From sequence record NC_073076.1: a DNA stretch of 44,417 nucleotides. One strand, written 5' to 3'. Of the stretch, positions 1-44,417 are shown one piece after another. The translations under genes and the position numbers were made by a program. The notes under the pieces are model-generated. The model was not told where the DNA came from. It saw only the letters and a program-made list of their open reading frames with translations, and did not search any database. The number at the start of each line of letters is the position of its first letter. Within the stretch, counting starts at the first letter, position 1. The stretch comes from Escherichia phage jat.

Positions 1-1
1 T

Positions 2-271
2 AAGCCACGCGGTCGCATAGACTACCCTGCGGACCACGATTTCTGCAAGCGCCTGGACCGTAACGACAAGGCCCGCCGTGAGTTGCGGGCTAAGTATGAC
101 GCGTTCAAACTAACTGTTACCGGCGTGCTGGATATACACAATACCGATAAGAAGCTGATCAAGGCATGGCCCGAAGTTGAGCAATTCATCCCTTACCAGG
201 ACAAGCCAAAATCCACGGCGGTGGCGCTGGATGTGAAAACACTCAACGAGATTTGCGGCATTCCTCGCTAA
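2..271 (+). CDS. hypothetical protein, 5'-truncated at window start (C-terminal part)
   Basis: Frame open from nt 2 to TAA at 269-271; same frame as the 3'-truncated ORF 43942-44417 if the window is circularly joined; followed by hairpin terminator. Confidence 0.4.
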   Translation, partial: KPRGRIDYPADHDFCKRLDRNDKARRELRAKYDAFKLTVTGVLDIHNTDKKLIKAWPEVEQFIPYQDKPKSTAVALDVKTLNEICGIPR

Positions 272-275
272 CGGA

Positions 276-299
276 AAAGGGGCCATTACGGCCCCTTAA
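276..299. terminator. bidirectional rho-independent terminator-like hairpin
   Basis: ggggcc/ggcccc 6-bp stem (279-284 / 290-295) flanked by A-run upstream and T-rich tract downstream; lies between convergent genes. Confidence 0.45.
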
Positions 300-525
300 T
301 TATTTGCTGCAACTCCAACACCTGCGCCCTCAGCTTCGCCCCGCATTCCATATTTTTCACGTCAATCATCAAATCTTCGTCGGGGTCCGCAGACGGGTTA
401 TCGAACTTGCACGGCGGTCGCAGTGCCGACTCCGTTAGCGGCATCAACGGCACGCTGCTTGATCCGCACGCGCTCAGCGTCAAAACTACAATCAGGGCGG
501 TTAGGGCGCGTAACATATTTAACAA
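286..525 (-). CDS. o-spanin-like outer membrane lipoprotein (Rz1-like)
   Basis: 79 aa; N-terminal signal peptide with lipobox LTLSAC, Pro-rich mature part; start embedded out of frame in the i-spanin-like gene and extending past its end. Confidence 0.5.
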   Translation of the reverse strand: MLNMLRALTALIVVLTLSACGSSSVPLMPLTESALRPPCKFDNPSADPDEDLMIDVKNMECGAKLRAQVLELQQIIKGP

Positions 526-757
526 CCTCTTTTGTGATAGTCCGGTATTCCACGTCGCGGGCTTGTTCTGCCTGCACGGAGCGCTCGATTACTTTAGTTT
601 GCTGCCGTTGGGCTTGGGCTTGCGCTTCTTGCGCCGCCTCCGCCACTACGCCAGCGCGATAGGAGTCACCTAGCCAGAATCCTACCGCCAGACCGATAAC
701 CAGTCCAATCGCTGCATATTTAATCACGCCATAACCCCCGGTTTTTAAGCTGTGCAA
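398..757 (-). CDS. i-spanin-like protein (Rz-like)
   Basis: N-terminal transmembrane helix (IKYAAIGLVIGLAVGFWLG) followed by Gln/Ala-rich coiled-coil region; track start is TTG at 757, an alternative GTG at 727 with GGGGG SD is plausible. Confidence 0.5.
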   Translation of the reverse strand: MHSLKTGGYGVIKYAAIGLVIGLAVGFWLGDSYRAGVVAEAAQEAQAQAQRQQTKVIERSVQAEQARDVEYRTITKEVVKYVTRPNRPDCSFDAERVRIKQRAVDAANGVGTATAVQVR

Positions 758-1823
758 TAGTCATCAGTTCGCCAGAATCGGTGAACATCTTCGGCACTTT
801 CATGCCGCGCATAATCTGGTCGGCGCGTTGCACTCCATATAATTCTTCCAGGATATGGCGCGGCTGGCGCTGCACCCATGAGAAGAAATCAGTCTGCGCG
901 TCGACCTGCTCACTCAGCAATCTGCCTGCGTCAGCCTTCAGTGCCGGACGCTTACCACTGGGCCAATCTTCCATACCTTTGACTTTCCACGTCTCCGTCG
1001 AACGGCAGCAATAATGCAGCTTGCCCGGACCAGCGCCATATTGTGACCCCGCCACCACTTTCCCGCCGCGCTTTCCTTTGGTGTCGGGGGTAACATCAAC
1101 CGGATAAAACAGGCGATCGCGTAGCTGGCACATGGGAGAAGTATGCGTGTCCAATGTAGCCAACCATTGGCGACCTTCGAGAATATCGTCATTAGCTTTT
1201 ACCATTAATTCGCGGGCGGTCGCCGCATAGTGGTTGACCGCGGACTTAACAACGCTTGAGATTGCTTGCGCACTACGACCGCCTAGCGCGCGCCTCACAT
1301 CCGCGATAATTTCCATCGTCGGCTTGCCCTGGATGAATCCAGCGCGCACCTGATTGCCGATCTGCGTCCTAGTCCACTCGGAAAGTGAATCAGGCCATTG
1401 CATCATGGTGTTTCCCTGGAACGGGTTTTTCATTGCAGTCGCTGCAATCTGCGCGCCCGTAACTACACCCACCACCTCAACCGCTGGTACAGCGACCGCG
1501 GGCTGGATCGCTGCCGTTAGTGTGTCCGCGAGATAATCAGCCTCGGTGTCGGCGAACTCCTGAAGGCTCTCCGCCAGCACTTTAAACTCGGCGCGCAGTT
1601 CCGTTTTGACGGTCTTGTCGATTTGGGTTAACAGTGTGGTAAGTGCCTTGTTGCTCATGGACTTTTTGCCATCAAGTAACTCGGTCAGCTTACCAAGTAA
1701 AGTGGGCCGGAACTTCTCCCACATAGCCAGCACCCTCCGCGCCTGATCATTGCTCAGGCGCTGGGTGAAGATGTGACGGCGAATCATTCGATCCGCCAAA
1801 TGTTGATTAATTGTCTTCGCCAT
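720..1823 (-). CDS. head morphogenesis protein (Mu F / SPP1 gp7-like)
   Basis: 367 aa; position immediately downstream of portal; overlaps portal stop; assignment by gene order and size. Confidence 0.6.
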   Translation of the reverse strand: MAKTINQHLADRMIRRHIFTQRLSNDQARRVLAMWEKFRPTLLGKLTELLDGKKSMSNKALTTLLTQIDKTVKTELRAEFKVLAESLQEFADTEADYLADTLTAAIQPAVAVPAVEVVGVVTGAQIAATAMKNPFQGNTMMQWPDSLSEWTRTQIGNQVRAGFIQGKPTMEIIADVRRALGGRSAQAISSVVKSAVNHYAATARELMVKANDDILEGRQWLATLDTHTSPMCQLRDRLFYPVDVTPDTKGKRGGKVVAGSQYGAGPGKLHYCCRSTETWKVKGMEDWPSGKRPALKADAGRLLSEQVDAQTDFFSWVQRQPRHILEELYGVQRADQIMRGMKVPKMFTDSGELMTIAQLKNRGLWRD

Positions 1824-3327
1824 TGTCCGCTACCTTGTCCGGGTCTTCTTCGGTAGATTCTACCGCATCAGGGGACATTTGAGGCAATGGATTCTGATTT
1901 CGCAATTCGTCTTCCACCTGCTCGACGGTTTGCGAGTCGTCGATGACACCCTGCGCCATCATCCACTTGATGAAGTCAGCCAGGCGGACCGTACCCGTCT
2001 GCACACCCGACATCATCGCGGTCATAAGCTGCGCATCAACCGTGATTTCGGTGTAGAACTTATTCAGCGTCACACGCTGGTCGGCGGTGTCGCCCGTGAA
2101 TAGCTGGACGATTTGCAGCGCACGGTTGAAAGCCTTCTCGACGTTACCGGCGATCAGTGACAGGATACTGTTATCAGTCTGCGCATCGTAGGCCGCTTCC
2201 GTTGCCGTCTTAGGTGCGGTCCCCTTCTCGACCAGGGCCGCGCCAAGTTTAGCCATTTGCAATTCGCGACGCTCACACAGTGCAACAGACAAGTTGCGCT
2301 CCTCCGCCTGGATCAGTTTAGCGTCCATGTTCTGGCCCAGGATAACGCCCTTAGTCGCACCGAGGGCAATGCCGCCCTTCAGGTTTTTGTCCGCCCATGA
2401 TTGAGTCAAGCCAGTTGCCACCAGAGTAGGCTGACCCACGATGTGCGCAATCTCGGCGACATCCGCTTCGGCGTTGTAGTGCTTAATGTTGATGGATGCG
2501 ATATCCGCCAGCGGAGCGGCGTCAGGCGTTGCGTTGTTGTCCACCGCACCACACCAGCAAAACGGAAGTTGTGTAAGCGCATTACCGGAGGCATCCACCA
2601 GCGGCACCAGGTCGGTGCGGGTGAATCCACGCGGCAAATCCATTTGCACCTCGGACGTGTCCGCGTTGTAGTACCAGCGGCGGGCGTGTGCCGCACCGTT
2701 AATCATGCGAAGCTCGGTCCAGATTGTTACTTCGTGGTTTGCGAAGTCGTCCGGGTCTTCGGTGCTGATTTCGTCCGTTTCCTTCAGCACAATTAGCGTA
2801 TCGACGCCGTGGGTCTGCCGCCAGTTGATGATCTGTTCTGCCGTGTACAGGCGGATAAGCGGGCGGTGTGACGCCATCTCGGCGGCTGTCTGCGGAACTA
2901 CGTTACCCAGTTCATCAAAATGCGCCTGGCGATCGTAGTCCACCATAAAGCCCGCACGGCCTGATTGCAGCACTTCCGACATAGCACCGCGCAGTAGTTG
3001 CGGCAGAGGCATACCGCTGCCGTCTACGTCGTCAATCAGGTCAGCCATCGCCCCGGAAAGGTCCAGACTTACCGGTTTAGCAAAGGCAACGCCTAACAGC
3101 GCGTTAAGTGTGCGGGCGGTGGCGTTCAGGAATACAGCGCGTTGCTTGTACGCCTTATACCGCGCCCGTGCTTTCGGGTCCGTATTGTCGCCACTGGCGG
3201 GATGAGGCAAGTACAAGGGGCCGCACGCCTTCACGGCGCGCTCCCCTGCCACACAATCGCGGATCATTTTCCACTCTGGCGCGATGCGCGCATAGAGCGG
3301 GTGCTGGTTGTCAACGTTAACGGTCAT
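1807..3327 (-). CDS. portal protein
   Basis: 506 aa ORF directly downstream of terminase large subunit; AAGGA SD before ATG at 3327; assignment by synteny and size. Confidence 0.65.
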   Translation of the reverse strand: MTVNVDNQHPLYARIAPEWKMIRDCVAGERAVKACGPLYLPHPASGDNTDPKARARYKAYKQRAVFLNATARTLNALLGVAFAKPVSLDLSGAMADLIDDVDGSGMPLPQLLRGAMSEVLQSGRAGFMVDYDRQAHFDELGNVVPQTAAEMASHRPLIRLYTAEQIINWRQTHGVDTLIVLKETDEISTEDPDDFANHEVTIWTELRMINGAAHARRWYYNADTSEVQMDLPRGFTRTDLVPLVDASGNALTQLPFCWCGAVDNNATPDAAPLADIASINIKHYNAEADVAEIAHIVGQPTLVATGLTQSWADKNLKGGIALGATKGVILGQNMDAKLIQAEERNLSVALCERRELQMAKLGAALVEKGTAPKTATEAAYDAQTDNSILSLIAGNVEKAFNRALQIVQLFTGDTADQRVTLNKFYTEITVDAQLMTAMMSGVQTGTVRLADFIKWMMAQGVIDDSQTVEQVEDELRNQNPLPQMSPDAVESTEEDPDKVADNGEDN

Positions 3328-3337
3328 GGTCGTTTCC

Positions 3338-4723
3338 TTAGTAGAAGTCTACAGTTGGAACAACGGCGATCGGACGAATCACTGGGAACAGGTGCGCAAT
3401 TGGGTATCCCGCGGCATCGTTCATGTGGTCCACACCGGCGGTCTTATCCGGCTCGCCTTTCTTCAGGTCGTAAACCTGCTGTTCCAGACATTTCGCTAGT
3501 GTAGGGCATTTATCCAGGTTGACAAAATACTGGCGCACGCCCTTCGAGTTGCACATCATCGTATTCATCGCGATCAATCGGTCTTTCACAGGCGGGTTAA
3601 CGCTGTCATACTCCACCTCGAAGCCCGCGTCTTCCAGTTGCGCGATATCTGACGACGATGCGTTGACAGTCTTGCGAGACTTGCCGCTGCTATCCGGGTA
3701 AACGACGACCCGACCGGCGGCACAATGATCGGGGTAGCGCTCCTCGATCGCCTCAATCATAGCCGGGGTATCAAACAGGTCTACGAATTCATCCACTGCG
3801 TGAATCTCGTCGCGGAACTCCTTGTTTTCGGTGATGCGCTGCCGTCTGACGTACACGACCGCCGCCATCTTCGTGACGTTAAAGTCCATACCGATAATCA
3901 GCGTGTCGTCCGGTTGCACTTCTTCGGTGCTGGCGTTCTCCTCGCGGTTGAACATCTTGTACACCGCGCCCGACGTAAGGTTGACAAACAGGCCGTTCAG
4001 GTACGCATCTATCAGGTTAGCCGGGTACTGACTGCGCAGCGTGTCGATAAAGTCTGCCGGTAAATGGTGGTTGTCCGTGGTCTTCGCCCGGATCAAGCGT
4101 TTCTGGTTGTCTTTCTCCACCTCGAAAATTTGGTACATCGCCCGGTAGCCTTCAGGCGTTGACACGATGACGAACTGGCGGACGAAGCCAGCACGCAGAC
4201 GACCGAGCAATTTGTGATATGCCGCCAGCGCGACGTCTTGCTTCGTGGTATCGAACTCGTCGGCAACAATCCACGCGGCATTAACCCCGATCAGGCGGGT
4301 ATAGTTCTCCATTGACTCACAGATAACGCGGGTCCATTTGCCTTTCACAAGCACGTTATAGATCTTGTCCTGCTTATTGAACTTCCACCGGAAGCCCGCC
4401 TCGTCGAATGCCTTTTCCAATTCCGGATACATGATTTTAACCAGGAGGGGAATCGTCGGTTCTGTTACGATGCCATCATGACCGGGGTTTAGTGTTAAAA
4501 GCTGGATGACCTTTCTCGCCGCGACCCATGACTTACCGCCGCCGAAGCCGGAACACAGGCCGAGGATTTTAGTCTTCGTGTCACGCAGTAGTTCAACCTG
4601 GTGCGGCAAGCAATCAGGCTGGTAAAGGCGGACGGCCTGCGCAACGCGTGTCGGGCGCGGCGGTCGGTTTCGCTTTGCGATCGCTCGTTCAAGGGCACGA
4701 TGTTCTGCCGCATAGTTACGCAT
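3338..4723 (-). CDS. terminase large subunit
   Basis: 461 aa; Walker A-like GFGGGKS near N-terminus, acidic nuclease-like C-terminal half; start overlaps TerS stop (TTAATG). Confidence 0.8.
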   Translation of the reverse strand: MRNYAAEHRALERAIAKRNRPPRPTRVAQAVRLYQPDCLPHQVELLRDTKTKILGLCSGFGGGKSWVAARKVIQLLTLNPGHDGIVTEPTIPLLVKIMYPELEKAFDEAGFRWKFNKQDKIYNVLVKGKWTRVICESMENYTRLIGVNAAWIVADEFDTTKQDVALAAYHKLLGRLRAGFVRQFVIVSTPEGYRAMYQIFEVEKDNQKRLIRAKTTDNHHLPADFIDTLRSQYPANLIDAYLNGLFVNLTSGAVYKMFNREENASTEEVQPDDTLIIGMDFNVTKMAAVVYVRRQRITENKEFRDEIHAVDEFVDLFDTPAMIEAIEERYPDHCAAGRVVVYPDSSGKSRKTVNASSSDIAQLEDAGFEVEYDSVNPPVKDRLIAMNTMMCNSKGVRQYFVNLDKCPTLAKCLEQQVYDLKKGEPDKTAGVDHMNDAAGYPIAHLFPVIRPIAVVPTVDFY

Positions 4724-5274
4724 TAATCACCCTGGCCTTTGCCGGTAGGTTCCACAACGACGTCGCCGTTATCATCTTCGTCGTCATCCAGCGGTACATC
4801 GTCCCTGACGCCGTGGTTAGCTTTAAGCAGGAAGGTAGCGAAGCCCGCCGCGATGGTCACGCCGCCAGCTTCCATCAGGAAGGTTTTTTGTAACTCCATT
4901 GCGTCCGCCATCGCCTCAGCGAACTCCTCATGCGCACGCGCCCAGCGATACAGGCAAGCTACGCCCACGCCGATTTCCGCGGCAAATCGACCGAAGGTTG
5001 GCATTTTGTTGCGGGGGATTACTTGCGCAGCGCCTTTATCAGAGTAGTTTACCTGCCAGGCGTCGGCGTCGGCAAAATAGCGGCGAAGCTGGTCGCAGTA
5101 AACGGATCGGTAGTCAGTAGGGCGTCCACATTTGCCGCCTTTACGGCGCTTTCCGTACTCGATTTCAGGTCCGAGATTGGTATGTTCTGTTTGCTCGCCT
5201 GGTTTACGGCGCGGGGTAACTGCTACTCGTCCGTCCAGTTTGGCGCGTCGGCCCTTTACTTTAATTTCTGCCAT
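4723..5274 (-). CDS. terminase small subunit (putative)
   Basis: 183 aa from ATG at 5274 (track ORF extends to 5373 but that would cover an upstream terminator hairpin); HTH-like segment TFGRFAAEIGVGVACLYRWARAHEEF; acidic C-terminus; immediately upstream of TerL. Confidence 0.5.
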   Translation of the reverse strand: MAEIKVKGRRAKLDGRVAVTPRRKPGEQTEHTNLGPEIEYGKRRKGGKCGRPTDYRSVYCDQLRRYFADADAWQVNYSDKGAAQVIPRNKMPTFGRFAAEIGVGVACLYRWARAHEEFAEAMADAMELQKTFLMEAGGVTIAAGFATFLLKANHGVRDDVPLDDDEDDNGDVVVEPTGKGQGD

Positions 5275-5356
5275 GATATAAGCCCTTTTGTGCATATGCG
5301 CCGACCATCGGCAACATAGGAGACGGCCCTGCCATCTAAGGTGGATTATAACAGGC

Positions 5357-5392
5357 ACAAAAAAGCCCACCAAATCGGCAGGCTGGGTGGCT
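5357..5392 (-). terminator. rho-independent terminator (minus strand)
   Basis: gcccacc / gggtggc imperfect stem (5365-5391), followed on minus strand by U6 (plus-strand A-run 5359-5364); just downstream of stop of 5405-6547 gene. Confidence 0.45.
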
Positions 5393-5404
5393 TACTGGCT
5401 GCCG

Positions 5405-6547
5405 TTACTTCAACATTTCCGGGCTAATGGTTAAGCGCGCTACTTCGCCGTAGTTGGCGCTGTAGGTAATGACGTTGGCGCTGCGACCGGACATCCAACC
5501 GCCACGACTGGCGTAGGCGTCTTTCGCTGCGAGCGTCCTGTGCTGTTCAACAATCATGTTGCGGGATTCAACAATCTTCTGGTGGTGCAAATGGCCTACG
5601 TGCGCGTAGCTGTATTCGCTCGACCCGAACGCCTGTCTGAATTTAGCGATCATAACCTGCTCGATAACATCGAATCGCGCTTTGTGCCCGTGGTGGAAGA
5701 ACAGCGTTGTCTTGCCGTGCTGCACCATTTTGTATACGTCCGGGGATGTATCCACATCGACGCGCGGCTCGTTCTCGTACAGCGTATTGAACATTTCAGC
5801 CAGCCAAATCATGCCAGACTCGTCATGATTCCCCTGGACGATTAGCAGTTTGACTTTGTGGTGTTTTTGCAGCGCCAGTTCCACCACGTTGCGCACCATG
5901 CGAATCATGTAGCGGACCAGCTTCTGGTAGCGGGTATCCGCGTCCAGTACGTGACCACTTGCCGGTGTGACGGCATCAAGGCTATCAAAATGCGCCATAT
6001 CACCGAGGATATTAATTACGGCAGTGCCTGCGTCCGGTGCGCGTGCGAAGGCTTCGACAAACCAGCGGAAGAACAGGTCTTCGGCAATCGCCATATCCCA
6101 ATCCTCGCCAGTCTCCTCGCCCCAGGCCAACATGCCCAGGTGGAAGTCGGACACGGTGTACAGGTTGAGCAAGTCTAGCGCCTGGATCGGTACTGGCGGG
6201 GCGTTTACTGGCGCTGCCGGTGTGATTTCGCTGTTCATACCCTCGACAACAGCGCGCATAGCTTCGAGTTGGCGCTCCTTGTCCTGCTCAGTGATGACCC
6301 ACGACATGACCTCTTCGCCATTACCGCGCACCAGGGCCGATACGCGCTTAACCCCAAAGCCATCGGCAACGCGCTTACGGATCACGGCATCATTGCCATG
6401 ACCAATCCCCTTTTTCGACAGGCGGGCTTTGCGCATATAGACATTTCGAAGTGCAATGCCGTATTTCTTCGCAATCTCTTTAACCGTAGTCCCTGCCTGA
6501 ATTTCTGCGATCAATTGCTCATCGGTAATTTTAGTTTGCGGGTGCAT
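5405..6547 (-). CDS. HTH domain fused to calcineurin-like metallophosphoesterase
   Basis: 380 aa; N-terminal HTH-like TVKEIAKKYGIALRNVYMRKARL; phosphoesterase motifs DFHLG, GDMAHFD, GNHDE, HHGH, GHLHH in canonical order; AGGAG SD. Confidence 0.7.
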   Translation of the reverse strand: MHPQTKITDEQLIAEIQAGTTVKEIAKKYGIALRNVYMRKARLSKKGIGHGNDAVIRKRVADGFGVKRVSALVRGNGEEVMSWVITEQDKERQLEAMRAVVEGMNSEITPAAPVNAPPVPIQALDLLNLYTVSDFHLGMLAWGEETGEDWDMAIAEDLFFRWFVEAFARAPDAGTAVINILGDMAHFDSLDAVTPASGHVLDADTRYQKLVRYMIRMVRNVVELALQKHHKVKLLIVQGNHDESGMIWLAEMFNTLYENEPRVDVDTSPDVYKMVQHGKTTLFFHHGHKARFDVIEQVMIAKFRQAFGSSEYSYAHVGHLHHQKIVESRNMIVEQHRTLAAKDAYASRGGWMSGRSANVITYSANYGEVARLTISPEMLK

Positions 6548-6568
6548 ATTTAATTAACTCCTGATTAG

Positions 6569-6596
6569 TGGACCGTGGACAATATACCACGGTCCA
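6569..6596. promoter_or_regulatory. perfect 10-bp inverted repeat, candidate operator
   Basis: TGGACCGTGG-acaatata-CCACGGTCCA, located about 22 nt upstream of the ATG of the HTH-phosphoesterase gene on the minus strand. Confidence 0.35.
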
Positions 6597-6608
6597 TATG
6601 GCGGCGGG

Positions 6609-6689
6609 CTATATCAATTCGCAAATAACCATGCCGATAAAAGCCGCGGTGGTCCAGATCGCTAATACCCAAATATCTTTACGTGCCAT
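6609..6689 (-). CDS. small hydrophobic peptide (26 aa)
   Basis: MARKDIWVLAIWTTAAFIGMVICELI; strong SD GAGAGGAG 7 nt upstream of ATG; below the 60-aa ORF-track cutoff. Confidence 0.3.
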   Translation of the reverse strand: MARKDIWVLAIWTTAAFIGMVICELI

Positions 6690-6750
6690 CTTGATTACTC
6701 CTCTCGTTGATTGGTTGCGGTATGGCCTCTATGTTGGTTGCGAGTCAAGC

Positions 6751-6778
6751 AATAAAAAGCCCGGTTAATTCCGGGCTT
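6751..6778 (-). terminator. rho-independent terminator-like hairpin
   Basis: agcccgg/ccgggct 7-bp stem with ttaatt loop, flanked by A5 upstream (U-run on minus strand) and T-rich downstream. Confidence 0.45.
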
Positions 6779-6784
6779 AATTGT

Positions 6785-6952
6785 TTACGCTGCGGGGCCA
6801 GATTCCTCCTGCGGTGGTGGGCTTGGCAGCTTCGCATCGAAGACCCCGGCGTGGTTGATAGAGTCCGCGATGATAGCGCGTGCGCCTGGGTCTTCGGTTT
6901 TAGCCAGTGCGGCAAGCGCGTCCGCATTATGATCAAGAATACTTTTTAACAT
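6785..6952 (-). CDS. hypothetical small protein (55 aa)
   Basis: MLKSILDHNADALAALAKTEDPGARAIIADSINHAGVFDAKLPSPPPQEESGPAA; GAGGTG SD; directly downstream of lysozyme gene and followed by terminator. Confidence 0.35.
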   Translation of the reverse strand: MLKSILDHNADALAALAKTEDPGARAIIADSINHAGVFDAKLPSPPPQEESGPAA

Positions 6953-6968
6953 ATCGTGTCACCTCGTA

Positions 6969-7460
6969 TTATGCAGCGTTACGACCGATTCGTTCGGCAA
7001 CGTCCCACTGCTTACCATCAAACAACGCCTGTCTGCCGATTGCACGGCGTACCAGACCCTTAAGCACTTCGCCACCTTGCTTGCGGAACTGCGGCAGCGT
7101 AGCACGGACCTTCGCCCAGTCGCCCAAGCGCACCGCGTCGTCGAAATCATTCGCGACGTCATCCGGTACGATCGGACCAGGACCGGCGTTGATTACCAGG
7201 TCCACCAGCGCGTCAAATTGCGCCTGGTTAATGCTCTTATGAGCGTATTTGTTCACCCAATCCTCGGCATACGCCACATCGCGCTTGAGCAGGGCCAGCG
7301 CTTCCTCGCGGGTAATGCTTCGAGGCGGATTAGTGCCGGTATGACCATAACCCCAGGTGTACAGGCCGCGGGCCTGCTCTTTCTTGGTCGCGAAATACGG
7401 CACCGGGCTGAAAGCCTCCCATGCTGCCGTGAATCTTAGACCGTTGTCACTGAATCGCAT
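6969..7460 (-). CDS. endolysin, T4/P22 gp19-type lysozyme (GH24)
   Basis: 163 aa; SDNGLRF...E..., TWGYGHTG and NQAQFDALVDLVINAG match the conserved blocks of P22 gp19 / T4 lysozyme family. Confidence 0.85.
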   Translation of the reverse strand: MRFSDNGLRFTAAWEAFSPVPYFATKKEQARGLYTWGYGHTGTNPPRSITREEALALLKRDVAYAEDWVNKYAHKSINQAQFDALVDLVINAGPGPIVPDDVANDFDDAVRLGDWAKVRATLPQFRKQGGEVLKGLVRRAIGRQALFDGKQWDVAERIGRNAA

Positions 7461-7692
7461 GTTTTACCCCATTCAAAACAGCATTACGCAGTGTGCGCAA
7501 TGCAAACAGCCAGATTAACGCTGTCCAGGTGGCATCTGATACGTCTCCTGTTTGCAACAATCCGATAATACAGACCATTGCCGTTAACAGATACAGCACC
7601 CGACCGAAAATGCCATCCTTGACGGACGGCGCATACACGTTAAACAGGGACGAAGCCCCTATGATAACAAACAACAGGACGGAGATAATCAT
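7447..7692 (-). CDS. holin-like small membrane protein
   Basis: 81 aa, two to three predicted hydrophobic helices; stop overlaps lysozyme start. Confidence 0.5.
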   Translation of the reverse strand: MIISVLLFVIIGASSLFNVYAPSVKDGIFGRVLYLLTAMVCIIGLLQTGDVSDATWTALIWLFALRTLRNAVLNGVKHAIQ

Positions 7693-7979
7693 TTTGCGCC
7701 CCCCGGAAGTCGGAACGACTCAATAGTCTCCCTGATCCGGGCGGCTATTGGCATCCAGAAGATTGCAGTTACGAACCCCAAACCGGCGACAGTGCGCTCA
7801 CCAGATAAGCCCGCCCACTCGGCAATCGCTGGAGCGCCAAAAACGGCACACAAGAAGCCGACCACGATATATAAAACGAAGTTTAGCAGTCCCTTCGTAG
7901 CCTCGCCGTGAATGCGGGCGCCAACAAAGCCACCAGCAAGACACGCGAGGGCGAATAACCACTCGTTTAGCTTATCCAT
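7689..7979 (-). CDS. holin-like small membrane protein
   Basis: 96 aa, three hydrophobic helices; ATGA-type overlap with downstream holin-like gene. Confidence 0.5.
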   Translation of the reverse strand: MDKLNEWLFALACLAGGFVGARIHGEATKGLLNFVLYIVVGFLCAVFGAPAIAEWAGLSGERTVAGLGFVTAIFWMPIAARIRETIESFRLPGGAK

Positions 7980-8031
7980 AAAAAAGTCCCAGTAAGTTTT
8001 AGCTCACTGGGACTATATCACGCTTGCATAA

Positions 8032-8331
8032 TTAATCGAAAATGGACCACTTGCCGACGCCTTTCCACTCCCACCCTTCCGATCGGACGGCCTCGAACAT
8101 TCGCCCGCCGATCATATCGCGATACCACAGCCACCACATGCGCAACCTGGTCGGGTGCTCCGTGATCCCGCGGCGCTTGTATACCTCGAACGTCATGCGG
8201 GTAATACTGGCGGCTTCCACTGCAGGCCATACGACGAACATCAGGATGCCCAACAGCACCGCGGTAAGCAGGCATAGCCCGCAGATCAAACCAAACCAAT
8301 AAATCACATCATGAATCATAATCTGCCCCAT
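8032..8331 (-). CDS. membrane protein, hypothetical
   Basis: 99 aa; N-terminal hydrophobic helices, Trp/Arg-rich C-terminus. Confidence 0.4.
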   Translation of the reverse strand: MGQIMIHDVIYWFGLICGLCLLTAVLLGILMFVVWPAVEAASITRMTFEVYKRRGITEHPTRLRMWWLWYRDMIGGRMFEAVRSEGWEWKGVGKWSIFD

Positions 8332-8417
8332 AGGTATTTAACCAGACTAATAACCGACGCCAACAGCACCAGGGCCGCCAGACTACCGCCACATACTACC
8401 GCGAAGACGTATAGCAT
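8316..8417 (-). CDS. small hydrophobic peptide (33 aa)
   Basis: MLYVFAVVCGGSLAALVLLASVISLVKYLWGRL; strong SD GAGGGGG upstream; not in ORF track (below size cutoff). Confidence 0.25.
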   Translation of the reverse strand: MLYVFAVVCGGSLAALVLLASVISLVKYLWGRL

Positions 8418-8538
8418 CGAATTGCCCCCTCTGGTTTGCCAATATGGCGCGCCCATGCACGCGCCACGAAGTAATTGCGAAACACCCGACCGCCGATCTC
8501 AAAGCGGTTGTGCATCAGCATATCACGGATAGACGCAC

Positions 8539-9096
8539 TCATTTCAGAATCACCGAGCGCGGGTCGATGGCCTTCATGCTGCCGTCTGGTTCGACACGGA
8601 TAAATCCCACACCGTATTCCCGCGCCTGGCGCTGTGCATTCGTGACGGCATCAAAGCGATTGACGATTTCGTGTACGGCACGGCCCATCTTCGCTTGCAC
8701 TTGGTGGGCGTCGTAGGTTGCGTAGGCGGGCTGCGACTTGCGGAACTCAACGCGCTCATGCGGCTGGCGGTCACGAAGGCTGTATTTGCGACCCACTCGC
8801 TCGTAATTTACGAGGCCGAAGTAAGTCATACCGGCTACGCCATCCTTGCGGGATTGCATACGCAGGCCATGAAGCCCGACATACTCGACGATCCACATAC
8901 TGCCGTCGCGAATATCACGCAGCACATCGCCGCGCTCGATATCGTGGGCGTGTACCGTGAAGAACTGAGGCAGCGTGCTTGTTGGCGCGCGGAATACTTT
9001 TTTGTTTGCCGGTTGTTGTAGGCGCACGTATGCGTCCTGGGTCTGTATCGGCTTAAGAATGCGCCCGTCCGATTTGCGGCGGAATAGTAATTTCAT
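8539..9096 (-). CDS. hypothetical protein
   Basis: 185 aa ORF, ATG start with ATGA overlap to upstream small ORF; no recognisable motif. Confidence 0.5.
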   Translation of the reverse strand: MKLLFRRKSDGRILKPIQTQDAYVRLQQPANKKVFRAPTSTLPQFFTVHAHDIERGDVLRDIRDGSMWIVEYVGLHGLRMQSRKDGVAGMTYFGLVNYERVGRKYSLRDRQPHERVEFRKSQPAYATYDAHQVQAKMGRAVHEIVNRFDAVTNAQRQAREYGVGFIRVEPDGSMKAIDPRSVILK

Positions 9097-9236
9097 TGCT
9101 CTGTCTCCTCAATATCATCGGCAGTTTTTGTGTCGCCATCGCATACAGTAGCGATGCCGTCCATCTCATAATCTGCTATGCAGGCATCAACAGAAATAAA
9201 CTTCTGCGAGAATCCCGCCATTAGTGCTGGTGTCAT
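9093..9236 (-). CDS. small acidic hypothetical protein (47 aa)
   Basis: MTPALMAGFSQKFISVDACIADYEMDGIATVCDGDTKTADDIEETEQ; ATGA overlaps at both ends suggest translational coupling. Confidence 0.3.
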   Translation of the reverse strand: MTPALMAGFSQKFISVDACIADYEMDGIATVCDGDTKTADDIEETEQ

Positions 9237-9502
9237 TTGCTCAGTCTCCAGTGTTTGCCTACCCGCTCAACGGCGGGCTTCCGGCGTAATGTAATACGAA
9301 TCCCCATTGGTTGCAAGGAAGTCCGCACCCTGAAATCGTGTTGTGCTGCAAACTGGTGCAAGTAGCGCGTCTGCGTCAGTGGCTTTACGTCGCCGCGATA
9401 GCACCAGAATACCGATTCGCCCTCAACCGCATTCTTAGCCCATATTCGTATGCAATGCAGGGGGATATGCCACGAAAGCTGTTTTGCTCGCCTACGTCCC
9501 AT
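9233..9502 (-). CDS. small basic hypothetical protein
   Basis: 89 aa, Arg/Trp/His-rich; ATG 9 nt after the stop of the upstream gene; ATGA overlap with downstream ORF. Confidence 0.35.
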   Translation of the reverse strand: MGRRRAKQLSWHIPLHCIRIWAKNAVEGESVFWCYRGDVKPLTQTRYLHQFAAQHDFRVRTSLQPMGIRITLRRKPAVERVGKHWRLSK

Positions 9503-9511
9503 TTTGGCCCC

Positions 9512-9991
9512 TTATTTCGCAAGCTGGGCGAATAGCTCACGCTGGGCTTTAATCCTGGCGACGTTTGTCACTGCCTTCTCGCCAATACCGAAGCGATAAG
9601 CCAGGCGCTCACGGGAGAATGCCAGCGCGTATTCATGGATTGCCTTACGCAGCGGACCCAGGTCATCCATGCTGGCGTCCATATCGTCTAGCGCACACAT
9701 GATTGACTGGTATGCCAGTGTCGCAAACTGGCGCGCACGGTCTACGTTGCCGTTCAGCGCCTTCGCTTCGTTCAGCTTTGCCAGGGCCAGTGAGTAATTC
9801 CAGATTAGTGCTCTCATTGTTCGGTCCTTCTTAGTGTTGTCGTCAACAATCGAGGCTTTACCGGAATTAACACGAATCATCACATCGTCCAGGGTAGACA
9901 TGCAAGTCGCCCCGCTTTCATAGGTGCCCGGGTCGTTGCTGGTGAAGGTGATAGTTGATTTACCGTCTTTGATGGTTACTGGAAATTTCAT
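9512..9991 (-). CDS. hypothetical protein
   Basis: 159 aa ORF; first gene downstream of the 9992-10473 intergenic region. Confidence 0.5.
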   Translation of the reverse strand: MKFPVTIKDGKSTITFTSNDPGTYESGATCMSTLDDVMIRVNSGKASIVDDNTKKDRTMRALIWNYSLALAKLNEAKALNGNVDRARQFATLAYQSIMCALDDMDASMDDLGPLRKAIHEYALAFSRERLAYRFGIGEKAVTNVARIKAQRELFAQLAK

Positions 9992-10206
9992 TTTGTTTGG
10001 TCCTCTCGTTGGTGTGCAACCAATCTAGCAGGGTGCCAGGCTGAATGCAACCAATATTAATCATGCGTATGAAAAAGTTGATCGCTATCTGCTGTGGCTG
10101 CAAACTGCATTTCCCGCCCGCCATTCTGCAACTCGCATTGGTTGCCTAGTTCACCGACGACCGCAATTTACATCATGTTGCCGTGTATTATGCAATCCCC
10201 GGATTT

Positions 10207-10372
10207 TATTCAGTCTCAGACGAGGGGGGCCATTGACCCCCGTCTAGTCTGAAAGACTGGGCTTTGTCCCGCTTGTCCCGCTCCTCTGGAAGCCGCGCCA
10301 TCCGGGGCGGGACGGGGGTGCTGTCCCGCTTTGTCCCGCCCCTTGTTTGTCCCGCTTTTTGTCCCGCTCAGT
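10207..10372. repeat. iteron element copy A: long imperfect hairpin plus six TGTCCCGC octamers
   Basis: Hairpin cagtctcagacgaggggggccattgacccccgtctagtctgaaagactg (10212-10259) followed by TGTCCCGC at 10265, 10274, 10323, 10334, 10349, 10361 and one inverted copy GCGGGAC at 10309; about 85 percent identical to 37643-37802. Confidence 0.65.
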
Positions 10373-10473
10373 TTATTCAGTTTTATTGCATAACTATTCA
10401 TTATACTCACACTACACGGCAACCAATACGACCAGATAAAAACACTCAAAATGGCAACCAATGCGCGCAAAAT

Positions 10474-12738
10474 TTAATCTTTTAAGTCGTCGTCGGTCGC
10501 CGAAAGCGTGATTGGTATGCTTGTTTTTATGACGATATTTGACGACCCATAGATGGCCCCGGTGTGCGGATCGGTATAAAAACCGAGTACGCCGCGCTCG
10601 ACCATATCGTCGATTGCCTTCGTCGACGTGCCACCTTTCGCCAGTCCAGCCTGGCGGACAATTGCCGATTTGCTGAATCCGGTATGGTCCGGGTTATCTT
10701 CCATCAGTTTTTCCAGTGCTGCATAAAGCACTTTCTCTTTTTCGTTGCGCGGCCCTGCGGCGTTCTCTTCCTTAACTGCTGCTTTGCCCGCGGCCTTCGC
10801 CTGTTCAATAGCGAACGGTGCCAGGGCAACCGGTACGAGGTAGAGAGTCTCGTCGCGTGGCGTGGAGGCAATCGGCTTGACGTCCCATCCGGCAACCACG
10901 TCGCCGAAGTCTGGCCCGGTGCTGGTGGACTGGTGCACCTCGAACGCTTCTGACTTGCGGAGATCCACCTTCACCTTGCACTTGAGCAGGACGAAGCCGC
11001 GCGGCGCTTGCTTGATGCCGTTACGTGACTTTTCGTGATACAGGTTCAATTGTCCGGGCTGGTTGTCGTCCGGCTGTTCCAGGAAGAACGCAGAATCGAC
11101 AGCACCATGCAGCGCGCCGGATCCGCGTGGGGTTCTGCTGCCGTTGGCACCCTTCGCCGGGTGGTGGATGACGCCCGCACTGCCACCTGTATTTTCCGCA
11201 ATGGCTTTCAGCGCTTTGACCACTTCACCCATATCGCTGGCGTTGTTCTCGTCGAACGGTTTGGCATCGGCGGACCGCAGCGCAACCGTCTGGTTGAGTG
11301 AGTCGAACGCCACCAGGCCAACCGGTTCGCCGTTAGCGGTGCGGTTGATGAAGCTGATAACTTCACGCAAGCCGGATTTGCTGGTGATATCCCAGCCGCG
11401 TGATTGCAGATCGATAATGTGCAGCTTGTCGAGGTCGTGCTCGTATTTGATCTGCAATGCTTCCTTACGCTGGTTGGAGGCTTCGCCACCTTCCGCGTCG
11501 AAATAGAAGCAATGGGACTGGACGACCTTCGCACCGCCGAACGGAATCCCCGCGGCAACCGCACCCATTTGCCCCAGCACGTAGAAAGACTTACCGATAT
11601 TCGACTCACCCGCCATGTACCAGGTCGATTTAAAGTTGACCAGGCCTTCTATGATCGGGTCGTGCTTACTGAACAGCGCAACCGGCTCGTTGTCCAGGTC
11701 AGCGTCGGTACATACGCCGTACTCGTCGCCGTCTCCGACCGCATCAACGATATGTTCATAGCACGATTCCACTTCCTCGTCGTCCAGCCCCGGAAGGATG
11801 GCGGCGATTTGCTTACGTGACATGTTGTGTGGCTCGACGTTCAGGTGGTCCGGGATCCCGATAAGACGTAGCGCCAGGTGCTGGTGTCTGTTCAGTTCCG
11901 AGCAACACTCGTTGCCGGTGTGCATACACTTGAAACGGATCTCGCCATCCTTAACCATGATAGCGGTGGACCCTTCGCCGCTGTGCAGGTGTTCGTTCGG
12001 GCATGGCACTTCATAACCACGACCAGACGACAGCGGTTCGAATCCCGCCTGGAAGCACCAATCCAGAATACCGTCCGCCACACCATCATCGCCCTGGGTC
12101 AGTTCGCGGCGTACTTCCTCTTTCTCGACTCCCAGCTTGTCCGCCAGGCGGAGCAGACGACGGACGCGGGCGCGCTTGCCGTAGTGGCACTTAACGACAG
12201 ACTGCTGATGTGGCAGGTACATAAGGCGGTTTGTGTCTTTTGTACAGTCGTCGAAGTCCACATCTGACAGACCCAGTTGGTGTAATAGTGCATACTGGAC
12301 GCGGCCCAGGTCTTCAGCCGGTACAGGCTTGTCCGTGAGCACCAGGAAACGGGCGCAACGCGTGCCCCCTTTCAGCGGGTGGCGGTCGCCGGTGGTGGTG
12401 TGAAATACGTGTTCCAGACCCGCGTCGATGAACGCCTTACGGCAGCGGCGAAGGGTGCGGGTGTCGGTGCGGTCAATATCGAAGAACAGGATCGAGCGGT
12501 CCACGGCACTGGTCTTGCGGCGCAGCCCATCACTGGTATAAGCCACAATGCCATCAGCCTTACGCTTACGGCGGGCGTACTCGGCTTTATCTTCCGTCTT
12601 GTTGATATGCACCGAGGAGATTTCTTTCGCATCATTGATAAATTCGAAAAACTCTTCGGTAGTCATCTGGAAGTTTTCCGCCCTGGCTTTTTCGCCTTTT
12701 TTAGCGGGTCGTGTTACTGCGAATTTAATTAAGCTCAT
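10474..12738 (-). CDS. primase-helicase (prim-pol-like N-terminus, Zn-ribbon, RecA-like ATPase)
   Basis: 754 aa; DIDRTD acidic motif in N-terminal domain, Cys/His cluster CPNEHLH...CMHTGNEC, Walker A GESNIGKS and Walker B-like LVAFDSL. Confidence 0.7.
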   Translation of the reverse strand: MSLIKFAVTRPAKKGEKARAENFQMTTEEFFEFINDAKEISSVHINKTEDKAEYARRKRKADGIVAYTSDGLRRKTSAVDRSILFFDIDRTDTRTLRRCRKAFIDAGLEHVFHTTTGDRHPLKGGTRCARFLVLTDKPVPAEDLGRVQYALLHQLGLSDVDFDDCTKDTNRLMYLPHQQSVVKCHYGKRARVRRLLRLADKLGVEKEEVRRELTQGDDGVADGILDWCFQAGFEPLSSGRGYEVPCPNEHLHSGEGSTAIMVKDGEIRFKCMHTGNECCSELNRHQHLALRLIGIPDHLNVEPHNMSRKQIAAILPGLDDEEVESCYEHIVDAVGDGDEYGVCTDADLDNEPVALFSKHDPIIEGLVNFKSTWYMAGESNIGKSFYVLGQMGAVAAGIPFGGAKVVQSHCFYFDAEGGEASNQRKEALQIKYEHDLDKLHIIDLQSRGWDITSKSGLREVISFINRTANGEPVGLVAFDSLNQTVALRSADAKPFDENNASDMGEVVKALKAIAENTGGSAGVIHHPAKGANGSRTPRGSGALHGAVDSAFFLEQPDDNQPGQLNLYHEKSRNGIKQAPRGFVLLKCKVKVDLRKSEAFEVHQSTSTGPDFGDVVAGWDVKPIASTPRDETLYLVPVALAPFAIEQAKAAGKAAVKEENAAGPRNEKEKVLYAALEKLMEDNPDHTGFSKSAIVRQAGLAKGGTSTKAIDDMVERGVLGFYTDPHTGAIYGSSNIVIKTSIPITLSATDDDLKD

Positions 12739-12748
12739 TGCCGTTGCC

Positions 12749-13078
12749 TTACTTAGACGTTTTATTATTGCGTACCCATGAGCGCACGGTGCTCTGATTA
12801 ATTCCGGTTAACTCGGCGATCATTGCCCATGACTTTCCCTCATTGCGCAAACGGATAACCTGCTTTTTGTATTCTTCCATTTCTTCATTGTGTTTTTGCA
12901 GCTTGCTTGCTGCCGTGCCGTTGAGCAATTCCAGCTTCGCGGTAAGCTCCTTCTCAGCACGCGATAATCTGGACACTTCAAATAACAGAGTATCCACCGC
13001 ATTTGTGTAATACCAGGATTTACCCGCTTCGCCGCGGATTGCATTAGATAACACTTCAATTGCTTCTTTGATATTCAT
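12749..13078 (-). CDS. HTH DNA-binding protein, putative transcriptional regulator
   Basis: 109 aa; C-terminal HTH GKSWAMIAELTGINQSTVRSWVRN; AGGAGA SD; sits at a divergent regulatory region. Confidence 0.5.
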   Translation of the reverse strand: MNIKEAIEVLSNAIRGEAGKSWYYTNAVDTLLFEVSRLSRAEKELTAKLELLNGTAASKLQKHNEEMEEYKKQVIRLRNEGKSWAMIAELTGINQSTVRSWVRNNKTSK

Positions 13079-13207
13079 AATTCAGTCTCCTGTTGGTTAA
13101 TGACCAACGAAACTACACCCAAAACTGCACGGTGTCAAGTCCTTTGGTTATTGAAACGGGCGCGCACGCGTGTAATAATAATTCCCGTCTCATTGTCTCT
13201 TATTGGT

Positions 13208-13244
13208 TAGCGCCGGTGCATTTTGCCTCGGCGCTTTTTTTTTA
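13208..13244 (+). terminator. rho-independent terminator-like hairpin
   Basis: gcgccg/cggcgc stem (13210-13234) followed by T9. Confidence 0.45.
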
Positions 13245-13253
13245 AATTAGTTG

Positions 13254-13283
13254 TTGACACCCATCCTGCAACCAATCTATCAT
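13254..13283 (+). promoter_or_regulatory. sigma70-like promoter for the early plus-strand genes
   Basis: TTGACA (13254-13259), 18-bp spacer, TATCAT (13278-13283); spacer contains the recurring TGCAACCAAT motif. Confidence 0.4.
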
Positions 13284-13479
13284 TCACTCCGTCGACAGGA
13301 TGCAGGACGCAAACTGGAGAGGGGCAACGCAGGGGCCGGATCGAAGTGTCAGGATTCCCAACCGTGATTATATAACCAGGTCCACTACCCGAACGGGAGA
13401 ACGCGTAACCTGGCAATATGTTAAGGCCACCGACGAAGTTAACTGCCGACACCTAAACTTAACCAATCGGAGATATACC

Positions 13480-13923
13480 ATGTTTGAGCAAATCGTAAAC
13501 CTGATCACTCGCGGCGTAGTAGCACTGGAAGTCATAGCTAAGCATTATGAAACTGCTGGCGCTGCCGTTGGTAAGCAGGAAGACAAGAAGCCGTCTAAGT
13601 CCAAAAAAGAAGTCGTAGAAGATGACGACGACGAAGACGAAAAACCGGCTAAATCTAAAAAAGCACCGGCTAAATCTAAAAAAGCACCGGCGAAAGGCAA
13701 AGGTAAGAAAGATGCCGATCCGCTGGCAGAGATGCGCGACGAAATCAAACAGTATGCCGCGATTATTGCCGGTGGCGATGATGACGACGCGAACGACGAA
13801 TTTGATGACCTGCTGGAAGCGTTCGAGATCAAATCAATCGCCAAGCTGGAAGATGACGACGTCGAAGACTTCCACAAAGAGCTAAAAGAAATCGTCGAAA
13901 CTTATTTCGAACTGGAAGATTAA
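13480..13923 (+). CDS. low-complexity protein with Lys-rich AKSKKAPAK repeats and strongly acidic C-terminal half
   Basis: 147 aa from ATG 13480 (GGAGA SD); track ORF starts earlier at 13300 but without SD; runs of D/E (DDDDEDE, DDDDANDEFDD, EDDDVED). Confidence 0.5.
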   Translation: MFEQIVNLITRGVVALEVIAKHYETAGAAVGKQEDKKPSKSKKEVVEDDDDEDEKPAKSKKAPAKSKKAPAKGKGKKDADPLAEMRDEIKQYAAIIAGGDDDDANDEFDDLLEAFEIKSIAKLEDDDVEDFHKELKEIVETYFELED

Positions 13924-13927
13924 TATC

Positions 13928-14053
13928 ATGGACTATGAAATGAGAATCATGCTCGATTTCATAGCGGAAAATTGGGCGGCATTCACCGCCTTCTGCGAAG
14001 AAAGAGGCGACGACCCGGACGAGGTTTATAGACAACTCGGCGGTGAAGATTAA
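13928..14053 (+). CDS. small acidic hypothetical protein (41 aa)
   Basis: MDYEMRIMLDFIAENWAAFTAFCEERGDDPDEVYRQLGGED; followed immediately by terminator. Confidence 0.3.
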   Translation: MDYEMRIMLDFIAENWAAFTAFCEERGDDPDEVYRQLGGED

Positions 14054-14059
14054 TATTAT

Positions 14060-14089
14060 CCGGCCCGCTAATCTGCGGGCCTATTTTTA
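14060..14089 (+). terminator. rho-independent terminator
   Basis: ggcccgc/gcgggcc stem with taatct loop followed by TATTTTT. Confidence 0.5.
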
Positions 14090-14101
14090 GAGGACGAGAC
14101 A

Positions 14102-14353
14102 ATGGCACGCTTCACGCTAATCGAGGCGGTGGACTCCCGCGACCAGCGCCCGTACTATTGGCTATTCGAACGCATCGGCAGCTTTCAGTCACGCGTTGCC
14201 GTAATAGATAAACGCCGTAACACCCCCGCGCAAATTAAGCGCACCACCTTTATTAATCCCGACTTTTATATTTGGGCGGATTCCAATCTGGAATATGTTC
14301 GCTTCGCAGTTGCATCCGAAGCAAAAACAATTGACCGCTGGGAGACAAAATAA
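14102..14353 (+). CDS. hypothetical protein
   Basis: 83 aa; GAGGA SD upstream of ATG. Confidence 0.45.
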   Translation: MARFTLIEAVDSRDQRPYYWLFERIGSFQSRVAVIDKRRNTPAQIKRTTFINPDFYIWADSNLEYVRFAVASEAKTIDRWETK

Positions 14354-14542
14354 ATGGCTATATTCTTTGTTTTATTTCGTTGCCGTATTACCGGCGACGA
14401 GCAACCCGAAATCGTTATGAATCAAAACTGGAATTGCTGCTGGATGCAAGCTCGAGGACTGGCGGCTACCATGAACAATGCCGCGAAGCGGGCCAATGTT
14501 GAACACGATTATTACATTGCTCAATTTTCAAGGGTGGAATAA
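14354..14542 (+). CDS. hypothetical protein
   Basis: 62 aa; start abuts previous stop. Confidence 0.3.
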   Translation: MAIFFVLFRCRITGDEQPEIVMNQNWNCCWMQARGLAATMNNAAKRANVEHDYYIAQFSRVE

Positions 14543-15972
14543 TGGCGATTAAACCGAAGCGCAAAACACAATCCGGTAGTAATACGGAACATTCATTACT
14601 TGGGCCATCTGGATCTAAAAAATGGATGGGGTGCCCTGCCGCCCTGGTGGTCGAAAAAGATATCCCGAACGAATCCGGGCAAGCTGCGATTAACGGTACG
14701 AGTATGCACACTGTATCAGAGGTCGTGCTAAACCGCATCATTGCCGGGGAAAAGCTGATAACCGCAAAAACGTACAAAGGGTGCTACGTCGAGAATGAAG
14801 GCAAGGGGCCAGTAAAGGCGCACCCGAAAGCGCCGAAAGGCGGCGTACTGGTCAACGACGACATGGTGAAACAGTGCGACGCGTACATCGACCACTGGCG
14901 ACCGCTCCTCGAAGTGGCGGAGTTTGTTCAGCTTGAGATGCGCGCCGATCTCACCCGCGTCCTACACTCTGGCTTCGAGATCGACGGCAACCGGGTTAAG
15001 ACGTTCGGCACTGCGGATATGGTCATGGTCATGAAGAAGACCGACGGCACGTACATGCTGATTGTTGGCGACCTGAAGACGGGGCGGCATAAGGTCGAGG
15101 CGAAAGAAAACAAACAGCTTATGTTGTATGCGCTGGGCCTGCTGCGCAAGCTGAAAACTATGTACGACATTACGACCGTGCGCCTGGTTATCTTCCAGCC
15201 GTATTGCGGCGGGGCGTCGGAGTGGGATATTTCGGTAGAAGCCCTGGAGATATTCGCTAAGTTTGCGTCAAAGCGTGCTATCGCCGCCCTGGAAGCGTAC
15301 GCCCGCGGCAAAAAGGGACTCACCCGTGCCGACTTCCGACCGAGCGTTGATGCGTGTCAGTGGTGCAGATTTGCGGATCAGTGTAGCGCCCGCGCTAAGG
15401 CTGCAATCGACACGATGACCCCACCAACGGCAACAGACGAAGACCTGGGCGACGACGTAAGTATTGCGACAGAGGAAGAATGCGCCAATCACGACCGCAA
15501 TATGGCCCGCGAAGCCCGCAAAGCGGCACGACGTGCGAAGCGTGGCAAGAAAGAAGCGGCCCCAGGCGCTATGAGCGCTGCGGAACTGCGCAAGGCTTAT
15601 GAAGGCCTGGACGCAATGCGCCAGCACATCAAAGCTATCGAGTCCGCGGTATTCAAAGCGGTAATGGCGGGCGATGGCGAATCGCTGGGCCTCAAGATGG
15701 TTGCCGGTAAGGAAGGGATCCGTAAGTGGGCGGACGAGAGCGAAGTTATTGAAATCTTCACGAAGGCCCGGATCAAGCGCGATGTGATGTACAAAGAAAC
15801 ATTGCTCAGCCCTACGGATGCCGAGAAGGTACTGAAGGACGAAAAACCGAAAGTGTGGGCGAAGCTGTGTGATAAAATCACGCGCGCACCAGCCAAACCG
15901 GTGTTAGCACCAATCGACGACCCGCGCCCTGCGTGGTCGGAAGCTACTGACGAGGACTTAAGCAATGAATAA
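14542..15972 (+). CDS. PD-(D/E)XK nuclease with C-terminal Cys cluster (DUF2800 / Cas4-RecB-like)
   Basis: 476 aa; D...D-x-K core in FGTADMV...VGDLKTGRHK...QLMLYALGL and CQWCRFADQC cluster; sits beside the SSB-like and PolA genes. Confidence 0.6.
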   Translation: MAIKPKRKTQSGSNTEHSLLGPSGSKKWMGCPAALVVEKDIPNESGQAAINGTSMHTVSEVVLNRIIAGEKLITAKTYKGCYVENEGKGPVKAHPKAPKGGVLVNDDMVKQCDAYIDHWRPLLEVAEFVQLEMRADLTRVLHSGFEIDGNRVKTFGTADMVMVMKKTDGTYMLIVGDLKTGRHKVEAKENKQLMLYALGLLRKLKTMYDITTVRLVIFQPYCGGASEWDISVEALEIFAKFASKRAIAALEAYARGKKGLTRADFRPSVDACQWCRFADQCSARAKAAIDTMTPPTATDEDLGDDVSIATEEECANHDRNMAREARKAARRAKRGKKEAAPGAMSAAELRKAYEGLDAMRQHIKAIESAVFKAVMAGDGESLGLKMVAGKEGIRKWADESEVIEIFTKARIKRDVMYKETLLSPTDAEKVLKDEKPKVWAKLCDKITRAPAKPVLAPIDDPRPAWSEATDEDLSNE

Positions 15973-16207
15973 AGTATTCGCAATATTATTGATGTTTGTT
16001 ATCGGCGCGCTGGGCTTTATCCTGCATTGTGTGCATGGCGTGTTAATGGTGGCGTGGATGATTCGGCATCCGACCCGCTGGCTGGATGACGGTTATAGCG
16101 AAGCTGCCGCCGATTGGGTGGCGAAGAATATCGACCGCCCGCCATTAAGCTGGATCGAGAACGCTACCGACTACGTTACCAGAAATCTTTTTAATGAAAA
16201 TGCTTGA
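15965..16207 (+). CDS. small membrane protein, hypothetical
   Basis: 80 aa; N-terminal hydrophobic helix FAILLMFVIGALGFILHCVHGVLMVAWMI. Confidence 0.4.
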   Translation: MNKVFAILLMFVIGALGFILHCVHGVLMVAWMIRHPTRWLDDGYSEAAADWVAKNIDRPPLSWIENATDYVTRNLFNENA

Positions 16208-16297
16208 CCGCTTAGGCGCAACCAAGTAAATTGGCAACCAAGCCGAACGGGGTGGCTTCCAATAACCCCGATACATGTGAAAATGAGGAATTGGAAA

Positions 16298-17080
16298 ATG
16301 GCTAAAGTCAACCTGAAAAATGTGCGCGTATGCTTCCTGAAAATTTGGGAACGTGATACCCCTAAACAGGATGGACAAAAACCGGCATACCGTGCCGTGA
16401 TTCTTCTGGATAAAGAAGATCCGCAGGTGGACAAAGTGGAAGCGGCAGCGCGCGCAGTGCTCACCGACAAGCTGAAATCCGAGAAGAATGCCGATAAGTG
16501 GATGGACCGCCACTACGCCCAGGATTCTAAGGAATGCGCAGTTCGCGACGGCGACGAGCGCGATGAAGTAACCGAAGAATTCGAAGGCATGTTGTATATC
16601 AACGCCAAATCGTTCAAACAACCAATCATTCAAACGTCACTCGGCGAGAAGCAGACTGAACAAGGTCTGACCATCGACGGCGACGAGATTGAAGGCCAGG
16701 AGATCTACTCTGGTTGTTATTGCAACGTGTCCCTTGATATTTGGGCGTGGAACAACACCAACGGCAAGGGACTCGGTGCTGGCTTGCTGGGTTTACGCTT
16801 CCGTGATGACGGTGAAGCCTTCGGCGGTGGCGGGTCTTCTTGCTCCGATGAAGACCTGGACAACGACGACGAAGACGAAGCACCGCGCAAGGCTAAGAAG
16901 TCAAAACGTCGTGATGACGATGATGAAGATGACAAGCCGCGCAAGTCCAAGAAATCCAAGCGCCGCGATGACGACGACGATGAGGAAGATGAAAAACCTC
17001 GCAAACGTCGTAAGCCACGCGATGACGAAGATGAGGACGACGACGAAGACGAAGCACCACGCAAACGTCGCCGCCGTTAA
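16298..17080 (+). CDS. single-stranded DNA-binding protein-like (T7 gp2.5 / DUF2815-like) with repetitive charged C-terminal tail
   Basis: ATG 16298 with GAGGA SD (track uses GTG 16277); block IYSGCYCNVSLDIWAWNNTNGKGLGAGLLGLRFRDDGEAFGGGG resembles gp2.5-type SSB core; three repeats of acidic run + PRK(S/A)KKSKRR. Confidence 0.5.
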   Translation: MAKVNLKNVRVCFLKIWERDTPKQDGQKPAYRAVILLDKEDPQVDKVEAAARAVLTDKLKSEKNADKWMDRHYAQDSKECAVRDGDERDEVTEEFEGMLYINAKSFKQPIIQTSLGEKQTEQGLTIDGDEIEGQEIYSGCYCNVSLDIWAWNNTNGKGLGAGLLGLRFRDDGEAFGGGGSSCSDEDLDNDDEDEAPRKAKKSKRRDDDDEDDKPRKSKKSKRRDDDDDEEDEKPRKRRKPRDDEDEDDDEDEAPRKRRRR

Positions 17081-17097
17081 GGGCAAAGCCCACTATT

Positions 17098-17124
17098 CAA
17101 GCCCGCTTAATGCGGGCTTTTTAA
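17098..17124 (+). terminator. rho-independent terminator
   Basis: agcccgc/gcgggct stem with ttaat loop followed by T5. Confidence 0.6.
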
Positions 17125-17138
17125 TAGGACAATGAAAA

Positions 17139-17309
17139 ATGCGTATTAAAGCCAGCGAAGTAAAAGTCGGGATGAAAGTATGGTCCAAGCTACTGGGGGA
17201 ATATTTCACAGTTGCCGAGATTCGCAACAACGGCGAAGAAATCGCCCTGTCCGACGGCATCTTCTCCATGATCGGCAGCGCTGACGCCGTAGTGAGGATA
17301 AAGCAATGA
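17139..17309 (+). CDS. small hypothetical protein (56 aa)
   Basis: MRIKASEVKVGMKVWSKLLGEYFTVAEIRNNGEEIALSDGIFSMIGSADAVVRIKQ; stop overlaps PolA start (ATGA). Confidence 0.4.
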   Translation: MRIKASEVKVGMKVWSKLLGEYFTVAEIRNNGEEIALSDGIFSMIGSADAVVRIKQ

Positions 17310-19597
17310 AAGACTTCGAACGTCTGTTTCTCGACACCGAGACATTTAGCGGGGTGGACCTGAAGAAAGTGGGGGCGTACGCCTACGCAGAGCACCCAAC
17401 CACCGAGATTATGATTTGCACCTACGCCATCGACGAGGGCCGCGTGCAGACATGGGATTGCACTGAATCCCCCACAATGCCGCGTGAACTGCGCAAGGCG
17501 CTCCGCCATGTTTCCCGCAAGAAAGCAAAAATAGTGATGGCTAACGGCCTCCTGTTTGACCGCCTGGTTATCCGTGAGAAGTGGGGCATCGACCTGCCGG
17601 TAAGCCAGATCGAAGACACCATGATTATGGCATTTCGCCACGCGCTGCCCGGTAGCCTCGATATGCAGTGCCAGGTGCTGGGCGTTGACGCAGAGCACGC
17701 GAAGGATAAGGCAGGCAAGGCGCTGATTAAACGATTCTGTAAGCCCACCCCTAAGACCTACAAAATCCGCCGCTACACACGCGAGACGCACCCCGAAGAA
17801 TGGGCCAAATTCTTGCGCTATGCCGCGCTGGATATTGTTGCCATGCGTGAAGTCTACTGGCGCATACCGGACTGGGGCAACTCACCGAAGGAAGATGAAA
17901 TCCTGCTCATCGACCAGTTGATTAACGACCGCGGCTTCTACGTTGACGTTGACCTGGCGAACGCCGCGATCAAAGCGGTGCAGGCGCATAAGGAAGAATT
18001 GAAGGAAGAAGCCTGGGAGCGGTTTGGCGGTAAGCTGACCGGCAATGACTTCCTGCCAATCCTGCGTGATATTGCGCCAGCATTCACGATACACAACGCG
18101 CAGAAATCCACACTTAACGACCTGCTTGAAGACCCGGACTTCCCCGACGAAGGCAAAGCGCTTATCGAAATGCGCCTCGGTGCGTCATCAACGGCATCGA
18201 CTAAGTACAATCCGCTAGTTAACGGCTTATCCGCAGATGGTCGCCGCCGTGGGTGTCTTCAGTATGGTGGCGCAAAGCGCACGCTGCGCTGGGCTGGTAA
18301 AGGCTTCCAGCCTCAAAACCTGGCACGCGGCGAGTATAGCGACGATCACGAAGGGAAGATTAAGCGCCGCGAAGGCGAGAGCGACGTTGCTTTTTGGGTC
18401 CGGTCGCACATGCTCACCAACGGCATCAATTCCCTGTTACGCGGGACCGCGCACTGGGCGTATGACATATCTAAGCTAACAGCCTCGACCGTTCGCGGGT
18501 GCATTATCCCGGCTAAGGGCAAGAAGTTTGTCGTAGCGGACTACTCTAACGTGGAAGGGCGTGGCCTCGCCTGGATCGCTGGTGAGAAAACCGCGCTAAT
18601 GGTGTTTAGGGCCGGTCGCGATATTTATTGTGAAACTGCCGGTAAGATGTTCGGCCTTGACCCGGAATACATTAAAGCCAACCGCAAAGACCTACGCCAG
18701 ATTGGTAAGGCGTGTGAGTTGGGACTTGGCTATGGCGGCGGCGTGGCTGCGTTCTTGCAGTTCGCTAAAAACCTGGGCCTCGACCTTTACGCGATGGCGG
18801 ACGTCATGAAGGGCACATTCCCCGATCACATTTGGGCAGCGGCTAAACGGGGTTATGAGTACGCCCGCATTAACGAAGCGAAGCGACCGCCGAAGCCGGG
18901 CAAGAAGGACGAGCGCCCGACTTACATACTGACTAAAAACGTTTGGCTGACCTGCGACGCGATCAAACGCATGTGGCGTGAGGCCCACCCGAAGACGGTA
19001 GCCTTTTGGGCCGAGCTTGAGGACGCGGTGTTGTGTGCAATCCGCAATCCTGGCAAAGCGTACTGGGCTGGCGCGAGCGTTCGCCCGGATGGTAAGAAAG
19101 CGCTCAAGATAGTCCGCACGAAGGCGAAGCATGACCCAACCTTCGACGAGGAACGCGACGACCCGAACGCCGCGGGGTGGTGGTTGAAAATTGAGTTGCC
19201 GTCGGGGCGTATTATGAGTTATCCGGGCATTGCGCTGTCTGTCACTACCGAGATCGACGAAGATACTGGCAAGAAACGCACCAGCACCCGCATTAAATAT
19301 CAGGGCGAGAATCAGACGACCCGCCAGTGGGGCTTCCAGTACACCTACGGCGGCAAACTCACGGAAAACATCGTACAGGCGCTGTGTCGCGATATCCTCG
19401 CATGGTCCATGCCTGGCGTTGAAGCTGCGGGATATGAGATCGTACTGTCCGTACACGATGAACTGATAACCGAAGTTCCGGATACTGACGACTACACAAC
19501 CGAGGAGTTGTGCGCGCTGATGTGCGACCTGCCTGTTTGGGCGAAAGGCTTCCCGCTTGCCGCGGAAGGCGACATTATGTACAGGTACAGGAAATAA
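17306..19597 (+). CDS. DNA polymerase, family A, with 3'-5' exonuclease domain
   Basis: 763 aa; exo motif LFLDTETFSG; motif A DYSNVEGR, motif B RQIGKACELGLGYGGG, motif C SVHDEL. Confidence 0.9.
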   Translation: MKDFERLFLDTETFSGVDLKKVGAYAYAEHPTTEIMICTYAIDEGRVQTWDCTESPTMPRELRKALRHVSRKKAKIVMANGLLFDRLVIREKWGIDLPVSQIEDTMIMAFRHALPGSLDMQCQVLGVDAEHAKDKAGKALIKRFCKPTPKTYKIRRYTRETHPEEWAKFLRYAALDIVAMREVYWRIPDWGNSPKEDEILLIDQLINDRGFYVDVDLANAAIKAVQAHKEELKEEAWERFGGKLTGNDFLPILRDIAPAFTIHNAQKSTLNDLLEDPDFPDEGKALIEMRLGASSTASTKYNPLVNGLSADGRRRGCLQYGGAKRTLRWAGKGFQPQNLARGEYSDDHEGKIKRREGESDVAFWVRSHMLTNGINSLLRGTAHWAYDISKLTASTVRGCIIPAKGKKFVVADYSNVEGRGLAWIAGEKTALMVFRAGRDIYCETAGKMFGLDPEYIKANRKDLRQIGKACELGLGYGGGVAAFLQFAKNLGLDLYAMADVMKGTFPDHIWAAAKRGYEYARINEAKRPPKPGKKDERPTYILTKNVWLTCDAIKRMWREAHPKTVAFWAELEDAVLCAIRNPGKAYWAGASVRPDGKKALKIVRTKAKHDPTFDEERDDPNAAGWWLKIELPSGRIMSYPGIALSVTTEIDEDTGKKRTSTRIKYQGENQTTRQWGFQYTYGGKLTENIVQALCRDILAWSMPGVEAAGYEIVLSVHDELITEVPDTDDYTTEELCALMCDLPVWAKGFPLAAEGDIMYRYRK

Positions 19598-19875
19598 TGA
19601 CACCAGAAGGCAAGATTCAAAGTCACTTGATGAGACGGGTGAAAGCCGTCGGCGGATTCTGCCGCAAAGTTGCTTGGGAGGGGCGCGCAGGTGCTCCCGA
19701 TCTGATTATCATCATCAACGGCAGAATAGTTTTCGTCGAAGTGAAGCGCCCCGGAGGCAAACCGAAGCCGCACCAGGTACGAGAACATGAGCGGATGGCC
19801 CGCCGCGGTGCGGACGTTCGCGTCATCGACAACATAGCCGACTGTGATTTATTGGTTGCTGAATTGGTCGCTTAA
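19597..19875 (+). CDS. VRR-NUC domain nuclease
   Basis: 92 aa from ATG overlapping PolA stop (TAATG); PDL...EVK...Q pattern of PD-(D/E)XK VRR-NUC. Confidence 0.65.
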   Translation: MTPEGKIQSHLMRRVKAVGGFCRKVAWEGRAGAPDLIIIINGRIVFVEVKRPGGKPKPHQVREHERMARRGADVRVIDNIADCDLLVAELVA

Positions 19876-19916
19876 CAGTATAGTGAGCAGGTTAGCACTA
19901 ACGAGGATTTTAGAAA

Positions 19917-20089
19917 TGATTGAAGAAAAACGCTGCAGTAATTGCGGTTGCATCAAGCCGTTATCCCAGTTCCACAAATACACCGGTAAGACTGCGCGAA
20001 GTCCAGACGGGTATCGGGCCGAGTGCAAATCATGCCGCAATAAGAAAGAGCGCGAACGGCAGCGCCGCTACCGCGCAGCGCAAGAATAA
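19917..20089 (+). CDS. small Zn-ribbon protein
   Basis: 57 aa; CSNCGC ... CKSCRNK pairs of cysteines, basic C-terminus. Confidence 0.4.
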
Positions 20090-20095
20090 TTAATA

Positions 20096-20120
20096 CGGCG
20101 GGCTTGTCCCGCCATTTTTG
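20096..20120 (+). terminator. rho-independent terminator
   Basis: ggcggg/cccgcc stem with cttgt loop followed by ATTTTTG; stem-loop contains TTGTCCCGCC, the octamer of the iteron arrays. Confidence 0.5.
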
Positions 20121-20132
20121 GGAGACATGACG

Positions 20133-20351
20133 ATGAAAGAACACTACCGACTCACCACACTGGGCGAATGCAAACCAGGCGATCGCGTATGGTTTATCGC
20201 GGGCATGAACTACCCGCTGCCGTTGACGGTGTGCTGGCAAAAATTTAAGAGCTTCCGGGCGACCGGCGTGCACATCGGACACGCCACCAACTACGACGCC
20301 ACAAAAAGGAACTGGAACAGTGAAACCGAAGTCTGGAAAAAGGCGGAATAA
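20133..20351 (+). CDS. hypothetical protein
   Basis: 72 aa from ATG 20133 (GGAGA SD 7 nt upstream); track ORF begins at TTG 20118. Confidence 0.4.
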   Translation: MKEHYRLTTLGECKPGDRVWFIAGMNYPLPLTVCWQKFKSFRATGVHIGHATNYDATKRNWNSETEVWKKAE

Positions 20352-21780
20352 AGAAATGGCACGATTCCGACGCCGCGAATATCAGAAGTTGATAACCGCG
20401 TTCATCCTCAAGCATAAGCGCTGCAATATTTGGGCGACAATGGGGTCGGGTAAAACCGGCGCGACCATGTGGGCGCTGAATAAAATGTTCCAGACCGGCA
20501 TCCTGTCCAACCAGGATGACCGCGTACTGGTGCTGGCCCCGCTGCGCGTTGCGTCCGGTACATGGCCCCCGGAACAGGAGAAATGGCGCTTCCCAGCCTT
20601 GCTGGTAGTAGACGGCACTGGGTCAGAGAAGGACCGCATCGCTGCGCTTGAGAGCGACGCTAACGTGGTTTGTATTAACTATGATGTAGTTGAGTGGCTT
20701 GTCGAGTATTGCGGCGACGAGTGGCCCTTTACGGTCGTGGTTGCCGATGAATCCACTAAGCTGAAAGGATATAGAAGCAAGCAGGGAAGTAAGCGCGCCC
20801 GTGCGCTGGCAGCGATCGCACATAAGCACGTCAAGCGCTGGATTAACCTTACCGGCACACCCGCACCGAACGGGCTGAAAGACCTATGGGGCCAGACGTG
20901 GTTTGTCGACGGCGGCGAACGCCTCGGCAGTAGCTATAAGGCGTTCACGGACCGCTGGTTTATTAGCAAGCCTGTTAAGCCTGGCAGCTTCACGATGCAG
21001 CACGCCCCGCTTAAGAACTCCGAGAAAGAAATACAACAACGTCTGTCAGATGTATCCCTCACCGTTGACGCGGCGGAATACTTCGGGTGCGACAAGCCAA
21101 TCTATACGCCGGTTGTTGTGGACCTGCCGAAGAAAGCGCGCAAGATTTATGACCAGTTTGAAAGCGAGCTATTTGCCGAACTGGAAAGCGGAACAGTGGA
21201 AGCGGCGAACGCGGCATCGAAGACAATTAAGTGCCTTCAGCTTGCATCCGGGGCCGTGTATAAGGTGGACGAAGACGGCGAACGGACCGACGAGTGGGTG
21301 AAGATTCACGACGCGAAGCTGGACGCGCTGGAAAGTATCGTGGAGGAGTTGAACGGTGCGCCGTTGCTCGTTGCGTATCAGTACAAGCATGACCTGGCAC
21401 GTCTTAAGAAGAAATTTCCGCACGGCGTTGCGCTGGGTAAAGGTAAGCAGGGAAATAAGGATATGGAAGCGTGGAACAGAGGCGAGATCCCCATCATGTT
21501 TGCGCACCCGGCATCGGCGGGCCACGGCCTTAACTTGCAGGACGGCGGTCATCACCTGGCAATCTTCTCCGATACCTGGAACTTTGAGCACTTTTCGCAG
21601 ATCGTTGAACGTATCGGGCCGGTTCGCCAGATGCAAGCAGGACACCCCCGTCCGGTATTCGTCTACATTATCCAGGCGCGCGGAACACTGGACGAACTGG
21701 TCGCCGAGCGTCGCGACAGTAAGCGGGATATTCAGGACGACTTGATGGAATACATGAAAGCTAAGAAGGCGCGCAAATGA
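20320..21780 (+). CDS. SNF2-family helicase / ATPase
   Basis: 486 aa; Walker A-like GSGKTG, DEAH-like VVADESTKLK; probable true start ATG 20356 (MARFRRREYQ) after SD. Confidence 0.75.
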   Translation: MKPKSGKRRNKEMARFRRREYQKLITAFILKHKRCNIWATMGSGKTGATMWALNKMFQTGILSNQDDRVLVLAPLRVASGTWPPEQEKWRFPALLVVDGTGSEKDRIAALESDANVVCINYDVVEWLVEYCGDEWPFTVVVADESTKLKGYRSKQGSKRARALAAIAHKHVKRWINLTGTPAPNGLKDLWGQTWFVDGGERLGSSYKAFTDRWFISKPVKPGSFTMQHAPLKNSEKEIQQRLSDVSLTVDAAEYFGCDKPIYTPVVVDLPKKARKIYDQFESELFAELESGTVEAANAASKTIKCLQLASGAVYKVDEDGERTDEWVKIHDAKLDALESIVEELNGAPLLVAYQYKHDLARLKKKFPHGVALGKGKQGNKDMEAWNRGEIPIMFAHPASAGHGLNLQDGGHHLAIFSDTWNFEHFSQIVERIGPVRQMQAGHPRPVFVYIIQARGTLDELVAERRDSKRDIQDDLMEYMKAKKARK

Positions 21781-22472
21781 TAATCTGGTCATTGTTTGAC
21801 GGCAGCGGCTTGATGATTGAGCGTGCTGCCGAGATGGGGCATAAGTGTTATTGCTTCAACTATTCCGAAGCCGATCACGGGTCTTACCTTGACTACCGGA
21901 TTTATGGTCGCGGAATCCGATATCGCAATGAGTTTATAGATATGGACTTTGTGGACCGCGCGATGAATGGCGATTTCGGTACGCCGGATATCATCTATGC
22001 ATTCCCTCCGTGTACGGATCTGGCAGTGAGCGGCGCGCCAGCTTTCCCGCGCAAGCGTGCGAAAGACCCAGCCTTTCAGCTTAAGGCGGTGCGCACCGCG
22101 AAGATCGCCGCTTACCTGGGTGACTTCTTCGAAGTGCCATATATGATTGAGAATCCGCGCAGTGTGCTCTCCACCCAGTGGCGCAAGCCAGACCACTCGT
22201 TTGATCCGTGGGAGTATGGGGGCTATCTGCCGGAGGATGACGTACACCCGCTCTTCCCGGAATACATCAACGCCCGCGATTCATATCCGAAGCGGACCTG
22301 CTTATGGACCGGCAACGGCTTTCGTATGCCAGAGAAAAAGCCTGTATTCGTTGAAAAAGGGTACTCGAAGCAGTATAGTCGCCTCGGAGGCAAATCAGCC
22401 CGCACCAAATTAATCCGGTCGCTCACCCCGCGCGGCTTCGCGATAGCGGTCAATGAGGAAAATTTAAAATGA
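21777..22472 (+). CDS. C5-cytosine methyltransferase-like protein (compact)
   Basis: 231 aa; motif I-like LFDGSG, motif IV-like FPPCTDLAVSGA (Pro-Cys), motif VI-like ENP; ATGA overlap with helicase stop. Confidence 0.45.
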   Translation: MIIWSLFDGSGLMIERAAEMGHKCYCFNYSEADHGSYLDYRIYGRGIRYRNEFIDMDFVDRAMNGDFGTPDIIYAFPPCTDLAVSGAPAFPRKRAKDPAFQLKAVRTAKIAAYLGDFFEVPYMIENPRSVLSTQWRKPDHSFDPWEYGGYLPEDDVHPLFPEYINARDSYPKRTCLWTGNGFRMPEKKPVFVEKGYSKQYSRLGGKSARTKLIRSLTPRGFAIAVNEENLK

Positions 22473-22792
22473 ATACTACATTCGAAGCCATTGATTTTTC
22501 GGTTGCAATGACTAACCAGTTATTCTCCTACGACAGCAAAACCGGCGTCATTCGTCTGAAGTCCACCGGCTGCAAAATTGGCAACCTTAACACTGCCGAT
22601 GGCGGCACGCGCATCGAATGCAACGGCAAAACTCTATCGGGCGCACGCGTGGCGTGGATTATCGCGACCGGCAATACAATTCCTCCAGGCTACGCCGTTG
22701 TGTGCCGCCAGCGAACACCAGGCCACTACGGCAACCGAATCAGCAATCTGTATCTGGTAGACGTTGCACGCGACCCAAATTTTTATTCGTAA
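22469..22792 (+). CDS. hypothetical protein, possibly degenerate HNH-like endonuclease
   Basis: 107 aa; weak resemblance to HNH_3-type homing endonuclease core (ARVAWIIATGNTIPPGYAVV...HYGNRISNL); ATGA overlap with methyltransferase-like gene. Confidence 0.25.
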   Translation: MNTTFEAIDFSVAMTNQLFSYDSKTGVIRLKSTGCKIGNLNTADGGTRIECNGKTLSGARVAWIIATGNTIPPGYAVVCRQRTPGHYGNRISNLYLVDVARDPNFYS

Positions 22793-22827
22793 ATTGGTTG
22801 CATAATTAGATTGGTTGCATTATCTTA

Positions 22828-22858
22828 AGGGTGTCCGGTTGGACGCCTTTTTTTTTTA
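22828..22858 (+). terminator. rho-independent terminator
   Basis: ggtgtcc/ggacgcc stem (one G-U) with ggtt loop followed by T10. Confidence 0.55.
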
Positions 22859-22876
22859 ATACCGGGAGACAACACG

Positions 22877-23119
22877 ATGAAATCATTATTTTTCGACTAC
22901 GACGGCGACCTTCGATTTTGGGTGATACTCACCCTCATGTTTGCCGTTTGTATTTGCGTTCCTACCGCTGCTATTTACTACACGGAACGCTACGGGTGCA
23001 AGACCGTGTACCCTGAGCAAACAGGCCGTAACACACAATGGCGATACGGTGTCTGCTGGGTTGAAATGGATGGCAAATTGATTCCTCGCGATGAGATTCG
23101 CACAACGGAGATTAAATAA
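22877..23119 (+). CDS. small membrane protein, hypothetical
   Basis: 80 aa; hydrophobic helix WVILTLMFAVCICVPTAAIYY. Confidence 0.4.
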   Translation: MKSLFFDYDGDLRFWVILTLMFAVCICVPTAAIYYTERYGCKTVYPEQTGRNTQWRYGVCWVEMDGKLIPRDEIRTTEIK

Positions 23120-23584
23120 ATGAAAATTTTACAAGAAGAGAAAAATTACTGGGCTGCGCAATGCCTCGAAGCCCGCGAACAGGCCGAACGTGCGAACGCG
23201 CTGGCAGATACCTACCTGTCAAGCTATGAAACGGAAGAAAAGCGCCGCATGGAGTTAGAGGAGCGCTTCGAACTGCTTTTCGAATTGATGGGGATTATGC
23301 AGCGCACCGGATATACAACCAGCGTTGCACTAAACCGCGTCACGGCTGATGCGTTGCGGGAGCACTGTAAACGTGCGGAGGAGTACGTGCGCCCGAAGGG
23401 CCGCCAGTCTTCGATCGCCCGGAAAGACCTTGTGCTTATGGCGTGGCGCAACCCTACAAACGGCAGCTTCTACCCGGACGCGCGCCCGCTTAGCGCCGAG
23501 GAATCAAAGCGCGTGCAGCGCGTCATCAAAAAAGGCGATAAGATCCCACTTTATGCGATAGACACCGACCATGACGAAGAATGA
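23120..23584 (+). CDS. hypothetical protein
   Basis: 154 aa, charged, coiled-coil-like N-terminus. Confidence 0.45.
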   Translation: MKILQEEKNYWAAQCLEAREQAERANALADTYLSSYETEEKRRMELEERFELLFELMGIMQRTGYTTSVALNRVTADALREHCKRAEEYVRPKGRQSSIARKDLVLMAWRNPTNGSFYPDARPLSAEESKRVQRVIKKGDKIPLYAIDTDHDEE

Positions 23585-24056
23585 GCAGAAAGATAGCTGG
23601 CGCACACCGCCAGCTTTATTTAAACCGCTTCGTCGGAAGTACCGATTCCGTTACGATATGGCGGCGAGCGACGCCAACCACCTGCTACCGCGTTACTTCA
23701 CGGCAGAGCACAGCGCGCTTGATGTGGACTGGGCAGAGTTGAAAGGGTGGAAGTGGTGCAATCCGCCGTATTCCGACCCGCTGCCGTGGGTGGAATGCGC
23801 AGCGCACGGACGCCGGACTGTCATGCTACTGAACCAGGACACGTCGACGAAGTGGGCGAAGCTGGCCCGGAAGACTGCAAACCTGATAATTCTTCTGGAC
23901 TGGCGGATTAGATTCATTCACGCCGTCACCGGCGAAGTCGGGCCGAGCAATAACAAGTGCCAGCAATTGATAATCTTTGACGAAGCGCCGCCAATCGGCA
24001 GCGCACGAATTGAAATAATGAGCGAAGGAGAACTCCTTGAATATCTTAATCGTTGA
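23571..24056 (+). CDS. DNA N6-adenine methyltransferase (phage Dam-type)
   Basis: 161 aa; SWRTPPALF...DMAASDANHL...WCNPPYS signature of phage Dam methyltransferases. Confidence 0.8.
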   Translation: MTKNEQKDSWRTPPALFKPLRRKYRFRYDMAASDANHLLPRYFTAEHSALDVDWAELKGWKWCNPPYSDPLPWVECAAHGRRTVMLLNQDTSTKWAKLARKTANLIILLDWRIRFIHAVTGEVGPSNNKCQQLIIFDEAPPIGSARIEIMSEGELLEYLNR

Positions 24057-24261
24057 CCGCGACCCTGCGGTAGTAGACCGAATGCAAAGAGACTATAACA
24101 TAGACCCGCGCCGCGATCGTGTGAAGCGAGTGTCACGTCCAGAATATATCCTGGGTATGGACCTCACCGGCTGGCTTGTCATAACCGCAAATTGGCATCT
24201 TGTGTGTAACAAGTTTTCCGCCAGAGTTGTTCGTTCGGATTTGGTTGAGGAATTAAAATGA
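24037..24261 (+). CDS. hypothetical protein
   Basis: 74 aa ORF overlapping neighbours at both ends. Confidence 0.35.
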   Translation: MNILIVDRDPAVVDRMQRDYNIDPRRDRVKRVSRPEYILGMDLTGWLVITANWHLVCNKFSARVVRSDLVEELK

Positions 24262-24728
24262 AACTACTGATTTGTGATTTGGATGGCGTTATTAATGGTT
24301 CGAGTGATGCACGCGCCGACCTGGTTCCGGGTATAAAAACCAAATCAACATTTTGGGCGAAGTGGCACAAAGCGCACGTACGCGAAGACCTGAACATGGA
24401 TATGCTGCCGCTGCTGCGCATGTACAAAGAGCAAGGCTTCGAGATCGCTTATCTGACAAACCGGCAGCGAGAATGCTGGGAGACTACCGTCGAGCAATTG
24501 GAGGTCTTCCCGGTGGGCCGGTTGTTTATGCGCCACATGCTGGACGACACCCCGCCGCCAGAGTTTAAGGCGTGCGCCGTGTTCAAAATGGTCTGCTATG
24601 CAGACGTGTCGGAACTGGTCATCATTGAAGATTGCGAGAAGAACATCGCGGCAATTCGTCGGGCGTGCAGCGATCTGGTCCCGAAAATTTACGCAATAAA
24701 TGTTGCAAAATTCACTTGCAACCAATAG
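24258..24728 (+). CDS. HAD-superfamily hydrolase-like protein
   Basis: 156 aa; N-terminal DLDGVI motif (HAD motif I DxDG[TV]). Confidence 0.5.
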   Translation: MKLLICDLDGVINGSSDARADLVPGIKTKSTFWAKWHKAHVREDLNMDMLPLLRMYKEQGFEIAYLTNRQRECWETTVEQLEVFPVGRLFMRHMLDDTPPPEFKACAVFKMVCYADVSELVIIEDCEKNIAAIRRACSDLVPKIYAINVAKFTCNQ

Positions 24729-24739
24729 GTTGGTTGCAC
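24716..24739. promoter_or_regulatory. palindromic TTGGTTGCA motif pair, candidate operator/promoter
   Basis: TGCAACCAA-tagg-TTGGTTGCA perfect 9-bp inverted repeat directly upstream of gene 24791; possible -35 TTGCAA and -10 TATAGT. Confidence 0.4.
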
Positions 24740-24790
24740 TATAGTTAACGCGTCGGGGCAATATGGCCCCACGCTTAGAAGGACAACATA

Positions 24791-25345
24791 ATGAAAGCAT
24801 ACGAATACTGCAAAAACGCCGCCACCACTATGGAACAGCGCGGGAAAGAAAATGGCTATGACAACGCGAAAGAGGAACGCAGTGCTAAGCAGATCGCTGC
24901 CGTGTTTAATGCGCTTACCGGTCGCGACCTGACCGAGCAAGAAGCCTGGACCTTCCTGATCTGCCTAAAACTGGTACGCCAGCACCGTAAACACCAGGAT
25001 GATAACATCGTGGACCTGGTAGCGTATGCGGCCTTGCTGGGCGAGTCGTACATGACCGTACACGACGAGATTCAGGTCGATACAACGGCAGAACAGTTTG
25101 AAAGCCTCAAAGATCTGTCCGTGCGTCTTGACGGCGAGAATAATGCGTATAACAGTGCAATGCACGTTACCGAGGATATGGCGGCTTCGTTCAGGAAGAC
25201 CGTTAAAGCTGCCGATTTCGGCGTCGTAGACCAGGACGTCCAGCCTATGGTCGTGCTCACCGGCGAAGATGGGTCCAAAATACTTATGACGCCGGAAGAC
25301 TTCCGTAACATGGAAAAAACACTGGTGACTGGCGCACTTAAATAA
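24791..25345 (+). CDS. hypothetical protein
   Basis: 184 aa. Confidence 0.45.
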   Translation: MKAYEYCKNAATTMEQRGKENGYDNAKEERSAKQIAAVFNALTGRDLTEQEAWTFLICLKLVRQHRKHQDDNIVDLVAYAALLGESYMTVHDEIQVDTTAEQFESLKDLSVRLDGENNAYNSAMHVTEDMAASFRKTVKAADFGVVDQDVQPMVVLTGEDGSKILMTPEDFRNMEKTLVTGALK

Positions 25346-25387
25346 TTCTAATAGCGGGCTTCGGCCCGCATCAATGAGGACCACACA

Positions 25388-25963
25388 ATGTACGGCGAAT
25401 ATGAAATATCCGGTAAACAATTCCACCTGGCGGCAATGATAGCAAGCATCGAGTTTGATCAATGGCGCTTAAAGTCCGACGCGTGCAAGCAAAGCCGTCT
25501 TGTTGGTGTGCTGGGCGAGATGTTTGCAGGAATGTACCTTGAGGGTCAAGCGGGCGGGCGTAGTTGCATACCGCAAGGCTTACTAATGCGTACCGGCCTG
25601 TTTAGCGCCAATACCATCGACCGCGGCGATATCATCATGGTCGGCAAGCGCAAGGTAAAGTCCGGTCCAGACTTCCGCGAGCATGTGATCGATGCCGTAT
25701 GGACCTACGAGGTTAAGGCCACCAGCGGCATCCGTCGAGGGCTGGTAGAGGCGCGTTGCGCTCGCGAATATCTATCACGTCGCGTTGCCGGCGTTATCCT
25801 GGTGGGTGTATCGTTCTGTCAGCACAGCGCGCATGGCGTGATTGAGGATATCGCAGAGCCATACGTGATTGTGAACGATTGGCCTTTGGTGGAAGTGGAA
25901 GGAAAGGAATATTACGAAAGCCCGCTGGTGCGGCGCAAAATGGACTGGGAAAACTCAAACTAA
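25388..25963 (+). CDS. hypothetical protein
   Basis: 191 aa; last gene of plus-strand block, followed by bidirectional terminator. Confidence 0.45.
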   Translation: MYGEYEISGKQFHLAAMIASIEFDQWRLKSDACKQSRLVGVLGEMFAGMYLEGQAGGRSCIPQGLLMRTGLFSANTIDRGDIIMVGKRKVKSGPDFREHVIDAVWTYEVKATSGIRRGLVEARCAREYLSRRVAGVILVGVSFCQHSAHGVIEDIAEPYVIVNDWPLVEVEGKEYYESPLVRRKMDWENSN

Positions 25964-25995
25964 AAAAGGGGCCGTATGGCCCCTCTCTTATTTCT
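25961..25995. terminator. bidirectional rho-independent terminator
   Basis: aggggcc/ggcccct 7-bp stem with gtat loop, A6 upstream and T-rich downstream, between convergent genes. Confidence 0.6.
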
Positions 25996-27418
25996 TCAAA
26001 TCTTCCGCCTGCTTCAACGCCGCGATCTCCGCCTTCAAATCCTCCACCTGCTTAATCGTATCCTGCAACGCTCGCATAGTGTCGAGTAACAGCGGCGCCG
26101 TATCCAGTTCAAGCTGGTGCACCAGCGGCCCGTTCAGTTCTTCGTTGTGGTATATGCGGTGCTTTACATACAGGGGGTCGATTTCTTCCAGTTCTTGCGC
26201 GATAACACCGCGGCGCTGCCGTTCCTGTTCGTCGTTGTTGAATACGAATGTGCGGAATCGCATAGCCTTAATGTTGTCGTATGCTGTGCTGCTGGTGTCA
26301 TCGGCAATATCGTGCTTAAGGTTGCGGTCCGACGCTGGCACTTGCTGGAATGACCCCGACCCCTCTGACCCCGCCGAGTAGGAGATAGTGCCTCGAAAGC
26401 TGAATCTGAACTGGGTCTGTCGGTCTATGTTACCAGCCGCGTCGCGGTCCATTGTGCCGACGGAAATCTGCGCAGTAGGCCAACTGGCCCCGCCAGTCGT
26501 CATCATGCCAAACGCAACGCCACTGGAAAAGCCGTACCCGGAAGTGCCAACCGCGCCGCCTACCAGAGATTGGTAGTTTTCCACGCCGTTGTCCGCAAGC
26601 CAGGCAGGGCCACGGAATAGCGCGCCTGACCACAATTGGCTATAGCCCATGTTTGTTTTCGTAGCCGTGAAATTTTGGGCGGTGACCTGCGACGGGGTTC
26701 GCCAATCTGACGCGTCGAAGTTATACACAAATTGTGTTGGGTATCCACCCTCAGTGCCGAGCGGCATAACATACATCCCCGGAGGCGACACGCCGTCGGG
26801 CATGAGCATTAACAGCGACGCCCTTACTTCTGCGGTCCCCCAGCTATTCCCGTCCCACGTAGCCCGTCCTGCTTGGATACGCGCGTTGGTGACTAGTCGG
26901 TTGACGGTAACGTTATCCGTCGGCCCGATGCCTAAGTGACCGCGCGCTGCCGCGGGGTCATCAACGTCGCTAAGGTTGTTGGACTTAGCCAGAAATTTCG
27001 ACGGGTCGATCTGCTTCATTAGCTGCGACAGATAGCCCCATGACATGCCCTGCATAACCTGCCCGTTAGGTAACGACACTGTTATTTCTTCAGCGTCGCC
27101 GAAGATTGCACGCCAGTTGTTTTCATCTGCGATCATCAAGCGCAATGCTTTTTGGGCCTGTACGGTAACGCCCATCGTTGCCAGTGACATGGTATCGCGC
27201 TTAACGCCATCCCACGCAAGGCCGGTTGCCGTCGGGCCGTCGAACGGCAACACCAGCGTGAGCGCGGTTGCGCTTTCAATGGACGCGATTGCCACGGTGT
27301 AGGGGACTTGCCCTACCACCAGCGTTAAGAAGTCGCCAGCTTTAAACGCGGTAAACGTCGTGTCAACCCCTTCAACCGCCTTGCTGTTATTCGTTACGGA
27401 TAGTGTGCCCGCTGCCAT
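25988..27418 (-). CDS. tail fiber protein with C-terminal intramolecular chaperone (peptidase S74-like) domain
   Basis: 476 aa; Gly/Ser/Thr-rich body; C-terminal SDRNLKHDIADD ... GVIAQELEEIDPLYV ... coiled-coil tail typical of autoproteolytic IMC domains. Confidence 0.65.
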   Translation of the reverse strand: MAAGTLSVTNNSKAVEGVDTTFTAFKAGDFLTLVVGQVPYTVAIASIESATALTLVLPFDGPTATGLAWDGVKRDTMSLATMGVTVQAQKALRLMIADENNWRAIFGDAEEITVSLPNGQVMQGMSWGYLSQLMKQIDPSKFLAKSNNLSDVDDPAAARGHLGIGPTDNVTVNRLVTNARIQAGRATWDGNSWGTAEVRASLLMLMPDGVSPPGMYVMPLGTEGGYPTQFVYNFDASDWRTPSQVTAQNFTATKTNMGYSQLWSGALFRGPAWLADNGVENYQSLVGGAVGTSGYGFSSGVAFGMMTTGGASWPTAQISVGTMDRDAAGNIDRQTQFRFSFRGTISYSAGSEGSGSFQQVPASDRNLKHDIADDTSSTAYDNIKAMRFRTFVFNNDEQERQRRGVIAQELEEIDPLYVKHRIYHNEELNGPLVHQLELDTAPLLLDTMRALQDTIKQVEDLKAEIAALKQAEDLKK

Positions 27419-27497
27419 AGCTAAATCCTCGTAATTGGTTGCAATCCTGGTTGAGAGGTGTAATACTAAAACTCAACCAAATATAGGAGATGATAAC

Positions 27498-27716
27498 ATG
27501 AAAACTTTAATTATGATTTGTGCGGTTCTTCTGTCCGGTTGTGCCGGTATGCCGTCTAAAATCTGCGACGCGACATATATGAATAGCGGTATGGAGTATT
27601 CTGTACCAGTGTTCGGTGTCGCCGACTTTAGCGGGCACAAAATGCTCAAGGCGGGGTATCCGTTCAACTTCCAGTATGTGTCGGTCGACCACTTCAAAAG
27701 CACCACCTGCAAATAA
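27498..27716 (+). CDS. small lipoprotein, Cor/Llp-like superinfection exclusion candidate
   Basis: 72 aa; signal peptide with lipobox LLSGC; AGGAGA SD; opposite strand to the flanking tail fiber genes. Confidence 0.5.
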   Translation: MKTLIMICAVLLSGCAGMPSKICDATYMNSGMEYSVPVFGVADFSGHKMLKAGYPFNFQYVSVDHFKSTTCK

Positions 27717-27736
27717 GCCCCTTTCGGGGCTTTCTT
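27714..27736. terminator. terminator-like hairpin
   Basis: agcccc/ggggct stem with tttc loop followed by TTCTTC; between convergent gene ends. Confidence 0.4.
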
Positions 27737-28410
27737 CAATCATAATTGGCCGTGTTAATCGCCATAATCGCGTTGCCGTTGTTAGTATACCCCACCACAT
27801 CCCCCGTGGCGTTCCCCGACGACGCTGCTGATATACGCGTTCGCGACCCATCAAATCTGGCCCCCGTGTACGCCGTTACCGATATTACTTGCGGCTGGCC
27901 CTGCACAAAAAACCGGATCAGCGTAGACCCCAATATGCCCGGAGCGACGGCGTAGCTGCCATTTAGCGTCTGGTCAATGTTAATCCCCCCGTTAGCGCCA
28001 GGAGATCCGACGGTAACTAAATCGCTTAGTACGCGACTCTCATTAGTAAGTACTAGCTTCCCCGTCTTATCCCAAATAGCGAAGCCCCACCGCGGAAGGG
28101 TCTGTGGGAATATGGCAAAGATGTAAGCCGTCATCGTGAAGCCTCGCCCGAATGGATTGCTGGCGCTCACCTTCACCACATTACCAACGCGAGAAGACCC
28201 TACGACGGTCGGCTGGGCGGTGTGCGTAGTTTTCACAAACGCTATTGCCGGGTAGTCACCACCCAAATTAATATCGGCAGCCGCCGACTGCGCAGTGCCG
28301 TTTGCCGAAGACCCAACAACCACACGGCGGAATAGACAAAACGGCGTCGATTCTGGCGTGATAAACGGGTTGCCGTTTGGTAAGTCAATCAACGCGCCGT
28401 AATTAGCCAT
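27736..28410 (-). CDS. tail-associated hypothetical protein
   Basis: 224 aa, Gly/Thr/Asn-rich; between J-like gene and tail fiber gene. Confidence 0.4.
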   Translation of the reverse strand: MANYGALIDLPNGNPFITPESTPFCLFRRVVVGSSANGTAQSAAADINLGGDYPAIAFVKTTHTAQPTVVGSSRVGNVVKVSASNPFGRGFTMTAYIFAIFPQTLPRWGFAIWDKTGKLVLTNESRVLSDLVTVGSPGANGGINIDQTLNGSYAVAPGILGSTLIRFFVQGQPQVISVTAYTGARFDGSRTRISAASSGNATGDVVGYTNNGNAIMAINTANYD

Positions 28411-28712
28411 TATGCTCGCTCCACAAAAACAATAACGTCACATTCAGATGCGGAGTAAACCCCGCCACCTACCGCACTTGCCGCGGAAACCGTGATAGTG
28501 TTCCCGCTGGCGGTTATTCTGCGGCCTGGCCCGACCGCGCCTTTATCCAGTGCGACCACGTATCCGACCTTCATCCCCGCCGGTACAGGGAATGACCATG
28601 CGCCTGATTTTTGTCCTTCCGCAAGATGAATCCTTCCGATCACGCTTACCGGTTTAATGCCGTAGTTGTTTGGGCGTCCTTGCGCGTCCCACGTTGCGAT
28701 ACCGAATGCCAT
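28410..28712 (-). CDS. hypothetical protein
   Basis: 100 aa; ATGA-type junction with downstream gene. Confidence 0.4.
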   Translation of the reverse strand: MAFGIATWDAQGRPNNYGIKPVSVIGRIHLAEGQKSGAWSFPVPAGMKVGYVVALDKGAVGPGRRITASGNTITVSAASAVGGGVYSASECDVIVFVERA

Positions 28713-28723
28713 AAATAACCTCG

Positions 28724-28746
28724 TTAAAAAGGGGCCGAAGCCCCTA
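28724..28746 (-). terminator. rho-independent terminator (minus strand)
   Basis: aggggc/gcccct stem with cgaa loop; U5 on minus strand (plus A-run 28726-28730); just downstream of J-like stop. Confidence 0.5.
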
Positions 28747-28748
28747 TA

Positions 28749-31700
28749 CTACCAGCTACCAGTAAGCTCACCAATCTGCACGCGGAGAACGCCGTTTCCG
28801 TCCTTCACGCTTATTCTTGTGTTCGTCTGTTTCATCCCGCCGCCGCTACCGGTGCCCAGGTTGATAAACGTTCCATCTTTCCCTAAGCGCCAGCCGCGCG
28901 TGCTGCCGTCGTAGTTATTCGATTGCAGCGTGTCTGTTATCTGCGCGAAGTTGATGGACGCGTTCTTGATGCGTGCCGTGTCGATATACACCGCGCCACC
29001 GTCCACAATAAACGCAGACGACAGCGTCCCATTGGACGGATGCATGATGTAGAACTGGTCCGCCTTGAACGCAATACGCGATTTAACCGCGTTGCCAGAC
29101 GTCACAACGGAAAGCTGCATACCCGCATCATAATAAGTCCCGTTATATGTCACGCCAGCCTTAAGGCTATACGTGGCGCTACCACCAGAGTGGTTAAACG
29201 AGGACGTCATCTTCTGCTCGATAGCGGCGGACTGCTGACCGAACTGTGCAGCGACCTGGGTCTTATATTCCGCCAGCGCTCCCGCCACGTCTGCGGTTGC
29301 CGTTTGTACCTGCTGGATGGCGGCTTCTTGTTCCCCGAACTTAGCGGCAACAGTTTGCTGATACTGGGCGAACGCTTGTTCCTGTGTGCTCTGCGCGGTC
29401 TGCAACGTGTGGATCGCAGCTTCCGCGTCATCAAGTCGCGTGCCGATCAACGTCTCCAGTTGAGCGACCGCCTTGTGGGCGTCCGCCGCCGCGTTATACG
29501 CGACCGAGATTTCCGCATAAATACCCTTGTACTCGGCGCGGGCGTTGAACAATTGCTGCGCGTCGGTGAGCATCGCCTCGTAAATACCCTGCGGGATCGT
29601 GTTGATTGCTTCCTGGAAGCGTTTACCATCCTCGGAAGTCAAGAACTCGTCATCAAGCCCCTTCATGTACTCGTCAACTTTGTCACTCACCTGCCCTTCA
29701 AACGGGGCCGACCAGTCCGACAGGTTGCCGATTTTATCCGCTACACGGGCGCGCAACTGCTGGTAAATTCCGAACTCCAGCGATGTTTGCGCATACTCCG
29801 CCCCCGGATATGGGACGTTGGTAAGGAATTTCCATTCAGTCTCACCGGTCTTGCGCACTTCAAGCTCGGTGTACGAGATATCAGTAGCGGCGTTGTTGTG
29901 GTTCCACTTCCACAAGATCTGGTGAAGGCCCGAAATAGCGTTGGTGATGATTGGTGCGTTAAGCCCACCGAGACGACCTTCCACCGGCGTGATGGCGGAC
30001 GACACCCACGGAGATGAAATCTCGCCCATACCGATCGCGCGGACGCGTGCCTGATAGTTACCGGAGAACACGTTGGGGATGTGCGCGCCGTTCGACGCCG
30101 TGCGTGGGATATTCACCCAGTCGTTACCCCACTGGATTTCCATATTCTGCAAGCTGGTACGTCGCCACTGGATTTCATACACCACGGCATCCTTCACCGG
30201 AGGGAATACAATATCCACGTTGGTGATTAGCTGGCCTTGCGATGAAATCTGCGACGGGGTGATGGTCACGGATTCCGGCCCCTTCATTACACCGTCAGGC
30301 ACTTGCGTAAAGATGCCAGGGTCAAGGCGAGCGCCATTATCAACGGCATCATACTTGCTATCGTTGTATTCAATCCCGCGCACCGAGAAAGTGCTCGTAG
30401 AGTCGTCATATTCCAGGTCGGTGATGCGGAATTTTTGCAACTGGATATCGTCGCCATCAACGCAAAACGGCTGGTCTGGAATCGGGTCGGCATCAAGTGC
30501 GGTTTTTAGCGTAACCTTGTTGCCGTTGACGCTGGCGATCTCGCGAGTCTCCACATTACCGCTATCGGTGCGTACCAGGAACTTATCGCCAGGGCGGAAT
30601 GTGATTTCGCTGTCCGTGTTCAGCACGGTACGCGTTCCAGGGTCCGACAACAGGCGACCGCCACGAGTCTCGAATCCGCCAGAAATATTAGTATCTGCGA
30701 TCGCAACTACGCTACCGGGGATAAAGAATAACCCCTCCATGCCCACCTTAAAACTAACTTGCTGGTCAAGCTGGTTTGAGATTAGCGCCCAGTGCCCCCG
30801 GCGTTGCGCTTCAGATTCACGCGTACAGCCGATCGCCGTAATATCAAGACGGTTAATCTTATGGCGGCGTACCAGTTCGACACGTTGCCCCGTTGCGATA
30901 GCATCTTCATAGTGGTTTTTCGGATTGCCGTATGCTACCGCGAATGTGGAATAGCGCGTTTTCTGGCTACCAGATGCGTAGTCGAATCGCCCATCAATTA
31001 CCGAGGCGTTGGTGATAGTGTGCGACACCGCCGCGACCGGTTGGTCACTGACGATATTCAACATCTGGTTACCCCACCAGGTCATTCCGGCGAAGATGGC
31101 CGCCAAATCCTTAAGCACGGTCCAGGCGTCTGTCTGCGACTGGATGTACATATCATTCTTAAAGCGGATTTCTCGACCACCGTTGCCGTCGCTGACCAAC
31201 TGATCGCAGCGCTGCGCAATCTGGTAGAGCGCGTACCGGTTTAACATTTGCGGTTTGATACGCCGACCGAGGCCGAAGCGCTCAGTAATACAAATATCGT
31301 ACCAGTGCCACGCAGGGTTATCCGTCCATGCGCGTTTAAACGTGCCGTCCCAGTCCCCGGAATAGGTATGATTAATCGGGTCGTAGTTGTTCGGTATTAG
31401 AACTTTACGGCCTTTGCACTTGATGGACACGCGCGGGATGTTCTGGAACGCTTTGGCGTCGAACTCCACAAACAACAGCGCGGTTAGCGGGTAACGCAGG
31501 CGGGCGTCAATAATCTCAGTGATGGACTGCACCCGGATATCATTAACCACTTTCGCCGATGTGGAGTCTGCCGTTATGCGGTGCACCTCCACGCGCCAGC
31601 CGGTGTTAACGTTCGGAGGTAATTCGATGCGGTGGTCGCGCTCATATAGCGACATTGTTTTACCAACGGCGGCGAATCTGAACTCACGCGGGTCGGCGTT

Positions 31701-32168
31701 ATCCGTATACACAACTATCTTATAGTCGATGCGCCCGCCCACCAGGTCGCCATTATCTTCGTTAGTGTACAGGGCTGGAATGCCGATGCGAATGCGAACA
31801 GCGTCCAGACTGGTATCGTTAATCTGGCGCACCCACGGCGTGCCGTTTTCCAGTTTTACGCCGACAGATTGCTCACTTTCCACCGCTGAAAATCCGTGGA
31901 TCACATCCTGGTGCTGTGTGCCGGGGCGGAACTCCACACGCGCGCCAGGGAAGTTTTCGGACAGGTCAGCGTTCTGGATCGGTGTTCCGTCCAGGTAAAC
32001 ACGCTGCCGCAATTCGCTGGCGCTGGTAATACTTTCGAATTCACCCTCGCCCAGTGCAAGCAAGATGCGGATTTTAGCCAGCGAATGCAGGCTATCTGGC
32101 GTCTCCTGTGGGGTGTGCTGTTTGCCGCCGCCGCCTTTATGCCCTGTGACGTCGTAGATAATCGTCAT
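28749..32168 (-). CDS. tail tip / host specificity protein (lambda J-like)
   Basis: 1139 aa; size and position after I-like gene match lambda gpJ. Confidence 0.8.
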   Translation of the reverse strand: MTIIYDVTGHKGGGGKQHTPQETPDSLHSLAKIRILLALGEGEFESITSASELRQRVYLDGTPIQNADLSENFPGARVEFRPGTQHQDVIHGFSAVESEQSVGVKLENGTPWVRQINDTSLDAVRIRIGIPALYTNEDNGDLVGGRIDYKIVVYTDNADPREFRFAAVGKTMSLYERDHRIELPPNVNTGWRVEVHRITADSTSAKVVNDIRVQSITEIIDARLRYPLTALLFVEFDAKAFQNIPRVSIKCKGRKVLIPNNYDPINHTYSGDWDGTFKRAWTDNPAWHWYDICITERFGLGRRIKPQMLNRYALYQIAQRCDQLVSDGNGGREIRFKNDMYIQSQTDAWTVLKDLAAIFAGMTWWGNQMLNIVSDQPVAAVSHTITNASVIDGRFDYASGSQKTRYSTFAVAYGNPKNHYEDAIATGQRVELVRRHKINRLDITAIGCTRESEAQRRGHWALISNQLDQQVSFKVGMEGLFFIPGSVVAIADTNISGGFETRGGRLLSDPGTRTVLNTDSEITFRPGDKFLVRTDSGNVETREIASVNGNKVTLKTALDADPIPDQPFCVDGDDIQLQKFRITDLEYDDSTSTFSVRGIEYNDSKYDAVDNGARLDPGIFTQVPDGVMKGPESVTITPSQISSQGQLITNVDIVFPPVKDAVVYEIQWRRTSLQNMEIQWGNDWVNIPRTASNGAHIPNVFSGNYQARVRAIGMGEISSPWVSSAITPVEGRLGGLNAPIITNAISGLHQILWKWNHNNAATDISYTELEVRKTGETEWKFLTNVPYPGAEYAQTSLEFGIYQQLRARVADKIGNLSDWSAPFEGQVSDKVDEYMKGLDDEFLTSEDGKRFQEAINTIPQGIYEAMLTDAQQLFNARAEYKGIYAEISVAYNAAADAHKAVAQLETLIGTRLDDAEAAIHTLQTAQSTQEQAFAQYQQTVAAKFGEQEAAIQQVQTATADVAGALAEYKTQVAAQFGQQSAAIEQKMTSSFNHSGGSATYSLKAGVTYNGTYYDAGMQLSVVTSGNAVKSRIAFKADQFYIMHPSNGTLSSAFIVDGGAVYIDTARIKNASINFAQITDTLQSNNYDGSTRGWRLGKDGTFINLGTGSGGGMKQTNTRISVKDGNGVLRVQIGELTGSW

Positions 32169-32782
32169 TCGTTCAAGTCCTCGGTTACGATTCCGGCTGA
32201 AATAATAGCGCCGCCGATCTCACGCTCGCCCCATAATACACCAAGAGCCGTGCCTTGCGCGGTAGTGTTTACTGGGCCGCCGAACGCATACGACGCCTTG
32301 TTATCCACGTCCTGCCTTGTCTGCAATCCCTTCGGTTGTGGCGACAGCAATTGCATAACGCCACCCAGCGCCATCGACATCCCGAACGAAAACGTCGCCG
32401 TCCCGATAGCGGCAGCGGTTGCAGCCGAAGCCCCGAAAGCGGCAGTAGCAAGTCCGCCCGTATAGAACGACGCCACTACGATCGCGACACCCGCCAGCAA
32501 TTGGCCCAGTCCGCTTTTTGCCCCAGTCATAACCGGCGCGATTGTTACTACGCGGTTGCCGTGGAACTCGCCCAGCTCATCGTAGCCGGTCATTGTGTGA
32601 TTGCCCTTGCGCACTTTGAACATCATGTTGTCCAGGTGGGCCGACATTAGAAAGTCCTGTAAGCCGGGTAACTTCACGCACAGGCCGGTGATGCCTTCGC
32701 CTGGTGTGAAACAGTCCAGCTTATGCACTTTACCAAAACGACGTCCTAAGACGCCGTACAATTTAAATGTGGTCATTGCCAT
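32165..32782 (-). CDS. tail assembly protein (lambda I-like)
   Basis: 205 aa; Gly/Ala-rich central region; position between K-like and J-like genes. Confidence 0.65.
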   Translation of the reverse strand: MAMTTFKLYGVLGRRFGKVHKLDCFTPGEGITGLCVKLPGLQDFLMSAHLDNMMFKVRKGNHTMTGYDELGEFHGNRVVTIAPVMTGAKSGLGQLLAGVAIVVASFYTGGLATAAFGASAATAAAIGTATFSFGMSMALGGVMQLLSPQPKGLQTRQDVDNKASYAFGGPVNTTAQGTALGVLWGEREIGGAIISAGIVTEDLNE

Positions 32783-33513
32783 TCTGTGATATTCCCCGGT
32801 AGGTCTTTATGACGTACCCATTTAACCACATTGTCCCGGAAAAATCCCGCCCGGAAGGGAACGACGCTCGACAGGCTGCCGTAGATATGGTGTAGTAGTT
32901 GGTTGCCCGGAAGGTAGATTCCAGCGTGGTTTGGCACTGGTGCGCTGATCTGCATGATGACCATCGCCCCTGGCGTATTCTCCTCACACTCCCGGAAGCC
33001 CGCGCCATACCAATTGTCCATATACAGGTTTTCGCCTGTCTCCCACCAGTTGTACGGTACGCGGAAGTCTGGCAGGTTTACGCCCTGCTTTTTATGCCAG
33101 TCCATAACGAGGCCATAACAATCCGTAATTCCGAGAACAAATCGGCGACCTACCAGCGGCGGGTCTTCCGGGTCGATCTCGATAAAGTCGCCATATTCGT
33201 TAGTGATGGTCCAGACGACGCCGCTGCCGTTGCATCCATTAACGTCGCCCAATGACGGTGTTAGCTCGCGCTGACCGGGGTGCGAGTGGACTACGCGCAC
33301 AACGTCGCCCATATCCTCGGCATCCATCCAGGCCATATCACTAATTGTAAACGCGTCCTTTCGCGAGCGCGCGCCGGTTGGGTCTTCGAAGACGTTCAGG
33401 CACGGGATAAACACTTGTTTGCGGCCCACCATGACGACCAGCCCGCACGCTTCTTCCGGCAGACATGCCGCAACGTGTGCGGCGATATCGCGTTTAACCT
33501 TCTTCGTTAACAT
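32773..33513 (-). CDS. tail assembly protein (lambda K-like; MPN/JAMM plus NlpC/P60 domains)
   Basis: 246 aa; E..CG and HSHP..S..D JAMM-like motif followed by Cys (DCYG) and His (NHAGIY) of NlpC/P60-like domain. Confidence 0.85.
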   Translation of the reverse strand: MLTKKVKRDIAAHVAACLPEEACGLVVMVGRKQVFIPCLNVFEDPTGARSRKDAFTISDMAWMDAEDMGDVVRVVHSHPGQRELTPSLGDVNGCNGSGVVWTITNEYGDFIEIDPEDPPLVGRRFVLGITDCYGLVMDWHKKQGVNLPDFRVPYNWWETGENLYMDNWYGAGFRECEENTPGAMVIMQISAPVPNHAGIYLPGNQLLHHIYGSLSSVVPFRAGFFRDNVVKWVRHKDLPGNITEWQ

Positions 33514-33515
33514 GA

Positions 33516-34304
33516 CTACCCCTTAATTAATCTGGACCCTGGAAAGCCGCCGAAGTCCAACACTGCGGCTTTGGGATCCGCAAGACCTTGACCAAAACGA
33601 AGATAGCAGTCGGACAAACAGCCGCCGCATCGGTCCATATTCATCGCGATGACTTCATTACCCCGCTCGTCGTAATACTTGATACCTGGCTTCGCAAGGT
33701 TCCAAGTGCACCCGTCCCCGCTGGCGTACTTCCCATTTAACGCCCATTCGCACATATTCATGATTTGGCGGCGGGGAACTACTTGCCCCTCCATATCCGC
33801 AGGAGAGGATAGTGCGAAGGTGATTTGCTTGCCAGGATTGCGCCCGACCTGCGAGTCAATGTAATACTCCTGAACTCGTTTCTGCGTCGGGTCTGGATCT
33901 GTCCCGTTGTCCAGGAACTTCGCGAACGTATCAATGATCTCAACCTTCGCGCCCAGTAGCTGGTCGTGATTCAGCGACAGCCGGGTTATTATGCCGCCAA
34001 TATCGACGATTGTTAGTTGCGGTTCTGCGGCCGTTGATGTGGAGAAGTTGAGGCCGGACAAATCGAAGGGCCAAAATTCGAACTCCTGCCCGCCGAAGAA
34101 GATGGATTTAGGTTTTAGCTTGTCCTCGTCACCGCCTGCGGCGGCAATATCCTCGGCAGTGTGCGGGATAAAGCAATAGTGAAAATAGTGATGACCCGCG
34201 CCGATCGCGCCGTCGCCGGGCTCCACGTCCTGCGCGTCAATGTGAATCAGGCGAACGCGTCCCGATGGGTCAAAGCGCGTCGCCTCGCGATATAGTTTAT
34301 TCAT
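33516..34304 (-). CDS. minor tail protein (lambda L-like)
   Basis: 262 aa; C-terminal Cys cluster CGGCLSDC as in gpL. Confidence 0.7.
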   Translation of the reverse strand: MNKLYREATRFDPSGRVRLIHIDAQDVEPGDGAIGAGHHYFHYCFIPHTAEDIAAAGGDEDKLKPKSIFFGGQEFEFWPFDLSGLNFSTSTAAEPQLTIVDIGGIITRLSLNHDQLLGAKVEIIDTFAKFLDNGTDPDPTQKRVQEYYIDSQVGRNPGKQITFALSSPADMEGQVVPRRQIMNMCEWALNGKYASGDGCTWNLAKPGIKYYDERGNEVIAMNMDRCGGCLSDCYLRFGQGLADPKAAVLDFGGFPGSRLIKG

Positions 34305-34939
34305 CTTACGAATCCAATAGCAGTCTTAAGGGTGGCGGATACCGTTGCCGTGTAGTGCCCGTTGTCAGTGTACGACAAGCTCGAACGCTCGACCACGAAT
34401 AAACCTGTTTCGCCATCCGGCGCGGTGACGACAAACGGTTTGACGAAGTGCCCGCGAAGGAAGTTGTAAACCAGTTTAGGGTTGCACCACTTGTCAGTAG
34501 TCAGTCCGATGAATTGCACGGGGAACTGTTTCGTTTCGGCGTTCGGGCCGTCCGCGATGTTCTGACCGTAACCGTTACCAAACTGCAATTCCTCGGACCG
34601 GAAAGCCAACTGCACGTCTCCGCCGCCTTGCAATTGCATGTGCCAGTAATAGGGCCATTCGTTTGATCGCGGGTCGTGCGCTTCGATTAGCTCATAAGCT
34701 GCACCGGCTTTTGTCGGTCCGGCCCAGTTATCCGCCAGGGTGATGACGGTGTTAGAGTTGAATGCCGCAATTTTTCCGGTGTAGTCGTTGCCGTCGATGC
34801 GGGTAAATACGCTGACCTTCCCGATCTCGCTCAGGAACGCGGTTCCCACGCCTGTGATGGTCTTACTTCCCTTAGTTAGTGTGATTGTACCTTGCGCCAT
34901 AAAAAAGCCCCCACGTTGTAGTGAGGGCCATTTTATCAT
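34301..34939 (-). CDS. minor tail protein (lambda M-like C-terminal domain with N-terminal extension)
   Basis: 212 aa; C-terminal block FGNGYGQ...FIGLT resembles gpM; ATGA overlap with tape-measure stop; alternative ATG at 34900 preceded by a hairpin. Confidence 0.65.
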   Translation of the reverse strand: MIKWPSLQRGGFFMAQGTITLTKGSKTITGVGTAFLSEIGKVSVFTRIDGNDYTGKIAAFNSNTVITLADNWAGPTKAGAAYELIEAHDPRSNEWPYYWHMQLQGGGDVQLAFRSEELQFGNGYGQNIADGPNAETKQFPVQFIGLTTDKWCNPKLVYNFLRGHFVKPFVVTAPDGETGLFVVERSSLSYTDNGHYTATVSATLKTAIGFVR

Positions 34940-37578
34940 CGTTTGTAAAGTACACCACCCGGTTTCGTCGCCTTCACGATCTCGGCCTTGACCGACTCGG
35001 TGATTTGCTTTCCGAACGCCTGCGCGGTGCGCAGGTCTGGACCGCTAACACTGGTATCCGTCTTACCGGTCCCCATGTTAACGTTGGTCGTTACAATCAT
35101 CCCTCCGCCTACACCGGCAGCGACAACGCCCAGTTTGCCGTCCGGGCCGCGCTTCAGTGGCATGATGGCCTCGGGTCCGGCCTCCCCCATCAATCCCGCG
35201 CCCTTTGCGAACGCCTGGACGCCGTAACTGAAAAAGGTGGGCTGGCTTACCACTTGCCCCGAATAGGCCGCGAGATTGCCCCCTGCGTACGCTCCTCCGT
35301 CCGCATTCTTAGTTAGGCCAGAGAAGATAGCGCCGAACAATCCGTTTTTGCCGCCGTCGCCACCGAAAGCGCTAACGATGGACTTGAATGCCTGCGAGGT
35401 AGCCAGCTTGATTAATTCGCTCAGGATGGACTTAACCATATCCTTTGCGTTCAGCTTGCCAGTCTCGAAAAACTCGTTCATCGTGTCCTGCATAGCGCCG
35501 AACGTGAATTTTGTGAGTGACGTCATCTGCGTGTAGCCGTTACCCATTTCATCCACGCTATCCTTAAGCCCGCGGCTGAAGCCATCCCATAGCGAGGCGT
35601 TAGCACCGGTCTGTGCTTCCTGCACTTCGCGCAGCTTAGACACCGCCAGGTCAATATCGGTATCGTTAGCACCAACGCGCTTAAGGCGGTCAATCAGCTG
35701 TAATTCTTCGCGCAGGTTAGCCGCTTCGCGAGTGGAAAGCGCATAGCCCGCCGCGGTGGCTTTTAGCTCGGCGTTCTGGTTCTTAACGAAGGCGTCGATC
35801 TGCGCGTGCGCCTTGACCTGCTTCTCTTTCGCGTCCAGCAATTTGGCTTCTTCGACGATCTGCTCGCGTACTTCCTTCACGCGTCCGAATTCGACCATCT
35901 GCTGCTTTTCTGCTGCCGTTAGTGCTCTTTCTTTGCTTGCTGCGATTAACTGCTCATTATCCGCGATCAGCTTGTTTAGGGCCGCCTGCGCGCGTTGCGT
36001 GCGGGTCTGCGTCGATGCGTTGGCTTCGATCTGCTTGCCGGATTCTCGAAGCTGGGCCAGTTCGCTCCGTGCTACTTCCAGCATTTTCAGCCCGGCATCG
36101 ACTCGAACAGCGGCGGCCTTCTTCGGGGCGGGGTCTTTGTACCGCTCGTTGACCTGCTTCACCGCCTCGGCAAGCTCTTTCTCGTCAATCACGCCACGCT
36201 TATTAAGCAAATTGAGGCGGGCGATCTCGTCGGCGCGCCTCTTCGCGTTGGTTGCGTACTCCTTCTCAAACGCGGCGCGGTCGCGGGCGGTGCGGTTTGC
36301 CTCTTCGTTCGCCTTTGCTGCTTCGTCAGCGGCACTTGCGTTGTCTCGCTCTGCACGGTTGCGCAGGGTGAGCGACGCCACTACTTTTTCCTGGGCTACC
36401 AGTTCGCTGTAAAGCATGTTAATACGCGCTTTCTGCGCTTCGGGCATCACCCCACCGGCAGCGTTTACCGCTTTCATCTCGGCATAGTAAGCCGTGGTCA
36501 GTCGCTGCAATGATTCACGCGCTTTCATCTCTGACTCATTCGAGGACTGCGCGCGCCCGACATCCAGGATGGCATCCCACATAGATTTAGCTGCCGATGT
36601 AACGACGTTCATCGACCGCTCAAGCGTACCCATGTTGGACTTGATCTCATTGGTCATAGTGGTAAACGACGCTGCGGCTGTTTTGTTAGCCAGCGCCACC
36701 GCTTCGGTTTCGCGACCAGCCGTCACTAGTGACTGCACCTGCTGGATCTGCGCTTCGTTTACGACGTGATACTTATCCGCCAGCGCACGCAGTCCGCCAA
36801 CGGGGTCGGTTGACAGCTTCGCCACCGCCGCTACCACATCCTCGATCGGCTGGCTGGACGCCTTCGCAAAGTCATTAGCTACCTTAGCCAATGCGCCGAA
36901 GTCACCACCCGCTTTCACACCCGCCGCCGCCAGCGCCTGGATTGTGTCACGCGTCTTGCGGAATGATCCGCCCATGCGCTCGGCGTTCTCGGATAACACC
37001 AGGATCTGGTTTGCAGTGAGGCCGGAAATGTTACCTGACAGCGCCAGCGTCTTGTTAAGCGCGGCGACCTGGTTCTCTGCGCGGGACGTAATTGCCACGC
37101 CCACGCCTAACGTTGCCGTTACGGCGGCGAGGCCGATCCCTACTGGGCCGAGGAAGCCCGCAACATAACGCAGCGTGTTACCCAGTCCACCGAACGCCCC
37201 AGTTAGCTGCGGTAACTGCTGAAGCATGACGCGGTGAACCGGCATCCCCATCTCAAGCGTTACCGCAATATCCTGTAGCTGGAATGCGGCGTTACGCGAG
37301 GCAAAGCCCAGGTTTTTAGTCGACATCCCTAACCTGTTGGCGAGTCGCTCCTGTTTCGTCATGCCATCGGCGGCGCGCTGCGATTCGTTTGCCAGCTTTT
37401 CCATTCCGCCCGCGGCGTCACTCGTCACCTTTTTGGATTTGCCGAGGGTGTCGTTTAATTTCTTAACCTTGTTTTCTGTGTTCTCGGATTTCTGTGCGAA
37501 GGAGTCCAGCACAGTATTTGCCGTTCTGATTTGTGCAACATCAGCCTTTAGCGTGATGCCTGCTGCCTGATCTGCCAT
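34936..37578 (-). CDS. tail tape measure protein
   Basis: 880 aa, Ala/Lys/Glu-rich coiled coil with Gly-rich C-terminal region; longest gene after J. Confidence 0.8.
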   Translation of the reverse strand: MADQAAGITLKADVAQIRTANTVLDSFAQKSENTENKVKKLNDTLGKSKKVTSDAAGGMEKLANESQRAADGMTKQERLANRLGMSTKNLGFASRNAAFQLQDIAVTLEMGMPVHRVMLQQLPQLTGAFGGLGNTLRYVAGFLGPVGIGLAAVTATLGVGVAITSRAENQVAALNKTLALSGNISGLTANQILVLSENAERMGGSFRKTRDTIQALAAAGVKAGGDFGALAKVANDFAKASSQPIEDVVAAVAKLSTDPVGGLRALADKYHVVNEAQIQQVQSLVTAGRETEAVALANKTAAASFTTMTNEIKSNMGTLERSMNVVTSAAKSMWDAILDVGRAQSSNESEMKARESLQRLTTAYYAEMKAVNAAGGVMPEAQKARINMLYSELVAQEKVVASLTLRNRAERDNASAADEAAKANEEANRTARDRAAFEKEYATNAKRRADEIARLNLLNKRGVIDEKELAEAVKQVNERYKDPAPKKAAAVRVDAGLKMLEVARSELAQLRESGKQIEANASTQTRTQRAQAALNKLIADNEQLIAASKERALTAAEKQQMVEFGRVKEVREQIVEEAKLLDAKEKQVKAHAQIDAFVKNQNAELKATAAGYALSTREAANLREELQLIDRLKRVGANDTDIDLAVSKLREVQEAQTGANASLWDGFSRGLKDSVDEMGNGYTQMTSLTKFTFGAMQDTMNEFFETGKLNAKDMVKSILSELIKLATSQAFKSIVSAFGGDGGKNGLFGAIFSGLTKNADGGAYAGGNLAAYSGQVVSQPTFFSYGVQAFAKGAGLMGEAGPEAIMPLKRGPDGKLGVVAAGVGGGMIVTTNVNMGTGKTDTSVSGPDLRTAQAFGKQITESVKAEIVKATKPGGVLYKR

Positions 37579-37642
37579 TATGCAGTCCCCTTTTTTATGC
37601 AGTTGCCGATGGATATTGTATCAGCGATTTCAAAACAAACCT

Positions 37643-37960
37643 TATTCAGTCTCAGACGAGGGGGCCATTGACCCCCGTCTAGTCTGAAAGACTGGGGTGC
37701 TGTCCCGCTGTCCCGATCGGCTGAAAACCGCGGCAGCACTGGCTGGGACGGGGTGCTGTCCCGCTTTGTCCCGCCTAGTGTTTGTCCCGCTTTTTGTCCC
37801 GTTTGTTTTATGCACGAAAACCGAATACGTATGCACTTTTGTGGGGTGGGACAAAACGGGACGTCCCGCTTGTCCCGCTTTTATATTATGCAATGGAAGT
37901 GAGTAGGTATGCAGTTTCACATGGGTGGGACAAAACGGGACGTCCCGTTTTGTCCCGCTT
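37643..37960. repeat. iteron element copy B plus two 45-bp direct repeats containing GGGACGTCCC
   Basis: Hairpin 37648-37694 and TGTCCCGC/TGTCCCGT octamers at 37701, 37709, 37757, 37767, 37783, 37795; direct repeats 37831-37880 and 37909-37960, each with palindrome GGGACGTCCC followed by TGTCCCGC. Confidence 0.65.
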
Positions 37961-37962
37961 CA

Positions 37963-38639
37963 TTATGCGGGGTTCTGCTGCGCCATCTCATCAAGCGCGA
38001 TTCGTTCCATTAGCTTGATATCTTTAAACGCGCGCTGCTCGTTTTCGATACCGTGCATCTTAAATAACCACTCCAGCACGCCGTAGTCGATGCCGTATGC
38101 GCCACCAAATCCGGTGCGCCATTGCGTGGCGCAATCTGTGAAGACTGCGACTACCTTCGCGTTGTCAGGCCACAGCGCAACAGGCGGACAAACATCTTCG
38201 GGGGTCGCACCCCATAAACTTGCGGCTAAATCTTCGGAGGGTGGCGGCGGGCCATAAAAGCGTCGCGCCGCCTCAATTAGTTTTTTTCACGCAATCCCAT
38301 CAGTTCGAGATAGTACGACGTGTGGAACACACCGAACGCGCGTGGATAGTTGACCACCAGGCGGCGGACGTTCTCCGCGTTAAATTCGTCCGGCAGATTC
38401 CAGCCTTCTGCGACGTGCATGATGGCCTCGACCATAACGTTAAAGCCGTCCGGGTCATTGTCGTCATATTCCGACAGCTTTCGTTCGGTGTCCTGCATGG
38501 TCTGCGAAAACTCGTCGATCGGGCGGTGGCGTACGGTAAACGTCATCTTGCCTGGTTCGCTCTCACCAGGGCGCGGGATCTCAATCGGCAGCTTAAATGT
38601 TGGCTTAGGGTCAAGTGTGAAGAGTGGTGCTTTAGCCAT
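37963..38639 (-). CDS. tail assembly chaperone frameshift product (lambda GT-like), programmed -1 frameshift
   Basis: Heptamer A_AAA_AAC (plus 38280-38286) immediately before the G stop; -1 frame stays open for about 104 codons to TAA at 37963-37965. Confidence 0.55.
38277..38639 (-). CDS. tail assembly chaperone (lambda G-like)
   Basis: 120 aa from ATG 38639 (GGAGA SD; track start 38654 is TTG inside a terminator A-run); ends REKN* within slippery sequence. Confidence 0.6.
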   Translation of the reverse strand: MAKAPLFTLDPKPTFKLPIEIPRPGESEPGKMTFTVRHRPIDEFSQTMQDTERKLSEYDDNDPDGFNVMVEAIMHVAEGWNLPDEFNAENVRRLVVNYPRAFGVFHTSYYLELMGLREKN

Positions 38640-38652
38640 TGTAGTATTCTCC

Positions 38653-38680
38653 AATAAAAAAGGGGCCGTGCCGGCCCCAT
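38653..38680 (-). terminator. rho-independent terminator (minus strand)
   Basis: ggggccg/cggcccc 7-bp stem with 3-nt loop; U7 on minus strand (plus A-run 38655-38661); downstream of major tail gene. Confidence 0.6.
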
Positions 38681-38708
38681 ATTATCACTCGCTATCTAAG
38701 CGACCAAA

Positions 38709-39434
38709 TCAAGACAACGCCTCGACCCGATCCTTACGGTAGATAACCATATCAGACTGCATGGTCAGAGTGGACTGCACCGTTTCCACGTTGTTTACTT
38801 CAGCGGAAGGAATCTTCTGGAAAGATACCTTTGCCGGGTAAATACGGATCTCACCTTTGCCGCTTGCTGCCGCTGGGTTAGTGAACTTGATCACAGTGGT
38901 TTTCTGTGTGTCGTCCAGGTCTTCCAGGATTGGGCGGATCGGGTCTTCTTCGTCGTGGGTGAAGGTGTAAGTCTGTACCAACGGGTTTTTCGTGGTGTTC
39001 AGACTGATCGCGGTATTCACCTGCAACGGCTGGAAGGTGGTGGTCTGCTGGTCGCCACCAGACACGGCAACGTTAGTGATAAACGGGAAGTCGATAAAGC
39101 TCGACACCTTCACCACTTCGCCCGGCGTGCCTACGCCGAAAGCGCCGGTAGGGTATTTTGTGACGTCTTGAGTATCGAAGCGCGCCAGCGTCACGTCGTT
39201 AGTATCCACTTTACCCACGATGAACGCGCGGTTAAGCGCTCGGACCCACGGGGTTTTAGTGAACATAACAACGTCGCCAACAACCAGACCATGCGAAGCC
39301 GCGCAGGTAATTACGCAACCTTGCGTAAGGTTGGAGATCGACGCGGCGGCGTTGGTAGCTGCCGTAACCGCGATGCCGCTGCCTAATACGGACCCGATCT
39401 GGACGCTGGACCCGTTGGGAAGTTGATAACCCAT
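38709..39434 (-). CDS. major tail protein (putative)
   Basis: 241 aa; position upstream of G/GT and followed by strong terminator. Confidence 0.6.
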   Translation of the reverse strand: MGYQLPNGSSVQIGSVLGSGIAVTAATNAAASISNLTQGCVITCAASHGLVVGDVVMFTKTPWVRALNRAFIVGKVDTNDVTLARFDTQDVTKYPTGAFGVGTPGEVVKVSSFIDFPFITNVAVSGGDQQTTTFQPLQVNTAISLNTTKNPLVQTYTFTHDEEDPIRPILEDLDDTQKTTVIKFTNPAAASGKGEIRIYPAKVSFQKIPSAEVNNVETVQSTLTMQSDMVIYRKDRVEALS

Positions 39435-39494
39435 AATAAAGCTCCTGTTTAGATATACGGTTTAATGATACAGCACGCGCAGAATTGCGCCAAA

Positions 39495-39917
39495 TCAGGC
39501 GCAACAGGTGTAGGGTACTGTAACCACGATGCGGGCGCGATCAACATCCTCAATCACCGAACTGGTGTATGGCGCGTCTTGAAGCTGGAACGCAGCGCCG
39601 GTAAGCCTTACGGCCTGCCACTTGTCAGACGTCGCGATGGCGTCCGCCAGTTCGCTCGCATACTGTGTGCCAGTGCCAGCAGGAAATACCACAGCGACCT
39701 GATACACGCCTGCATAGATCCGGCCCTTCTGCTGGAAGCCCACAAACTGGGTCGGGGCCGGAAGCAGATATGGTTCCAGGTAGACACCGCTGCCGTTTGC
39801 GTGGTCTCCGCTCACATTCTCCCAGTTAACCTTTATCGGGCGCGTGCTAGTGCTCAGGCTTACCGATAACTCTTCTACTACGCTGTTAAGCGCCTTGCGG
39901 ATTAGAGTATTGCTCAT
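39495..39917 (-). CDS. tail terminator / tail completion protein (putative)
   Basis: 140 aa; assignment by position only. Confidence 0.35.
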   Translation of the reverse strand: MSNTLIRKALNSVVEELSVSLSTSTRPIKVNWENVSGDHANGSGVYLEPYLLPAPTQFVGFQQKGRIYAGVYQVAVVFPAGTGTQYASELADAIATSDKWQAVRLTGAAFQLQDAPYTSSVIEDVDRARIVVTVPYTCCA

Positions 39918-40510
39918 TATTTCACCTTCGAATTGATTTCTGCCGCTACGACGCGAACAATCCCCGCGGGCGCTTGTTTACTCCAGCCATACTCGAGTCG
40001 CTGCGCATACGGCACATTGTTAGTAAACCAGATAGACCCGTATTCACCGGAATCGTAATGCGCCAGCACTTCACGCCCTGCGGCTAATGTTGCCGTTCCT
40101 GCCTTGTCCACGCGGTCAATAGCGCCGACAGCCGGGCGGTCGAACGTAACCTGCCAGTTTCCCCGGAAGCGTCCGCCGGTGTAATTCTTCGCAGCCCAGC
40201 CACGCTGGCGGAACGTGACGTTGCCGTTTTTAGTTTTGAATGAGATGAGCACACTGGCGTGCTTCTTCTGCCCGCGCTTCAGTTTGCCGCCATTCTTGCG
40301 GCGCTGCGCGGCGTTCACCTTGTTCGCGTGTTCGCGTGCAAGCGCGTAGGCCTTGTTAATCTTCCACCGGCGTGGGTCGCCTACCGGGGAGATCTCGATC
40401 AGGCGTCCGAGTATTTGCATACCGTACGCCCGCACCGCCTTGTCGTTGTTCTCCTTCGTCTTATCCACCCACGTAGCAATAGTGGCGGCGAACGAGTAGA
40501 CTTCAGCCAC
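39917..40510 (-). CDS. head-tail joining / tail completion protein (putative)
   Basis: 197 aa; assignment by position only. Confidence 0.35.
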   Translation of the reverse strand: MAEVYSFAATIATWVDKTKENNDKAVRAYGMQILGRLIEISPVGDPRRWKINKAYALAREHANKVNAAQRRKNGGKLKRGQKKHASVLISFKTKNGNVTFRQRGWAAKNYTGGRFRGNWQVTFDRPAVGAIDRVDKAGTATLAAGREVLAHYDSGEYGSIWFTNNVPYAQRLEYGWSKQAPAGIVRVVAAEINSKVK

Positions 40511-40511
40511 G

Positions 40512-40871
40512 TTAGCCCCTTAGCTGTAGTTGAAACAGCATGGTCTGGCCCGCCGGTTGCAGGGGGTTGGGATTGATAACCCGGTAGTCTGTATTGTTCA
40601 GGCTAACCAAATCCCCGACCTTTACCTGCTTGACGGCCTGACACAAAAACTTCACATCACCGGCAACGATACGCGTCCCGTCGATCTCGCTCGGCTTGTA
40701 CTCCTCTCGAAGACCGATGACGTCGAACGACGTTGGCGGGATTATCACTTCGTCGCCGTCTACGCGGTCAACCGACCCCGGACGCGTCACCGTAGCCATC
40801 ATGCCGAACTTTTTAATCAGCGGATTGACTTTCCGCTTTAACCCCGCGTAATTAAAGCCCGCCATTATCAT
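40512..40871 (-). CDS. head-tail connector protein (putative)
   Basis: 119 aa; assignment by position only. Confidence 0.35.
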   Translation of the reverse strand: MIMAGFNYAGLKRKVNPLIKKFGMMATVTRPGSVDRVDGDEVIIPPTSFDVIGLREEYKPSEIDGTRIVAGDVKFLCQAVKQVKVGDLVSLNNTDYRVINPNPLQPAGQTMLFQLQLRG

Positions 40872-40969
40872 CCTCCTGTACCGGTGGTTCCGGTTCTGGC
40901 GCTGGTTCCGGTTCTGGTTGGCGTTTAGTATTTGCGGCGATTATCGCCGCGAGTAATGCAGGATTCATA

Positions 40970-41470
40970 TTACCCCCTGAATACTTCGAAATTGCCTGCG
41001 GCGTTGCCGCCTGAATCAACCCAGTGGCCTAACAAGCCATCCCACCACGGGAACGACACCCCGTTACCAATCGACGCCGGGTCATACTCCATCGTGATCG
41101 GGCCGACCGTTTCGCGAATAGTCTCTTTACCATCGCCGACCGGAGAAATATCGATCTCGTCCGCCACCAACATCGCCAACCGGTAAACAGCTTGCTCAAC
41201 GGCAACGGGGGTTGATGCGAAGTCTACGATCTGCCCGGCAGGCACTACCTCCACAACTTCAGTGAGCGTGTCCCGCACCGGCTTACCGTCTGACGGGTAA
41301 TTAATGCGGGGCCATGCGTCGATTCCGGTCTGGTCTGCTTGTTCGCCGATCCAGTTGATGCCGTTAAGGAAGTCGTTAACGATGGTAAGGTGTCGCGTTG
41401 CATCGCCTAGCGTAATTTCAACGCCTCGCGCAGCGGCATAATCGACAAAGGTTTGCGGGTCGCCATACAT
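40970..41470 (-). CDS. head completion / hypothetical protein
   Basis: 166 aa from ATG 41470 (GGAG SD); track ORF start at 41500 lies inside the upstream terminator hairpin. Confidence 0.35.
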   Translation of the reverse strand: MYGDPQTFVDYAAARGVEITLGDATRHLTIVNDFLNGINWIGEQADQTGIDAWPRINYPSDGKPVRDTLTEVVEVVPAGQIVDFASTPVAVEQAVYRLAMLVADEIDISPVGDGKETIRETVGPITMEYDPASIGNGVSFPWWDGLLGHWVDSGGNAAGNFEVFRG

Positions 41471-41482
41471 TGTATTCACTCC

Positions 41483-41510
41483 TATAAAAAAGGCGGGCAT
41501 AAGCCCGCCC
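41483..41510 (-). terminator. rho-independent terminator (minus strand)
   Basis: ggcgggc/gcccgcc 7-bp stem with ataa loop; U6 on minus strand (plus A-run 41485-41491); downstream of major capsid gene. Confidence 0.6.
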
Positions 41511-41528
41511 CTTTGGGATTTGCGCCCG

Positions 41529-42629
41529 TTAAGACGCGGTAGTCTCAGTCAGCGTAACCAGTACGCCAGCCGTTTCCTTGATGTGGCGGGTAGGCGCTTC
41601 CTGTGCGGCCTGGGTCTTACGACGGCCTTTAGTATCGCCATCCCCCACAGCGCCAACATCCTGCACGGTTGCCGGTGCGTTGTCTACCTGGCCCTGGTCC
41701 AGTTCCCAGTTAGCGGAAGTGGTGATATCGTCCAGCTTGAACGAGCGCACACCTTCGATCGGGGTACGAGCGGACGCCTTCAGACGGTAGCCTTTAACGG
41801 CCACGTTGAAGTCGAACTCGCCCTGCCACCAGCGTTCGATGTTCTCGTTACCGCCTTTCTCCTGCGCCAGCATATCGAGGCCGTTGGTGGTAACTGCAAC
41901 CGCGCCAGGAACCAGACCCAGCATGTTACCAGCGCCCATAGCATCGGCAGCGGCATCGGAGATAATGAATCGACGGCCCAGGCCATCACCCATTACCTGG
42001 AGATCGCCAATTGCGAATACCTGTTCAGCGGAAGGGAGTGCCTGGTACGCAATGAAGTTTGCCCAGGTAACGCCGTCCATAAACCAGGACTTAATCAAAG
42101 ACGCCTGATCGCCGAACTTAGAAGCCGCCAGCGGGAAGTCTGCCAGGGTCGGGAAGGTACGACCGCTAACGCCGTCAACGCGCGCCGGTTGGGTGTATTT
42201 TGCATCTGCGTTGCTTTCGATCGCCGCTTTACTTGCGCCGATACCCGCTTTCAGGTAGTGCAGCATAATCGCTTGAGTAGCCTGCGCCGCAATCTCAGCC
42301 GCAACGCTGTTAACGTTGGTTTCGATTTTAGCCATCATGGCCTTCGTAATTGCTACCGGACCCACTTTTGCGGAAAGGTTAACCGAGTTGGTCAGCATAC
42401 GCGCCAGCACTTTCGCGGTTGCCGGAGTGCCGACAGGGGCGTAGGCGTTACGGTCGGTAACGAGGTTGGCGATCAAGCCTACGGACATTTTCTCAATAAC
42501 ATCCTTCAGCACTTCACCAGTACCGAGAACAACAGCGCCATTGGCGGCGGCGTTGAAAACGTTCAGGTTGTCGGGGATCATTTGCGTAACCGCGGTAACG
42601 AGTTTACGCTGGAACACTGTTAAAGACAT
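41529..42629 (-). CDS. major capsid protein (putative)
   Basis: 366 aa; follows scaffold-like gene and precedes a strong terminator. Confidence 0.65.
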   Translation of the reverse strand: MSLTVFQRKLVTAVTQMIPDNLNVFNAAANGAVVLGTGEVLKDVIEKMSVGLIANLVTDRNAYAPVGTPATAKVLARMLTNSVNLSAKVGPVAITKAMMAKIETNVNSVAAEIAAQATQAIMLHYLKAGIGASKAAIESNADAKYTQPARVDGVSGRTFPTLADFPLAASKFGDQASLIKSWFMDGVTWANFIAYQALPSAEQVFAIGDLQVMGDGLGRRFIISDAAADAMGAGNMLGLVPGAVAVTTNGLDMLAQEKGGNENIERWWQGEFDFNVAVKGYRLKASARTPIEGVRSFKLDDITTSANWELDQGQVDNAPATVQDVGAVGDGDTKGRRKTQAAQEAPTRHIKETAGVLVTLTETTAS

Positions 42630-42726
42630 ATCGAAATCCTTTGAGTTGTGAGCATTCGCCCAGTGACGTTAATGTTACCTTAGATTTACGCGCTCGCAAA
42701 ATTGCCCGCTTTCGCGGGCAATCTGC

Positions 42727-43431
42727 TTACTCGTCGTCGCCCATCTTAGCGATGATTTCACCTGCCTGTTTCGTAAGGTCAGTGATACCGAAGCTGTGGC
42801 CCATAGTGATTTTCGACTTCACATCTTCGACAACCTGCGTCGGTTTGCTAGGCGCGCCGCCGGCTGGCGTGCCAGCCAGGACGGATGCAAAATCGGCGTT
42901 ATTACGGAACTCTTTTTCTAACTCTTCCATAGTCAGCGCGGACGGTTTGCCATCCTGCAAGACTCGCACTTTCAAGCTGCCGTCTTCGCCGTCTTCCAGC
43001 GTCAGGCGGTCCATAACGTGACGTTGCATGATGCCTGCATTCTTACCGAACAGCTTCGACGCCAGGTCTTTGGCAGCGCTGCCGATGGTTAGATCGTGGA
43101 TCTGCTTGCGGTAGGCTTCTATTTTTCCCGATGTATCTGCTTCGTGTTTAGCAAACTTATCTTTCCAGGACTTGTCGATCGCTTCGAGGTCGCCATTTTT
43201 GCGCGCAGCGGCTTCCTCTTTCTCTTTCGCAAGTCGCTCGGCTTCGGCGCGGCGTTCAGCTTCTGCTTTCTTCTCGCTCACCAGCTTCGCGTTGTTGTCT
43301 TTCAGACCCTTGATTTCCGCCTGTACTTCTTCTGCGGTCATGAAAGTTGATTTATACCCGTCGCCATCGGCAACAAAAAGCGCCTTCATACCTTCCGGCA
43401 ACGCGTCATATTCTGCTTTAGTAAGTTTCAT
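42727..43431 (-). CDS. scaffolding protein (putative)
   Basis: 234 aa from ATG 43431 (GGGGGA SD; track ORF extends to 43545); Ala/Glu/Lys-rich coiled coil AEAERRAEAERLAKEKEEAAARK; immediately upstream of capsid gene. Confidence 0.5.
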   Translation of the reverse strand: MKLTKAEYDALPEGMKALFVADGDGYKSTFMTAEEVQAEIKGLKDNNAKLVSEKKAEAERRAEAERLAKEKEEAAARKNGDLEAIDKSWKDKFAKHEADTSGKIEAYRKQIHDLTIGSAAKDLASKLFGKNAGIMQRHVMDRLTLEDGEDGSLKVRVLQDGKPSALTMEELEKEFRNNADFASVLAGTPAGGAPSKPTQVVEDVKSKITMGHSFGITDLTKQAGEIIAKMGDDE

Positions 43432-43520
43432 GCTATCCCCCTGGGATTGTGGCAGAGCAGGCCACCCGCTCGACTTCACGCTTCTAATATTATCAGCGAT
43501 AAAAATAATCGCAAAATTCG

Positions 43521-43560
43521 CTTGCATTGCGTATGTTGGTTGCATTATATTGGTTGCACA
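43521..43560 (+). promoter_or_regulatory. putative promoter region with two TTGGTTGCA motifs
   Basis: TTGCAT (43522-43527), about 18-bp spacer, TATATT; motif copies at 43535-43544 and 43549-43558; directly upstream of plus-strand gene 43587. Confidence 0.35.
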
Positions 43561-43586
43561 CCAACAGAGATATGAAGGAAAACAAA

Positions 43587-43901
43587 ATGACTAACATGAC
43601 CGTAGCAACTCCAGTAGACGCCGCAATGGCCCGTTTCAATAAAGCTACCGTAGCGAATACCTTTACCTTTCACGCAATGCGTAACGCGGAAGCGCTGAAT
43701 CTGTGCCAGAGCATGAATGCTTCCGAAGCGGCAAAAGCGGCGATCAACTCCGCAACATTCGATAATCCGGCTTGCGGCCTGGTTCCGGCATCTTTCATAA
43801 ACGCCCTGGTCGAAGCCTTTAACGATTTCATGTGCGTCGATGCCGTTGAAGCTGTATGTGCCCGCTTAACTTCCACCGGTGGCAACATCAAATTCAACTA
43901 A
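43587..43901 (+). CDS. hypothetical protein
   Basis: 104 aa from ATG 43587 (GAAGGA SD); track ORF begins at 43527. Confidence 0.45.
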   Translation: MTNMTVATPVDAAMARFNKATVANTFTFHAMRNAEALNLCQSMNASEAAKAAINSATFDNPACGLVPASFINALVEAFNDFMCVDAVEAVCARLTSTGGNIKFN

Positions 43902-43941
43902 ACCAATCGGGGGCGAAAGCCCCTAAAATGAGGACATAAAA

Positions 43942-44417
43942 ATGAGACTGACGAAAGACATTAAAAATCAGATTCTGGCTAACATCCTGCGCGACCACGA
44001 AATCGCAACCGAAGCCAAACAAATCATGATGGACTCACGCGATCTGGCGTACGCAATCACGCTTGACTGTATGCCGGAAGGCATTCGCACGTTCGCCGAG
44101 CTACTTGCGCGCATTGAAGCAATCGGCGATGACCCGTCGCAGATGTACGACGTTTGCGTATACACCAACAAGGCGACGTATAGTTATAACACCGACCGCC
44201 CGAAAGGTATCGGCAGCGTTTACGACGCCACTTTCGAAATCAACGCAGGCGGAAACGTTCGCACCTTGTCCTTGAGCGGTGACGGTTACCAATACCGCGT
44301 ACATCGCGGATACTGGGAATATAAATACATGAATAAGCTATCTCCCGATCTCGGCGATATCGTACCGGGGTTCGAGGAAGTTATGCTGGCTTCGGTGTGT
44401 GAAGTGGACAAGGACGG
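43942..44417 (+). CDS. hypothetical protein, 3'-truncated at window end
   Basis: ATG 43942 with GAGGA SD; frame open for 158 codons to the last base of the window; not in ORF track because there is no stop. Confidence 0.45.
   Translation, partial: MRLTKDIKNQILANILRDHEIATEAKQIMMDSRDLAYAITLDCMPEGIRTFAELLARIEAIGDDPSQMYDVCVYTNKATYSYNTDRPKGIGSVYDATFEINAGGNVRTLSLSGDGYQYRVHRGYWEYKYMNKLSPDLGDIVPGFEEVMLASVCEVDKD

Follow-up and report, generated by a model that had tools for sequence, protein, structure and literature searches.

A conserved heptamer-plus-stop junction in the gene for the tail assembly chaperone of Escherichia phage jat and its relatives, very probably a -1 frameshift site of the lambda G/GT type

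Programmed -1 ribosomal frameshifting in a tail assembly chaperone gene is known from phage lambda, in which the G/GT system was described by Levin, Hendrix and Casjens (1993) and by Xu, Hendrix and Duda (2004, 2013, 2014), studies that are summarised in PMC5009743. In lambda, G exceeds GT by about 30 to 1, and this ratio matters for assembly (PMC5009743). Chaperone frameshifts were previously predicted for ORF22/23 of Edwardsiella phage eiAU (PMC3025963), for the T1-like phages Stevie and Solomon (PMC4319613, PMC8407766), and for gp12/gp13 of Acinetobacter phage Loki (PMC5313236). The insertion sequence IS1 uses the heptamer A_AAA_AAC for a -1 frameshift between insA and insB' that has been proven in E. 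coli; according to PMC4066793, the shift is of low efficiency and sets the low level of the fusion protein. The same article regards A_AAA_AAC as shifting weakly, not strongly, in E. coli, and classes A_AAA_AAC as well as G_GGA_AAC as low-efficiency sites that are nonetheless used (PMC4066793). No paper describing a chaperone frameshift in Dhillonvirus was found.

The chaperone locus and its slippery heptamer

The stretch of DNA that was analysed, hereafter called the window, comprises 44,417 nucleotides from Escherichia phage jat (NC_073076.1). The phage is an E. coli Dhillonvirus: the window shares 98.5% identity with Escherichia phage Gluttony_ev152, and its identity to many further Dhillonvirus genomes is 95-98%. 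The tail genes stand in the standard order of major tail protein, chaperone pair and tape measure protein, and were located on the minus strand in that order: Phage_tail_3 at 39434-38709, a short chaperone ORF (G) at 38639-38277, its extension in the -1 frame (T) reaching to 37963, and the tape measure gene at 37578-34936. The gene immediately upstream of the chaperone gene (38709-39434) encodes the 241-aa major tail (tube) protein, with matches to Pfam Phage_tail_3 (E 1.5e-32) and to phrog_584, major tail protein (E 3.5e-74). The downstream gene (34936-37578) encodes an 880-aa tape measure protein that matches Pfam TMP_2 (E 2.4e-43), Tape_meas_lam_C (E 7.6e-14) and phrog_24 (E 7e-181). Between the major tail and chaperone genes, at 38655-38678 on the minus strand, a terminator scan located a strong hairpin resembling an intrinsic terminator, GGGGCCGGCACGGCCCC followed by T6, with seven G-C pairs, a loop of 3 and a T-rich tail. 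Similar hairpins occur at 273-303 and 25961-25991. The hairpin at 38655-38678 probably leaves the chaperone and tape measure genes less transcribed than the gene for the tube protein.

The G-type ORF (38277-38639, minus strand) has 120 codons, from an ATG at 38639-38637 to a TAA at 38279-38277, and a Shine-Dalgarno-like GGAGA (38648-38652, minus strand) was read in the sequence 8 nt before the ATG. All of its residues, 1-120, align with Pfam PF08748, Phage_TAC_4 (E 1.4e-23; 83.9 bits against a cut-off of 21.1), and by this homology the product is predicted to be a tail assembly chaperone. The T part (37963-38280, minus strand) consists of 105 codons, LIEAARRFYG...QQNPA, and a TAA stop at 37965-37963. 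Residues 23-99 of this extension (37984-38214, minus strand) form a DUF1799 domain that covers the whole Pfam PF08809 profile, positions 1-80 of 80 (E 2.5e-21; 76.1 bits, cut-off 26), and that also matches phrog_680 (E 8.7e-31). In addition, the two halves of a single family, phrog_17368 (213 positions), match the 120-aa ORF and the extension respectively. Comparison of the GT fusion with NCBIfam, and by sequence with solved structures, gave no match.

Direct reading of the minus strand places the last codons of the chaperone ORF at GAA 38288-38286, AAA 38285-38283, AAC 38282-38280 and TAA 38279-38277, within the context ...CTG ATG GGA TTG CGT GAA AAA AAC TAA TTG AGG CGG.... The preliminary description, made from the sequence, had given this ending with the right coordinates, and had rightly read a canonical X_XXY_YYZ heptamer directly before the stop. 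The heptamer, A_AAA_AAC at 38280-38286 (minus strand), lies in the phase with the chaperone ORF that is needed for tandem tRNA slippage. Immediately 5' of it the -1 frame is closed by a TGA (38287-38289, minus strand), which confines the possible shift window to the heptamer, and immediately 3' of it the 0 frame is closed by the TAA (38277-38279, minus strand), a possible pausing element whose adjacency is kept in relatives. The upstream TGA is not kept in all relatives; SECphi18, for example, has CGA there. After the TGA the -1 frame reads AAA AAA CTA ATT GAG... and stays open for 105 sense codons beyond the slip, as far as the TAA at 37965-37963. The two open frames thus overlap in the 7-nt heptamer alone, and because both are closed on either side, the heptamer is the sole place where a -1 shift can join them. 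The residues added after the slip are LIEAARRFYGPPPP...DEMAQQNPA, the junction of the predicted fusion is ...LREKN-LIEAARRFYG..., and the total product has 225 aa. It was earlier estimated by hand that the -1 frame would remain open for about 104 codons and give a GT-like fusion of about 224 aa. The openness of the frame, its end point and the fusion geometry stand, with no early stop after the heptamer, and each length is raised by one, to 105 codons for the frame and 225 aa for the fusion. Within the T frame the earliest codon of the ATG, GTG or TTG kind is a GTG at 38079, codon 70 counted from 38286, and none is present in the first 69 codons. The observation reported in the preliminary description is thereby confirmed, and its interpretation as a G/GT frameshift is supported: chaperone homology, gene order, phase, the T domain without a start and the relatives described below all agree with it.

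Conservation of the junction and alternative readings

The 142 loci that were compared come from GenBank phages, from IMG/VR contigs and from a single E. coli prophage. The T domain led to most of these loci, so that there was no selection for the heptamer. X_XXA_AAC followed immediately by TAA or TGA and by at least 80 open -1 codons was present at 132 of the 142 related loci. These 132 collapse to 67 unique junction sequences, and the adjoining stop is found in every one of the 67 (TAA in 38, TGA in 29). The 67 junctions span Dhillonvirus, Eiauvirus, Tunavirus T1, Warwickvirus, Vilniusvirus, Braunvirinae and clades of enterobacterial prophages, with Tunavirus T1, Warwickvirus, Vilniusvirus and Braunvirinae representing the Drexlerviridae. 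The G and T proteins of the T1 relatives, of eiAU-183 and of the enterobacterial prophages are only 35-47% identical to those of the window, and the heptamer is still kept. A tblastn search with the extension found 787 phage records, and the alignments to T1 (39% identity), eiAU-183 (47%) and the Ralstonia phages (40%) begin with residue 1 of the query, encoded by the codon that directly follows the shift.

At the codon level, the Lys codon at position -2 is AAA in 65 of 65 junctions, compared with a share of 61% for AAG among the Lys codons of this phage's structural genes, and the Asn codon at -1 is AAC in 67 of 67. The residue at codon -3 is variable (Glu, Val, Ala, Gln, Arg or Leu), with a third base that is always equal to X. 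The conserved Gly at -6 and the conserved Arg at -4 each make use of all four codons. The AAA and AAC of the heptamer never change synonymously, whereas nearby conserved codons vary freely. T1-like phages have a run of six A only (GCA AAA AAC or GTA AAA AAC). Ralstonia phage YO005_1 (locus L111, 895-904) and Acidovorax phage Aval (locus L026, 895-904) have G_GGA_AAC and then TGA at the identical position, and the T frame of these G_GGA_AAC phages continues ...GKLIEAARRLY... where the window has ...LIEAARRFY.... A change from A to G at all three X positions together is what would be expected of a slippery site, and would be hard to explain otherwise.

Several exceptions were found. A T1-related clade of five loci (L137-L141, at approximately 900-915) lacks the heptamer and reads CGC GCA AAG GTC TAA; the only shift-prone element is a tetramer, A_AAG, one codon before the stop, and the T frame goes on GLKRAVY.... 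Three IMG/VR loci (L035, 1520-1527; L036, 1490-1497; L037, 1520-1527) have A8 in place of A7, which makes G and T one in-frame ORF (...REKKLRQVAAAMY...); L037 has an additional frameshift within T. One T1-like contig (L039, 1505-1509) has A5 in place of A6. Such A8 and A5 runs may reflect errors in homopolymer sequencing, or the slippery run may really differ in length there. The junction is normal and the T frame is broken in two further loci (L038 and L076).

Alternative readings were weighed against these data. Transcriptional slippage, in which RNA polymerase would occasionally add one A in the A7 run (GAAAAAAAC), would put G and T into one frame of the mRNA and yield the same fusion, except for Lys in place of Asn at the junction (...REKK-LIEAAR...). 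Seven consecutive A are present in the window and in most relatives, and the A8 DNA of the three IMG/VR loci fuses G and T, so that a change in run length does give the same fusion product. Against this reading, T1-like phages have only A6, and the GGGAAAC of the Ralstonia and Acidovorax phages, at the same codon phase, contains no homopolymer long enough for slippage. Appreciable slippage by E. coli RNA polymerase generally takes place only on runs of about nine or more. Neither the C following the run nor the heptamer's phase ever varies, and both are needed for tRNA re-pairing, not for polymerase slippage. Transcriptional slippage is accordingly judged a highly improbable source of the fusion, and may make a small contribution in this phage. 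A different arrangement is implied by the database annotations, in which no fusion is made and the DUF1799 ORF is a separate protein, produced either through internal initiation or through reinitiation after termination at the G stop. Separate small CDSs are annotated here in GenBank and RefSeq, a 'DUF1799 domain-containing protein' was called by PGAP in the E. coli prophage relative with a start 18 nt after the G stop, and in the window an ATT codon overlaps the TAA (TAATT). Such a separate T protein is very unlikely, insofar as initiation at the first standard start, codon 70, would leave a 31-aa fragment without two thirds of the Pfam domain, and the codon overlapping the stop is ATT, ATA, AGG, AAA, AGA, ATC or ACC depending on the clade, with no start conserved. 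It would also leave unexplained the strict nucleotide conservation of the heptamer and the amino-acid homology that extends right up to the shift site.

It might also be supposed that the heptamer is accidental and the -1 ORF a functionless remnant of a decayed gene. In-phase XXXYYYZ heptamers are indeed common, with 54 in the stop-to-stop ORFs of at least 100 codons in the window; few of these adjoin a 0-frame stop with a long -1 frame after it. An origin by chance is vanishingly unlikely and is effectively refuted by the comparative data, since the T frame is intact and conserved at the protein level in more than 130 loci of very different phages, the Pfam match is full-length, and the signal is conserved at synonymous sites. 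One further candidate in the window was rejected as a second frameshift: on the plus strand at 22460-22472, AAATTTA and TTTAAAA (22460/22463) lie at the stop of a 231-aa ORF with 107 open -1 codons, and the gene that follows begins at an ATG of its own, within an ATGA overlap.

Candidate stimulators and the spacer before the tape measure gene

Downstream of the heptamer, a stem-loop of the form GGCGGCG-N16-CGCCGCC (38243-38272, minus strand) is a candidate 3' stimulator. It starts 7 nt after the heptamer and has a minimum free energy of -17.1 kcal/mol. The 42-nt local hairpin has a z of -2.0, with 8 of 200 shuffles folding equally well, and no signal appeared (z -0.08) when a wider stretch, 101 nt downstream of the site, was folded. 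In eiAU-183, T1, Warwickvirus, Vilniusvirus and a Ralstonia phage a stem occupies this register too (+8 to +37); in all, six clades keep the hairpin register. Compensatory changes in the stem include GGCGG/CCGCC to GGCTG/CAGCC, CG/CG to UUU/AAA, and GC-to-UA double changes at three pairs. In an ungapped alignment of 14 sequences, 78.6% of cells were paired, compared with 35-58% when the partners were slid, with one slid control scoring about as high for covariation. Part of the stem is fixed by conserved codons for Ala and Pro, which it overlaps. Braunvirinae lack the hairpin, the prophage clades have it in weak form or at another position, and in Aval a 13-bp stem starts 3 nt past the heptamer. 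Taken together, it is plausible that the hairpin is a lineage-specific stimulator. An Rfam scan of 37400-38750 returned no known frameshift element, only sub-threshold chance matches to plastid and microRNA families on palindromic repeats. An upstream Shine-Dalgarno-like stimulator was considered and rejected; the only candidate, a conserved Gly codon (GGN) that precedes the heptamer by 8 nt, is explained by protein conservation.

The other candidate stimulator is the stop itself. X_XXA_AAC_UAA/UGA is invariant across the heptamer-carrying Phage_TAC_4/DUF1799 junctions while the hairpin comes and goes, and for this reason the stop may be functional. Part of the adjoining stop is perhaps forced by a conserved Leu codon of the T frame (CTA or CTG); CTC and CTT were never seen for this Leu, and the next T-frame codon always begins with A. 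We tentatively propose that the stop directly 3' of the heptamer might be a working part of the signal, a slowly decoded stop in the A site making both weak heptamers shift enough. Such a stop-assisted shift could proceed, for example, via P-site slippage of tRNA-Asn. If this proposal is true, these junctions would represent a stop-assisted class of phage chaperone frameshift signal, with an efficiency dependent on the release-factor activity of the host. Neither the conservation of the heptamer plus stop nor the hairpin is described in the reports on eiAU, Stevie and Solomon (PMC3025963, PMC4319613, PMC8407766).

From the T stop to the tape measure gene, the minus strand carries a non-coding, repeat-filled spacer of 384 nt (37579-37962) that is not part of the frameshift signal. 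It contains two copies, 79 nt apart, of a perfect palindrome with the halves GGGACAAAACGGGAC and GTCCCGTTTTGTCCC. A 155-nt element within the spacer (37660-37814) is 80% identical to 10225-10379, and each of these two loci has six same-strand TGTCCCGC boxes (14 occur in the window, versus 2.6 expected) and a hairpin, AGACGAGGGGGCCATTGACCCCCGTCT. This repeat array looks like a set of putative sites at which a phage regulator binds, or like a promoter or a processing region. The tape measure gene comes directly after T in the E. coli prophage relative. An A_AAA_AAG heptamer is also present at 37590-37596 (minus strand), 12 nt before the ATG of the tape measure gene. It is in phase with a stop-to-stop ORF of 100 codons over the repeats, which has two in-phase heptamers (37596/37593) just upstream of that ATG. 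Probably this ORF is spurious and the A/G-rich run serves for ribosome binding at the tape measure gene.

Proposed mechanism, annotation and comparison with known systems

Based on the anatomy of the site and its conservation, we consider it highly likely that the locus uses a programmed -1 ribosomal frameshift of the lambda G/GT type that gives a 225-aa fusion. Most ribosomes translating the 120-aa chaperone gene would end at the TAA at 38279-38277 and yield the short chaperone. A small fraction would slip back one base on A_AAA_AAC, with tRNA-Lys moving from AAA to AAA and tRNA-Asn from AAC to AAA. The shifted ribosomes would then read CTA ATT GAG..., adding the 105-aa part with the DUF1799 domain and producing the 225-aa fusion. 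The analogy with lambda suggests that the G part, common to both products, may coat the tape measure protein, and that the rare T part may recruit the major tail protein for polymerisation of the tube around the tape measure; neither G nor GT would be expected to stay in the virion. The efficiency of the shift could be very low, A_AAA_AAC being a poor shifter in E. coli (PMC4066793; PMC5009743). Given the lambda precedent of a high G:GT ratio, a weak site fits, and the heptamer here would suit a low GT:G ratio. The adjoining stop and the hairpin 7 nt downstream would probably raise or tune the shift by pausing the ribosome. A search of the literature for this phage and its close relatives found no direct observation or proteomic report of the fusion protein.

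The frameshift site is very probably real, strongly conserved in relatives, and unmarked in the records that were inspected. A joined G-T CDS was sought in ten GenBank/RefSeq records, among them those of the PGAP-annotated E. coli prophage relative, of eiAU-183 and of T1, and five of the ten from Dhillonvirus or T1-like phages; none was found in these ten. G is annotated as a 363-nt CDS in Oekolampad, McMelon, SECphi18 and Opt212. The stub that begins at the GTG at 38079 is called in these records as a 31-aa 'DUF1799' or 'hypothetical' protein, and other records show small spurious ORFs. Misleading names for the chaperone pair were observed in the records of SECphi18 (L003), McMelon (L002), eiAU-183 (L023) and Aval (L026): G is called 'major tail protein' in SECphi18 and T 'FAD-dependent oxidoreductase' in Aval (gp32). 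In PHROG-derived annotation both G and T appear as 'tail length tape measure protein', a label carried by phrog_569 and phrog_680. The main value of the present analysis lies in annotation, in that the X_XXA_AAC-plus-stop junction supplies a simple rule for the 225-aa GT product across a large family of chaperone pairs, many of whose phages are candidates for phage therapy. The two heptamers, the invariant adjoining stop, the tetramer variant and the clade-dependent hairpin form a series that is useful for annotation and for testing the stimulation of weak heptamers. Biologically the case is ordinary, one more well-supported example of a known and widespread mechanism.

Among the systems introduced above, IS1 has the identical heptamer, used to make a transposase instead of a phage chaperone; it has no established stimulator, and in the account given by PMC4066793 its stop forms no part of that signal. 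Loki comes from a different host. The eiAU and T1-like phages have the G and T families in common with the window at 35-47% identity, and the AAAAAAC-plus-stop junction as well, and belong to different genera. The match to lambda G/GT takes in every sequence-level feature of that class: gene position and strand, a -1 overlap without a start, an in-phase heptamer and chaperone homology. Both have two overlapping ORFs flanked by the major tail and tape measure genes; the second, read in the -1 frame, has no start of its own, and a canonical heptamer stands right where the first one ends. The Pfam families of lambda G and T are Phage_TAC_2 and Phage_tail_T; the locus in phage jat instead pairs Phage_TAC_4 with DUF1799. 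It differs further in its heptamer (A_AAA_AAC, compared with G_GGA_AAG in lambda), in the stop immediately adjacent to it, and in the 384-nt repeat-filled spacer between T and the tape measure gene. As in lambda, a small chaperone and a rarer, C-terminally extended form of it are to be expected here.

Follow-up and report, generated by a model that had tools for sequence, protein, structure and literature searches.

The nmad5 gene of a Dhillonvirus genome, divided by the ends of its record, lies in a self-contained plus-strand unit with a variable ORF1 slot

In the genus Dhillonvirus the gene nmad5 (CDS7 of SM_A8, CDS6 of SMS22) has been described at a locus "near the capsid gene" by Yamashita et al. 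(Commun Biol 2025; PMC11846954), who reported that its deletion is viable, that the cloned gene is toxic and that K216E/K296E escapes the Tmn defence while the nmad5 deletion does not, and who called Nmad5 a DNA modification enzyme. The same family, PF18757, occurs in the Yuavirus/M6-like phages of Pseudomonas, where nmad5 is placed between aGPT-Pplase1 and a thymidylate-synthase homologue, co-oriented within a thymidine-hypermodification cluster that also holds aGPT-Pplase2, a kinase and radical-SAM-type and PLP-type enzymes. In lambdoid and Stx-converting phages (HK24401 of HK244 and PhiR12_2 are examples) an Nmad5-like accessory gene immediately follows N in the delayed-early pL operon. Another homologue is part of a replication operon, upstream of exonuclease, SSB and DNA polymerase genes, and further homologues adjoin HD, YAcAr and NADAR genes. 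The morons of lambdoid phages, in the Juhala/Hendrix concept, are additional genes, each equipped with a promoter and a terminator, that are situated between conserved genes.

The stretch of DNA analysed here (the window) is the 44,417-nucleotide record NC_073076.1 of Escherichia phage jat. Comparison with 154 matching related phage records, the best of them 99% identical, showed that the window is a near-complete genome of an E. coli phage of the genus Dhillonvirus (HK578-like coliphages), cut by the assembly inside one gene and lacking 18 bp. The nearest relatives of its first 20 kb are CS16 and Maverick (about 95%). An open reading frame beginning at 43942 runs for 476 nt to the window end, base 1 completes its split codon, and the frame continues to a stop codon at 269-271. 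When the end of the window was joined to its start and translated, as the sequence-only reading had advised, an uninterrupted 248-aa frame was obtained, in frame and without a stop.

The proposal that the two truncated reading frames are a single gene, and that the window amounts in essence to a whole genome opened within it, was thus borne out: the alignments of the relatives span the junction, which is uninterrupted in 91 of 93 related records. The predicted length of about 248 aa needs correction. The order and the frame of the two ends are as in the relatives, with neither a frameshift nor a stop at the junction, but JLBYU60 and Zumzum, both 99% identical to the 5' part of the gene, carry 18 additional bases, AAAATCGCTGCCGATCTA (KSLPIY), between window positions 44417 and 1, and the gene has 254 codons in intact relatives. 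The ends of the record UHP65 are identical to those of the window base for base and leave the same 18-nt gap, and the two genomes, 93.8% identical overall, are collinear with only five tiny indels. The window ends are an assembly artefact common to both records, each of which was opened within a gene and lacks 18 bp, a point for curation. A terminal direct repeat of 5-399 bases was not found in the window. Published PhageTerm analyses of the genus indicate headful packaging or circularly permuted termini, and one report proposed a 10-nt cos elsewhere, ATCTTAAGGG, which corresponds to about position 22822 of the window. In the GenBank record of UHP65 nmad5 is unannotated, because that record was opened inside the gene with the 18 bp absent.

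Analysis of the region around the junction revealed two plus-strand genes and not three, ORF1 (43587-43901) and the joined nmad5 (43942..44417, comprising codons 1-158 and two bases, and 1..271), transcribed, as had been claimed, in opposite direction to the flanking late genes. These are the scaffold gene (42727-43431) on one side and Rz1 (286-525), Rz (398-727) and the MuF-like gene (720-1823) on the other, all on the minus strand. The cassette is a self-contained unit in which a control region with two TTGGTTGCA boxes is followed by a variable slot, by nmad5 and by a terminator common with Rz1. The hairpin that had been placed near 276-299 is real and terminator-like; it occupies 277-297, between the convergent nmad5 (+) and Rz1 (-), and its 8-bp stem with six G-C pairs is stable on both strands (-15.9 kcal/mol on the plus and -17.6 kcal/mol on the minus strand). 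On the minus strand the stem is followed by UUUUCC, and the T-tract of the plus strand is interrupted (UUAAUUAUUUG). A G+C-rich stem-loop with a T-rich tract is what defines an intrinsic, rho-independent terminator, and the element, which is kept in a lineage with only 64% Nmad5 protein identity, would be expected to act bidirectionally. A second small G+C-rich hairpin (GGGGGC GAAA GCCCCU; -12.4 kcal/mol, z -2.5) is located in the gap between ORF1 and nmad5 at 43909..43924 (+) without a T-run on the plus strand; it is deleted along with ORF1 in the genomes lacking that gene and is part of the ORF1 module. A scan of the whole window against Rfam detected no known RNA family, and the 5' leader, considered as a structured RNA, was no more stable than shuffled sequence (z -0.75).

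The large cassette gene, previously read as being of unknown function, belongs to phrog_1965 and is a full-length member of the Nmad5 family that has already been studied in Dhillonvirus (PMC11846954); in this respect the finding is ordinary and largely known. The match to PF18757 covered profile positions 1-206 of 206 (E 6.7e-59), with 199.8 bits for the restored 254-aa protein and 200.9 bits for the 248-aa join of the window, against a curated gathering cut-off of 27 bits. Each half alone also exceeded this value, the 5' part at positions 1-115 (82 bits) and the 3' part at positions 122-206 (109.6 bits), which leaves six profile positions absent. The six missing codons include K160 and P163, conserved in the family as computed on 112 members, and the window protein has the family-conserved residues G104, T213, L217, W221-P222-E223, P229, L246-N247, G251 and P253 without exception. 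Residue K216 (in DKKLIKAW; K210 of the 248-aa join) is wild type in the window and invariant in alignment A1.

Full-length nmad5 was identified in 146 phage records, nearly all of them Dhillonvirus, and in the lineage with 64% protein identity it lies in the same place with the same control region and terminator. Its GC content of 52.3% is to be compared with 54.5% for the genome and 50.8% for ORF1, and the GC3 of the cassette genes falls within the range of the neighbouring genes. The gene also decays in nature: ten or more distinct alleles carry a deletion or a frameshift. A cost or detectability of nmad5 could explain why so many such alleles occur.

ORF1 encodes a protein of 104 aa preceded by the ribosome-binding sequence AAGGA 7 nt upstream. 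Its residues 1-104 matched positions 6-109 of 109 of phrog_24635 (E 1.1e-67), a family whose function is not known; it had no Pfam match, and its AF2 model was unusable (pLDDT 50.6). The gene was found in 70 phage records, as against 146 for full-length nmad5; JLBYU60, Zumzum and UHP65 carry it, and Bas18, Maverick and L005-L007 lack it. In SM_W22 the slot between the leader and nmad5 is occupied by a 172-aa orphan with no Pfam or PHROG match. Homologues of ORF1 are placed in early regions of unrelated phages. ORF1 is thus a swappable passenger, and the conserved core consists of nmad5, the control region and the terminator. The earlier description of a moron-like insertion therefore suits ORF1, whose slot holds ORF1, another orphan or nothing, and does not suit nmad5, which is conserved in place down to 64% identity.

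The divergent intergenic control region, with the scaffold gene (minus strand) on one side and the cassette (plus strand) on the other (43432..43586; 43.9% GC), hardly varied among six Dhillonvirus genomes, although three kinds of slot content were represented in them. A scan requiring 9 of 12 consensus positions revealed no promoter site in it. With a relaxed scan two candidates were obtained, each with 8/12 matches. The first, TTGCAT-18 nt-TATATT at 43522..43551 (+), would serve the cassette as a weak promoter of sigma-70 type; the relatives retain both hexamers, with a spacer of 17 nt in SM_W22. The second, TTGCGA-16 nt-TAATAT at 43487..43514 (-), lies in a segment that is invariant in the alignment and may serve the scaffold/capsid/tail operon, for which a promoter is needed, since the cassette with its terminator stands between the operon and the late genes upstream.

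Two exact copies of TTGGTTGCA are located in this region, box 1 at 43536..43544 (+) in the spacer of the candidate cassette promoter and box 2 at 43550..43558 (+) covering the last bases of the candidate -10 and the region where transcription would probably start. Box 2 is followed by the conserved leader CACCAAC, and the same combination of box and leader, TTGGTTGCACACCAAC, precedes a minus-strand gene starting at 9991. The window contains 11 exact copies of TTGGTTGCA where 0.49 are expected, a number reached in none of 100 shuffles; most copies are intergenic and nearly all lie in the early/replication region, with no exact copy of the 9-mer elsewhere in the late half beyond the cassette. 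Of the 8-mer TTGGTTGC there are 21 copies where 1.3 would be expected, almost always outside gene calls: 17 lie between 6.7 and 27.5 kb, two belong to the cassette, and late tail genes contain the other two, TTGGTTGCC and TTGGTTGCG. Of the 19 box copies in Zumzum, 10 were located within the intergenic 4.2% of the genome. The boxes are not always co-oriented with the adjacent genes (6711/6734 on the plus strand, 16218/16234 on the minus strand).

The motifs upstream of the cassette had been called promoter-like, a term that is only partly apt. Their non-random occurrence was confirmed (11 against 0.49), and neither a match to the sigma-70 consensus nor a constant co-orientation with genes was found. 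A box for an operator or regulator, overlapping a weak promoter, seems to fit TTGGTTGCA better than a promoter motif does. A search of the literature for the TTGGTTGCA motif or for HK578 promoters returned nothing relevant within the collection covered. Host RNA polymerase would transcribe the cassette as a separate unit, starting at a weak promoter that the two boxes overlap, and most likely the cassette is regulated with the early or middle genes and not with the surrounding late head genes, because the same box is otherwise found almost only at the boundaries of early/replication transcription units.

Taken as a whole, we consider it reasonably probable that the record represents an assembly-cut Dhillonvirus genome in which a unit made up of a conserved nmad5 core and an ORF1 passenger is under early-type control, and in which Nmad5 is a non-enzymatic accessory protein. 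The protein is most likely non-structural, dispensable and toxic to the host, and would interfere with a host process or defence; it may be tied to Tmn immunity via residue K216. Since deletion of nmad5 gives no escape from Tmn, Nmad5 is not simply the Tmn trigger. A further-reaching version, which we advance only tentatively, is that TTGGTTGC(A) forms the putative box of a Dhillonvirus regulator or promoter class with an early regulon, that the nmad5 cassette is an early island, and that Nmad5 is an effector of new fold, without enzymatic activity, acting on a host defence or process, in which case the K216E change would alter that interaction and Tmn would not be triggered. Two other defence-related factors of Dhillonvirus were considered as residents of the cassette and rejected, Anti-Tmn being ORF35, elsewhere in the genome, and Ksap1 being a 74-aa protein whose gene has a methyltransferase gene on one side and a phosphatase gene on the other.

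Probably Nmad5 is not a DNA-base-modifying enzyme, and the label of DNA modification enzyme is unsupported in Dhillonvirus at the structural, residue and genomic levels. The contrary possibility is that Nmad5 takes part in a pathway that modifies DNA or nucleotides, for instance as a targeting or accessory subunit working with phage methyltransferases or host enzymes, and that Tmn senses the modified DNA. This is how the authors of PMC11846954 interpreted it, and it agrees with the name of the Pfam family, which was given for its association with modification genes, with the position of the Yuavirus/M6-like gene and with the two DNA methyltransferases encoded by Dhillonviruses. The latter are, however, about 20 kb away from the cassette, and none of the hypermodification genes (aGPT-Pplase, 5-hmdU DNA kinase, pyrimidine hydroxymethylase, radical-SAM/PLP) is annotated anywhere in Zumzum, which is 99% identical across the cassette. 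Modification neighbours are likewise lacking in lambdoid, C130_2-like and other phages. The confident model of Nmad5 matched no solved fold, enzymes included, which may still leave room for a new enzyme, but the residues conserved across the family are mainly G, L, W and P, together with T213, E223 and N247, mostly of structural type, and judged from the alignment they do not look catalytic. The unchanged Tmn sensitivity of the nmad5 deletion is also hard to square with the sensing of an Nmad5-dependent modification. We therefore regard a modification role as unlikely, though it is the best-surviving of the alternatives.

Somewhat less likely still is that the whole two-gene cassette is a classic moron inserted recently, by horizontal transfer, between Rz1 and the scaffold gene. 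Its opposite orientation, its own control region and terminator, the polymorphic ORF1 slot and the ORF1 homologues in unrelated phages would all agree with such an origin. In addition, the cassette is 99% identical to that of JLBYU60, whereas the first 20 kb are closest to CS16 and Maverick, the latter without ORF1, and this juxtaposition indicates recombinational exchange. A recent insertion is nevertheless difficult to reconcile with the occurrence of full-length nmad5 in so many phage records, with the lineage of 64% identity, in which its position, control region and terminator are the same, and with its unremarkable GC and GC3. No related genome was seen in which Rz1 simply adjoins the scaffold gene, and the nmad5-defective relatives that were seen carry internal deletions or frameshifts. 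The comparison of related phages indicated that nmad5 is conserved at the locus and that it is the ORF1 slot whose content is present, absent or replaced.

Returning to the ends of the record, it is improbable that the 248-aa form is genuine, with a real in-frame loss of 18 bp from nmad5 in both this phage and UHP65 and with assemblies that merely happened to be opened there. The join is in frame without a stop, its Pfam score is undiminished and nmad5 is prone to deletion in nature. The gap, however, falls precisely at the ends of the records of two different phages, where a biological deletion would give an assembly no reason to open. The absent residues, two of which are conserved in the family, lie within the confidently modelled part of the protein (pLDDT 93-95), and this deletion recurs in no other of the 93 records.

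Even less credence can be given to the window ends as true physical ends of the genome, such as would arise if library preparation had removed a single-stranded cos overhang of about 18 nt. Such ends would account for two isolates terminating at the same bases, with identical ends and an identical gap despite an overall identity of only 93.8%, and two metagenomic deletion alleles have left breakpoints at most 12 nt from the window end. On the contrary, the published PhageTerm work favours headful packaging or circular permutation, with the one proposed cos elsewhere; more than 90 records assemble through the site, which is inside a coding sequence and 3-5 kb from the terminase genes; and the near-absence of indels between the window and UHP65 suggests that a template or pipeline was common to both. 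The boundaries are also unlikely to be a breakage hotspot, the remaining deletion breakpoints being scattered along nmad5. An assembly artefact is accordingly retained as the explanation of the ends.

A role of the cassette in the virion or in head assembly, for which the only argument is that the MuF-like/spanin genes lie on one side of it and the scaffold gene on the other, is largely refuted by its opposite orientation with its own control region and terminator, by the viability of the nmad5 deletion mutant, by the early regions in which homologues are found elsewhere and by the proteomics of phage EE09, in whose lysate CDS32 (nmad5) was not among the 24 proteins found while the neighbours CDS29, 30, 34 and 35 were detected.

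The locus matters in that few accessory genes of Dhillonvirus have, like nmad5, a phenotype related to defence (Tmn escape). The gene is part of a stand-alone unit that is conserved and whose control region looks early-type, and it repeatedly decays in nature. Both the unit and the over-represented TTGGTTGCA box are relevant to gene regulation in Dhillonvirus and to the engineering of phages for therapy.

Compared with the described systems, the cassette resembles the lambdoid morons as a self-contained unit of opposite orientation within the late block, ended by a terminator, and in the presence, absence and replacement of ORF1. It differs from them in that nmad5 is genus-wide and not deviant in base composition, and in that Dhillonviruses are virulent, so that the rationale of expression from a prophage does not apply. 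The Nmad5-like protein of the lambdoid and Stx-converting phages is homologous in its C-terminal half (33-35% identity over about 100 aa), and its place in a delayed-early operon fits the early-type control proposed for the cassette; on the other hand it has about 207 aa as against 254, and its gene lies within a long operon of temperate phages and does not stand alone. With the Yuavirus/M6-like Nmad5 the window protein shares the motif T..(K)L...WPE...P...LN...G.P, the C-terminal 80 or so residues being 35-40% identical, but the genes of the hypermodification cluster are absent and nmad5 is accompanied only by an optional small ORF, in the late region and on the opposite strand. The closest counterparts are SM_A8 and SMS22, which carry the same gene at the same locus: in SM_A8, CDS7 is Nmad5 and CDS9 the head scaffolding protein, with 93.6% identity over the whole 1018-base cassette query. 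The window copy, although split by the record ends and short of six codons, is of the same length class (254 aa), lies near the scaffold gene as a member of the Nmad5 family and retains the wild-type escape residue K216.

Analysis of the nucleotide sequence confirmed the layout described in the sequence-only reading. ORF1 (43587-43901, plus strand, 104 aa) is followed by a second plus-strand ORF, nmad5, which starts at 43942 and runs for 476 nt before the record stops; base 1 fills the split codon and the same frame continues to a stop at 269-271. As had been claimed, the truncated ORFs at the two ends join in frame with no stop, giving one uninterrupted ORF of 248 aa. The flanking genes, the scaffold gene (42727-43431), Rz1 and Rz (286-727) and a MuF-like gene (720-1823), all lie on the minus strand. 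The hairpin at 277-297 (8-bp stem with 6 G-C pairs) is stable on both strands (-15.9 and -17.6 kcal/mol), and the minus strand has a U-run. It could plausibly terminate transcription in both directions, from nmad5 and from Rz1, which converge on it.

A search with the 1018 bases at 43400-44417 matched 154 phage records. Nearly all belong to Escherichia phages in Dhillonvirus, the genus of HK578/SO-1-like siphoviruses; the closest were JLBYU60 and Zumzum (99%). The first 20 kb of the window matched 179 records, with CS16 and Maverick at the top (95%). Window size (44,417 bp) and composition (GC 54.5%) are those of a whole Dhillonvirus genome. The proposal of a full genome linearised inside a gene was upheld, but its ends do not close exactly. 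Alignment with JLBYU60 and Zumzum, in which nmad5 is internal to the record (765 nt, 254 aa), revealed that exactly 18 bases, AAAATCGCTGCCGATCTA (KSLPIY), are absent between the last and the first base. A probe of 300 bases spanning the intact junction matched 93 records, and 91 of them have it uninterrupted. Independently of any relative's sequence, the Pfam Nmad5 profile aligned to the end fragment at positions 1-115 and to the start fragment at 122-206, so that six positions are absent. The missing residues, among them K160 and P163, both conserved over 112 family members, fall in a confidently modelled part of Nmad5 (AlphaFold2). We judged the window ends to be artefacts of assembly, and nmad5 in reality to encode 254 aa, not 248.

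Phage UHP65 (PQ511047.1, 44,416 bp), one of the two probe-matched records lacking an uninterrupted junction, begins and ends on the same bases as the window and shares its gap. The two are collinear end to end at 93.8% identity, with 2,711 mismatches and five indels only (1-6 nt); so few indels and such matching ends point to one template or pipeline behind both records, possibly a reference-guided assembly. Since the UHP65 ends likewise cut within nmad5, the gene is unannotated there. The UHP65 scaffold gene is annotated too long, at 272 aa, and reaches over the control region. In published analyses Dhillonvirus packaging is headful and circularly permuted, while one analysis of the genus placed a 10-nt cos at another site. 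The "5' cos" predicted by PhageTerm for EE09, ATCTTAAGGG (10 nt, PMC10673088), falls within 22811-22831 of the window, where the TTGGTTGCA box at 22811 precedes it by 2 nt. The surrounding intergenic DNA, ~17 kb from the terminase genes, contains a pair of boxes along with a hairpin and a T-run. With the EE09 cos prediction set against headful packaging reported by other groups, the packaging mode of the genus looks unsettled.

Comparison of six genomes showed that the 155 bp from the scaffold start to the cassette are nearly invariant; in a lineage with Nmad5 of only 64% identity this control region can still be recognised, and the terminator hairpin is conserved as well. The genomes part ways directly 3' of the conserved leader ending in TTGGTTGCACACCAACA. 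The slot that follows holds ORF1 in the window, JLBYU60, Zumzum and UHP65, and in SM_W22 (locus L015, 613-1131) a 172-aa orphan unrelated to ORF1, which follows the same leader and ribosome-binding sequence and had no match in Pfam and PHROG searches. In Bas18/Oekolampad, Maverick and three metagenomic contigs the slot is empty, so that the ribosome-binding site of nmad5 comes immediately after the leader. ORF1 belongs to phrog_24635 (no known function) and had no match in Pfam; it was found in 70 phage records, and full-length nmad5 in 146. Its homologues in unrelated phages lie in early regions, where none of the neighbouring genes called was of the Nmad5 family. One homologue with 74% identity occurs in a 47-kb phage contig near adenylosuccinate-synthetase-like and HD (YfbR-like) genes (L013, 344-2287 and 5001-5309), a pair presumably resembling PurZ/DatZ of 2-aminoadenine-genome phages. 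Because the slot contents vary, ORF1 is rarer than nmad5 and its homologues occur in unrelated phages without Nmad5, ORF1 is a swappable, moron-like passenger. The conserved core comprises the control region, nmad5 and the terminator. The cassette, whose base composition is not deviant, had been described as a moron-like accessory insertion; this holds for it as an accessory unit and for ORF1, but not for the conserved nmad5, control region and terminator.

At least ten different nmad5 alleles in public assemblies and phage JL1, many of them independent, carry a deletion, fusion or frameshift (L005, 3001-3468; L006 and L007, 3001-3900; proteins P0054, P0060, P0062, P0068, P0072, P0073, P0093 and P0127). 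In one, ORF1 residues 1-45 are fused onto Nmad5 residues 213-254; JL1 retains only Nmad5 residues 1-54. Microhomologies of 3-6 nt occur at several deletions. Such frequent decay fits a dispensable, sometimes costly gene.

The 9-mer TTGGTTGCA, present in two copies upstream of ORF1, occurs exactly 11 times in the window (0.49 expected), and the 8-mer TTGGTTGC 21 times (1.3 expected), mostly paired 14-35 bp apart and nearly all outside gene calls. TTGGTTGC(A) was located at 6711, 6734, 9307, 10016, 10047, 10138, 10419, 10454, 13268, 16218, 16234, 19852, 22794, 22811, 24718, 24730, 27435, 43536 and 43550. Seventeen of the 21 8-mers lie at 6.7-27.5 kb, at lysis, early and replication transcription-unit boundaries; two, the variants TTGGTTGCC and TTGGTTGCG, are within late tail genes, and the only exact 9-mers of the late half are at the two cassette sites. 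UHP65 has 20 copies of the 8-mer and Zumzum 19, 10 of them in annotated intergenic DNA (4.2% of its genome). The gene-proximal box usually has TA.A just upstream, creating a -10-like TAGATT or TATATT, and the leader TTGGTTGCACACCAAC occurs both in the cassette and ahead of the minus-strand gene that begins at 9991. A strict sigma-70 scan of the cassette control region gave no site; a relaxed scan gave candidate promoters TTGCAT-18-TATATT for the cassette and TTGCGA-16-TAATAT for the scaffold operon. Since some box pairs point against the neighbouring genes, we infer that the box may be an operator or regulator site over weak promoters, not the promoter consensus itself. No published description of the motif was found in the literature searched. 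A direct repeat of ~175 bp (10206-10379 and 37642-37814, 86% identity), rich in TGTCCCG/GTCCCGC iterations, is intergenic in both copies, one preceding the helicase-primase gene and the other next to the tape-measure gene; it may represent an array of iteron-like or protein-binding sites.

The wrapped gene matches the full length of Pfam PF18757, "nucleotide modification associated domain 5" (E 6.7e-59, 206/206 profile positions), and phrog_1965. Searching 1.84 billion representative proteins with a family profile gave 514 members at E <= 0.001, typically of 190-230 aa, with conservation peaking in the C-terminal ~85 residues. The confident AlphaFold2 model (112 sequences; pLDDT 90.1, pTM 0.83) combines a bundle of helices at the N-terminus with a small sheet of four strands, a helix of 30 residues and, at the C-terminus, a compact helical motif; no similar fold was found among solved structures, and a BFVD search returned family members only. 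Nmad5 genes lie within the thymidine-hypermodification cluster in Yuavirus, immediately after N in the pL operon of lambdoid and Stx phages, in the replication operon of C130_2-like phages, upstream of lysis genes in a Serratia phage and, in another context, adjoining HD, YAcAr and NADAR genes. That Nmad5 is a "DNA modification enzyme" is unlikely, and nothing in the present analysis supported it: positions conserved family-wide are mostly G, L, W and P, those polar or charged after R2 being only T213, E223 and N247, so no catalytic set is obvious, and the annotation of Zumzum, 99% identical across the cassette, holds no hypermodification genes. Among the 24 proteins detected in EE09 lysate, Nmad5 (CDS32) was absent and its neighbours were present.

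The nmad5 of Dhillonviruses SM_A8 and SMS22 was placed "near the capsid gene" (Yamashita et al. 2025, PMC11846954). There the substitution K216E (K296E in SMS22) conferred escape from the host defence system Tmn, its reversion restored sensitivity, the nmad5-deleted phage was viable and still Tmn-sensitive, and the gene was uncloneable because toxic (PMC11846954). Taken with the contexts, structure, conservation and EE09 data, this toxicity, dispensability and gain-of-function escape allele make an early-class, non-structural accessory protein acting on a host process or defence the best reading of Nmad5. Anti-Tmn (ORF35) and Ksap1, the trigger of KpAvs2, are encoded at other loci of the genome; a 74-aa plus-strand ORF at 24037-24261, between adenine methyltransferase and phosphatase/kinase genes, agrees in position and length with what has been reported for Ksap1, the protein of Dhillonviruses that KpAvs2 senses (PMC11564622), and is a candidate for it. 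By-products of value are the genome-wide TTGGTTGCA box, the variable slot, the frequent nmad5 decay and the curation problem that UHP65 shares; these coordinates hold nothing categorically new. The large gene, once listed as of unknown function, is the nmad5 already studied in Dhillonviruses (PF18757; PMC11846954), and the window protein carries K216, invariant in the alignment of close and distant homologues.
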